Position numbers and translations under genes: made by a program
The notes under the pieces: generated by a model
The model's database searches: none
What the model was told of the DNA's origin: nothing
The model's input: the letters and a program-made list of their open reading frames with translations, nothing else
Shown here: piece by piece, positions 1 to 64,000 of the stretch
Layout: the number at the start of each line of letters is the position of its first letter
How positions within the stretch are numbered: position 1 is the first letter of the stretch
Origin: Octopus vulgaris
Lineage: Eukaryota
DNA: 64,000 nucleotides
Assembly: GCA_951406725.2 (NCBI GenBank)
Contig: OX597815.1
Span: forward strand, 208,072,001-208,136,000
Direction of reading: 5' to 3'

Positions 1-44
1 TTATTTCCCTTAAAAACCCGAGCAACGCCGGGCGATACTGCTAG
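1..44 (+). mobile_element. Helitron 3' terminus (element runs off the left edge of the window)
   Basis: CCCGAGCAACGCCGGG hairpin at 17-32, then 8 nt, then CTAG (41-44) and a flanking T: the canonical Helitron hairpin plus CTRR|T end. Confidence 0.65.
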
Positions 45-532
45 TCACTGATAAATCAGTTCATCAACCAAGGCAAGTACCTCATGGTATTTTTTTCTGT
101 GCAAGATACCCAGGCATTCTTGGCAGAGGAAGAAATAGTCAACCAGCTGCTCGATCATTAGAAACCTACAGTCAATGATGTTATTGTTCACAAATTCTTG
201 ATATCAATCAAGCAAACAAATAAACGAATAAATAAATACTTCTAATGAAAACAGAAACGTAAAAACAAAAGAAGAATAATTTTAATTTGATTTGAGAGCA
301 CAGTTACCGTTCACCTTATGATTTAATTTCATAATAATGACAACAAAGCTAGTTAAATGCTGCTGCAGCTGCTGATTTTGACAATAATGGTCATGACGAC
401 CATGATGATGACGATGATGATGATGATGATAATTTATAATATTATGGAAATAGTAATTAGTGTTTTAGTGTTGATTGAGATAATAATGAGGGTAGTAGTG
501 ATATGGTTGTGGGTGTACGGCTGTGATGTTAT

Positions 533-820
533 TGGTGGTGGGGATGGTGGTGGTGGTGTTGGTGGTGGTGGTGGTGGTGGTGGTGGTGGTGGTGGTGGTG
601 GTGGTGGTGGTGGTGGTGGTGGTGGTGGTGGTGGTGGTGGTGGTGGTGGTGGTAGTGGTGGTGGTGTTGGTGGTGGTGGTGGTGGTGGTGGTGGTGGTGG
701 TGGTGGTGGTGGTGGTGGTGGTGGTGGTGGTGGTGGTGGTGGTGGTGGTGGTGGTGGTAGTGGTGGTGGTGGTGGTAGTGGTGGTGGTGGTGGTGGTGTA
801 GTAGTGGTGGTGGTGGTTGT
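533..820. repeat. (GGT)n microsatellite
   Basis: Long near-perfect GGT run; explains the poly-G/V/T/H ORFs. Confidence 0.97.
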
Positions 821-1219
821 AGGGACAATGATAATTGCTCAAAGAGAAAGGCTAATGATGAAGAGAATGGCTGGTGATGAAGAGAATGGCTGGTGACGAA
901 GGGCGGATTTTCAAACTGGGAACGTTGTCTGCACCATTCAAACCAGTCAGAGTTTTGCAAAGCTTGTGAGTATTGTGTCCTTTTCCCTTTTAACTGACTT
1001 CATCATCGTTTTAACATTTTAATGACCACTTCTCCAATGGTTGCATGGGTCACATGGAGTTTATTGAGACAGATTCTCTACAAACAGATCCTCTTCTTGC
1101 CAATTCTCACCAATTTCCAAGCAAGGTAATATTTCCTCATGGCTAGAGATATCTTCACAGAATATTGGCTTCAAATTTTGTCACAAGGCCAGAAATTTCA
1201 GGCGAGAAATTCAGGGATA

Positions 1220-1362
1220 AAATAATAGACAGAGAACACCACTGGAAAATACAAAAACTAAAAGAAGCAGCACATATACTAGGACACAACAACCTCCTAA
1301 GCAGACCGAGTGCAGATATGAGTAGCATATGGGAACTGGATAGAAAAATATTAGATTTGTAA
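1220..1362 (+). pseudogene. C-terminal fragment of a Penelope-type GIY-YIG endonuclease
   Basis: KIIDREHHWKIQKLKEAAHILGHNNLLSRPSADMSSIW resembles the IlDrE..w..RkikEA..I...lN....l..iW end of PLE GIY-YIG domains; similarity starts at the TSD boundary. Confidence 0.7.
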
Positions 1363-1391
1363 GCCCTAAAATTTACTCCATAATTGCCCAC

Positions 1392-1464
1392 GGACATATG
1401 GCGTAGTGGTTAAGAGCACGGGCTACTAACCCCAAGATTCTGAGTTTGATTCCAAGCAGTGACC
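1392..1464 (+). promoter_or_regulatory. tRNA-derived Pol III internal promoter module inside the PLE element
   Basis: A-box-like TGGCGTAGTGG (1399-1409) and B-box-like GTTTGATTCC (1444-1453) at tRNA-like spacing. Confidence 0.65.
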
Positions 1465-1535
1465 TGAACAATAACAATAATAATAACATCGAAAAATACC
1501 TTCGGAATGAGAACCCAGGTTCGAAATTTCCCCAA

Positions 1536-1581
1536 GACACCTGAAGAAGGTTGGAGGGTATATCAGACGAAATGTTGTGTT
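1536..1581 (+). ncRNA. Minimal type-I hammerhead ribozyme motif (degenerate copy)
   Basis: Stem I GACAC/GTGTT; core CTGAAGA; imperfect stem II GGTTG..CAGAC; GAAA; TG (likely decayed CG); TT at the cleavage site. Confidence 0.65.
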
Positions 1582-1672
1582 AACAAGAGGCAAGATGAGG
1601 AAAAATATCCGTCGAATGTAAATAATTCCTCATCTCGTAAATATAGAACTGAATTCAGGGATAGTTTGAATT

Positions 1673-2161
1673 CACCTACCATACTCTGAGCGCCTTGTTT
1701 CCCTGGGCATGGATTCACTGAAGCTCTGGCGTCTGGCGATGGACTTGGTAAACACCCACAAAGTTATCAACCACCTCACCAATAACAACACTGAACACCT
1801 TTTTGATCTCCATGTGTCCAACACACGTGGACATGCCTACAAAGTCAGAAAACAGCACAGCTCCCATGACTTTTGGAAACATTTTTTCACGCTCAGAGTT
1901 GCTGAAGCATGGAACAAACTGCCTGCGTCAGTTGTTGACTGCCATGACACTGCATCCTTTAAGGCCCTCATGCTTTCCAAAATCCGCTGAAACTACACCT
2001 GATTGTTCCCCTTTCATACTCATACACATATGTGTATGTCATGACTCATGCACTGTTCTTTTCCTGACGCTTGTACATTACCCTATGTACCATACATACA
2101 CTTTAGATGAGTTGTAGTGCACCTGAGCACTGTACACAATGTTTTATTATTATTATTATTA
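1673..2161 (+). mobile_element. CR1-clade LINE 3' fragment (ORF2 C-terminus, 3' UTR, (ATT)n tail)
   Basis: In frame from 1673: HLPYSERLVSLGMDSLKL..DL..TRGHAYKVRK..HFFTLRVAEAWNKLPASVV..SFK, the typical CR1 ORF2 C-terminus; ends in (ATT)n. Confidence 0.85.
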
Positions 2162-3444
2162 CTCAACATCAACCTAATGCAATCAAAATCAATAGGAAAT
2201 CAAGGAACAACCTGAATTTTCAAAATAAATCTAAAACACTTGCAACACAAACAATACAACATACATAAGTCAAAAGCCAAAATGGAGGCCTCTATGTGGT
2301 CACATGGACTGCTGGAAATAACAGCTAAATATTTGACAACCACTGTACCAACTTTAAATAAAACATTGTATTTGACTAAATATTTTAGGACATATTTTAA
2401 AAAAAGATAGATGGGCATAGTTGGAGTGTCTTTTATTATTGGTCTGCTCAATCAAGGCTGATCTGGGGTTTTAAACAGCTGTACCATAAATTCATTTTGT
2501 TGGACGCTGATACTAACATTCCCATAACAGGAATTTCTTTAAACATGAAAAGAAGCAATGATTTTCAATTATGAGTACGAGGGGTGAGTGGCGCAACAGG
2601 AAGGGAAAATCAGAAACGAGTTAATTATTTGGAGATTTAATATAATGGGAAAACGAATAAACAAATATACAAAAAATGTAGGGAAAGAAGGAAAGGATAT
2701 AAAAAGATGAGGATGATGGTAACGATAGCAATGATGGTTGTGATGATGATCTTCGTTATAATTATGATGGCGATGAAACAGAGAGCCACTGTGATCACAA
2801 CGATAAAGAAGATTCTGCTAATGATGATGATGGGCTGATGGGAAAGTGTGCAGAGTATTTTAAAGTACCACAACTGTAGCAATATCAGCAAAATATTGAA
2901 GATAAAACACAAATATTCTTGCTACCAATTGCGAGATATGGAAAATAGAAGAGAAACATCTAGAAAATATTTAAAAGTATAAAATGAGAAAAAAGAAAGA
3001 TAGACAGAAAGAGACATAAACATTACAGTTTGATTGATTTTTAACTCAGAAAATATCTAATTTGAAGGAAAAGATTTTGCATGTTTTAAATTAAATTTGT
3101 AAAATTAGAATTAATTTAAAATGAACAGCATTGCCACATACACACGCATAATATACTCATACGCATATATGTATATGTCTGTGTGTGGTGTGTGTGTATG
3201 TAAATGTATATGTACACATATACATCATATATATACACACACATATACATACACATACATATATGTTTACATATATATATGCAAATGTGTGTGCGTAAAT
3301 ATATTTATATGGGCACATAGGCACACACACAAATATATATTCATGTATATATCTACATAAACATAATTATCGACCAAATGGAATTATTACATATATATAT
3401 ATATACATTTATGTTTATGTATAAACACTTTTATCTGTAAACCC

Positions 3445-3498
<54 letters not shown>

Positions 3499-3852
3499 GC
3501 ATATATATACATATATATGTATACACAACACATAGACAAAAACACATACACACATAAACACGCACACATATATACATGATATTTTGTATTATATATATAT
3601 TATATTAAAGCAATTTATACAGCTCGGATAATTTCTTTTTCTGGAAACATCAAACATCAAATGTAGTATATATTGTGAAATGATAATTGGAAACTATTTT
3701 CTCAGTGGAAATAATTTTAATGGTGTCAGTCATGTAGCAAGTGTTCGTTGGTGAAATGGAAGGTTACACTCAGAAATGTGATTAAAAGTTAATAGTTTTG
3801 TTTAGCAATTTCTCTACTTTTAAAATGGGCACATGTCTGTGTGTGTATGTAT

Positions 3853-3885
<33 letters not shown>

Positions 3886-3965
3886 TACGTGTGTGTATTT
3901 GAGTCAGTATATGTGTGTGTGTGTATGTATGTGTGTGTGTGTGTGTGTATGTATATATATATATC

Positions 3966-4140
3966 GCCAGCTCTGTCTGGCACCTGTGCAGGTGGCACGT
4001 AAAAAAACACCCACTACACTCGCGGAGTGGTTGGCGTTAGGAAGGGCATCCAGCCGTAGAAACACTGCCAGATCTGACTGGGCCTGACGAAGCCTTCCAG
4101 CTTCACAGACCCCAGTTGACCCGTCCAACCCATGCTAGCA
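3966..4140 (+). mobile_element. Family E non-autonomous retroelement (partial)
   Basis: GGTGGCACGTAAAAA..GGTTGGCGTTAGGAAGGGCATCCAGC..CCAACCCATGCTAGCAT shared with many copies in the window. Confidence 0.8.
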
Positions 4141-4221
4141 TATATATGATATATATATGATTATTCTAGTCAATAGTATACATACATATATATATATGTA
4201 TACATCTATATAGAAAAATAC

Positions 4222-4267
<46 letters not shown>

Positions 4268-4432
4268 TCATATCTATGTATTTATGTATATATGTGTGTA
4301 TATATATGTATAAATGCATATATATGCATTTATGTGTATATATGTATATATGTAAATATATATATATGTATATATATATATTTATATATGTGTGTATATA
4401 TGAATATATTTATATATGTATATACACACACA

Positions 4433-4475
<43 letters not shown>

Positions 4476-4899
4476 GTGGGCAATATCAGCTTGGTACCTC
4501 AACTTTAATCTAGTAAAACGCTTGAGAATTGCACATATTGAAATTGTCCATAGTGCTTTATACACTTCAATGCTGAAGGGATAAAATGCTAAGTCAATAA
4601 CTCTCAATGGGATTTGAACTCAGAATGGAAGTGGAGTCTAGTGAATAATGCATGGCAAGGAAAGTGTGACTTCCTCTTCCCATTCTGTCCCTGTCTTTTT
4701 ATATTTGAAATATTCATGCTTAAATATTTTCAGTTTCATTTGGTGGTTAAAAAGTTAGCATCCAAGCGACATGGTTTTGGGTTCTGTTCTTCTGTTTGAC
4801 ACCACGGGTACCTTTTACTAAAACCCCAGGCCAGCCAAAGGTTTTGAGTGAATTTGGAAGACAGAAATTGAATTAAGACTCACATTATATACCATCATT

Positions 4900-4931
<32 letters not shown>

Positions 4932-5190
4932 TGTTTAACGTCTGCCTTCCATGCTGGCATGGGTTGGACAGTTTGACAAGAGCTGGCCTAGTAGGAGCCT
5001 GCACCAGACTTCCGTATCTGTTTTGGCAAGGTTTTTTTTATGGATGGACGATGCCATTCCTCACACTATCTACTCAGCAGAGTGGACTGAGTACTTTTTA
5101 CGCGGCACAAATACAGATGAGGTTAGTTTTGCCATCGTTTTTACAGCTGGATGCCCTTCCAAATGCCCACCACTTTACAGAGTGAACTGG
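4900..5190 (-). mobile_element. Family E element, diverged
   Basis: (CAT)n followed by GTTTAACGTC..CATGGGTTGGAC..CTGGATGCCCTTCC, the reverse complement of family E. Confidence 0.7.
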
Positions 5191-5630
5191 ATGCTGTTTA
5201 TGTATTTATGTCTGTGTGTCTTTATGTTTGCATTTGTCACTGTCCCACTGCTTAACAACTGGTATTGGTTTGCTTACATTATTGGAACTTAGCAGTTCAG
5301 CAAAAATGATCAATAGAATAAGTACCAAACTTAAAAACAAGTACTGGCATAAGTTTAACTAACTCCTTTAAGGTGGAGCCCCAGGACTGTCACAGTCTAA
5401 TGAATGAAACAAGCGCCAGATAAAAGACTATTTCGTTGAAAGTTTAGGTTAGAAATAGATGGCCATCCTTGACCAGATAATCTTGGCTTTTGTCCTTTTC
5501 TTCAGCCAGTTCTGTATCACTGAATAATATAAGCTTAGCATGTCAGATATCTCCACAAGATACAAGCAGCTTACTCACTTTAATGTGTGGAGACGTGGGG
5601 TAAAGGACAATCTATGATATTGTTGAGGCT

Positions 5631-5868
5631 CGTTGAGGGCGGTGAGCTGGCAGAAACGTTAGCATGCCGGGCGAAATGTTTAGCAGTATTTTGTCTGCCA
5701 TTACGTTCTGAGTTCGAATTTCGCCGAGGTCGACTTTGCCTTTCATCCTTTCAGGGTCGATTAAATAAGTACCAGTTACACACTGGAGTCGATATAATCG
5801 ACTTAATCTGTTTGTCTATCCTTGTTTGTCCCCTCTGTGTTTAGCCCCTTGTGGGTAGTAAAGAAATA
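5631..5868 (+). mobile_element. Family B tRNA-headed SINE (Meta-domain-like body)
   Basis: GGCGGTGAGCTGGCAGAA head, B box GAGTTCGAATT, GCCTTTCATCCTTTCAGGGTCGAT..AGTACCAG body; 15-bp TSD GATATTGTTGAGGCT (5616-5630, 5869-5883). Confidence 0.88.
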
Positions 5869-6202
5869 GATATTGTTGAGGCTTACATCAACAGGATTTC
5901 TGACATAAATTTTGTAAATAGAAAACCATCTTATGAAACAACAACAAAAAGTGATGGAGATTAGAGAGTCTGAGACCCAAGTGTTTTTAGTGGTTTTTGA
6001 AAGGTTTTCATTAAGGATTGTTTCACATGTATGGCAAGAGGACTGTTGCCTTAACAACAGCAGTTTCTTTGCACTGTTTAAAGAAACTAGGTTACTGAAG
6101 GATATTTCGAATGACCACTTACACCTATTTTATTTTTTATTGTTACTCACATCAGTTTCTCCTAACTTCACACACAGACACACATATATAATTGTAAGTG
6201 AA

Positions 6203-6245
<43 letters not shown>

Positions 6246-6767
6246 AGGGTTTGCAACAAGTTGCTTAAACCACATACCGAAAATATTAGAAATAGCAGCC
6301 TAAAAACTACTATTTCTTTTACTACAAAAATAAGTCTCCACAGACATATAATATTTGTAACTCACATATGGCAAAACATATGCAAAAAACCCTTATTATT
6401 ATAATTATAATTATATAAATTTTTACCGTACATGGTCCTTTTCCATACCGAAATAATACTAGGTGGAATTTGTTGATTTTATTAAATTAATTATATTTCA
6501 CCCTATATCTGTAATGACTATATATATATATATATATATATCTAAAACTATCATAGTCATTATCATTTAATATTCATGTTCCATGCTGGCATGGGTTGAA
6601 TGGTTTGATAGGAACTGATGCATCCTAGAGCTACATTAAGTTCCAATGTCTGCTTTGGCATGGTTTTTATGACTGGACGCCCTTCCTAATGCCAACCTCT
6701 TTACAGTATGGACGGAGTGCTTTTTTCATGCCAACTACGCTATTGAAGTCACCATCCAGTTTGCATA

Positions 6768-6800
<33 letters not shown>

Positions 6801-6954
6801 ATTAGAAAAAAACTACCTTTTATCAATTCAAAATGAACAATTAAATTACACCATCTAGAAAATTACATATAATAGAAATATTAAAATTAAAATAACAATA
6901 ATATACTGAAGATTAAGTAAATTACCAAAAAATAATAACAACGAATATATTTGG

Positions 6955-7001
<47 letters not shown>

Positions 7002-7212
7002 TGAAATAGAAAGATGAATAATCTTGTTGCAGATTAATCAAAAGTTTAACCGATACCTTGGTAGCAAAAATCACAGCAGAAGACAGCACGGTTGGAGGTA
7101 CAACCATATGGTGTTGCAACCGTGCGTTGGTGCGGATAATTGAATTTTAATATTATTAGTGAATTGAAGAAATGGAGTTGAACGAAGATTGAACAGAAAT
7201 CGTTTTATTGCA

Positions 7213-7292
7213 TTCTACACGTGTTTCGAAAGCCACAATTTACCAAATTCCGATTGAATAAGGAGACCATATTGTGTCTTTCTCTTCAGGAA
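7213..7292 (-). ncRNA. Type-I hammerhead ribozyme motif (mirror copy)
   Basis: Reverse complement of 7351-7430. Confidence 0.72.
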
Positions 7293-7350
7293 GAAATAGG
7301 AATTTTGTTTTTGTTTTTGTTTTTGTTTTTGCCAACGGAATTCCTATTTC

Positions 7351-7430
7351 TTCCTGAAGAGAAAGACACAATATGGTCTCCTTATTCAATCGGAATTTGG
7401 TAAATTGTGGCTTTCGAAACACGTGTAGAA
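7351..7430 (+). ncRNA. Type-I hammerhead ribozyme motif
   Basis: TTC-CTGAAGA-GAAAGACACAAT..ATTGTGGCTTTC-GAAA-CACGTG-TA-GAA: canonical core, long stem II, palindromic stem III (ACACGTGT), GUA site, 3-bp stem I. Confidence 0.72.
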
Positions 7431-7508
7431 TGCAATAAAACGATTTCTGTTCAATCTTCGTTCAACTCCATTTCTTCAATTCACTAATATATATATATAT
7501 ATATATAT

Positions 7509-7728
7509 CCCTTTTGCGTTCAGATTTATTTGTCAAAAGCAATCCTTATTTATTCACATTAAAAAAAATTTATCTGATATCATTTTGTAGCTTCAAGATA
7601 GGAAAGATGTAATTGCTTATTTTTAGAATGACATTGCAGGGTAGGTGTGAGATGCTGGCTCTGGCCAGTTTACACACAAAATGTGTAGAATATTTGGGCC
7701 GGATACAGCTGGTTTAAACACTAAGGGG
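7509..7728. mobile_element. piggyBac-like MITE, diverged
   Basis: Ends CCCTTTTGCGTT..AACACTAAGGGG; body similar to 34457-34684. Confidence 0.65.
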
Positions 7729-7907
7729 ATATCTACATACATATATATATATATATATATGTATGTATATATATATACACACACACATACATACATATAC
7801 ATACATAAATACATATATATACATACATACATACATACATATACATACATACATACATACATATATATATACATACATACATATATATATATACGTACAT
7901 ATATATA

Positions 7908-8319
7908 GGCGCAGGAGTGGCTGTGTGGTAAGTAGCCTGTCTACCAACCACATGGTTCCGGGTTCAGTCCCACTGTGTGGCACCTTGGGCAAGTGTCTTC
8001 TACTATAGCCTCGGGCCGACCAATGCCTTGTGAGTGGATTTGGTAGACGGAAACTGAAAGAAGCCCGTCGTATATATGTATATATATATATATGTATGCG
8101 TGTGTGTGTTTGTGTGTCTGTGTTTGTCCCCATAGCATTGCTTGACAACAGATGCTGGTGTGTTTGTGTCCCCGTCACTTAGCGGTTCGGCAAAAGAGAC
8201 CGATAGAATAAGTACTGGGCTTACAATAGAATAAGTTCCGGGGTCGAGTTGCTCGATTAAAGGCGGTGCTCCAGCATGGCCACAGTCAAATGACTGAAAC
8301 AAGTAAAAGAGTAAAGAGT
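7908..8319 (+). mobile_element. Family A tRNA-headed SINE, full length
   Basis: GGCGCAGGAGTGGCTGTGTGGTAAG head, GGTTCAGTCC B box, CORE-like ACCTTGGGCAAGT, internal (TA)/(TG) tract, tail CCAGCATGGCCACAGTCAAATGACTGAAACAAGTAAAAGAG; many copies in the window. Confidence 0.92.
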
Positions 8320-8335
8320 ATACATACATACATAT

Positions 8336-8377
<42 letters not shown>

Positions 8378-8435
8378 GCATACAGACACATACATAAATA
8401 TATATATGTGTGTGTGTATGTATGCTTACACAGTT

Positions 8436-8518
<83 letters not shown>

Positions 8519-9783
8519 TGTGTGTTTGTGTAATATACATATATATATATATGCAATTTCATAAAATCAATTAATTCATTTCATGTACAGCATTGTACAT
8601 TATTTGATTTTTCCTGATATGTTTTTAATAGACCAGAGCTATACAACCAGATTATTGATATATATATATATATATCTTTATATGTGGGGGTGGATGAGCA
8701 CACATGTGGACTTATGTGGGGGTGTGTGTGTATATCACTATACTTATATTCATATAAATATCATGTACATATAATTTTACGTCTTTTCTCTTTCTCTCAT
8801 GCACATGCGTACACAACATACACACAATACACACATGCATATCTGTAATTGTAGGAAATGGCTATTTAACACTAATTTTTTTAAATGACTGCTGATAATT
8901 TATTTAATTCAAGTAGATTAAAGCTAGAGAATATTTGCTCAAATCACATCTGTTAATTAAACATAGCAATATGCTGCAAGTTCTTCTCAAAAACCTGTCT
9001 TTTTATAATCTTACTTGAATTTCAACAACCTGTATGAAGAATAATATCTCCACTTTAAACTGTCATTTATACTTGTTTTGTCTTTCTAATTCAGCTTCTA
9101 AGATCTACAGATTCTTTGTACTCATTCCTTGATTTTTCAAATTTAATTTCGATATCAATAATTTAATAATCCACCTACCTCTACCCAGTATTTCCTCAAT
9201 AAACTTTAAAACTTTATTAAGTTTTAGAATAAATAGTTACTGACACAAGAAGAATATGGTGTAAGGCTTAATTTATTCTTGATATTTGCTTGAAATTGGT
9301 TATGTAAGTTGTGCAATGATTAACCAGAATACATAGCAGTTGCTTGTTTTGCCATTGCAAAACCATTTCCTTTTTATTGTTTATTTCCTCGTCTAAACTG
9401 TGACAGATTAAGTAGGACCTGTCCAATGAATAAATAGAATTTGAGAGAGAGACTAATGGATGTTAATGGTAATTAATCATTGTATGCAAGAGTGATAATT
9501 ACAATTCTTGAATAATTTAAACGGACAATATGTATATATGTGTGTACATGTTTGCATATATGTACACACACACATACACACACACACGGGCTTTCATTGT
9601 TCTGTGCTACATTTTACAGTACAAACATCTCTCTCTATATATATATATACACACACACACACATACAGACTGACAAATACACACACATATATATGTCCAT
9701 GTATATTGAGTGGACAGTTATATATATATATATGTGTATATATGTATATGTATAACATATATATATATAAATGTATGTATATG

Positions 9784-9823
<40 letters not shown>

Positions 9824-10380
9824 GTGAATCATGAAAGATTTCTTGAGCATAAAATATAGGAGAACACTGTTTTGCAAAATTAAACATTTTGAAAGCTAAA
9901 ATTACAGATAAATGGTAGATAAAAACTTTACTGGGTTGAGAAACAATGGAAGCATGCTTTTAACTAATTTGTTCTAACTAATTCTAGCATGGAAAATCCT
10001 GTATCAAATCAGTAATGATTATTATGAGGACATTATGTAAAAATATTGTAATTTGACATCTCTACTAATCCAGCATAAGTTAATCTTTTCTAACTTATGA
10101 TATTCTTTACTTATAGTCATAAGGCAGCAAGCTGGAAAAATCATAGGTATACTGGTATACAAGACAAAATGCTTAATGGTATTTCGTCTTCTGCTACATT
10201 CTGAGTTCAAATTCTGCTGAGGCTGACTTTGCCTTTTATGGTTACAGGGTCAGTAAAATAGTACCAGTTTAGCACTGATGTCAGTTGCCTATAACTATTG
10301 ACATAGTTATAGGCATAGGAATGGCTGTATGGTAAGTAGCTTGCTTATGAACCACATGGTTCTGGGTTCAGTCCCATTAT

Positions 10381-10657
10381 ATTATGCTCCCTTTTCAAGC
10401 CTAGACAGGCTCAAGGGTCCGGTTTCCCGGTTTCTATGACGTATGTGTTCCTCCCGCAGTGTTACTCAAGAAACAGGAAGAAAGAGTGAGAGAAAGTTGG
10501 GACGAAAGAGTACAACAGGGGTCGCCACCACCCCCTGCCAGAGCCTCGTGAAGCTTTAGGTGTTTTCACTCAAAAAACACACACAACGTCCAGTCTGGAA
10601 ATTGAAACTGCGATCCTCCAACCACGAGTCTGCTGCCTTAACCACTGGGCCATTGCA
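10381..10657 (-). mobile_element. Family C SINE with tail type 3
   Basis: Head is the reverse complement of TGCAATGGCCCAGTGGTTAAGGCAGC..; its 3' part differs from the other family C copies. Confidence 0.75.
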
Positions 10658-11240
10658 TCAATGAGTAATATAGTAACTGTAATTTTTAAATTAAAGTACT
10701 CTAAAGAAAATATCTAAGTTTTGTGTTAGTATTGTATTATAGTATATTATTGCACTGTGATGTATTAATTCATAATCAATTTTTGCTTTTTTGTAAGTTA
10801 CTAGTCATTGTTTTTACTTTTAATGAATTATCAGTTCAATTTAATTTGATTAATTATGCAACAAGTGAAAAGAGACCTAGTTTAGCTTGTTATTGGATTT
10901 GTTTTTGTACCTGATTAATGAGCAGGTCATATAACTTAGTATTAGTATAAATTAACCGCAATAAAATAACCAATTGGAATTCTTTTGTTTTCTCGAATTC
11001 TTTCAAGTACAAAATGTGCGTAACAACTGAAGGAGAGGGAGAGAGATTTATTCAAAATTACTTAATTGTTCAGTATTTTGGTATCTAGAAATAGTTTGCA
11101 CACCTATACAATGTGTTAGGTGTTATTAAAATGCAAACAGTCTATATTTTCATGCAACCAAACTAAACTTGCTATTTTAAAATCAATTCTGATATTCTCT
11201 CTTGATATTTGAACCAGATATTGATTTATTTGGTGTCTAG

Positions 11241-11305
11241 ATACAGCTGGTGCAGTACAAACAGAGCTTAGAGAATTAGCATTAAATTCTATACAAGAAG
11301 AATAA
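11241..11305 (+). CDS. Candidate short terminal exon of an unknown host gene ((D)TAGAVQTELRELALNSIQEE*)
   Basis: T-rich acceptor TTGATTTATTTGGTGTCTAG, an open protein-like frame to TAA, then repeat-poor AT-rich sequence; no upstream exon found. Confidence 0.22.
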
Positions 11306-11974
11306 ATAAGAATTCGGTTGATAAAAAAAAAATCAAAACTAAAAGTAAAAACTGAAACAGATGATTAAAAAAAGATTCATGAAAAACACCATCTTGGTAA
11401 TGCTTACTAAATATTTGACTCTCCTTTCTTTTAAATTACCACTAAAGTAGAAAATGATATTAATTAAATTTATTGTTGATTGTCAGCATATAAATATATT
11501 TAAAAAATAATACTCTCAATTAGAATGTTGATGTTTTCTCAACACTGATAGAATTATCATGAGGGGAAAAGATATTTCACCTTTTATATGTAACACTTAT
11601 ATGTGAATTAAACATTTCCTTAAATTACAGATCAAATTAATAATGCAAACTAGAAAATTAACTCTATGTTGCTCTATTTTAGTCAGGAATTGTTATTCCG
11701 TATAGGAATAAATAAATTCATTGCCTAAAGTGGATCTTGAAAAATGAGGGAAAAATTGCAAAACAAAAATCATTATTGATATTTGTTGTTAAAATTGTTT
11801 TAAATTTTATTCAGGTTTTATAATAGGGAAAAATTAAGTGTGCTTTCATAATGGGTTAAAAGGTCATACAATGCTATGGAAACAATGAGCTAGAATTTTT
11901 AAACATATTCTCTGGAAAAGTATTCAGAATACGGCATGTGAGAATCAGCACAATTATAAATAAATTGAATTTGG

Positions 11975-12360
11975 TACTTTTATTCATAAGCCTGTGGCAA
12001 TGCTGGAGCACTACCTTGAAAAGTTTTAGTTGAGCCAATTGATCCTAGTGCTTATATTGTTAAAGCCTGGTACTTATTCTATCAGTCTCTTTTGCCGAAA
12101 TGCTAAGTTATGGGGATTTAAAAACACCGGTTGTTAAGTTGTGGTGAAGGACAAACACAGACACAAATACACACACACACACACATACACATGTTCATGC
12201 ACATATATGACAGGCTTCTTCCAGTTTTCATAAACCAAATCTGCTCACAAGGTTTTGATCAGCTCAAGGTTATAGTAAAAGACACTTGCCTAATGTGCCC
12301 TGCAGTGGGGCTGAACCTAGAACCATGTGACTGGGTAGCAATACACCTATGCTTGTGCCT
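11975..12360 (-). mobile_element. Family A SINE, old diverged copy
   Basis: Collinear but diverged match to the reverse complement of 7908-8319. Confidence 0.75.
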
Positions 12361-12444
12361 TTTTTTTTAAAAAAAAAAAAGCTTTTATTCAAATTGCTTA
12401 TAATCAATAAAACTTCAGCAATGGCTGTGTCAAAACATAGCTAT

Positions 12445-12825
12445 AAGTGTGTGGTTAAGAAACTCACTTTGCAACCATGTGATTTCAGGTTCAATTCCGC
12501 TATGCAACATTTTGGGCAAATATCTTCCACTATGGCCCTGAGCCAACTCTGTGAGTGAATTTAGGAGGTAGAAATTCACGGAAGTTCCCCATGAGTATGT
12601 ATGTATAAATAACCAGTTGTGTTTGTAACCCATCCCTCCACCCAGTGCTTGATAACTGGCACTAGTTTGTTTATATCTCTGTAACTTTGCAGTTCAGCAA
12701 ATGAGACCGATAGAATAAGTGCCAGGCATAGAAAATAAATACTGGAGTTGATTTCTTCAACTGAATTCTTCAAGATGGTGCCCCAGTATGACCACCGCCA
12801 AATGACTGAAGCAAGTAAAAAAAAA
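12445..12825 (+). mobile_element. Family A SINE, old diverged copy
   Basis: GTGTGGTTAAGAA head through GATAGAATAAGT..ATGACTGAAGCAAGTAAAA tail. Confidence 0.72.
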
Positions 12826-13850
12826 TTCAAGTTTGACATATACATTAGAAATTTATTAAGTTGCAGTCAAGTTCGTTTTTTATTTATTTTTGTTTTATTT
12901 GTTTCAACACTTCAAATACTTCAGCTCTGATTACTTATGTTGGATAGGATTCAAACGCTATGATGTCCATATGAATTATGTGTAACTCGTTCAAGCCATT
13001 AATCCTTACTACAAACAAACCTTAACTTGTTAATAAATCTTTATACCCTAATAACTTCTTCTATCTTACGTTTAATATTTGTTTACATTCACAATTATGC
13101 CAAACATGCCAGAATTTATTTTATATGTGATCTGACAACATATTTTATAACCATGTTGAACACTGTAATGATTTCTAAATGTTTGTTTTATTGCTTCTTG
13201 ATCTAGTGCATTAGGAAACTAGATGCCTATCCATTTAGTGGAGCCATATTGGAATAAATTCTTTTTACATATTAACACACTTGTTTTTTTTTGTAAAAGC
13301 TGCATATAATAACACTCACATGTAAGCTTTTATTGTAATTACTGAGCACATGGTTGTCCATATAAATGTGTTTAGCTTTCTTCAGCAGAATATTGATTTA
13401 TTTCCTGAAAATAATAAATAATTTAAAAAGCTATTTATTATTTATCTGCTATTATAACTTATTTGAGAATCACACATGCTCTTTCTAGGTCTTCAATAAA
13501 TAAATCTGTCTCCAAGTATTAACCCTAACTTACAAGTTCTTCTTTTCTCCCTTTTTTTCTATTTCATGACTTATTATTTTTTTTTTATTCCTTCACTGAG
13601 TCTCTATATTCCTTTCAGTGCTCCAGTTACAAATCTATGAGGATTCACAGAAGGTCGAATGCTTGGTGCAGGCCTGGCTGTATGGTTAAGAAGCTCTCTT
13701 TGCAACGATGTGTTGACAGGTTCAGTTCCACTGAGTGGTACCTTGTGTAAGTGTGTTCTACGATAACACTGAGCCGACCGGTGACGTCTGAGTGAATTTG
13801 GTTGAGCAAGACTTTGTGGAAGCCTGTCACACATACATACATACATACAT

Positions 13851-14186
13851 ATAATAATGAAATTATTTAATACAGTGCTCAGGTGCACCACAACTTGTCA
13901 AAAGTGCATGTAAAGCATATGCAGTAATGTACAAAGGTCTGGAAAGTGAACACTGTATGAGTCAGATACATGCTTGCATGTGTATGGAGGGGAGAAAATT
14001 AGGTGTAGTGTTGGCGAATCTCAGAAAGCATGGAAGTTTTGAAGGATGCAGTGCTCCGACAACTAACAACTGATGCAGGCAGTTTGTTCCATGCTTCAGC
14101 AACTCTTAGCGTGAAAAAATGTTTCTGAAAGTCATGGGAGCTGTGCTCTTTTCTAACTTTGTAAACATGTCCACAGGTGTTAGACA
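13851..14186 (-). mobile_element. CR1-clade LINE 3' fragment (same family as 1673-2161)
   Basis: Minus strand reads SNTCGHVYKVRKEHSSHDFQKHFFTLRVAEAWNKLPASVVSCRSTASFK, then the GTGCACCTGAGCACTGTA 3' motif. Confidence 0.85.
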
Positions 14187-14374
14187 GGTATGTATGTATG
14201 TATCAGCTACTGCTGATGATGGTATGCAAATTAATTTATACTTATATTACATAGCACAATATCAATAGCTGTGTTTCACCAAATAAATAACTAATCATAT
14301 TTGACTGATTGTTACACAATACACTACAATGCAATCAACCATCACTCACATGTGATGTGAGTGATGGCTTGGAT

Positions 14375-14682
14375 ATCTTTCATCTTTTATCTTTCACTTG
14401 AATCAGTCATTAGACTGTGGCCATGCTGGGGCACGACCTTGAAGAATTTTAGTTGAATGAATTGACTCCACTACTTATTCTTTTTTAAGCCTGATATTTA
14501 TTCTATAAGTCTTTTTTGCCAAACTGCTAAGTTATGGAGATGTAAACACACCAACACTGACTATCAGCAGTGGTGGTTCACATACACACACGTATCTATC
14601 TATCTATCTATCTACCTACCTAGCTACCTACCTACCTAGCTACCTAGCTACCTACCTACCTACATATCTATCTATCTATCTA

Positions 14683-14729
<47 letters not shown>

Positions 14730-14935
14730 GTCTGTCTGTCTGTCTCTCTGTCTGTCTGTCTGTCTCTCTCTCTATATATATATAGATATATACGACAGGC
14801 TTCTTTCAGTTTCCAAATTCATTCACAAGGCTTTGGTCAGTCCAAGTAGAAGATTCTTGCTGAAGGTGCCATGCAGTGAGAATGAACCCAGAACCATGTC
14901 ATTAGAAAGCAAGCTTCTTACCATGCCTGCACTTG
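14375..14935 (-). mobile_element. Family A SINE, diverged, with expanded internal (TCTA)/(TCTG) tract
   Basis: Tail and head halves flank tetranucleotide repeats at about 14593-14790. Confidence 0.72.
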
Positions 14936-15689
14936 TGTTCCATGCTTTTGCTAATTATTTCAGTTGCCTGTCAAGTTAGAAGCAGACATATAAACCCACT
15001 TGGACCCCTTCCCCCCATCCCTAATCCATTGGAATACTCAGGGTATGTCAATTGGAGGAAGTGATGGCTGATGTAGCTGTCTCCTTCTGGAGGTTCCACC
15101 CAGTTAATTCATATCACACTTGATCAGACTGAAGCAATATGAAAAAGAACATCAAAGACACAATGCAGATACTAGTGCAGGGACTGAACCCACGACCTTA
15201 AGATCATGAGTTGAACACTTTAACCACTAGGTCACATGACCTCGCTATCTATTATTATAGCACAGCAGTTTCTTATAGCTAAGCTGTATAAGAAATCATT
15301 TTATAATGTACAAGATGACATAGTTCTTGACACATAGTCAACAGTAAGATAATACTGCCTGACAATATAATGGTTTTAAGTCAAACTTGATTAAAGCACA
15401 ACTGTCAGTTTGTGAGCTAATTCACATATTACGTGTTTGTAGTGTTGTTACCATCATCCTTATGAAATCTCAAATCTTATTGCTATCATAGTGAGATTTC
15501 TGTGGAGTTTGGTGCACTATTTAATTAGATAGAACAGTGATTAATAAATTCATTCTTCAGTAATTAATAAGTTTATTGTTTATCATCATATGAAAATCTT
15601 ATCTAAATGACAATAAGTACCGGTTCAAATAATATCAAATCTAAAACTCGATTTTCTAAACTGGTTGTTCATAATGGAATTTGAACCAT

Positions 15690-16117
15690 AAGGGCACCAT
15701 TCGAGCGAGATCGTTACCAGCATCACCTTACTGGCACTTGTGCCCATGCTAGTAGGGTGCCAAGAGCACCATCCAAGTGTGATCGTTGCCAGAGCAGCCA
15801 ACTAGCTTCCATGTCAGTGGCATGTAAAAGAGCACCATTCAAGCATGATCGTTACCAACGTCGCCTTACTGGCACCTGTGCTGGTGGCATGTGTAAAAGG
15901 ATTCAAGCGAGGTCGTTGCCAGTACCGCCTGACTGGCCCACGTGCTGGTGGCATGTAAAAAGCACCCACTACACTCTCGGGGTGGTTGGCGTTAGGAAGG
16001 GCATCCAGCTGTAGAAACTCTGCCAAATCAAGATTGGAGACTGGTGCAACCATCTGGTTCACCAGCCCTCAGTCAAAATCGTCCAACCCATGCTAGCATG
16101 GAAAGCAGACGTTAAAC

Positions 16118-16172
<55 letters not shown>
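15690..16172 (+). mobile_element. Family E element with internal tandem units and (GAT)n tail
   Basis: Repeated GCACCATTC..GATCGTT..ACTGG units, then GGTTGGCGTTAGGAAGGGCATCC and a long (GAT)n. Confidence 0.85.
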
Positions 16173-16174
<2 letters not shown>

Positions 16175-16895
16175 AGTATAAGTGGGATAAATGAAGTTGT
16201 GAAAAAGTGTTTTCCTCAAAACATCAGTAAACGTATTCTGACTGGAAATTAAGAGAAAGCAATATTAAAAAAAGGACTTTAACCTCCACCCTGCCAAAGA
16301 AACAATAATAATAGATAAAAAAGAAGTGAAAGCCTTTGGAAATGTTCAATGCAAAATAAATCTAATGAAATTCTTGAACACTTGGGAACAACTCAAATAT
16401 GTTTGAATCTTTTGGTCTTTCACATGAGTATACATAAACACGTGCATCTGTCTGTCTGTCTCTCTATATATATGTACATATATCTATATATATGTATATA
16501 TATATATATGCATATATATATATATATGCATATATATATATATATGCATATATATATATGCATATATATATATATATGCATATATATATATGCATATATA
16601 TATATATATATGCATATATATATATGCATATATATATATATGCATATCTGTCTATCTGTCTGTCTGTCTATATGTAGACGGAAACTGAAAGCCTGTCATA
16701 TGTGTGTGTGTGTGTGCGTGTGTGTGACTTTGTGTCTGTGTTTGCTCCACCACCCACTACCACTACTACCACCCCCACCACCATCCCACCACCACTTGAC
16801 AACCAGAGTTGGTGCATTTATGTCCCCCGTAACATAGCAGTTTGGCAAAAAGAGACCATTAGAATAAATAAATAAATAAATAAATAAATGTGTCC

Positions 16896-16986
16896 GCCCG
16901 CATAGCTCAGTCGGTAGAGCATCAGACTTTAAAGGTCAACCTTAGAAGTAATCTGAGGGTCGTGGGTTCGAGTCCCTCTGTGGGTG
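16896..16986 (+). tRNA. Intron-containing tRNA-Lys(UUU)-derived pseudogene or SINE head; anticodon reads TTA in this copy
   Basis: GCCCGCATAGCTCAGTCGGTAGAGCATCAGACTTTAA-[18-nt insert 16933-16950]-ATCTGAGGGTCGTGGGTTCGAGTCCCTCTGTGGGTG folds as a cloverleaf with fully paired acceptor stem (two G-U) and one T-stem mismatch; exons closely match metazoan tRNA-Lys(TTT). Confidence 0.8.
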
Positions 16987-17051
16987 TATGAAACTTTTCA
17001 GCGGTGGTGCCCCAGCATGGCTGCGGCCTTCGGGCTAAAACATTTTTAAGG
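16896..17051 (+). mobile_element. Short SINE: tRNA-Lys head + family-A-like tail
   Basis: The tRNA is followed by GGTGGTGCCCCAGCATGGCTGCGGCCTTCGGGCTAAAAC, a variant of the family A 3' stem-loop tail. Confidence 0.6.
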
Positions 17052-17657
17052 AAATGCTAGGCTTAAAAACAAACAAAACAAAGTATTGGGGGTCGATTCA
17101 TTTAATTAAAAGTTCTTCGAGGCAGTGCTCCAGCATGGCCACAGTCTAGTGACTAAAAGAAGTCAAAGATAAACCTTAAAACGTTTTTCTTTTTTCCATT
17201 GATAGGTGCGGATTGAAAAACACAAACAAACTGATAAGAATATACACAAGCTACCTTAATCTGTTAATAGAAATACTGGCATTAAACAATTTTTCACTCC
17301 TCTTGACTTGGTTTTCTTTTCTCTTCTGTGTTTTTTTTTTGTTTATTTGTTTTTGATGCAACTAATAAAAGATACATTGATTCAGTTTCTTTCTAAAACA
17401 AACTTAACAAAAAAAAAAAAAAAAAGAAATCTTTTGTTTCAATCTTTGCAGCCTTGGCTCAACTCCTCCTACCACTTCTTTTGCTTACTCTGACTTCTCT
17501 CTCTTCTCTCTCTCATTTCTTCTTAATTCTTTCTAGCTCTTTCTTGTACTCTTTCTTTTTTTGTTTAGAAATGTTTGTTTTATCTGTTTATTTGTATTTA
17601 TCAATGTTTTCTATGCTAACACACAGAATGTTGTAATTTCCTAGTTTTATTTCTTTG

Positions 17658-17689
<32 letters not shown>

Positions 17690-17921
17690 TTTTTATGTTT
17701 CGCTTCTCTTTGTTTCTGCTGTAACAAGGTAACCAGCCACTGGGTGAATGAAAAGTGTAACTTAAGAGTCGATGAGGAACATTGAATTAACATCTCTAAA
17801 CATGTACACGCACACACACACACACATATACATACATTCAAATATATGTATATGGATACATGAGACAGATATGTAAATAATGTATGTGTGTTAGTGTGCG
17901 TGTATAAATAAATAAATATAT

Positions 17922-18175
17922 ACTCTTTTACTCTTTTACTTGTTTCAGTCATTTGACTGTGGCCATGCTGGAGCACCGCCTTCAGTTGAGCAAATCAACC
18001 CCAGGACTTATTCTTTGTAAGCCTAGTACTTATTCTATCAGTCTCTAATGCCGAACCGCTAAGTTACAGGGACGTAAACACACCAGCATCGGTTGTCAAG
18101 CGATGTTGGGGGGACAAACACAGACACAAAAACATATACACACATACATATATATACATATATACAACAGGCTTA
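17922..18175 (-). mobile_element. Family A SINE 3' half
   Basis: CTTTTACTTGTTTCAGTCATTTGACTGTGGCCATGCTGG.. matches the reverse-complemented tail. Confidence 0.85.
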
Positions 18176-18205
18176 CACACACATATATATGTATATATAT
18201 ATATA

Positions 18206-18288
<83 letters not shown>

Positions 18289-19073
18289 TATATATGTGTG
18301 TTACTGTATCTTTGCCTTCATTTCATGTGATAGTTGTAAACAGATGTCACTGTTGTGCAAGCAGTGTCCTTCCTTTTCAATCTTCGATGTAAGCATATCT
18401 GATCATGAGGAATATTATCTTACTTCTGAACAAGCATTTGTAAAAATATGTCTGGCCTTGGGACAATGTTACCTTGCCTGAAAACGGGAGGGGCAGCCGG
18501 CCATAAGAAATTCTGCCTCTGTCTAATATCCATGGAAGCATGGAAAAATGGATGTTAAAATGATGATGGTGATGATGATGATGATGATGATGATGATGAG
18601 GATTTATTTTCCCATGTCATAAATAATTGATGGAGTTTTGAAAATGTTGAAATTAGTGAGTAAAATGTCAAACTGATATTTTTAATGCTAGAAGCTCTTC
18701 TCTTTGCTCACCATGCAGCTCATCATCATCAGCATCATTGTTTAATGTTTGTTTTCCAGGCTGGCATGGGTGGGATGGTTTCACAGGAACTGGCTAGCCG
18801 GAGAGTTGTCCAGGCTCCAACTATCTGCTTTGGCATGGTTTCTATGACTGAGTGCCCTTCCTAATGTCACCCACTTTACAGAGTGTGCTGGGTAATTTTT
18901 ATATGCCACTGGCACAAAACCATTTCTGTGGAACTGGCATGCGTGCATTTTATGTGGTACCAGCATCTGCAGGACAAAGATCTCTCTGCCAGGAGAGGGA
19001 GTTGAAACATGACCATAAAGTATATTCCTCTACATATGGATGGCTACAATTTTAGTTATGAGATAGAAATATA

Positions 19074-19308
19074 TATTTCTTTATTGCCCATATGGGGCTA
19101 CACATAGAGGGGACAAACAAGGACAGACAACTGGATTAAGTCGACTATATCGACTCCAGTGCGTAACTGGTACTTATTTAATCAACCCCGAAAGGATGAA
19201 AGACAAAGCCGACCTCAGCAGAATTTGAACTCAGAATGTAACGGTAGACAAAATACCACTAAGCATTTTGCCTGGCATGCTAATGATTCTGCCAGCTCAC
19301 TGCCCTAC
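19074..19308 (-). mobile_element. Family B SINE
   Basis: Reverse complement of 5631-5868; TSD AGAAATATA (19065-19073, 19309-19317). Confidence 0.87.
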
Positions 19309-19387
19309 AGAAATATAATTGAAACAGATGTCAGATGATAGGGCAATTCTTTGGAAGGCATTCTTTGTTACCTTAGTTGACTTAAGT

Positions 19388-19687
19388 GAGGGTGCATGGC
19401 TTAGTGGTTAGGGCACTTGGCTCACGATTGTAAGGTCGTGAGTTCGATTCCCGGTGACACGTTGTGTCCTTGAGCAAGACACTTTATTTCACATTGCTCC
19501 AGTTCACTCTACTGGCTGAATTGAGTAGTACCTGTATTTCAAAGGGCCATGCTGAATCTCCTTTTGAACTACGTTAAGGGTACAGGTGTCTGTGGAATGC
19601 TCAGCCACTTGCACATTAATTTCACGAGCAGGCTGTTCCGTTGATCGTATCAGCTGGGACCCTCGTCGTCGTAACTGACGGAGTGCT
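19388..19687 (+). mobile_element. Family D tRNA-headed SINE with tail type 2
   Basis: TGGCTTAGTGG A box, GTTCGATTCC B box, GTGTCCTTGAGCAAGACACT body, tail ..CCCTCGTCGTCGTAACTGACGGAGTG. Confidence 0.85.
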
Positions 19688-20602
19688 ATAAGTCGAACTT
19701 TAATGAAACTTCAGGTAAAGTTGCTGAAGAAATATGAAAGTTCGGAATAAATGTTAGTCAGAGAAGAAGCAGAATGATAAAACGGCAAAAAAGACTAACA
19801 AAGATCAACAATGATGTCTTCAGTCGAAACAATATCAATAAAGTCAGAAGTAACAGTAGAATCAATATTCAGTAACAACAACAATGACGACGATGAAAAC
19901 AAGGAATCATAACAACAATAACACTAACAACATTATGATGAGCATAAGAAAATGTTGAAGCAAGAGCCACTCAGAATCACATTGAGATGAATATCAAAGA
20001 GAAAACACAGAAAGTCCCCAAAATAAACAAGAAAAATAGAATTTGTGCAACAGTATGGAGAGAAAGTGTTCACAGTTGTGTAGATAAGGAAATATCTATA
20101 TCTATAGTCGATCAATCACCTTGGAATCGTACTTTACTATCTAGAAATAAGGTAATGCTGAGTCAGATACTCAATTCTGGGAGGAAAAAATAAAAGAGAA
20201 AAATAAGATGGTCACAGGTAAAAGATCTTTCCAGATTTGATAAGGTCTGTCTGATCTGGAGCTAAACAACATGAACTACATGCTACATGCATGGGTGTGT
20301 GGTTAAGAAGTTTGCTCCACAAGCATATCATTTGAAGTTCAGTCCTATTGTATGGCATGTTAGGTAAGTGTTTTCCTTTGATAGTCCTGGGACAACCAAT
20401 GCTTTATGAGTGAGCCCCATAAATAGATGTTGCAGGAAGACCATTGTACATATAATGCATGTGTGTGCACGCATGTGTTTGTGTGTGTGTGCATGTGTGT
20501 GTATATATACATATATTGATGTTGGATTTTATGCTATAATAATAACAATTTTACATTAAACTAAAGAATTAATCTATATTTTTGATAGAGTACAAATTTA
20601 TT

Positions 20603-20793
20603 CGCCATAATAAATCGCTAGCCACTGCACATTCTTTATTTTCTCTCCTTGTTTCTTTCTGTGTTTCTTTCTGTGGAAGAGCTTAGGCTCGAAACATTAA
20701 AGACTTTTTCATTTCCTGAGTGTTACACTAATACATCTGTTTGTTGTCTACACCACCTGTCTTCGTCTTTTGTTTTTTTGTGAATTCTCACCC
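20603..20793 (+). mobile_element. About 190-bp solo pLTR-like element with hammerhead-like motif (20666-20703)
   Basis: 12-bp TSD TACAAATTTATT (20591-20602, 20794-20805); TCTTT-CTGTGGA-A-GAGC-TTAG-GCTC-GAAA-CA-TT-AAAGA; paralog at 38913-39090. Confidence 0.7.
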
Positions 20794-21829
20794 TACAAAT
20801 TTATTATTCTCTAACAAGAACTGATAGTGGCTTTGAAGTTCTGGCCAGCTTAGCCATCGTTAGATCTGTGTGTACATATATGTATGTATGTATGCATGTA
20901 TATGAGTTTGGCAGGATATATTATTTGGGTGGATACCATGTTAGATCTCATTTGGGTTCCCTTACTTCCTTCTGAACATTAACTAACACCAACTTACTTC
21001 AATGAGTTCACTTTGAAGAAGACTTAATGGACATAAACACCTTGCCTGGACTTGTGCCTGGGAAGATAACTTTCTAGGCGCAATCTCATGGTCAGTCATG
21101 ACCGAAGAGGATCTCAGTATATCTCTATGTTGTATATATTTGAACCAGATTGTACTTGGGCATAACAATTCTAATTTTTTTTTAAATGTTCCAAATTTTT
21201 GGCCACAACTGTATTAAATCCAAAATGGTAAAGCTACATACTTATAAGAAAGATAGGATTTGCAGCAACTCAAAACACTGAGTTCTTTGTTAATTTTGAT
21301 GGTTTGTTTCTGCCACAAGTCTGCTCAAGCAGAACTAACATGGCTTACTAAATAACAACAACAACTGCAGCTAAAACAACCACAAAAAATAGCTAAAAAA
21401 AACCAGTAGCAATAACTGAGGTAGTAGTTTTGTATCAAAAGAATAACTGCTAAAACAGCAATGACATCAGCAAGTACAACAAGAATGTACAATGTTTGTA
21501 GTAGCAAAATCAAACAACAACATAACAAGATTCAATAATTCTCTAGAAACGGGGAAAAAAAGCAAGAAATGAAAATAAACAAAAAGCCACAACCATGATT
21601 AGTCTGTTTCCTCCTTTAAATGTTGACTAATTCACTATATCTCATGAGAGACAAATCTTTATGTTTTATTATCCAAAAATCCAGCAAAATATCTTGGCTT
21701 CCTTATGAATAGCAATTTCTTCCCTACCTTTTTTTTTTTTTCATTTTTGTTATGAAATTATATATTATTTCACTTTTTATTTTATTTTTCATGATTTACA
21801 CTTATCACTTTTACATATTCTATTACTCT

Positions 21830-23482
<1,653 letters not shown>

Positions 23483-24187
23483 TTTTCAGCAGCAGTTTGA
23501 GGCAAAAATGCAATTTATTTATGAGTAGGTGTACATGAAAGTGAAGAAAACGAGAAATGGAACAAGAAGTTGTGACAATGTTTTTGCACGCATTTGCAAG
23601 TATGTAATTGTGGTTTTCTTTCTTTTTCGATAGATTAATTATTTTTTATTTATTTCTATTTTTTTAATCAACAAGTGCCTCCTTCGGGATTGGAAATATG
23701 ATAAAATTAGAACTTTGTCGATCTTTGCAAGCATAAACAAAGAATCATACGAGTGAAAGTAATAACATCATGCAGTAGATTAGAAATAGGAAATTTCAGG
23801 AATAAGACGAAAGAAAAGAAAGAAGTGGAAATACATACACGCATTGTGAGAGTGTCTGTCTGTCTGTCTGTCTGAATGTATGTATGTCTCTTTCTCTCTC
23901 TCTGTCTCTCACACACACATACACATACACACACAGCTTGACAGATAGATACACAAATAAGAACACAAAACCAATAAGAGAGCCTTATGTTCAGGGAGTC
24001 ACTAGAACAATCAAAAATAGCAGTCAAATTCCTCAAACCTGACCACTACACACACACAGGTACATGTATGTATATATATATATATATATATATCATTTCT
24101 TAAGTATGTGTCGCAGTGGGGAGGCATCATTTAAAGGCTAAAACAATGCGAAGCGCATTGTGACCATATATATATATATATATATAT

Positions 24188-24496
24188 ATCACTGTGATCA
24201 CCGTGACCGACCGGACTATCAGATGTTGCTACACATCGCTGGTCACAATGCGCTTCACATTGTTTTAGCCTGCAAATGACGCCACCCCGCTGGCTAAGCA
24301 AGCAGGCCAACAGAAGAAAGAGTGAGAGAAAGTTGTGGTGAAAGAGTACAGCAGGGTTCACCACCACTCCCTGCCATAGCCTAATGGAACTTTAGGTGTT
24401 TTCGCTCAATAAACACTCACAACGCCCGGTCTGGGAATCGAAACTGTGATCCTCCGACAGCGAGTCCGCTGCCCTAACCACTGGGCCATTGTGCCT

Positions 24497-24499
<3 letters not shown>
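24188..24499 (-). mobile_element. Family C SINE with tail type 1
   Basis: Reverse complement of the 26348 and 45256 copies. Confidence 0.88.
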
Positions 24500-24540
<41 letters not shown>

Positions 24541-24686
24541 TTGTGTATGTATGTATCATACCAGTGGTGTTCTAGGGCTAATTCTTCTTTCACTTTCTGG
24601 AGTTAGACTTGGAGCAGGATGACCCATGCCAGAATTTACAAAAATGCCCAAGATATGCTTATATATCAAGGAAGTATTCCTTACAG

Positions 24687-25013
24687 TGAAGGCACATTGT
24701 TTAGTGGTTAGGGTATTTGGCTCATGATCATATGGCTGTGAGTTCAATTCCCAGTGATGCCTTGTGTCCTTGAGCAAGACACTTTATTTCATGTTGCTCC
24801 AGTCCACTCAGCTGGCAAAAATGAGTAGTACCTGTGTCTCAGAGGGTCAGCCTTTGTCACTCTCTGTGTCACGCTGAATCTCCTTGAAAACTATTTTAGG
24901 AGTATACATGTCTGTGGAGTGCTCAGCCACATGCACGTTCATTTCTCAAGCAGGCTGTTCCATTGACCAGATCAACTGGAACCCTCATCGTCATAAGCGA
25001 TGATGGAGTACCA
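24687..25013 (+). mobile_element. Family D SINE with tail type 2
   Basis: Collinear with 19388-19687. Confidence 0.82.
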
Positions 25014-25449
25014 GTTTTTTTATTCTTTAGAAGTGGACTGGAAGGGCTCAAAGCAAGACACGGAAATAAGATAGTAAATTCAATGATTCAGAGTATCAAA
25101 TAGTATTTGTTCTGATTTTCTGCTCTCTGAGTTCAAATCCCACTGAAGTACACACAATAAAAATTATTTTTAGAAATTAAGAAAATCACAAACACAGAAG
25201 AATAACTGATGAACACAGTTTTAGAAAATTGGGTTAAAAGACCCCTATAGGAGGGGAAAAAAGTGGCCAGTGGCTGCTACAGGGAATCAAAGGCTGTACC
25301 ATTCAAATTCCAAATGAGCACTCTGTACCATTGAGCTAAACAACCCTATCAAATACAATTTGACCAATTTGTAACCCTTGGAATGTGGGTTGTCCTGGGT
25401 TGAGATGTGTTGTTGTACATTTGTAAGAATTGAAAGAAAAACAATGAAA

Positions 25450-25975
25450 TCAAATTATTTTTGCCCAGTCATCAAATGTGTAACTGTATTCTTCGGTCAC
25501 TTCAATATCTGTTGACTTCTTTTCGCTAGACAGATTAAGTTTACAAATACCATATCTTATTTCTGAAGTTTCTAAATCACCAAACTGTAAACACACAAGT
25601 GTCTGTAATACCTGTATCCTTGTGCGATTGCTTGGCATTTGCAATGATTACTACCTCTAAAACTAGCTTACTCACAGATTGCTTTGCACAAAAACCACTT
25701 AAATAACTCAAAATCTACTTCTGAAGAACTTCCTTCATTTTTGTTTTTTTCCCACACATCACCCATTTCTTGTCTCTGGATCAACTGCAAATTGGATTAA
25801 CTTCTCTTTTGGTTTCATAATGTCATAAATTCTTTAAGAACATTTGTTATATCCTCACACAACAAATACATTTCAGTTTTTGCTGTTGATTACAAATGCT
25901 GTAATATTTCAATTTCAAGGTGTGATACGAGAGTTAAATGCTTTCTTTGTACAACTTTCCCATATTGGTTAATTT
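25450..25975 (-). pseudogene. Decayed Tigger/pogo (CENP-B/Jerky-like) transposase N-terminal region
   Basis: Across frameshifts the minus strand gives RKHLTL..LEIEILQHL, EVDFELFKWF and IRYGICKLNLSSEKKSTD.EVTEEY, matching the CENP-B HTH motifs and the RHGI..L...GE..SAD segment of Tigger transposases. Confidence 0.7.
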
Positions 25976-26309
25976 TATGGACACTGGAATTCAGATTTAC
26001 AAATGGATGGACAATATAAATAGATAAAGGCAGATACAGAACACTTAAGTACTAGCCACTTTAGTTTTCTACTTGAAAGTAAACGATGTCAGAGTAAAAG
26101 TAATGAAGGAAAAAAAAAGTGAAGCACAAGAAAGTGTCAGGCAATCAAGTCTGCTTGGACTATTGGATACAAGATCAATAAAATTTTAGTGTACACTCTG
26201 TTAAGTGGCTGGCATTAGGAAGGGCAGCTAGCTGTGAAAACCTTGCCAAAGCAGATACTGGAGCCCAGTGCAGTTCTCTGGCTAGTCAGATCATATCGAG
26301 CCAGCTGAA

Positions 26310-26347
<38 letters not shown>

Positions 26348-26348
<1 letters not shown>

Positions 26349-26650
26349 GGAGGTGCAATGGCCTAGTGGTTAGCGCAGCGGACTCGCGGTTGTAAGATCG
26401 CGGTTTCGATTCCCAGACCGAGCGTTGTGAGTGTTTATTGAGCGAAAACACCTAACAGCTCCACGAGGCTCCGGCAGGGGGTGGTGATCCCTGCTGTACT
26501 CTTTCACCACTCTTTCTTCTGCTGGCCTGCTCGCTTAGCCAGCGGGGTGGCGTCATTCGAAGGCTAAAACAATGCGAATGCATTGTGACCAGCGATGTGT
26601 AACTACATCTGATGGACTGGTCGGTCACGTGATGATGACGTGATGATGAT
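26348..26650 (+). mobile_element. Family C SINE with tail type 1
   Basis: GGAGGTGCAATGGCCTAGTGG A box, GGTTTCGATTCC B box, tail ..GAAGGCTAAAACAATGCG..GGTCGGTCACGTGAT. Confidence 0.88.
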
Positions 26651-27008
26651 ATATTTATAAAATTATATCAAGCGAGCTAGGATGAAACGATCTGTCTCCA
26701 GCATGCTTAAAATGCTGATACCTTTAAAAAGCTACCAAATTAACTACCAGCTAATTAACGTGAGATCTTTTAATTTTCTCTCACTAGCCCACCTTCAGCC
26801 ATGTGTATATCTAGCTGGAGTTTTGGGTAGTTTTTTGAAAGTATCGGCACTTCAAGCATGCTGGAGACAGGTCGTTTTCATCCTAGCTCCCTTGGTGTAA
26901 TTATATACATATGTACATTATTATTAATTTAATGTATTAATTGCCTATAAATTGCTATAGCATGCTGATTACTTGATTAACATGATTTTTGTCCTTATAT
27001 TCTTATAT

Positions 27009-27051
<43 letters not shown>

Positions 27052-27280
27052 TGTCAAGTCTAATTGTGTTTATCTGCATCACTACATCCACACATATGCG
27101 ATGGATTTCTTTTAGTTTCTGTCAATCAGATCCACTAATAAGGCTTTACATTGATTGGTCAGTCAAGGCTACAGGGGAAGACACTTGCCAAAAGTGCCGT
27201 GTAGTGAGACTGAACCTGGAGCCATCTGACTGGGAAGCAAACTTTTTACCACACAGCCACTATAAAATGTTCTAATAATT

Positions 27281-27668
27281 GATGGAAGCACTCCGTCAGT
27301 TACGACGACGAGGGTTCCGGTTGATCCGAATCAACGGAACAGCCTGCTCGTGAAATTAATGTGTAAGTGGCTGAGCACTCCACAGACACATGCACCCTTA
27401 ACGTAGTTCTCGGGGATATTCAGCGTGACACAGAGAGTGACAAGGCCAGCCCTTTGAAATACAGGTACAACAGAAACAGGAAGTAAGAGTGAGAGAAAGC
27501 TGTGGTGAAAGAGTACAGCAGGGATCACCACCATCCCCTGCCGGAGCCTCGTGTAGCTTTTAGGTGTTTTCGCTCAATAAACACTCACAACGCCCGGTCT
27601 GGGAATCGAAACCACGATCCTATGACTGCGAGTCCGCTGCCCTAACCACTGGGCCATTGCGCCTCCAC
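27281..27668 (-). mobile_element. Family C head with tail type 2 (tail shared with family D)
   Basis: 10-bp TSD TCTAATAATT (27271-27280, 27669-27678); head as in 26348, tail as in 19388. Confidence 0.9.
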
Positions 27669-28114
27669 TCTAATAATTAACCACTGGAGCAAAGTTTAAC
27701 AGTTATCAGTAGCAACTGGTAGTACCATAAATCATTCATATTGGATACCATTTATTCCTTAAATAAATAATAATAGTGCTCCAGTATGGCCACATGGAAC
27801 TAGCTAAAATCAGAAAAATAATAAAAGGAGGAAGTAATAAAAATAAAACAACGAAGCACGCAAACTGTTTTCCACTTGACTAATGCTACATTTTCTAACA
27901 CAACCGATGTTTCATTGACAACCAGTAAAAACTTATTGTCAGTGATATGACAAATTTGAAATGTTAAATTTACTACTGAGAAAGAAAAAGGGAAAATCAG
28001 GAAATATTTTGCCAGAAGTAATGTTTTATTTCAGTCAGTGGTTCTGCGATACAAACATTATGTATAAACTTGTGTGGAGGTGGGGGTCAAATTATTTTTG
28101 CAGCATATATGAGA

Positions 28115-28484
28115 GGCGTAGGAGTGGCTGTGTGGTAAGTAGCAGCTTGCTTACTAACCACATGGTTCCGGGTTCAGTCCCACTGCATGGCACCTTGGGC
28201 AAGTGTCTTCTACTATAGCCTCGGGCTGACCAAAGCCTTCTGAGTGGATTTGGTAGACGGAAACTGAAAGAAGCCTCTCGTATATATATATGTGTGTGTG
28301 TGTATGTATATGTTTGTGTGTCTGTGTTTGTCCCCCCAACAACACTTGACAACCGATGCTGGTGTGTTTACGTCCTTGTCACTTAGTGGTTTGGCAAGAG
28401 AGACTGATAGAATAAGTACTAGGCTTACAGAGAATAAGTCCTGGGGTCGATTTGCTCGACTACATGACTGAAACGAATAAAAGA
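28115..28484 (+). mobile_element. Family A SINE with deletion in the tail
   Basis: Collinear with 7908-8319. Confidence 0.88.
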
Positions 28485-28534
28485 ATATACTTACATATGA
28501 ATGTTTGTATGTGCTTATACACTTTTACTCATTT

Positions 28535-28792
28535 ACTTATTCTTTGTAAGCCTAGTACTTATTCTATTAGTCTCTTTTGCCAAACTGCTAAGTTACGGGG
28601 ACGTAAACGCACCAGCATTGGTTGTCAAGCGATGTTGGGGTGACAAACACAGACACAAAAACATACACTCATATATATGTACATATAGATATATACAACG
28701 AGCTCCTTTCAGTTTCTGTCTACCAAATCCATTCACAAGGCTTTGGTTGGCCCGAGGCTATAGTAGAAGACACTTGCCCAAAGTGTCATGCA
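28535..28792 (-). mobile_element. Family A SINE central part, inverted relative to 28115
   Basis: CTTATTCTTTGTAAGCCTAGTACTT..GACACTTGCCCAAAGTG. Confidence 0.85.
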
Positions 28793-29299
28793 ATTGCCCA
28801 AAGCACCATAAAGTGGTGAAAAGAAAACACCAATCCTGAATGGATTTCATTTAAGAATCCAAAGAACCAAAAGTAAACACTGTAAAGGATGTAAGACAAT
28901 GTTGACCTTGACCTTTCATCCCTTCAGGGCTTCATAGAGTAAAGTACCAGTCAAGTACTTGGGTCGATGTAATCAACTATTCTCCTCCCTCCAAAATTGT
29001 TGGCCTTGCGCCAAAATTTGAAACAATAAAGGTGGAAAGCAGGCAGAACCTTCGGTGCATTGAAGAAAATGCATTGCGTCTTTTCCTATGTTGGGTCCAG
29101 TTCCTGCTGAGGTCCACTTTGCCATTCATCTTTTCGAAGTTTGATAACATAAAGTACCAGTCTATTCTCGGAGTTCATATAATCGGAAACCGCCTCCCTT
29201 TAAAATTACTGGCCCTTGGACCAAAATTTTAAATAATTCTTCTTCTTATAATTTTTGAAAAGAAGGAATACTGCAAGAGTAACAAGTGATGTTCTTAGG

Positions 29300-30420
29300 A
29301 AGGATAATGTGTTTGATACAAATCTTTTGATAAATTTCTTGGTTATAAGCAGAGGGTTAAAAAAAAGTTATGATGGATTTGAAATATAAAGGAAAAACCT
29401 AGTCAAATGGGAATGATTTAACAAAAGTATAGAGAAACCTAGAATAGTTTCAGTTACAAAGTGTGTAATGACTGTAGTTTGATTTAGCAAAGTACATATA
29501 GAGATGCTTGACAGAATAATTTTCAGAATCTCAAGAGAAAATATTCATGCAAGAGATGAAAGGTTATTTCATGAGGAAAAAAAAAAAATGCTGGAAGAGA
29601 CGTTGAATATGGTTGAGTATGAAAGATATATTTACTAGAAAACAAAAGTGAATGTGGTGTGTTTTATAGTGAGGAAAAAGTAAATGGAAGAAGAACTACA
29701 AAGGAAAGAAAGATGAAAAATGAATAATATTCCGTTGAAATAAAAGTAAAAATATTGGCAACAAAGAAAAAAAAAACTTAGTTGATGTAGAAAAGAGAGA
29801 ATTCGGTTGAGAGGTCTGATTGAGTTGGTAAAGAATGATTGGAAGGAAATCTGGTAAAATTTGAAAACTGTAAAAGCTGGTGAGATATGAAAAAAATATA
29901 TAACAAAGAAAATGGCAAAAGATATTAAGAAGTAAGACTTTAGCAGTATTAAGATAAATCTCCAGAAAGGGAAATATTTAAGAGCTTAGGTCACAAAAGC
30001 TGTGGACAGCTAAGCCGTAACATGAATTTGGGGAAAAATTTGTCATATCACCAATTTACAATATCATAAGTTGTAATATGAACACTGAAGAAACTGGAAA
30101 AGAAATAAGTTATATCAGATTTATACATGATATGCAAAAGAAACAGAAAAACTGTTGAAATTTGCATTTTGGATCTAAAATACTGATGCTGAAGGCCGCA
30201 ATAATTTATTGGTGTTTCTGGCAGTGGTTTTGGCAGAGAATAAGGATTGATTAAAAGGAACTGGTGTGACAGATAAGCCAAACTGGAGAAAGAAGGAAAG
30301 ATACTGTACTGGGAATTAAGCATATCATATGTGCACAGCCAGATTAACCACTAGAAAATACGTTCAAGTGTTTAGAGCATGATGGGAAATGGAAACTACA
30401 GTTTTTCCAGAGTTGGATTT
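29300..30420 (+). mobile_element. Highly decayed non-LTR retrotransposon 3' region, possibly R4/Dong-like
   Basis: Purine-biased coding-like strand with remnants resembling a CCHC knuckle and a restriction-like endonuclease region; many stops and frameshifts. Confidence 0.3.
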
Positions 30421-30469
30421 ATCTTGGAAAATTACGACAGATTTTTAATAAATATAAATTCCAAAGGAA

Positions 30470-30795
30470 ATTGTAGTAAAGACACCCGTGCTGGTGACAC
30501 GTAAAAGGCACCGTCCGAATGTGGCAGATGCCAGCGTCGCCTGACTGGCGTTCATGTCGGTGACACGTAAAAGCACCAACCCATTGTGGCAGTTTGCCAG
30601 CCTGCTCTGGCCCCTGTGCTGGTGGCACGTAAAAAACACCCACTACACTCACGGAGAGATTGGCGTTAGGAAGGGCATCCAGCTGTAGAAATACTGCCAA
30701 ATCAGACTAGAGCCTGGTGCAGCCTCCATGGCTTCCAGACCCTGGTCCAACCCATGCTAGCATGGAAAACGGACGTTAAATGAAGATGATGATAA
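30470..30795 (+). mobile_element. Family E element
   Basis: Three GGTG(A/G)CACGTAAAA units, GGAAGGGCATCCAGC, GAT tail. Confidence 0.85.
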
Positions 30796-31159
30796 ATGTT
30801 GAAATTTTCGTTTTTCCTGTTTTCTTACAAATAAGTAAATAATTTGTTTAGATTGTTTAGTACTAGTTACTGTAAAAAATAGGAAATTTAAGAAATAGGT
30901 TTACATAGTTGTGAGGTCTAAATTAGGGAATGTCTGGAAGGAAGTGGAATTTTTAATCTGAAATTATGCATGCAACCATTTCTCATACTTTATTGCAGTG
31001 CCATTTAAGCAATAAAAAGGTCAGGTGGGAAGGCATTGTTGGGTTGTGCCTAGAGCTTCAGTTGGCTTTAATCTGGCTCTGTATGTGGAAAACTACAACT
31101 ATTACAATTCTAGATTTAATTTTGCAAAGAATTTGTGAAAAGTGCTCATGGGTTTAATA

Positions 31160-31545
31160 ACAAATCCACTCACAAGGCTTTGGTCAGCCTGGGGCTATAG
31201 TAGAAGATGCTTGCCCAAGGTGCCACGCAGTAAGACTTGAACCCGGAACCTATTTCTTTACTACCCACAAGGGGCTAAACACAGAGAGGACGAACAAGGA
31301 CAGACAAAGGGATTAAGTCGATTATATCGACCCCAGTGCGTAACTGGTACTTATTTAATCGACCCCGAAAGAATGAAAGGCAAAGTCGATCTCGGCGGAA
31401 TTTGAACTCAGAACATAACGGCAGACAAAGTACTGCTTAGCATTTCGCCCGGCGTGCTAACGTTTCTGCCAGCTCGCCACCTTAAAACCCGGAACCATGT
31501 GGTTGGTAAGCAAGCTACTTACCACACAGCCACTCCTGCGCCTAT
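31160..31545 (-). mobile_element. Family A SINE 5' half interrupted by family B
   Basis: Family A sequence resumes after the insert at the duplicated AACCCGGAACC. Confidence 0.85.
31251..31485 (-). mobile_element. Family B SINE nested in family A
   Basis: 11-bp TSD AACCCGGAACC (31240-31250, 31486-31496). Confidence 0.9.
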
Positions 31546-32443
31546 GTACAATAAGTTGGTTATACTTCTACAATACAGAAAATATTTTAACAATTTTTTT
31601 AATCAGTTCCTAATAATATTTAATTATAAAAATGTAGGATTTTTATTTTATACATCAAATAGCTATAAGACCCACTCTAATAAAATAGGAATCAAAGGGG
31701 TTCCATAGATAAAAAATGTTTGAGGACTACAACCCTAGATACACGAGGCCCCTGGGCAACTGCCTACTGAGCCCATGTCTTAAGACAGCACTATAAAGAA
31801 TTCATACTTATAAAAACCAGCAGTACAAAATTGGCAGGCATTTTATTAGCGTGCTGTGCTGCGATGATCTTGAGAAGTCACTTCTGTAGTTACACTCAGA
31901 ACAAACTTTTACTGATAATTACAGATGAATTTGTGGTCGGATTTTGAATCTAGCCTTCATTATAGGCTGTGTGTAATGACTGATGAGGCACAGACCAATG
32001 CAGAGTTGATGATTCATTTAATAAATATTCATTGTTTCATGAGATGCAATCAGTCAAGCTATGCCAAAGTAAGTGTAGCCTCACTAATTGCCTTGCTTGA
32101 AATTATGAGTGAGTTTGGAAGAAATCTTTGATTTTAAGAGGCTAATTGCCACACACACACTCACACACATTTTGCTTGTCACTATGCAAAATTCTTATGT
32201 ACTGTGAACAGACCACAGTGGTGCGTGGAAGATGTGTATTTGTGTAGCATTTAATATTCAGCTAATACATGTTTTATATAATCCGCTCTACTTAAAAGCA
32301 CTGAATCTTTGCATACATACTTTGTATCCTGCCTTTTTCCTAGAACAAACATAAACAAAGCTATACTCTAATACATGTATTGAATACTATTGTTCCTGTT
32401 TACATTTTGAATGTAAACGTGTGTGTATATGTGTATATGTATA

Positions 32444-32523
32444 TCTATATATATAAAGCTGAAGTTGTCTGTATGTAGCAGGTTTGGTAGCCTTCAACTT
32501 ACACTATCTCCTCCGAGACCCTG
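32444..32523 (+). mobile_element. Possible Helitron 5' terminus, truncated
   Basis: A|TCTATATATATAAAGCTGAAGTTGTCTGT.. fits the A|TC start and TCTATATATATAAA leader of many non-autonomous Helitrons; no 3' end nearby. Confidence 0.4.
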
Positions 32524-32894
32524 TATGTGTGTGTGTGTGTGCTCATTTCTTTGTAGTTTTGCATTGAGTCTTGCTTGAGCAGTGGTAGCCTTGTTTATAT
32601 TCCACATAAATAAAGAAAACGTCCAGTACCTTAGTGGCTCAATGTGTGAAGATGTGGAATAAAACAACTTACTTGTAAACAATGTTTTGGCATCAGGAAG
32701 GGCACACATACACAAATACACACACACAGAGTTTGCTTCCACCAAATCGACTCACAGGATTTTTGTCGGCCCAGTGGTATATAGTAGAAGACACTTGTCC
32801 AAGGTGCCATGCAGTGGGACTGAACCCAGAACCATGTGCTCGGGAAGTGAACTTCTTACCACACACCCATGTCTGCACCTTTTTTTTTTCTTTT

Positions 32895-33293
32895 TTCTTT
32901 TACTTGTTTCAGTCACTTGACTGCGGCCATGCTGGAGCACCGCCTTTTAGTCGAGCAAATCGACCCCAGGACTTATTCTTTGTAAGCCCAGTACTTATTC
33001 TATCGGTCTCTTTTGCCCAACCATTAAGTAACGGGGACGTAAACACACCAGCCTTGGTTGTCACGCGATGTTGGAGGGACAAACACAGACACACAAACAC
33101 ACATACACACACTCATATATACATATATATATATACGACGGGCTTCTTTCAGTTTCCGTCTACCAAATCCACTCACAAGGCTTTGGTCGGCCCGAGGCTA
33201 TAGTAGCAGACACTTGCCCAAAGTGCCATGCAGTGGGACTGAACCCGGAACCATGTGGTTGGTAAACGAGCTACTTACCACATAGCCACTCCT
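32895..33293 (-). mobile_element. Family A SINE, near full length (older 5' half copy adjacent at about 32708-32880)
   Basis: Reverse complement of 7908-8319. Confidence 0.9.
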
Positions 33294-33858
33294 TTGTAAT
33301 TTTTTTTTTAAAGACTCTCTTTGTTTTCGAAGCAACTTCTTACTATAAATAGCAAGTTTTCACATGATGCAAAAGACCATTAGGATAAAACAGATAAATG
33401 TCATAGGCAACATCATCAACATATCAGTTTTTTTTTTTTCCTATTCCTAATGGATCTTTCCAGAAGGAAACATTTGATTTCTCCTAATTATCTCAACTGA
33501 AACTTAACAACATGACAGAATATCACAGGAAATAGAACAGCGTGTTTCTCATGTTTAAGTTCAACACTCTGGTCCATTATCCTGTCCATCATAATACATA
33601 AACTTACTTCTGCTATCTATACTCAGGAGAGAGATTAGAGTATCTCTATGCTTCCATCTCTGCCGTTCTATAGATTTTTGAATCGCTAAATTAAACGGAA
33701 TACTTCCAGCTTCTATGACTTCAACAGCATTTATGATTTAAGAGGAGCAAGCATTACAGTCTCCGAATAATTCTCATCTCCAAATTAGCAATGTGGAATA
33801 TTTATATTTCATTACTCTTTATATCGATCCAATTTTATTTTATAGCATGGAGTCGGGG

Positions 33859-33859
<1 letters not shown>

Positions 33860-33911
<52 letters not shown>

Positions 33912-33922
33912 CTATATGTATG

Positions 33923-33967
<45 letters not shown>

Positions 33968-34036
33968 GTTTGTATATATATATATATGTATGTATGTATA
34001 TGTATATATATATATATGTATATGTATATATATATG

Positions 34037-34068
<32 letters not shown>

Positions 34069-34200
34069 TATCTTCCTCCTCCTCATCATCATCGCTTAAC
34101 GTCCGTTTTCCGCACTAGCACGCGTTGGACGATATTTATTTGTTTATATATATATACTTATATATATTTACATATATACATACATACATATATATATATA

Positions 34201-34248
<48 letters not shown>

Positions 34249-34258
34249 CATGCATACA

Positions 34259-34297
<39 letters not shown>

Positions 34298-34313
34298 GAT
34301 GATGATGATGATG

Positions 34314-34345
<32 letters not shown>
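33860..34345. repeat. (TA)n-rich microsatellite with a small family E tail fragment
   Basis: Direct inspection. Confidence 0.9.
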
Positions 34346-34349
<4 letters not shown>

Positions 34350-34456
34350 TGGAGTTTATGTTATATATTCTGTTCCTTTAAATCATACGATCTCAAGCTA
34401 ACTTTGCTCTTCTTATTGGAGACTGGTGAGAGAGCCATAAGAAATGTAGGCATTAA

Positions 34457-34684
34457 CCTTTTAGCATTCGGATCGCTCTGTCAAATGTTGAGCTAATTTA
34501 TTGACGTTGTTTTGAATTAATCGCACACCGTCTCATAGCTTTTGAAATTTTGATGATGCGGTAGTATATTTTTAGAACAACATTGTAAGGTAGATATGTG
34601 AGGCTAGATCTGACCGGTGGCTTGAACATAAATCAAGTTGAATATTTATTTTGGTCAGACATAACTGATTTAAATGCTAAAGGG
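34457..34684. mobile_element. piggyBac-like MITE
   Basis: TTAA|CCTTTTAGCATT..AATGCTAAAGGG|TTAA: terminal inverted repeats plus TTAA target duplication. Confidence 0.82.
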
Positions 34685-34877
34685 TTAAAACATTGTCTAC
34701 AAATATATATTTTGAAATCTAGAGTACCCTAACTGTGCCAGTAGACAACATAGATGATAACATTCAGCTCTGTTGACAATATAGTGTTCTGCTTTCACTT
34801 CTACTTTTCTATAGATACTTTTGATCCTACTTATATATATATATATATATAATAATAAATATATATATATATATATG

Positions 34878-35141
34878 GCCCCGTGCTGGTGACACGTAAA
34901 ATAACCATCCGTTCGTGGCCGTTTGCCAGCTCTGTCTGGCACCTGTGCGGGTGGCACGTAAAAAGCACCCACTACACTCACGGAGTGGTTGGCGTTAGGA
35001 AGGGCATCCAGCCGTAGAAACACTGCCAGATCTGACTGAGCCTGATGAAGCCTTCCAGCTTCACAGACCCCAGTTGAACCGTCCAACCCATGCTAGCATG
35101 GAGAACGGACGCTAAATGATGATGATGATGATGATGATGAT
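34878..35141 (+). mobile_element. Family E element
   Basis: Near identical to 3966-4140 plus (GAT)n tail. Confidence 0.87.
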
Positions 35142-35350
35142 ATTGGTAAAAACGGTAAGATAACAAAAGAAAGAAAGAGATCTCAATATTATGTAAATAG
35201 AGGAAATTTATCTATAAAATAATATGTTACAATTACTCAATAGTCAATATATATATATATATATATATAGACCCCGGTCAAACCATCCAGCCAATGCTAG
35301 CATGGAAAACGGACGTTTAAACGAAGATGATGATATATATATATATATAT

Positions 35351-35545
35351 CCTGTGCCTGTGACACGTAAAAAGCACCCCCTACACTCTCGGAGTGGTTG
35401 GCATTAGGAAGGGTATCCAGCTATAGAAACTCTACCAGATCAAGATTGGAGCCTGGTGCAGCCATCTGGTTCGCCAGCCCTCAGTCAAAATCGCCCAACC
35501 CATGCTAGCATGGAAAGCGGACGTTAAACGATGATGATGATGATA
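35351..35545 (+). mobile_element. Family E element
   Basis: Same motifs; 3' subfamily like the 15690 copy. Confidence 0.85.
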
Positions 35546-35643
35546 TATATATATACATATATATGTATGAGTGTGTGTGTGTCTGTGAGTATGTATATAC
35601 ACCATAAGTTCAAACATATACACGTTTTTCTTTCTTTTGGAAT

Positions 35644-35680
<37 letters not shown>

Positions 35681-35914
35681 CAACATGATTACAGGTTAAG
35701 AAGGTTGCTTTCCATCAATCTGATTTCAGCTTTATGTAATATCTTCTGTTATCCTTTAAGTTTTGAGCTCAAATTATGTCAAGGTCAATTTTGCATTCAT
35801 CTTTTTGGGGTTAATTAAAAAATTACTAGTCAAGTACTGGAGCTGATCTAATCGGCCTGCAGCCCACCCCAAATACCAAGCCTTGTACAATATTAGAAAC
35901 AGTCATTTTTATTA

Positions 35915-36380
35915 GGGCAGTGTGCTGGCAGAATCTTTAGCACTTTGGGTGAAAGACTTATTTCTTTACTGCCCACAAGGGGCTACACACAGAGGGGACA
36001 AATAAGAACAGACAAACGGATTAAGTCGATTATATCGACCCCAGTGCGTAACTGGTACTTATTTAATTGACCCCGAAAGGATGAAAGGCAAAGTCGACCT
36101 CAGCGGAATTTGAACTCAGAACATAACGGCAGACGAAGTACCGCTTAGCATTTTGCCTGGCATGCTAACGTTTCGGCCAGCTCAATGCCTTTCTCTGGGT
36201 GAAAGTCTTAGCAACATTGTGTCCATCTTTATGTTCTGAATTCAAATTTCACTGAGGTCGACTTGGCCTTACCTCCTTTCAGAGTTGATAAATTAAGTAC
36301 CAGTGGAATACTGGTGGCTGATGTAACCGACTATCCCCCGCCTCAAAATTTCAGACCTCGTGCCTATAGTAGAAAGGATT
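35915..36380 (+). mobile_element. Old family B SINE interrupted by a younger inverted family B copy
   Basis: Head GTGCTGGCAGAATC at about 35920; body resumes after 36210. Confidence 0.7.
35961..36195 (-). mobile_element. Family B SINE (nested)
   Basis: 15-bp TSD TGGGTGAAAG(A/T)CTTA (35946-35960, 36196-36210). Confidence 0.88.
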
Positions 36381-36404
36381 ATTATTATTATTATTATTAT
36401 TATT

Positions 36405-36913
36405 GAGTGAGAGAGCAGTGCATGCCATCAAAGTGACACTGGGGTAAAATATACGAAGCCCAATATACCCATCATGACTACCCGTCTGATAAAGGTACAC
36501 CAGGCACATGCATCACAACCATATGTGCGCGACATGGTGATCTCATATCAAGATAAACAGCACATGACCTTGCAGGTGGGGCCCAGTTAGAATTTTCTTC
36601 AGGTTGAGTAGCCCATCCCGCTCAAAAGGTCCCTGAATAAGGATTGTTTAAGGATGTTGAAAGAACCACCCATGTTTCCAGAGGTGAATTATTCAAACCC
36701 CAAAGGATCCCTCTCAACACATGGCTATGATGCTCCCCCACTACTTCTGCTCGTGATCAGAGATGCACATATCGTCAGCCACTAAGGGACATGCTCAACT
36801 GGTTACGGTCAAACAACTGACAAGCAAATCTGTGGTATTGAGCAGAATATTGGCTGTAGCCCATCTTTTATACCAAGACAAAACAATGTACATGATAACA
36901 CTTCCAATCAGTT
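36405..36913 (-). mobile_element. Putative 5'-truncated retroelement 3' region with (AAT)n tail
   Basis: GC-richer block bounded by ATT repeats, with the longer tract on the left as expected for a minus-strand tail; single copy in the window. Confidence 0.45.
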
Positions 36914-37021
36914 ATTATTATTATTCAAGTGGTGGACTGTCTGAATTGCTAAGTTTTGTATAAAATACACTAGTTTACTGCATGAGAACATATATATTTA
37001 ACACACATAGGTTATACAGAC

Positions 37022-37073
<52 letters not shown>

Positions 37074-37111
37074 GAAAGAAGGTTTGAAAACGCAATTTAA
37101 AAGATGTTTAT

Positions 37112-37156
37112 TTACTTTACCGGTTTCATTCTTTGGAAAAAGTTTGTCAAAAGTAA
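37112..37156 (-). ncRNA. Type-I hammerhead motif, U3-A8 variant
   Basis: Minus strand TTACTT-TTGACAA-ACTTTTTCCAAAGAAT-GAAA-CCGG-TA-AAGTAA. Confidence 0.62.
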
Positions 37157-37305
37157 CATGTAGAAGTTTGGTTGCGTTAATTATTGGTTGTTGCAAATTG
37201 CTACATTACATATAACATTACATATAACCCTGTTACCAAAGACTGTATATATGTAATGTAGCAATTTGCAACAACCAATAATTAACGCAACCAAACTTCT
37301 ACATG

Positions 37306-37350
37306 TTACTTTTGACAATCTTTTTTCAAAGAGTGAAACCGGTAAAGTAA
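37306..37350 (+). ncRNA. Type-I hammerhead motif, U3-A8 variant
   Basis: TTACTT-TTGACAA-TCTTTTTTCAAAGAGT-GAAA-CCGG-TA-AAGTAA: 6-bp stem I, palindromic ACCGGT stem III, GUA site. Confidence 0.65.
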
Positions 37351-37586
37351 ATAAACATCTTTTAAATTGCATTTTCAAACCTTCTTTCGTATATAATTCC
37401 ACTCGTGCGGTACCCCACAACTCCACTTTGTTATATATATATAATTATTGGTTGTTGCAAATTATTGGTTGTTGCAAATTGCTACATTACATATAACATT
37501 ACATATAACCCTGTTACCAAAGCATGTATATATGTATTGTAGCAATTTGCAACAACCAATAATTAACGCAACCAAACTTCTACATG

Positions 37587-37631
37587 TTACTTTTGACAAT
37601 CTTTTTTCAAAGAGTGAAACCGGTAAAGTAA
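37587..37631 (+). ncRNA. Type-I hammerhead motif, U3-A8 variant (tandem copy)
   Basis: Same sequence as 37306-37350, 281 nt downstream. Confidence 0.65.
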
Positions 37632-37718
37632 ATAAACATCTTTTAAATTGCATTTTCAAACCTTCTTTCGTATATAATTCCACTCGTGCGGTACCCCACA
37701 ACTCTACTTTGTTATATA

Positions 37719-37754
<36 letters not shown>

Positions 37755-38339
37755 TGTATGTATATATGTCCTACATTTGCGTGTTAAGTGTTATGATGAA
37801 TATCACTTCAAATGTGATAATAACCATATTAGTTTAATATTTTAAGGTTTTAACAGACTTATGTGTAGAGGCCAGCTGCAAACCATGCTTTGAATGCAGC
37901 AAGCATTTGAATTTATGCAACAATCTCTGGTTTCTTCTACTTCAGCCTCTATAAATTGTTGATATATTTCTACTGTGAGATTATTTATTATTTCTTCAGA
38001 TTTTTGTTGTTTATTATAGTCTTCTCTTTTTCCTTCTTTGTTTTTTCTTTTTCTTAATTTATAAATTCAAAGAAGATTCTTGTCATTCTTTTAGACAACA
38101 CAGATGGGAAATAAGTATCGATATGAATATTTCAAATTTTATCGAATAACAACCAAAATGTCGTGTAAAACTTGAATAAGACATCCCTTTTGCCTTTATA
38201 AATTTTCAATACAAAATTATATGTGTGTGTGTGTGTGTGTGTGCGCGCGTACGTGTGTGCATGTATATTTTCTCACACACACATACACACACATTTATAT
38301 GTATAAGTTTCCTTTCGATGTAAATTGGATTAATAAATT

Positions 38340-38345
38340 TATTTA

Positions 38346-38378
<33 letters not shown>

Positions 38379-38397
38379 GTGATTATTATTATTATTA

Positions 38398-38444
<47 letters not shown>

Positions 38445-38492
38445 TTTATTATTGTGATTATTATTATTTATACTATTATTATTATTATTATT
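38340..38492. repeat. (ATT)n microsatellite
   Basis: Direct inspection. Confidence 0.93.
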
Positions 38493-38699
38493 TGTTTCAT
38501 ATTTGAATTTTGTTTGCTGCTACTTATTTTATTCGCTCCAGATACTCTATTCCATGTGTTTAGAAGTTGAAAATTACAAATTGATATTTCATTTAGAGAA
38601 AGATTTAAAAAACGAATTAACAGTTTTAATTTCTTTCCTATTCTATTATTCTTATAATCATTCCTAACTTTTCCCCCTTTATTTTCATGTATTTTTTTT

Positions 38700-39282
38700 T
38701 ACTTCCTTCACTCATTTAACTGTGGCCATGCTAGAGTACCGCCTTTAGTCAAACAAATCGACCCCAGGACTTATTCTCTGTAAGAGTGGTACTGATTCTA
38801 TCGATCTCTTTTGTTGAACCGCTAAGTTACAAGGACGTAAACACATCAACATCGGTTGTCAAGTGATGATGGGGGGTACAAACACAGACACACAAACATG
38901 TATATATATATATCGCTAAATCCACAAGTATTTTTATTCTCTCTCTCATTATTTTCTCTTATTCCTTTCTGCTGAAGAGCATAGGCTCGAAACATAAACG
39001 ACTTTCTCACTTTCCTGAGAATCAAACTAATACACCTGCTTGTTGTTCATACACCTGTCTTCGTCTTTTGTTTTTCTGTAAATTTCAACTATATATACAT
39101 ACATACATACACACACACACATATATATATATACACACAACAGGCTTCTTTCAGTTCCCATCTACCAAATCCACTCACAAGGCTTTAGTCAGCCTGAGGC
39201 CTTAATAGAAAATACTTGCCCAAGGTGCCATGCAGTGAGGCTGAACCCAGAACCATGTGGTTGAGAAGCCACTCCTGCACCT
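38700..39282 (-). mobile_element. Family A SINE whose internal (TA)n hosts a hammerhead-bearing element
   Basis: Tail half at about 38700-38900 and head half at about 39135-39282. Confidence 0.78.
38913..39090 (+). mobile_element. About 180-bp pLTR-like element with hammerhead-like motif (38965-39000)
   Basis: Paralog of 20603-20793; CTTT-CTGCTGA-A-GAGC-ATAG-GCTC-GAAA-CA-TA-AACG; flanked by (TA)n. Confidence 0.68.
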
Positions 39283-40335
39283 TTAACTAAGTTTGTATGT
39301 AGCATATGGTTAGATAATGTTTTGACAATTTTTACCCGTGGCCCTTGTGGAAAGGGTATTAGGCTCTCTATCAAAAAGGTTGTAGGTTTGATTCTTAGAC
39401 TTGGCAACAAATTGTGTCCTTCGTCAAGGCACTTTATTTCATGTCATTCCAGTCTCCCCAGTTGAAATGAATACCAGTTCATTGCTAGGACAGCCCTTTC
39501 TCCTTGTAGCTGTAAAATTCTGGTAGTTGGGTCATGTGCAGTGAAACCAGGAAGGTGCCAACATCGACATGTGACCACATAGGCACTGAAAATAACTTGT
39601 GAAAACATAGTACATGCTTTCAAGTCCTCAATTCCTAGTGACAGCCATAGCAGAGCAGCAGCAGCAGCCGTCCCAGAATTTGGACCTGGAGATCTCCATT
39701 TCCAGCGACTTCGAGGGCCACCTCCCAGTGGTGTCGGGCATCAACGAAGAGCCCTCGACTACAAGACGACCAAAGTTTTTTTTTCTCAAGGTCTGAGGTC
39801 TCCCGCCCCTAAGCCCTAGACCATCGCCTAATAACCCTTACCCATCTTGTTGCTTAACAACAACAACAGCAGAAGCAGCAGCAGTAGCAGCAGCAGTAGT
39901 AGTAGTAGTAATAGTAACAACAGCAGCATAGGTGTGCTTTACCTCTTAGCTTTAAACTTACATTTATATTTCGTCTTAACATTTCAAAGCAAGTACATTA
40001 AAATACACATTATGAATCAGTAATCGCTGTCATTTACACCTGCAATTTAACCATGAACCACAGAGTACCACTTTTCAACCTGTGAACATTGCATTATCTA
40101 ATTCCTTTCCGAGACATAAATCTCTCCGGCTCTGACTCTACCTCTGGCAAACCTCAGTTTTACCTAACATGACATATACTCCAAATACTTAACCTCTTGC
40201 CATGAGTAGCAACACGTAGTGGTTTGGAATTTCCCCTTTCCACCACTCATCTCGTTCACTTGTAGTTCAGCTACAAAGATACTCCACTCTGATTTATATT
40301 TTCGCTTTCTAAGACCTAGCAAATCCTTAACTCTT

Positions 40336-40845
40336 TCTTATTTCTTTACTGCCCACAAGGGGCTACACACAGAGGGGACAAACAAAGACAGACAAACGGA
40401 TTAAGTCAATTACATCGACCATAGTGCCTAACTGGTACTTATTTAATCGATCCCGAAAGGATGGAAGGCAAAGTTGACTTTGGTAGAATTTGAACTCAGA
40501 ACGTAGCGGTGGACGAAATACCGCTAAGCATTTCGCCCGACGTGCTAACGCTTCTTATTTCTTTATTGCTCACAAGGGGCTAAACACAGAGGGGACAAAC
40601 AAAGACAGACAATACTTTTAATTTACTTTTTACTTGTTTCAGTCATTTGACTGCGGCCATGCTGGAGCACTGCCTTTAGTCGAACAAATCGACCCCAGTG
40701 CATAACTGGTTCTTATTTAATCGGCCCCGAAAGGATGAAAGGCAAAGTTGACCTCGGCAGAATTTGAACTCAGAACGTAGTGGCGGACGAAATACCGCTA
40801 AGCATTTTGCCTGGCACGCTGACGTTTCTGCCAGCTCGCCGCCTT
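40336..40845 (-). mobile_element. Chimeric B/A/B/B SINE concatemer
   Basis: B head, A tail, B tail and a 5'-truncated B, all between TCCT(T/C)AACTCTT direct repeats (40324-40335, 40846-40857). Confidence 0.75.
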
Positions 40846-40874
40846 TCCTCAACTCTTCTGTGAGTCAAATAAAG

Positions 40875-41780
40875 TTATCATCTCTGCTGATTAAAGGCTT
40901 TGCCTGTATTTTTTTATATTTTTTTCAGTTTTGAGTTTCTGTTCCTCATTCTTCTGAAGCTCATCTCATTCATTCTTTTATTTTGTTTGTTGTCATTCTG
41001 CTTCCTTTTTGGTCTATCAGAACTGAATCCGTTAACTTTTCTGTCCACTTGTCATCGATTCTTTCAACATGTCTCACCCAATTCCATTTCAATGATTTTG
41101 TAAATTTGACAGGATCTTTTACTTTCATTTGTTTTGATACCTTTTCCATTGTTCTGTGATTCTTCTAAATTATTTTAAGCATAACGTTGTCCTTGAATGT
41201 GTTAAACTTTTCTTAGCTTCTTCGTTACTTTCTATTGAGTCTTTTTGTGTTATATTCTCTGTCTCTAAATCATTTTTGTGATGGAGCATCACTTGTATAC
41301 CTGGTTTTTTAATGCTAACAGCAATTTTCTTAAAAATGGAATTTTCTTTCTCAAAAGTTTGTCAGCTTACGTTAATTTATCATTTGATTTCTTTACTTAC
41401 ACTCAGTTGTGTTCTTATAAGTTGGGCAAGGTAGGGAAGACTGTTCACTATCTGTAAAATATTTCTTCAATTTTCAATACCAGAACTTCACTTTATCAGT
41501 CTGTTGAAAATATTTTTTTTTCCCTCTGAATATCATTTTTCTTTCTGCAGCCTTGGTTTATGTAATCAGTTATTCTAACATAGAATGAAGTTTGGTTAAA
41601 TCTTCTGATACAAGTAGTATGTCAACTGCAAATTGAAAGCATATGAGAAACTTGCTGTCAGTTTTAATTTTAACTTCGTCTTCATCGTAATGCACTTTTC
41701 AAAACACTTCTTTATGAGCAGGCTGTGAAAAAATTAAGGGAAATACAATTTCCATGTCTTGCACATATTTGGAATAACCA
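40875..41780 (-). mobile_element. Decayed RTE-clade LINE (RT to C-terminus; may continue to about 42330 past an insert)
   Basis: Minus-strand remnants ARHGNCISLNFFTAC (like RQGD.ISP.LFTAC), FQFAVDILLVSE (like LRFADDILL), PYLAQLI (like YLGQ), LKWNWVRHVER..DKWT (like KW.WAGHV.R..RWT) and GKAFNQQ (like GEAF.QQW). Confidence 0.78.
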
Positions 41781-44419
41781 TTGGCTCTAATATTTGTGTA
41801 GCTTGTTCAAAGATTTAGCATGATGGTAGATGCATTTCAGATATTGACGTGTGTTGGTTCTGCACCTTGGTTTGCTACGGCTGTCATCACTCCTGATAGG
41901 TCCACAGGGGTGAATGATTTTATATAGTGGTTGTATACTGTCAACACAATGTGACAGTTCTGTAAAGGGAATCACACCACCGCTATTTAACCCTAGGAAG
42001 CATCGACGCTTCCTGTCAGCTTTGACATATTTCCTGTGTCCTTATATTTGCAAAGGGGAGGCAAGCACCCCTGCCAGCTAGGATTAGCACCTGAACATTT
42101 CTAAGAATGATTTTATATAATCTGCAAAGGCTGTATAGAACATGATGCTATTTCCATTGATTTTCAATTAATTCATTCAAGTCATTTAAGGGATTGACTT
42201 TCTAAATCTAACCAATCACAGTTTGCTTTGGGTTGAGGACATCTACTTCAACAAAGTTGTCTTCAAAATCCTAAATGACTTCTATGGCTTTAACCCATTT
42301 CCTTCGCCTGATCCACATAGTCCACTAGCTTAAATATTTACAGTTCCGAACAACTTACAGTAATTAATCGCATCAATCACTAGAGCTTCCGATTTACATG
42401 ATACTTTTAAGCTATATCTCACCTGCAGACTTGGTGTTAACTCTGATCTTACAACAGCCATAACTCTAGCATACCTGAGTTGTTGGTTTATTACTGCAAA
42501 TCACTGTAGACTAAAATGTTACTTTAGTATTACATGTAGATTAAATCAGTTGAAATCCACCAAATCTCAGTTAAGTATTACTAACAGTAAGAAATCTTTC
42601 ATAGTTGACCAAATATGAAATAACGAAACACCTAACAGAACCAAACACTCAAGGAATATTTGCCCAAATATATATATATACACTAACAAACCATGTAATT
42701 CGATAATTGTTAAGTGATTTACAAAATGTGTTTCTCAGTAATGTTACATGCTATTGACATATTCTAAAACAGTTCAAATAAATCACTTCCTATCCTTCAT
42801 TTTTGTCAGTTAGTCTTCAATTAGGATAGCTTTACCTTCTTATCTTTTTTGTTATTTTGGTATTTCTGGTGCCTAAGGAGTCCAGTCTTTGCATAAAACG
42901 TGACTACACACAAGTTACACTTGATAGAAAGAGCTAGAAATGTTTGGAGTCGGTGATTTTTCATGTTTATTGAGTGTACAAATTACAGTGTACTGATTTT
43001 CTTGTGCAAAGTGTACCAATTGCAATGTCTGTTATTGCGCTGAACACCTTATTCCCTTCTAAAAATCTAAGCCATTAAGCTTCTTTTCAGAAATTCTTAT
43101 TCCTAATTGAAAAGCAGGAAGGATAGCAGAAACAATGATGGCTTGCATAGGTAGTTTGCAACATTTCATTTAATATTCTATCTACTATTTAGAGTTCAGT
43201 TTAAGTTAAGATCAGCTTTATATTTCTTAAGTCTGGTAGAGATAAATAAATATCAGTCAAGTTGATTTAATCTTCTTTTTCTTTATTTCCTCCTCTATGA
43301 AATTGATATTATGACGAGGCAATAAAAATTATAATCATTAATTTATCTAATTTATGTATTTATTCAAAATAAAAATTTGTGATTATATTTGAGCAGAAAA
43401 ATAAACCTCCATTAACGTCAGAAGAGGATCTTTGTAATCAAGCAGTAAATATAGAAGACAGCAGGGGAAAAAAAAGTGAACTTGATTCAATTAAATGAAG
43501 GCATAAATTGTATTCTGTACTCTCATGGCATGGAACAGACTTCTTGGAGTCCTTAACTCAAAGTCAATCTAACAGCGAAACCAAAGCCTAACTAATTTTG
43601 ACTTGAAACTACTAAAATTTGTAACAGAATTAATTTAGGATGAATTATCAGGGAAAAAAAATTGTTGTGAAATTAAGATGGCTGATCAAGGTGAATGAAA
43701 GAATGTTGATTTGAAATGATGAAAGGAGTGAGATGAAACAGAGATATGGAAGTGATATTCACATGAAAGGATATTTTTCTTACTGATAAACAAAATACCA
43801 CCACCAACATCACCACCATATTTGGCACTATTAACCCTGTCTTTAGAATAGAATATGCACCAACATGGAAGAAGATACAGTTCACTGCCGTAGGCAGCAG
43901 AATAATTGACAAGGATTTTTTTTTTTGTTTTTGCATGCATGCGTATGTACTGTGATGAGCTAAAAGCCTCCAGAGGCAAAAGCTTCTACAACAGCATCTA
44001 CAAAAACAACAACAACAACGACAAAACATACACGAATGAAATAAACTCGTGCTATGAACAAGAGTGTGAACAAGAATGAAACAGGTTTCTTCCCCTGCGT
44101 TCACAGTATTTTCAGATATAAAATAATTAGAACTTTTACCACATGCTTTTGTAGCACTCTAATTGAATGATTTTATTGATTAATAGTAATATGTGTAGCA
44201 TGGAAAATAATTAAGAACTGATTGAGAGACAGAGAAAACAGCAAAACATGGCATTGTTACTAGTTTACTATTTTCATTTCAATGATTATTTGCTTTGTAC
44301 CTGTTGGAATGCAAAGGAAGTTTCCACCTAAGAAAGGACAACTAATCTGACAGGTGTAAAGATTAAACTAATATGAACCATATCAATAAGGTCAGTGTAT
44401 GAGGCTGTTATAGTCTAAT

Positions 44420-44885
44420 TTTATCTTTTTATCTTTTACTTGTTTCTATCATTGGGTTCTGGTCATGCTGGTGCACCACCTTGAATGGTTTAAGTCGAAC
44501 AAATCAACCCCAGGACATAATTTTTTTTAAAATGCCTGGTACTTATCTTATGGTCTTTTTGGCTGTACTGCTAAGTTACAGGGACATAAACAAAGCAACA
44601 CTGGTTTTCAAGCAGTGGGGCAGCATGACAAACACAGACACAAAGATGCATTTACTCACATAGATATATACACACATAGATGCACTACACTCCATATGTG
44701 TGTGTGTGTATGTGTGTGTGTTGGGCTTCTTTCAGTTTCTGCCAACTAAATCCACTCACAGGGCTTTGGTCAGCCCATGGCAAAAGTAGAAGACACTTGC
44801 CCAAGATGCCAAGCAGTGGGACTGAACCCAAAGTCACATGGTAGAGAAGCGAACTTCTTATCACACAGCCATGTCTATGCCATAC
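44420..44885 (-). mobile_element. Family A SINE, diverged
   Basis: Collinear with the reverse complement of 7908-8319. Confidence 0.8.
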
Positions 44886-45255
44886 AGTCACACTAGTATG
44901 TTTATAAGTGTTTATACACACACACATATGTATCTGTGTGTGTGTGTGTGCATCTAGTTTGATACTAGGACTGGTTGACTTGTGTCCTTGAACAACACAC
45001 ATCACTACAGGATGCTCCAGTTTATTCAACTGAAACTGAGTACCAGTTGAGCACTGGTACAACAATCCCTGCCTCTGGCTGTCACACTTCGATGTTCTGC
45101 TGTTTCAATCAAGGGTTGAAAGGCCAAGATGGTATTTGTATCTGCTAGTGACTACACTGACGCCTAAAACATTTAGGGAAAACATGGAACAAGCTCCAAG
45201 ACCATACCAGTGAACGACAGCTAAACTGCTTTTGTACTGTATATTTAAACAAACT

Positions 45256-45561
45256 GTGGAGGTGCAATGGCCCAGTGGTTAGAGCAGTGGACTCTCAGTC
45301 ATAGGATCGCAGTTTCGATTCCCAGACCAAGCGTTGTAAATGTTTATTGAGTGAAAACACCTAAAGCTCCACGAGGCTCCGGCAGGGGTGTTGGTGGCAA
45401 TCCCTGCTGTACTCTTTTGCCACGACTTTCTCTCACTCTTTCTTCTGTTGGCCTGCTTGCTTAGCCAGCTGGGTGGCATCATTTGAAGGCTAAAACAATA
45501 CGAAGCGCATTGTGACCAGTGATGTGTAGCATCCTCTGATAGCCTGGTCAGTCACAGTGAT

Positions 45562-45570
<9 letters not shown>
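45256..45570 (+). mobile_element. Family C SINE with tail type 1
   Basis: Collinear with 26348-26650. Confidence 0.87.
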
Positions 45571-45610
<40 letters not shown>

Positions 45611-45698
45611 GAAGTAAGCACATAAATGTGAAACAAGGTGGAAAAAAGAGTACTCAAATACCAGAAGTAGAGTAATATGCTTTATTTAAAAGCAGCAG

Positions 45699-45746
<48 letters not shown>

Positions 45747-46389
45747 ACACTCATGCCTTGGTGGTCAGGGTATTTGGCTGATGATCTTAAGAGCATGATT
45801 TCAATTTAAACAAACTAACTAGAAGTCACTTTAGTCAACTAGAAGTAGTAGCCATCAAACCACAAATTTCCTTCAAACCACATCTACTGACTTGGCAAAG
45901 GACTTATTGGATAATATAGTCTGTAGCATACTCTATCAGGAGTATGCTACAGTGGACACCCTCCATCACCAACCTACCAATAAAGAAAAAAAAAAAAGAA
46001 ATAGATAGAATGATCTTAGCTGGAATGTGTTTGATTTTATACATCTGCTGTTTGGTCAAGACCAAAATGAGATTATTCTATGCCTCCTCTACTTCAACAT
46101 CTGATTTCATCCTTGATGTCTCCTTCTTCTTTTCCTATTTTTTCCCCTTTTTCTAAGACATTATTTCTTTATGTTTATGTAGAAACACAATGCACAAAAA
46201 AAGGAAAAAAATTTTTTTTAAATAAATAAATAAATAAAATTTTAAAAAATTGTCAAGTAATTTTGACTTCCTTTCAAATTTTATTTCTCAAACATTGCAG
46301 AAATAATAAAATGAAGATTAGAGGAACAAAATGGTTTTATAATCCTTAAGGAGATGACAAAAAATAAGATTTTGTAAAGGAAGCAGAAG

Positions 46390-46519
46390 ATGTGACTACT
46401 GCTACTACTACTACTACAGCTGTTGATGACGACGATGATGATGACGATGACGACAACAATGATGATGATTATTATTAAGATGACTTTGATGCTTTGCACT
46501 CCAAATATGTTACTATTGA

Positions 46520-46562
<43 letters not shown>

Positions 46563-46752
46563 CCATGGTGGTGATGGTAGTGATGGTGGTGGTAGTAATA
46601 ATAGTGGTGGCAGTGATAGTGGTAGTAGTAGTAGTAGCAGCAGCAGCAGCAGTGACGGTAGTAGTAGTGGTGGTGGTGATGGTGGTGGTAGTTGTAGTAG
46701 TAGTAGTAGTAGTGGTGATGGTGGTGGTGATGGTGGTGGTGGTGGTAGTAGG
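46390..46752. repeat. Compound (CTA)/(GAT)/(TAG)/(TGG) microsatellites
   Basis: Direct inspection. Confidence 0.9.
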
Positions 46753-47163
46753 TTCTATTATTCATCTCTTGCAACGTTTCAATTTGAAATATCTTTATGG
46801 ATTTAAAAAAAATACAAACAAGAAACAAACAAAAAAAAAAGAAAAAGAAACCATTAGCTTACATCTTACATAGAGTAGGTGGGGGAGGGGGGAGTAGAAG
46901 GGGAAAAAAATGTTTAATATTATTTCAGAAAACATTGCTTTTAACATAAATTCCTCATCATCATTAAGGTTAACCATTCCCCCACCCGCATTCACTACCA
47001 TATACACACTATATATTAGCTACACACACACACATACACACACAATGCACCACCATCTGGATTATCACCCTTGTAATCTCTGCTTCTTTTCCACATCTTT
47101 GTCATCATTTTGACTATATTATGTAGTATGTCTTTCATGTTTGCTTTGCTATATTACGCTATA

Positions 47164-47334
47164 GGCGCAGGAGTGGCTGTGTGGTAAGTAGCTTGCTAAC
47201 CAACCACATGGTTCCGGGTTCAGACCCACTGCATGGCATCTTGGGCAAGTGTCTTCTGCTATAGCCTCGGGCCGACCAATGCCTTGTGAGTGGATTTGGT
47301 AGACGGAAACTGAAAAAAGCCTGTCGTATATATG

Positions 47335-47371
<37 letters not shown>

Positions 47372-47590
47372 TTGTGTGTCTGTGTTTGTCCCCCTAGCTT
47401 TGCTTGACAACCGATGCTGGTGTGTTTACGTCCCCGTCACTTAGCGGTTCGGCAAAAGAGACCGATAGAATAAGTACTGGGCTTACAAAAAGAATAAGTC
47501 CCGGGGTCGATTTGATCGACTAAAGGCGGTGCCCCAGCATGGCTGCAGTCAAATGACTGAAACAAGTAAAAGAGTAAAAGAGTAAAGAGA
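47164..47590 (+). mobile_element. Family A SINE, full length, young
   Basis: Highly similar to 7908-8319. Confidence 0.92.
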
Positions 47591-48342
47591 GTATGCAAGC
47601 AACAGAAATGAAGGCCTCTGGGAACAGTAGAAATGGGGCTTTGAATTCCCTCAAAAAAGCAAAAAAAAAATAGCATGTAAAATACTCCAAGGAAACAATA
47701 TACCAGGTGAAGTGTGAGATAATACAATAGGCCAATGTGGATTGCTGACCCATCATTTTCCTGTTATTTCATCTATTTATTTATTTCAACTCCTGGTAAG
47801 GTGATGGGCTGGAGGGGGGGGGGGTAAAGATAAAATTAATCCTTTTATAAGATGTCAGAAATATCTAGCTAACTTCTAATACATTTGTTCGCCAGTTTTC
47901 ACACTGGTGATTTTTAAAGATATTTCAATAGAATTAAACCTAAATTTATTTTCCAGCAGTCCATTTTGTAATGTTATTTCATTGTATCCTGTGTTGGAAA
48001 AATCTTATGAGCATTCATAGAATTTGTAAAACATAAACAAGAAATATAACTAAATTCTGTTGTTAACATATAATTCTATTTACATTAATTCTTCTTGGTT
48101 TTCTTAGCCAGTTTATTATATTCAAGTATATTGAACAGAATTTTCTTACATCTTACAATATTAGATTTATCATACTTGGTCTATTTATTTAATATTTCGT
48201 ATTCTAAGGTGTTCAGTTGGAAATTTTGAAATTCATTCAGTTTATATTTGTACATATATACATATGTACGTATGTACATACATACATACATGCATAGATT
48301 TGGTGATGTGAACAGGAAAACAGAATACAAAACATGAGAATA

Positions 48343-48650
48343 TCATCATCATCATCATCATTGTTTAACGTCCGTTTTCTGTGCTAGCATGGGTTGGACA
48401 GTCTGGTAAGCCAGGAGGCTGCACCATGCTCCAGTCTGATCTGGCAGTGTTTCTACAGCTGGATGCCCTTCCTAACGCCAACCACTCCGTGAGTATAGCG
48501 GGTGCTTTTTACGTGCCACTGGCACAGGTGCCAGGGGAGGCTGGCAGCGGCCACAATTGGTTGGTGCTTTTGACGTGCCACAGGCACAGGTGCCAGGTTA
48601 GGCTGGCAGCGGCCACAATTGGTTGGTGCTTTTTACGTGCCACTGGCACA
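48343..48650 (-). mobile_element. Family E element
   Basis: (CAT)n, CTGGATGCCCTTCCTAACGCCAACC and tandem TTACGTGCCAC units. Confidence 0.85.
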
Positions 48651-48745
48651 GATATATGTATAATTGCCATTAAATATGAACACCTACAATGCTAGAAATA
48701 AGAGCTAAAGCACTCTGGTGCTGCAGTCAACGCACATAATTTTAT

Positions 48746-48878
48746 ACTGCATCCTGACACTGCATCCTTTAAGGCCCTCATGCTTTCCGAAATCCGTCGA
48801 AACTACACCTGATTATATATGCACTTTAGATGAGTTGTAGTGCACCTGAGCACTGTACACAATGTTTATTATTATTAT
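48746..48878 (+). mobile_element. Short CR1 3' fragment with (ATT)n tail
   Basis: TGACACTGCATCCTTTAAGGCCCTCATGCTTTCC..GTAGTGCACCTGAGCACTGTACACAATG matches 1945-2161. Confidence 0.85.
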
Positions 48879-49010
48879 ACATATATAGATACCGACAGTG
48901 ACCATAAACGGCCGATAGTGGCAGCTGAGACATCCCTATACAGCCAGACACTTTCGTCTTTAACACCAGAGCATCTTCGGTAAGGTCTGCACCACTCACC
49001 AGATTCTGGG

Positions 49011-49062
49011 TCCTACTGAAGAGGCTCCAGTGTTAAAGCTGAAACTGTCTGACAGTATAGGG
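49011..49062 (+). ncRNA. Type-I hammerhead ribozyme motif, canonical core
   Basis: TCCTA-CTGAAGA-GGCT-CCAGTGTTAA-AGCT-GAAA-CTGTC-T-GACAG-TA-TAGGG; degenerate mirror copy at 48934-48985 on the minus strand. Confidence 0.75.
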
Positions 49063-49257
49063 ATATCTCAATTGCCTCTTTTGGCCGTTTATGGTTGCTG
49101 TCAGTATGTATGCATACAATTGTGTGTATTGACTGCCTCAGGGCACTTTAGCTCTTATTTCTAGCATTGTAGGTTTTCTAACTCCCTCAGTCATATCTAA
49201 TGACAATTATAGTTTTCCTTTTTGGTAACACATTGCTAAACCGCTGCCTACTTTAAT

Positions 49258-49291
<34 letters not shown>

Positions 49292-49769
49292 CCCAGATTT
49301 TCGTCACTCACTCCCCCCTCTCTGCACTCTTCAATCACACTTCCTTCGCAATATCCTGCCACTTATGTTATAGCATTCGAACCTCAACAGTATGCCCTGG
49401 CACTTGCCACCATCTATGTCTCTCTCTTCCTTTACTCAACCATTCCATTTATATTCTGATCCCCGTTCCTTGTGAATATACCTGGCACTTTGCCACTATC
49501 TCTATCCTGCTGTCTCCCACTATCTCTCTCTCTTTCTCCCTCTCCTTCTCCTGCACTTCCCTCAGGTTGGGTAACCATGTTTTTCCTTTGCAGTAGCACA
49601 CCTGTTTTTGTCTTCATTCCTGATCTCTCTCTCTCTCTGTTCTTCCTCTACAGCAAGACACCTGTCTCTGTCTCATTACAACCTTTCATCATCCAACACA
49701 AGATCACCTTCTCCAATGCCGTCTCTTCCCTTAAAATTTTTTTTTTTTTTTTTTTTTTTGTCTTGGCGA

Positions 49770-50075
49770 CCCTGTCAGTGCAGGTGCCACTTAAAAGCAC
49801 CCAGTCCACACCGTAAAGTGGTTTGTGTTTGGAAGGGCCTCCAGCTGTAAAAATCTTGCCAAAACTGACCTCACCTTTGCTTGTGCCATGAGAAAAGCAC
49901 TAAGTCCACTCTGCTGAGTGGTTGGTGTTAGGAAGAGCATCCAGCTGTAAAAATCCTGCCAAAACAGTCACAGAAGTCTGGTGCAGGCTTCTACCTGTTC
50001 GGCTCTTGTCAAACTGTCCCACCCATGCTAGCATGGGAGGCAGACATTAAACAGTGATGATGATGATGATGATAT
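49770..50075 (+). mobile_element. Family E element, diverged, internally duplicated
   Basis: Two GGAAG(G/A)GC(C/A)TCCAGCTGTAAAAATC units and a (GAT)n tail. Confidence 0.72.
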
Positions 50076-50350
50076 ATATATATATTCAACCCATGCTAGC
50101 ATGGGAAGCAGGCATTAAACGATGCTGTTGATTGATGATGATATAACCCAGATATAGCTGTATGGTGAAGAAGTTTGCTTGCCAACCATGAAATTTCCTC
50201 ACTTGGAATATTACCTTCTTTGGAGACGTATTAAGGTTGGTAACAGAAAACCTTCTTTGACATATTCCTTCTGATTGACGTGAGCTTGAATGAGTGGAAG
50301 TTAAAATGATGATGATGATGATTATCATCATATACATATATACATACATA

Positions 50351-50758
50351 CAGGAGTGGCTGTGTGGTAAGCCACACAGGTTCTAACCAGCCACATGGTT
50401 CTGGGTTCAGTCCCACTTGGGCAAGTGTCTTCTGCTATAGCCTCGGGCCGACCAAAGCCTTGTGAGTGGATTTGGTAGACGGAAACTGAAAGAAGCCTGT
50501 CGTATATATGTATGTATATATGTATGTGTATGTATATGTTTGTGTGTCTGTGTTTGTTCCTCTAGCATTGCTTGACAACCGATGCTGGTGTGTTTACGTC
50601 CCCGTTACTTAATGGTTGGGCAAAAGAGACCGATAGAATAAGTACTAGGCTTACAAAGAATAAGTCCCGGGGTCGATTTGCTCGACTAAAGGCGGTGCTC
50701 CAGCATGGCCGCAGTCAAATGACTGAAACAAGTAAAAGAGTAAAAAGAGTAAAGAGTA
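50351..50758 (+). mobile_element. Family A SINE
   Basis: Collinear with 7908-8319, rearranged head. Confidence 0.88.
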
Positions 50759-50764
50759 TATATA

Positions 50765-51060
50765 TATGGCTTAGTGGTATGGGTATTGCACTCATGATTG
50801 TGGGATTGTGGTTTCAATTCCTAGACTGGGCATTGCATTGCGTTCTTGAGCAAAGTATTTCATTTCATGTTGCTCTGCGATCATTTCGTCATCTGACATG
50901 TGGCACATGGTGCACCTGTACAGGTAATGTTAATTTGATGGAGGGAATGAGCTTATGTGTACACAAACATTTGATCACTATAAACAAATCATCTGTGAGG
51001 TTGTTTGGCAAGAAATTACCAAACCCTCATATGTCGTCTAACGACAGGAGAGTCCATGGT
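50765..51060 (+). mobile_element. Family D-like SINE head with a different tail (type 4)
   Basis: TGGCTTAGTGG, GGTTTCAATTCC and TTCTTGAGCAAAG..TTTCATGTTGCTC as in family D; distinct 3' part. Confidence 0.6.
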
Positions 51061-51079
51061 GATATATATATATATATAC

Positions 51080-52320
51080 TGACAAGTGTTTATGTCTCCT
51101 TTTTTCAAGAACAGCTTGATGTATTGGTAAACAGTCAATGGCAGTGGAGAGCATAAAGACTGAAGTTGTAATTGAGAAAAAGTCAGGTGACATGGAGGAC
51201 TGGAAGCCATTTGTATAGTGGCAAAGCGTTACCTGTATCATGAGGATTTAGGCTGAGAGTCAAAATGCCGACATCATGACCTCTGTTCAAAATTCTGTGA
51301 ACACTGTAAAGGCTGCAAGGCATGAGATGGACAGCTGCAAAAGAGACTATGCATCTGTGGCTGGCAGGAAGAGACACAGCTGGTGTTTTGACTACATTTG
51401 CTTTCTGGAATTCAGCCTTGAATCTGTGAACAGAGACTTAAGCTCATTTCAGATGGCTATGTAGACTCACCTCAGATGGCTAAATAGGCTCAATTCAGAT
51501 GGCTATGTAAACTCAATTCTGATGGCTATGTAGGCTCAATTCAAATGGTTATATAGGTTCAATTCAGATGGCTATGTAGACTCAATTCAAATGGATATAT
51601 AAGCTCAATTCAGATGGCTATGTAGGCTCAGTTCAAATGGTTATATAAGCTCAATCCAAATAGTCATATAGGCTCAATTCAGATGACTTTTTAGACTCAA
51701 TCCAAAAATGCTATTTAGGCTCAATTCAAATGGCTATGTAGACTCAATTCAGATGGTTATGTAGGCTTGATTCAAATGACTATGTAGACTCAATTCAAAT
51801 GGCTTGTAGGCTCATCTCAGATGGCTATGTAAAGTGGCTGGAGATAGTGGTCAAATGTTGGCAGGAGTGGGTTGCTGCTGGACAGTAATATGTGTGGCAG
51901 CAGGATTCAGTTCCTTTCCATACCTCTAGAATGAGTCAGAAGCATTTGTTGGAGAATCTCTATGACTTCACCAGCCCCAATTCCTGGTTTCCTAATTTCC
52001 CAATTGTAAACCCATGAATTACTACATGTTGAGAAACACACCAACTGCTCTGCTTGCAATGCCAAGGCCAAGCTGTTGGCTAAGACGAAGGAGGTGTCCA
52101 AAGATCTTCTCAGGGATGCAGTGAGGAACACATGCACCATGTTCCAAAGCAATCGTGAGGCTGTGGTGGAAGCTGTGGGTGTCTACTTTGAGTAAGGTGT
52201 TATCTTCTAGCCATAATCCAGTAAATATTCTTAGATTTCTTTAAACTACCTTTATTTCCAAATGAGATGTTGTTTTCTTTTTCCTTTTATGCAAACTGTC
52301 AAATTTACCCCGAACACCCA
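51080..52320 (+). mobile_element. Decayed, internally deleted Tc1/mariner-superfamily transposon (DD37D, maT-like)
   Basis: YVWQQDSVPFHTS..SW.PN.P.C.PMNY (37 residues between the second D and the third catalytic position after one frameshift) and C-terminal EAVVEAVGVYFE*; N-terminal MEDWKP.. near 51193; right end ..AATTTACCCCGAACACCC resembles a CAGGGTG-type TIR. Confidence 0.82.
51441..51831. repeat. 23-bp minisatellite, 17 units, inside the transposase frame
   Basis: Consensus GGCTCAATTCAGATGGCTATGTA; units counted by eye. Confidence 0.95.
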
Positions 52321-52832
52321 ATAATGGGTTTGCATGAACCTGCATCTACATGGCTGTCTTGCACACACACACATGAATATATGTATGTTATTGTATGTTT
52401 GAATGTATGCACTTGAAATATTTTGTGAAGGAGTCTAATGATGATGACAATGATGCTGATGATGGTAGTGGTGGTGGTGATGCCAATGATGACATCAATT
52501 TAGATGGCATGTAATGATTCCACTGTTCATGATAATGAATTCATTCACTTCAGTGAATGAAATCTGTAATATTGTCCCTGACAACAGATGCAAGAAAAGG
52601 ATTCAATGTGATTGATATAATTAAAGTTCTTATTTCCTAACATTAAGCATAGAGAGAAAAATCCTGGCCATAGGTTAACTGCAGGAAAAAAAAATCACAG
52701 ATAAAAGCCAAACTGCATGGGAATTTCAGCGAGGTCATCTATTGAAAAACATTTGCGGAGAGAAAGTGAACTACTCCATTTCATTCACTGATTCAGAAGC
52801 GGAATATAACAGTTGGCATGGCAGTTAAACAC

Positions 52833-53046
52833 AGTATTATTGGCAGTAATAAACAAAATAGGCTTCTAGCATCAACAATTACCTCTGATTTTCAAAATCT
52901 TGACATTTGTAAGCTGAGAGAATTATGTCTTGTGCAAAAATTTCACCGTCTTAATAAAATCTTTTAAATGGTAATGTTACTAAAATTCTAAAATTAAATT
53001 AAAATAACAGGCAATTTGGTAAGTCAGCTATAATTTATGTATCTTG
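52833..53046. repeat. Left copy of a 214-bp direct repeat flanking a family B SINE
   Basis: Matches 53282-53495 with 5 substitutions by eye. Confidence 0.93.
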
Positions 53047-53281
53047 TTAAGGCGGCGAGCTGGCAGAATCATTAGCACGTCGGGTGAAATGCTTAACGGT
53101 ATTTCGTCTGCCGCTTCGTTCTGAGTTCAAATTCCGCCGAAGTCGACTTTGCCTTTCATCCTTTCGGGGTCGATAAATAAAGTACCAGTTACGCACTGGG
53201 GTCGATGTAATCGACTTAGTACCTATGTCTGTCCTTGTTTGTCCCCTCTGTGTCTAGCCCCTTGTGGGTAGTAAAGAAATA
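53047..53281 (+). mobile_element. Family B SINE, full length
   Basis: Collinear with 5631-5868. Confidence 0.92.
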
Positions 53282-53495
53282 AGTATTATTGGCAGTAATA
53301 AACAAAATAGGCTTCTAGCATCAACAATTACCTCTGATTTTCAAAATCTTGACATTCGTAAGCTGAGAAAATTATGTCTTGTGCAAAAATTTCACTGTGT
53401 TAATAAAATCTTTCAAATGGTAATGTTACTAAAATTCTAAAATTAAATTAAAATAACAGGCAATTTGGTAAGTCAGCTATAATTTATGTATCTTG
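53282..53495. repeat. Right copy of the 214-bp direct repeat
   Basis: See left copy. Confidence 0.93.
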
Positions 53496-53772
53496 GTTGC
53501 TAACTCATACTGCTTCTCAATGCTACTAACTATGCCCTCATTATGCGTATAGCTGATAAGGGATGTGAGAACCTTTGTGGTGATTCCAACCAAACATATT
53601 GATTGATATCCATAATGTCATCGCTTTCACTTTCACCAAACTTTTCACTTTTGCATTCTTTATAGATATTAATATTCATTTATGGAAGCACTTGAAAGTG
53701 TTTCCTCTACTTAAGAACAACACTGCCGATGCTGCCAACTTCCATCCTTGCTGTTGCAACACCTCTCAAAGT

Positions 53773-53996
53773 CAATTGAAATTGTCGTCGACTATCAACT
53801 CTATAACCATCTTCAATTTCTTATACCTCCTCAGTAATCATAAATACAGGTTCTGCAGAGCCAAATCTACCAGACACTTGCAAATACAATTGAAACTGTC
53901 ATCGACAATCAACTCTACAGCCATCTTCAATCTCTTATACCTCCTCAGAAATCATATTCCACAGATTCCACAGAGCCAAATCATTTAGATACTTGC
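53773..53996. repeat. Diverged tandem duplication, period 114 bp
   Basis: CAATTGAAA.TGTC.TCGAC.ATCAACTCTA..TTATACCTCCTCAG..AGAGCCAAATC occurs twice. Confidence 0.85.
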
Positions 53997-54039
53997 TCTC
54001 ATATCTCATACATCTCTGATCATTCACTCACTCAGAGGA

Positions 54040-55320
54040 ACTTCGTCAACAGCAGTGTTATTGTCTTTAACAATATTAAAGCTTTAACCAAATCTTGTAA
54101 GGTAATCTGCTTATAAACTCTAATCATGTCTGCATCTCTTAGACTGGGAGTTTTTTGTCACAGTGACATGTATCAACAGGGATCTCTATATTCAAGAGAC
54201 TGTAATCTCTGGTATTACCTCAGAGTTTCATTATGTCTTCTAGTCTCTTCTTCATTGAAGTAATATGTTCAAAAAGGCAATGCAGTAATAATGTAACAGC
54301 CTACTTTCATTCAACAACACTAAGCTGTAGTCCTTACATATATCAGGAAAATAAACCTGAAATATTACACCTTTCTTACTCAACTATAAAACTTCATAAA
54401 TTTTACATTTGCTTGGGCACATAATTTCTCATTACCATTAAAATCAAAATCAAAACATCAAAATCGATCAACATGAATGGAAATTGTAGCTGTGATACCA
54501 GTGCTGGTGGCACATAAGAGAACCCTCCGAATGTGGCCGTTGCCAGTGCCGCCCTGACTGGCTTCCGTGCCAGTGGCACGTAAAAAGCACCATCCGATCA
54601 TGGCCGTTTGCCAGCCTCGCCTGGCCTCCGTGCCGGTGGCACGTAAAAAGCATCATCCGATCGTGGCCGTTCGCCAGCCTCATCTGGCACCTGTGCCGGT
54701 GGTACGTAAAAAGCACCCACTACACTCATGGAGTGGTTGGCGTTAGGAAGGGCATCCAGCTGTAGAAACACTGCCAGATCAGACTGGGCCTGGTGCAGCC
54801 TTCTGGCTTCCCAGACCCCAGTTGCACCGTCCAACCCATGCCAGCATGGAAAGTGGATGCTAAACGATGATGATGATGATGATGATTAACTGTGACCCAC
54901 ATTTCTATAACATAACTAAACCTACACCTCAAAGGCTTGGCGTCCTTTATCAAGACCACAATATGCTTAAACTTTGATCAGCCATGAATCTGTTGCACTG
55001 TTCTACACGAATGCAATCCACAGAGTAATTCTCATACACTTTCAGAAGGAGCAACTGTTACAAATATAAACATCCTAAATCCCATCCAGATGAAGGCTCA
55101 CTCGCTGACTGACAATTCTCCACTTACTAACATGAAAACAATAACCTCTAGTCTATCAGTATATTATATATTCTCTGTCATTTTTAGACTAACTTCAACC
55201 ATTCCTGTTCCTCTAAACTTGGAAATTGTGCACCATCTGTACTAAAACACAGCATCATCTCTACAAAGGCTCACCTTCAAACCCCTTTCTAAACTTTACA
55301 ACAGTCTTTCCTCTCTCAGA
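54040..55320 (+). mobile_element. Highly decayed CR1/L2/Jockey-group LINE RT region, interrupted by family E
   Basis: Remnants LPQSFIMSSSLFFI (like VPQGSILSP.LF.I), NITK..PQRLGVL and NINILNPIQMKA (like ILDRIQ.KA). Confidence 0.5.
54465..54886 (+). mobile_element. Family E element with 3.5 internal units of about 63 bp
   Basis: GTGCC(G/A)GTGGCACGTAAAAAGCA-type units, then the common 3' body and (GAT)n. Confidence 0.88.
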
Positions 55321-55469
55321 ATTACAATGTTCTCCCTGTCCATATTTTCCCTTCAAACATCAACCTGCAGCTGATTAATATAAATGTCAGTTGTATAACC
55401 CTCAAAAGTCCCCAAAAGATTGTAAAGGTTATAGTGTTTTTCGTTCTTAAACTTATGACAAAATCCGAC

Positions 55470-55780
55470 TTGACAAAAATATCCTGATTGTTTAGTTGAC
55501 AGTACCTTGGGGAGGCAATATAGTGTGGATGTATGAAAGAAAGTGTCAAAATGTAAAGGGCTTAGATGATCATGTGAAGCACAAGGATGACAATGTACCA
55601 GTGGTTCAAGAAGAGACTGGTTGTTGTTGGGGTTTAGCTGAATCAACCATAAAGTTCTATCTGGATGATAAGTACTTAGGAAGGATAGTAGAGTAATAAT
55701 TTACAAGCTGGAGAAGCAATCAAAACAATACTTCATCAGAGATGTGACAGAGACATGTGGAAGAAAGAGCAAAGCTGAAA
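55470..55780 (+). mobile_element. Decayed restriction-like endonuclease domain of a HERO/NeSL-type non-LTR retrotransposon
   Basis: ILIV*LTVPWGGNIVWMYERK (like IELTVPWE.N...A.ERK) and EETGCCWGLAESTIKF (like EVGCRG....ST..F). Confidence 0.55.
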
Positions 55781-56075
55781 ACAAAGAACAAATCCTCAGA
55801 GAAATGGCAGAAAGCAAAATAGTTGCAGCTAGATTGAAGTGGCTACAACTGCGACCAGTTTGGTTGTGGCGACTGCAAGATAACAGACAGAAAAAGCATG
55901 TTACAATGTGGATCTAAGCAACAAAGATTCTCTGATAGCATAAATGTATCAATGCTGTTCTGCATTGTTAGACAAGTGACACTGTTGTATGAGGACAAAG
56001 TTATTGCAATGTCCAGTCACCAGCGGATAAAGGAAATGACCTGCTGTACATGCTGTATGTAGTATATATATATAC

Positions 56076-56121
<46 letters not shown>

Positions 56122-56126
<5 letters not shown>

Positions 56127-56326
56127 TGCAACGTGGAAGGTGTTTATAAGCCATTTAAGAAACACACAAAAGCCGTTCGATTCACTTCAACATTTAAGTT
56201 TAATTAGTGAATCGAACGGCTTTTGTGTGTTTCTTAAATGGCTTATAAACACCTTCCACGCTGCAATTGTTTTCGTTTCAGCACACGATCTCAGATCAAA
56301 TTACTTGCTATGCGAGTACATCTCCG

Positions 56327-56330
<4 letters not shown>
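56122..56330. mobile_element. Fold-back pLTR-like remnant in (TA)n, centre apparently deleted
   Basis: 65-bp arms 56122-56186 / 56206-56270 (1 mismatch), 19-nt loop, 60-bp extension on the right arm. Confidence 0.65.
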
Positions 56331-56367
<37 letters not shown>

Positions 56368-56759
56368 TATACAATAAGCAGCCCTATAATATAAACATCA
56401 TCAATATCACAAACTTAATGCATATGTGTTATTTAAAGTACAGAAGCTGTAGGTTTTCATTTTTTTTCCATTTTTTTTTCTTTTTTCTTTTTTTCTTAGA
56501 CTAGTGATTCTGATTTGGAATTGATGCAAGTACACAAGCATTGATAAGCTTCTATTATAACAAAAATACGGTATCTGCCCCTCTTGTGATCCTTTCTAGG
56601 GGTGATTTCGTCTTGCCTACTTCTGAGGTATATTGTGTTTTTTGAACACTACATGTCTTTAAATGGATTCTTACTCGATGAAAAAACCACATCCTTTGGC
56701 TTTTAATCAACACATACATATTAAGTTTGCGGTATTGACAATGCTTGCACTCACACACA

Positions 56760-56877
56760 AACACATATATCTGTATGTGTATGCATATATATGAGTGAGT
56801 ATTTATATGTATATATAATATAAATATTATATATATTCATATATCATTTTACATATATATATATACACACACACATA

Positions 56878-56944
<67 letters not shown>

Positions 56945-57192
56945 ATATATATACATATATATATATACATATATAATATATATATATGATATATATATAA
57001 TATATATACATACATATATATTATATATATATGATATATACATACATATATATGATATATATATAATATATATACATACATATATATTATATATATATGA
57101 TATATATACATACATATATATGATATGATATATATAATATATATACATATATACTTATATATTATATATATATATATATATTTATACATACA

Positions 57193-57233
<41 letters not shown>

Positions 57234-57248
57234 CATACATATATATTA

Positions 57249-57300
<52 letters not shown>

Positions 57301-57305
57301 ACGCA
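56760..57305. repeat. Compound (TA)n microsatellite/minisatellite
   Basis: Direct inspection. Confidence 0.93.
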
Positions 57306-57864
57306 CACCAAAACTTACCAATTAGTTTACTTGAATAAGAATTTGAGACATTTTCAATTTGGGTAGTAGCTGTACGTTTTTTTTTCTCCGAAGAATCTAC
57401 TCCATTAATAATTTTGGTTAAATATATCCATATTGAATAAGTGATAAACACAACTAAAGCTCTATATTTATGAAAAATATTTTATTGACCAAAGTATATA
57501 CAAAAGCTGTTATTTTGTTGTTTTTGTTTTTTTTTTATTCATTTATTTTTGCGTGTTTTTTTTTTCCTTTATACATTACAGAGCTAGAAAAATCGATATA
57601 TACATCAGTTTGGGTCACAAGCAGACGTTGATGAGTTTTCAATTGGATTCAGGTTTTTACAAGATTTCCTATTTCCATAATTAACATTGTCAATAACAGT
57701 GTCAATAATGTGAAGGGGGAAATTCAGAGACTAACTTTCAGAATGTATGTAGCATAGTGTGGGGGTGGGTGGGAGGTGGAGGGATGGGGGAAATCAACAC
57801 CAAACTAGATGAATAGATAAATAAAAGGAAATAAAAATGTATGCACAAAGACATACAAACACAC

Positions 57865-57865
57865 A

Positions 57866-57940
<75 letters not shown>

Positions 57941-58284
57941 GTATATATATATATATATGTATATATGTATATATATACAGGAACACAAAACATATGTATG
58001 TAATTGCAATATATGACAAGCACAGAGATACGGAATCGTACCAATGAAAACATAGATAAGCAGAAGCTAATATATACACACACATAGTTAGTCACCAGAG
58101 TATATTTGCACATATAGTTGGATATAGTAAATACATAGATTTATGGACATATACTAATTCACATATACACAGACATGGATATATACATACATACATACAT
58201 ACATATACATATATATATATAATAAATATATATATATATTTATAATATATATATATATCTATATATACATACACATACGCACGC

Positions 58285-58356
<72 letters not shown>

Positions 58357-59035
58357 TACATGTATGTATATATATATATGGATATATATACTCACACATA
58401 AAGTCACACGAGTACACACATGTAATCACACCCATGCTCCCATACCCACCCACAGAAATATAGAGTAAAAGAGAGAGAGACAGACAGAGAGAGAGAGAAA
58501 GAGAGAGAGATGTAATGAAAAAGAAACGGTATAAGCTAACGATATTTGTTTTTCGTAGCAGCTGAAACAGAAAAGTGATTTCTAAACCAAATGTGGAAAA
58601 TATAAAATAAAACAAAGTTATGACCACCACCTCCAACTTTCATACACACACACACACACATGCGTATACATATTTACTTACATATATGCATTTATACATT
58701 CATACGTTATAGTGCATGTATGCGCTTATAAATAGATATATGGATGCATGTATACATACATTCATACATATTTGTGTATACATACATATATGTATAGATG
58801 CATACAAGCATCCATTCACACATGCATACATGCATTCATACATGCATGTAAACATACGTACATGTATGTAGAAATACTTACAATTATTCACTCATCCATC
58901 CGTCCATCCATCTATTTATCTATCTATCCATCAGTCCCTCTATCTATCCAACCTCCCCATCCATCCTCTATCAATCCAATTTCCCCATCCATCCGCCCAT
59001 CCATCCATCCATCCACCCATCCATACATGCATGTA
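57865..59035. repeat. Microsatellite cluster: (TA)n, (CA)n, (GA)n, (ATCC)n
   Basis: Direct inspection. Confidence 0.85.
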
Positions 59036-59497
59036 TAGAACGTACATAGATGCATACGCTCGCTCACTTATGGACAAATGCACATTCGTAGATGAAATTT
59101 TGAAGTTATATATATTGAAATATGATAAATGACAAATGTCTTCCTAAGCTTCAAAAGCTGGTTGGTGCTTAGCTTGAGTTTCAATAGAATTAAATGGATA
59201 AGAGATGCATTGGACAGCAGTCTATCATAGGTCAAATTCCCAGAAGATCTAGTGTCTACTTATTCTCTGACACAAGTAGAATTAAGAGTTCTTCCCAGAG
59301 AAAACAATGAAATGCCTGCAGCGGATATGAAGTTATAAGTTGTGAGGTTGGTTGTGCAATACATTATCTTGGTCAATCCATCTTTACAACGGTATAGACT
59401 CACATATGTATATGAACATATTTTTGTGTATATTCATGTACGCAAATACATATACACACATATATGTACACATATACATACACACACATGCATATGC

Positions 59498-59528
<31 letters not shown>

Positions 59529-60159
59529 GGCGTTATGTGCGCATTTATCATATACACATATATCCAAATGCATTTGTTCATTAATATGAATTCATCTACA
59601 ACCATGCTGGAGCAACACTCACATGTTGTTGACTTTCTAGCATTTTGTTAATCAGCATAATCTTACATACATACATACTCACACACATGCACATACATAC
59701 ACATAGAATATAAATATATATACTTTATAGATAGATATGAATATATATATATGTGTGTATGAATATATTTGGATGTATAATACATATATACATACACATA
59801 TTATGCATATACATACACACACACATACATATATATATATATGTTTATGATCTCTGTAACATAACATAATGCAATAAGGTAATCTCATGATGATCTGTTG
59901 TGGTTAAGTGTCTGATTGCACATGAAACATCCAATGCTGATATTCCAAACAACCACAATGTTGAAACATATGCAGGGACCCAATGATATAAACTTGCGTT
60001 TATCACAGTTTCTCCTACATTTTTCTTTTGTATATCATAACCAGTAATGCTACTTGGGAAGCAGGGTGGATGATAATAATCTATGGGGAACTCTAAATTC
60101 AAAAGCAGCAGTCATACATTAAAACTGCACTCACAAGATATAAGATATATATATATGTA

Positions 60160-60469
60160 TGTGCCTTACTGGCCCATGAAAAAGCATTCGAGCGAGGTCA
60201 TTGTCAGTGCCGCTAGACTGGCTCCTGTGCAGGTGGCACATAAAAAAAACACCACTTGAGCATGGCCGTTGCCAGTACTGCCTGACTGGCCCTTATGCCG
60301 GTGGCATGTAAAAGCACCCACTACACTCTTGGAGTCATTGGCGTTAGGAAGGGCATCCAGCTGTAGAAACTCTGCCAGATCAGACTGGAGCCTGGTGCAG
60401 CCATCTGGTTCACCAGTCCTCAGTCAAATCGTCCAACCCATGCTAGCATGGAAAGTGAATGTTAAACGA

Positions 60470-60474
<5 letters not shown>
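60160..60474 (+). mobile_element. Family E element
   Basis: Internal units plus GGAAGGGCATCCAGCTGTAG and GAT tail. Confidence 0.83.
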
Positions 60475-60508
<34 letters not shown>

Positions 60509-60812
60509 TATAGGTATATGAATGTGTATGTGCGGGTGTGAAATTAAATAAATGACAAAAAAACAGGATATTATGCAATGAACTTCATTAGCTTACAGGT
60601 GTTTCTGTTAGATGTAGTGCACTTAGTGCTGAGTACATGTGTTTCTGCAGAGTTTCAAATGTATATATTTAAGCATACACACACACACACATTAGAATTT
60701 TCTCCGGCATAGATTGAATGGTTCCTTCAAATATGTGAACCTTTAATAATGTTAATAAGGTCATTACAGAATGATTGACACCCTAACAAGCCACCCAACC
60801 TTTTAGAAATAC

Positions 60813-61108
60813 CTATTTCTTTATTACCCACAAGGGGCTAAACACAGAGGGGACAAACAAGGACAGGCATAGGTATTAAGTCGATTACATCGACCCCAGT
60901 TCGTAACTAGTACTTAATTTATCGACCCCGAAAGGATGAAAGGCGGAATTTGAACTCACAACGTAACGCAGACGAAATAGGTACTTATTTCATGACCTTG
61001 AAAAGATGAAAGGCAAAGTCGACCTCAGCAGAATTTGAACTCAGAATGTAGTGATGGGCAAAATGCCACTAGCATTTTGCCCAGCATGCTAACGATTCTG
61101 CCAGCTTG
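60813..61108 (-). mobile_element. Compound family B SINE (young 3' copy joined to an older 5' copy)
   Basis: GTACTTA..GATGAAAGGC..GAATTTGAACTCA segment occurs twice. Confidence 0.78.
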
Positions 61109-61914
61109 ATAATGATAGCTATTTTACTAAATTCTTCATCATTTTCAAGATTCATAGATGTGTGTATCGTATGTCTCAGTTTTTGTTTCCCAACAACTGA
61201 TGTTTGTTTATGTCCCTGAAATATTCTTTGTTACATCATTCCATAGCTTTCTCAACGGACATAAATTTTCCCCTTCTTTCTTTTAAAAGAAAACTTTTTT
61301 AAGTGCATAAATAAACAGCAACTGTTTTGATAAAGCAAGAGAATCAAAATATAAAATGGGAATACACGAACAAGAGACACTAAATTTCTATGTAAAGTTA
61401 CAGGCATGCAGTGCAGAAAGATCATAAAAGTTACATTAATTTTAAAAATAAATTCTGTCCTCAGAGAGAAGCAACGTCCAAATGAAATAGCCAAAGCTTT
61501 ACAGCTTCAATGCCATTGATCTTTAACATCTCTTAGTCAAGCAGAATGTGATGTCAGACAACACTAGAGCAGACCAGACTAAACCAGATCAAACCAGATT
61601 AGACTAGACAAGACCAAACCAGAGCAGAACAGATGAGATCAAACCAATAGGTAATATTTATTCAAATACTGTTTCTTAATGAATATGGAACACTTGAAAC
61701 ACAGATATATTAGATAATAGCTGTACAATTTCAACGAAACGATATAAAATGAAATTGGTAAAGTTGAATTTCTTTAAATTGAATTAGAGTCAAGTTTTCA
61801 ACACGATATGTGATTACAAAAAGCTGTTTTTCAGTTATATAATATAGATCTAATATGATATGGTTTAATGTATAGCTGAGTGACTGTATGTATTTGCATT
61901 TATATATGAACAAA

Positions 61915-62389
61915 ACCATCTTTTAGCTCTTACATGTTTCATTCATTGGACTGTGGCTTTGCTGGTTTTTCATCATACAAACTGACACCAGTGCTTATTT
62001 TGTAACACAGATACTTATTCTAGCAGTCTATTTTGCTGAAACCACTAAGTTATGAGGATGTAATCAAACCAACACCAGTTGTCAAGTAATGGAGTGGGGA
62101 CAAACACTGACACACACACACACACACATACATGATTATGGTGGGTTTCCACACAGTTTTCATCTGTCAAATTCACTCACAAGACACTGGTTGACCTGGA
62201 GCTGTAGTGGAAGACACTTGCCCAAGGTGACTTGCAGTGGAACTGAACCCAATATACCCCGGGACTTATTCTTTGTAAGCCCAGTACTTATTCTATCGGT
62301 CTCTTTTGCCGAACCGCTAAGTGACGGGGACGTAAACACACCAGCATCGGTTGTCAAGCAATGCTAGGGGGACAAACACAGACACACAA

Positions 62390-62422
<33 letters not shown>

Positions 62423-62592
62423 CATATATACGACAGGCTTCTTTCAGTTTCCGTCTACCAAATCCACTCACAAGGCTTTGGTCGGCCCGAGGCTCTAGTA
62501 GAAGACACCTGCCCAGGATACAATGCAGTGGGACTGAACCCGGAACCATGTGGTTGGTTAGCAAGCTACTTACCACACAGCCACGCCTGCGC
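61915..62592 (-). mobile_element. Two abutting family A SINEs (old about 61915-62250, young about 62255-62592)
   Basis: Both collinear with the reverse complement of 7908-8319. Confidence 0.83.
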
Positions 62593-63074
62593 ATTAGAGT
62601 ATCATTTGCTGTGTATTATTCTCAAATTCTAAATCTGATGCTTATCATTCACAATTATACATCTTTTATCTTTTACTTGCTTCAGTCATTAGATTCTGGC
62701 CATACTGGGCCACAGTCTTGGAGGATTTTAGTTGAGCAAATCTACCCCTGTACTTATTTTTGAGTTTTTTTATACTTGTTTTAGTCATTTGACACTGGCC
62801 ATGCTGGACCCTTATTCTATCAGTTTTTCTTGCCAAGCTGGAATTTTTAACATTTGTTACAGGTTTCTAAATATTACAAGTCTTTATTTATAATTAATGA
62901 GTACATAAATAAATATTTTGCATGTTGTAATTTCAGAAATTTCTTTTATCGTATGAGTGTTAAGAAAATATTCAAAGATAGCAAAATACAAAGCAAAGAA
63001 TATCCTCATGTTTTATATGATGATATTCATACAAAATATTATAAAATCATATCTCTCCATTTATATATATACAA

Positions 63075-63291
63075 ATAAGAAAATGGAGGAAAAAATTCAT
63101 TTCAATCATCAACTTACAGATATTACCATTTCATATTATTTATTAACTAGGAACATCCAAATCGAACAAAACAATATACATCAATATGCAAGATAATAAT
63201 ACCATAAGAATAATACACATAAAATGGACCTTACAGCTGTTTCAGCCTATAGATAAAAGTACACCCTCATAACCCTTATCTTACTTTGTAC

Positions 63292-63292
<1 letters not shown>
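63075..63292 (-). mobile_element. Possible truncated pLTR-like fragment in (TA)n with the 3' half of a hammerhead
   Basis: Minus strand GGCT-GAAA-CAGCTG-TA-AGGTCC (63226-63247) with palindromic ACAGCTGT; no CTGANGA half. Confidence 0.4.
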
Positions 63293-63324
<32 letters not shown>

Positions 63325-64000
63325 TTGTATCATCATTATCATATCATCGTATATATTCATATATATATCGTTTTGTTTTTAAAATTCCAAGTTATCTCGA
63401 TATCAAAATAGAATATTATTTAAAGTTCTTGGGAATTCTTTCTGATAAATGTTACACACAATACATGAAATATGTGCAGTATATGAACATGCAACATGAT
63501 ATCTAGTTATCATTTTATAGAAATAAAACATATGCAAGGTACTATCAGAGTGAAACATTATGTTTAATATCTAACATGTGGTGGTATTTAAAGACTTAAA
63601 ACATCTTAAATGCATTTATAATTCATTTGAACAATTCAATTGATAAATGATATAAATATGGATTTTTAAAATCGTCAGCATCTTTCTAAAATTGATATAA
63701 CATCCCAGAAATGCTGTTGCTGAGATTCAATGTTAAAATATTGATATGATTTAATAATGAGATAACGATGAAAGCAAATAAAAAGAAACCAAACTAATAA
63801 TGCTACGGTTGTTTTATTCCTACTTTTAATTTTCTGCCTTTTGTTTTGTTTTTTTTCCTGGTACATATAAACAATAAATATTCAAGCAATCATTAATCAC
63901 TTCTTTCAGAGATCTTTACAAATTAAAACAAGAATGTGTATGTATGGACATATGTGTGTGTGTGTGTTATGTTTATGAATAATATCTAATAATCTTGTCA

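Follow-up and report, generated by a model that had tools for sequence, protein, structure and literature searches.

Three hammerhead ribozyme motifs stand close together in the window analyzed here (a 64,000-nucleotide stretch of the Octopus vulgaris genome), two of them in direct orientation at a 281-nt period and the third inverted. The question they raise is whether the locus is a small selected retrozyme or the remains of another kind of element. The original prediction favored the former, reading the tandem as a retrozyme-like unit with an atypical core, able to release a small and possibly circular RNA. We find it very probable that the locus is instead a young, 5'-truncated Penelope-like element (PLE) inserted into a (TA)n microsatellite. 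It would consist of an inverted end and a direct end, and a 281-nt stretch was likely doubled in place at a later time. Its U3-A8 core would be that of a normal pLTR hammerhead, for which cleavage is predicted in the dimer only.

The three motifs were found where they had been predicted (Table 1). All are of type I, with a stem I of TTACTT/AAGTAA and a palindromic stem III, and all read U3...A8, so that both core positions are indeed changed in every copy. In hammerhead 1, stem I is formed by 37306-11 and 37345-50, and the core (37312-18, with U3 and A8) is followed by U10.1·U11.1, a 5-bp stem II, and GAA. The palindrome (ACCGGT) occupies 37338-43 and H17 is A. Our structural model places the predicted cuts after 37344 and 37625, the same sites as in the original prediction. 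An Rfam scan of positions 35000-40000, with E values up to 5, returned no hammerhead family among 42 rows. The top Rfam hits were microRNA-precursor models that fit the long hairpin; they fell below their gathering scores and were rejected. Folded singly, the motifs gave z scores of -0.5 and +0.94 and no hammerhead fold as a monomer, as expected for a dimer-type hammerhead. From its sequence, the locus motif is likely the ordinary pLTR hammerhead of the element, a type I U3-A8 hammerhead with a palindromic stem III, and self-cleavage is predicted.

Table 1. Layout of the locus, in window coordinates.
Feature	Positions	Strand	Basis or remark
(TA)n target microsatellite, left flank	37023..37072		Sequence; (TA)n also follows the 3' end in 28/28 other copies
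Inverted 5'-truncated copy of the element's 3' end, without the 36-nt tail	37067..37214	-	148 nt, 97% complementary
Hammerhead motif in inverted copy, U3-A8, two private stem II changes	37112..37156	-	
Inversion junction: 12-nt tandem duplication plus one base	37215..37227		Private to the insertion at this locus
Direct copy 1: last ~204 nt of the Penelope-like element, pLTR and tail	37228..37431	+	96.3% over 216 nt to L093
Hammerhead 1	37306..37350	+	Structure inferred from hammerhead consensus
36-nt tail, direct copies only	37396..37431	+	
Tandem junction: (TA)5, then 17-nt duplication	37432..37459		
Duplicated inverted-arm piece (copy of 37179-37214) and inversion junction	37460..37508	-	Source of the 35-bp hairpin
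Direct copy 2, local duplicate of copy 1	37509..37712	+	4 private substitutions
Hammerhead 2, identical to hammerhead 1	37587..37631	+	Predicted cut after 37625
(TA)n/(TATG)n right flank	37713..37769		

The parent of these fragments is a coding element. Walking upstream from the shared 3' end crosses a CA-rich region and leads to a reverse transcriptase (RT; YLDD), a CGRPNCRTC linker, and YVIRCEGC..YIG. In one copy (L093), the RT, a CX4CxxC linker, and a GIY-YIG-type domain lie in a single stretch whose last 216 nt match window positions 37228-37443 at 96.3%. The linker between RT and endonuclease (EN) reads CGRPNCRTC or CGRPNCKTC and fits CX2-5CxxC. A protein search gave at least 150 matches, those listed being at 92-100% and many of them in frames of 750-850 codons. 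Ten loci were fetched, chosen for their long frames, and all have frames of 755-847 codons. The window's 3' end was found downstream in the same stretch at nine of them, direct hammerheads on both sides at five (5,817-5,829 nt apart), and an inverted upstream copy at four. Nine represent a neighbouring subfamily (91-93% in the pLTR); the sole fetched member of the window's own subfamily is L107, which has a 755-codon frame and matches at 94%. RVT_1 passes its cut-off of 29.6 in both long frames tested, with 32.1 and 34.7 bits (L105 and L107). Pfam GIY-YIG gave no hit to the family's own endonuclease domain at E values of 0.01-0.1; the C-terminal half of the protein is 53% identical over 356 amino acids to that of a sister element that passes the Pfam GIY-YIG cut-off. 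Motifs and alignment to the sister protein together assign a putative C-terminal GIY-YIG endonuclease with internal cysteines to the family.

Partial-tandem pLTRs occur in the family, as do inverted copies that are truncated at the 5' end, the tail being confined to one end, and a CA-rich 3' region of ~2 kb separates the stop codon from the hammerhead. These characters point to a young, high-copy Penelope-like element with a C-terminal EN, which the linker motif would mark as Neptune/Nematis. Among the truncated long copies L031-L035, no element frame was seen. The 781-codon GIY-YIG family, the most abundant in the genome, has no DNA match to the pLTR and is therefore a sister, not the parent. 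Outside the locus, the element protein has no match in the window (tblastn).

The loci that we collected hold several further elements and repeats. The 781-codon sister is a second, very young PLE family with many such frames (L046-L052; e.g., L046:2745-5087 +). Its hammerhead is U3-A8 with an ACATGT palindrome and a weak stem I, ~0.9-1.1 kb past the stop, and in L046, L048, and L049 direct hammerheads stand on both sides. A third PLE family, downstream of the GIY-YIG region in L039 and L058, has a C3-G8 core and the palindrome AGTACT, also with U·U at the base of stem II. Unrelated U3-A8 minimal hammerheads with differing palindromes were seen in the flanking DNA of L027 (-), L060:1224 (+), L061:7741 (+), and L011 (-). 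An old internal direct repeat of ~165 nt at 74% identity lies just upstream of the pLTR in L033 (8136-8297 and 8344-8510). The long PLE copies in L031 and L032 adjoin elements with a frame such as the 251-codon frame of L032:852-1605 (reverse-complemented), which may resemble a mariner-type transposase. Elsewhere in the window, positions 51442-51831 hold 17 tandem copies of a 23-nt unit (76% matches), and related tandem units of 62-64 nt lie within SINE-like repeats at 15837-15956, 48501-48651, and 54558-54717. A short frame at 1670-1987 (+) presumably resembles the C-terminal end of a LINE reverse transcriptase.

Copies of the element's 3' end are numerous and highly uniform. A first look with a 201-nt query yielded 2,491 candidates across the 2.8-Gb genome; the 40 that were scored showed 98-100% identity, and divergence is about 1% per site among the best hits. 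All 28 other copies compared share the end base and then run into (TA)n, and upstream they continue in family sequence, not in the window's junction. At eight of these 28 loci, an upstream inverted copy has the same end point as the window's inverted arm, again without the last 36 nt. The window's inverted arm carries three changes private to it relative to the 28. A 17-nt hammerhead motif has 613 exact sites in the genome, the first 100 of which include 16 diverging inverted pairs, 2 converging pairs, and 1 direct pair at 2.5 kb. Note that these counts come from exact-match searches, which miss diverged copies, and are therefore lower bounds. The converging pairs, with 3' ends facing in the rarer orientation, lie at G000:C1:162809900-162810033 and G000:C2:38023650-38023931. 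Another arrangement was seen at L104:2300-6810, where two 5'-truncated family 3' ends stand 2,537 nt apart in direct tandem and enclose no frame.

The U3-A8 pair is the family state. The original prediction had treated it as a compensatory pair and not as decay, and this reading holds, as related families keep a Watson-Crick 3-8 pair. Looking for a C3-G8 family consensus, we found 545 exact genome sites of the 35-nt family motif with U3-A8 (reversed control, 0) versus 0 with C3 in the same exact context, a pattern that fixed the other bases and leaves diverged subfamilies outside its reach. Beside long frames, 19 of 19 motifs are U3-A8 and 18 of 19 are U·U; variation there is mostly in loop II (five forms) and at H17 (U or A), and stem II is constant. 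CpG-type decay as the origin of U3 and A8 is ruled out, because exact-context C3 sites are absent and every long-frame motif is U3-A8.

A relaxed descriptor that permitted any base at positions 3 and 8 matched 105 times in 482 kb of selected loci, most of the hits being copies of two families, versus 2.0 per locally shuffled replicate. The 3-8 classes were about 99 U-A, 2 C-G, 2 G-C, 2 A-A, and 1 U-C. Single flank motifs combine U3-A8 with ACGCGT, ACATGT, ACCGGT, or ACTAGT palindromes, and in other element families of the same genome the Watson-Crick 3-8 pair is kept while palindrome and stems differ. That the pair is retained across families of differing sequence points to selection acting on the fold of the ribozyme in the lineage of the element, as distinct from this locus. 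The earlier suggestion of a ribozyme under selection may thus stand for the fold of that lineage. It does not extend to the 281-nt unit, which is a single-locus duplication.

Stem II turned out otherwise than predicted. The copies had been described as having different single stem II defects that would pair fully in a repaired consensus. We find that stem II of the direct copies is that of the family (U·U, then five pairs), that they carry one loop change at 37326/37607, and that the inverted copy has not one private change but two, U10.1 to A and a second that breaks a pair. U is the family base at 10.1 in 27 of the 28 other copies, and the supposedly repaired A-form occurs at 9 sites versus 545 U·U sites. 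G10.1-C11.1 with an extra base after A9, which is common but not universal in PLE hammerheads, is absent here, and U·U stands instead. The loop change is present in both direct copies and absent from the inverted arm and from all 28 other copies. It also occurs in one L107 copy and is therefore not strictly private.

What, then, is the 281-nt unit? Its parts are a 36-nt stretch of the inverted arm, the inversion junction including the 12-nt duplication there, and the direct arm; the two tandem units have a period of 281 and are 98% identical over 265 nt. A 22-mer across the inversion junction has two hits in the genome, both in this window. Among the 613 exact motif sites there is one direct hammerhead pair at 150-450-nt spacing, and it is the window's. 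The loop change shared by the direct copies, together with the further changes of copy 2 and the 17-nt duplication with which it begins, agrees with copy 1 having been duplicated locally. The predicted internal hairpin of ~35 bp is real, as the 36-nt arm 37460-37495 pairs with 37529-37564. It is not a feature of a unit but an inverted arm facing a direct arm, left over from the inversion. The 281-nt doubling is a one-off rearrangement at this locus, not a new circular-RNA element.

These results bear directly on the alternatives. That the locus belongs to a selected retrozyme family with a 281-nt monomer, as the original prediction had it, is hardly tenable. Its size, low GC, and direct tandem do resemble the animal non-LTR retrozymes described in PMC7229834; however, the unit exists once, across a private inversion junction, while hundreds of motif sites lack it, its sequence is the end of a coding PLE, and its hairpin is made of inversion arms. 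Within the limits of exact matching, the unique junction and the sole short direct pair refute such a family. Could the second unit be an assembly artefact, an uncollapsed haplotype or a mis-join, so that the real locus holds the inverted copy and one direct copy? We regard this as unlikely. The units are 98% identical. Of 24 sequencing records, 20 contain part of the stretch, under four organism labels, and no RNA data set is among those listed; in a comparison with contigs from four runs of one organism (contigs cannot show ends, strand, or circles) the tandem junction 37432-37460 was bridged by none among the matches listed (32 pieces, out of a set with 2,219 more). Against this, the outside flank is nowhere doubled, the second unit has its own 17-nt duplication and four private changes, and one contig of run X1, possibly the source sample itself, matches the second unit across its inversion junction (37462-37554, 2 differences). 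An artefact of this kind would leave the element's identity unchanged.

A further alternative accepts the doubling as accidental and gives it a function: transcribed from within the element, it would release a circularisable 281-nt RNA by double-hammerhead cleavage, as a newborn, single-copy retrozyme-like unit. In its favor are two identical direct hammerheads with a 6-nt palindrome and an internal hairpin that brings them together. In RNA of 37290-37650 the two palindromes are predicted to pair with a probability of 0.95, so that the layout is physically able to start a dimer, and both core variants are reported as compatible with activity (PMC3088659, PMC7229834). Yet in this RNA another hairpin takes up stem I and the core, so that the full double hammerhead is predicted to be 8.6 kcal/mol less stable than the minimum. 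In RNA of the whole insertion (37067-37712), hammerhead 1 is predicted to be fully paired with the antisense arm in a 148-bp duplex, and the double hammerhead costs 74.8 kcal/mol. With hammerhead 1 thus buried in read-through RNA, our folding model suggests that only an RNA starting after about 37215 could work. The genome holds one copy, and PLE minimal hammerheads are reported to cleave poorly in vitro even as dimers (PMC4209133). We consider the newborn unit quite improbable. More improbable still is its fullest form, a retrozyme being born from a PLE, in which accidental pLTR duplication made a working unit, the inversion-derived hairpin docks the palindromes, and a doubly variant ribozyme (U3-A8 and U·U) releases a 281-nt circle.

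We therefore return to a truncated PLE insertion with a later local duplication. In the full element, two hammerheads would pair via their ACCGGU palindromes and cut a unit transcript from a longer RNA. At this locus, reverse transcription may have been primed in (TA)n, come to an early halt, and moved to the other strand, which would account for the inverted arm and for the 12-nt duplication at the junction. A later slip at a TA microhomology would then have copied 37179-37443 once more, and the 281-nt unit is therefore likely an unselected by-product.

The locus is one of hundreds of truncated copies, and both the kind of element and the ribozyme variant are already known. The wider interest lies in the family, which could be used to test for in vivo cleavage by PLE minimal hammerheads. 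It offers young copies in which hammerheads flank a long open frame, and its relatives in the genome alternate between C3-G8 and U3-A8 cores and differ in palindrome, yet retain the fold. Should a circle arise from the 281-nt unit, one would see directly how retrozyme-like units can originate at PLE ends. Among the matches listed in a literature search, we found no published description of an octopus Penelope hammerhead family, and the main text of a 2026 octopus repeat paper has no occurrence of hammerhead or ribozyme.

The U3-A8 core had been presented as atypical. It has already been published for Penelope-like hammerheads by Cervera & De la Pena (2014), who used homology to S. mansoni Cercyon PLEs to identify U3-A8 minimal hammerheads, with ~1,300 hits (PMC4209133). 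They also report opposite-strand pairs 100-700 bp apart and weak in vitro cleavage of dimers (PMC4209133); a dimer result of Lunse et al. (2016) is cited here after the review PMC6765202. The octopus motifs resemble the pLTR minimal hammerheads of that account in being of type I, with a palindromic stem III, a pLTR location, and the U3-A8 core. They also share the occurrence mostly as single copies of truncated elements, the opposite-strand pairs, and the direct pairs flanking a frame. Those hammerheads have G10.1-C11.1 and an extra nucleotide, whereas here a U·U base is combined with a 5-bp stem II and a 6-bp stem I. Unlike most PLE hammerheads in the same account, which reports uniformity only for D. 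virilis, the octopus copies are highly uniform. Each departure from the consensus has been described as a natural, cleavage-compatible variant: Perreault et al. (2011) describe natural U3-A8 and U10.1-U11.1 hammerheads (PMC3088659), and cleavage is reported for axolotl HHR_Amex2, whose stem II has a basal U·U (PMC7229834). The passages of these two papers that deal with the variants yielded no motif with U3-A8 and U·U together, though figures or supplements may show one.

The parent element likewise has close counterparts. Craig et al. (2021) describe a 30-40-bp tail, a bias toward microsatellites, partial tandems, and inverted copies in PLEs, and a CX2-5CxxC linker that marks the Neptune/Nematis clades (PMC8557442). 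Like the C-terminal-EN PLEs of that work, the octopus family has RT, linker, and a GIY-YIG-type domain with CCHH-type cysteines, along with partial tandems, an inverted 5'-truncated copy, a one-end tail (36 nt here), and a microsatellite target. It differs from them in its ~2 kb CA-rich 3' region between stop and hammerhead. With the animal non-LTR retrozymes of Cervera & De la Pena (2020), the locus shares a direct repeat of 150-450 nt, type I hammerheads, and low GC (PMC7229834). Those retrozymes, however, are described as forming families of tandem monomers, in which the hammerheads are canonical and circles abundant, whereas the octopus unit occurs once and comes from the terminus of a coding element.
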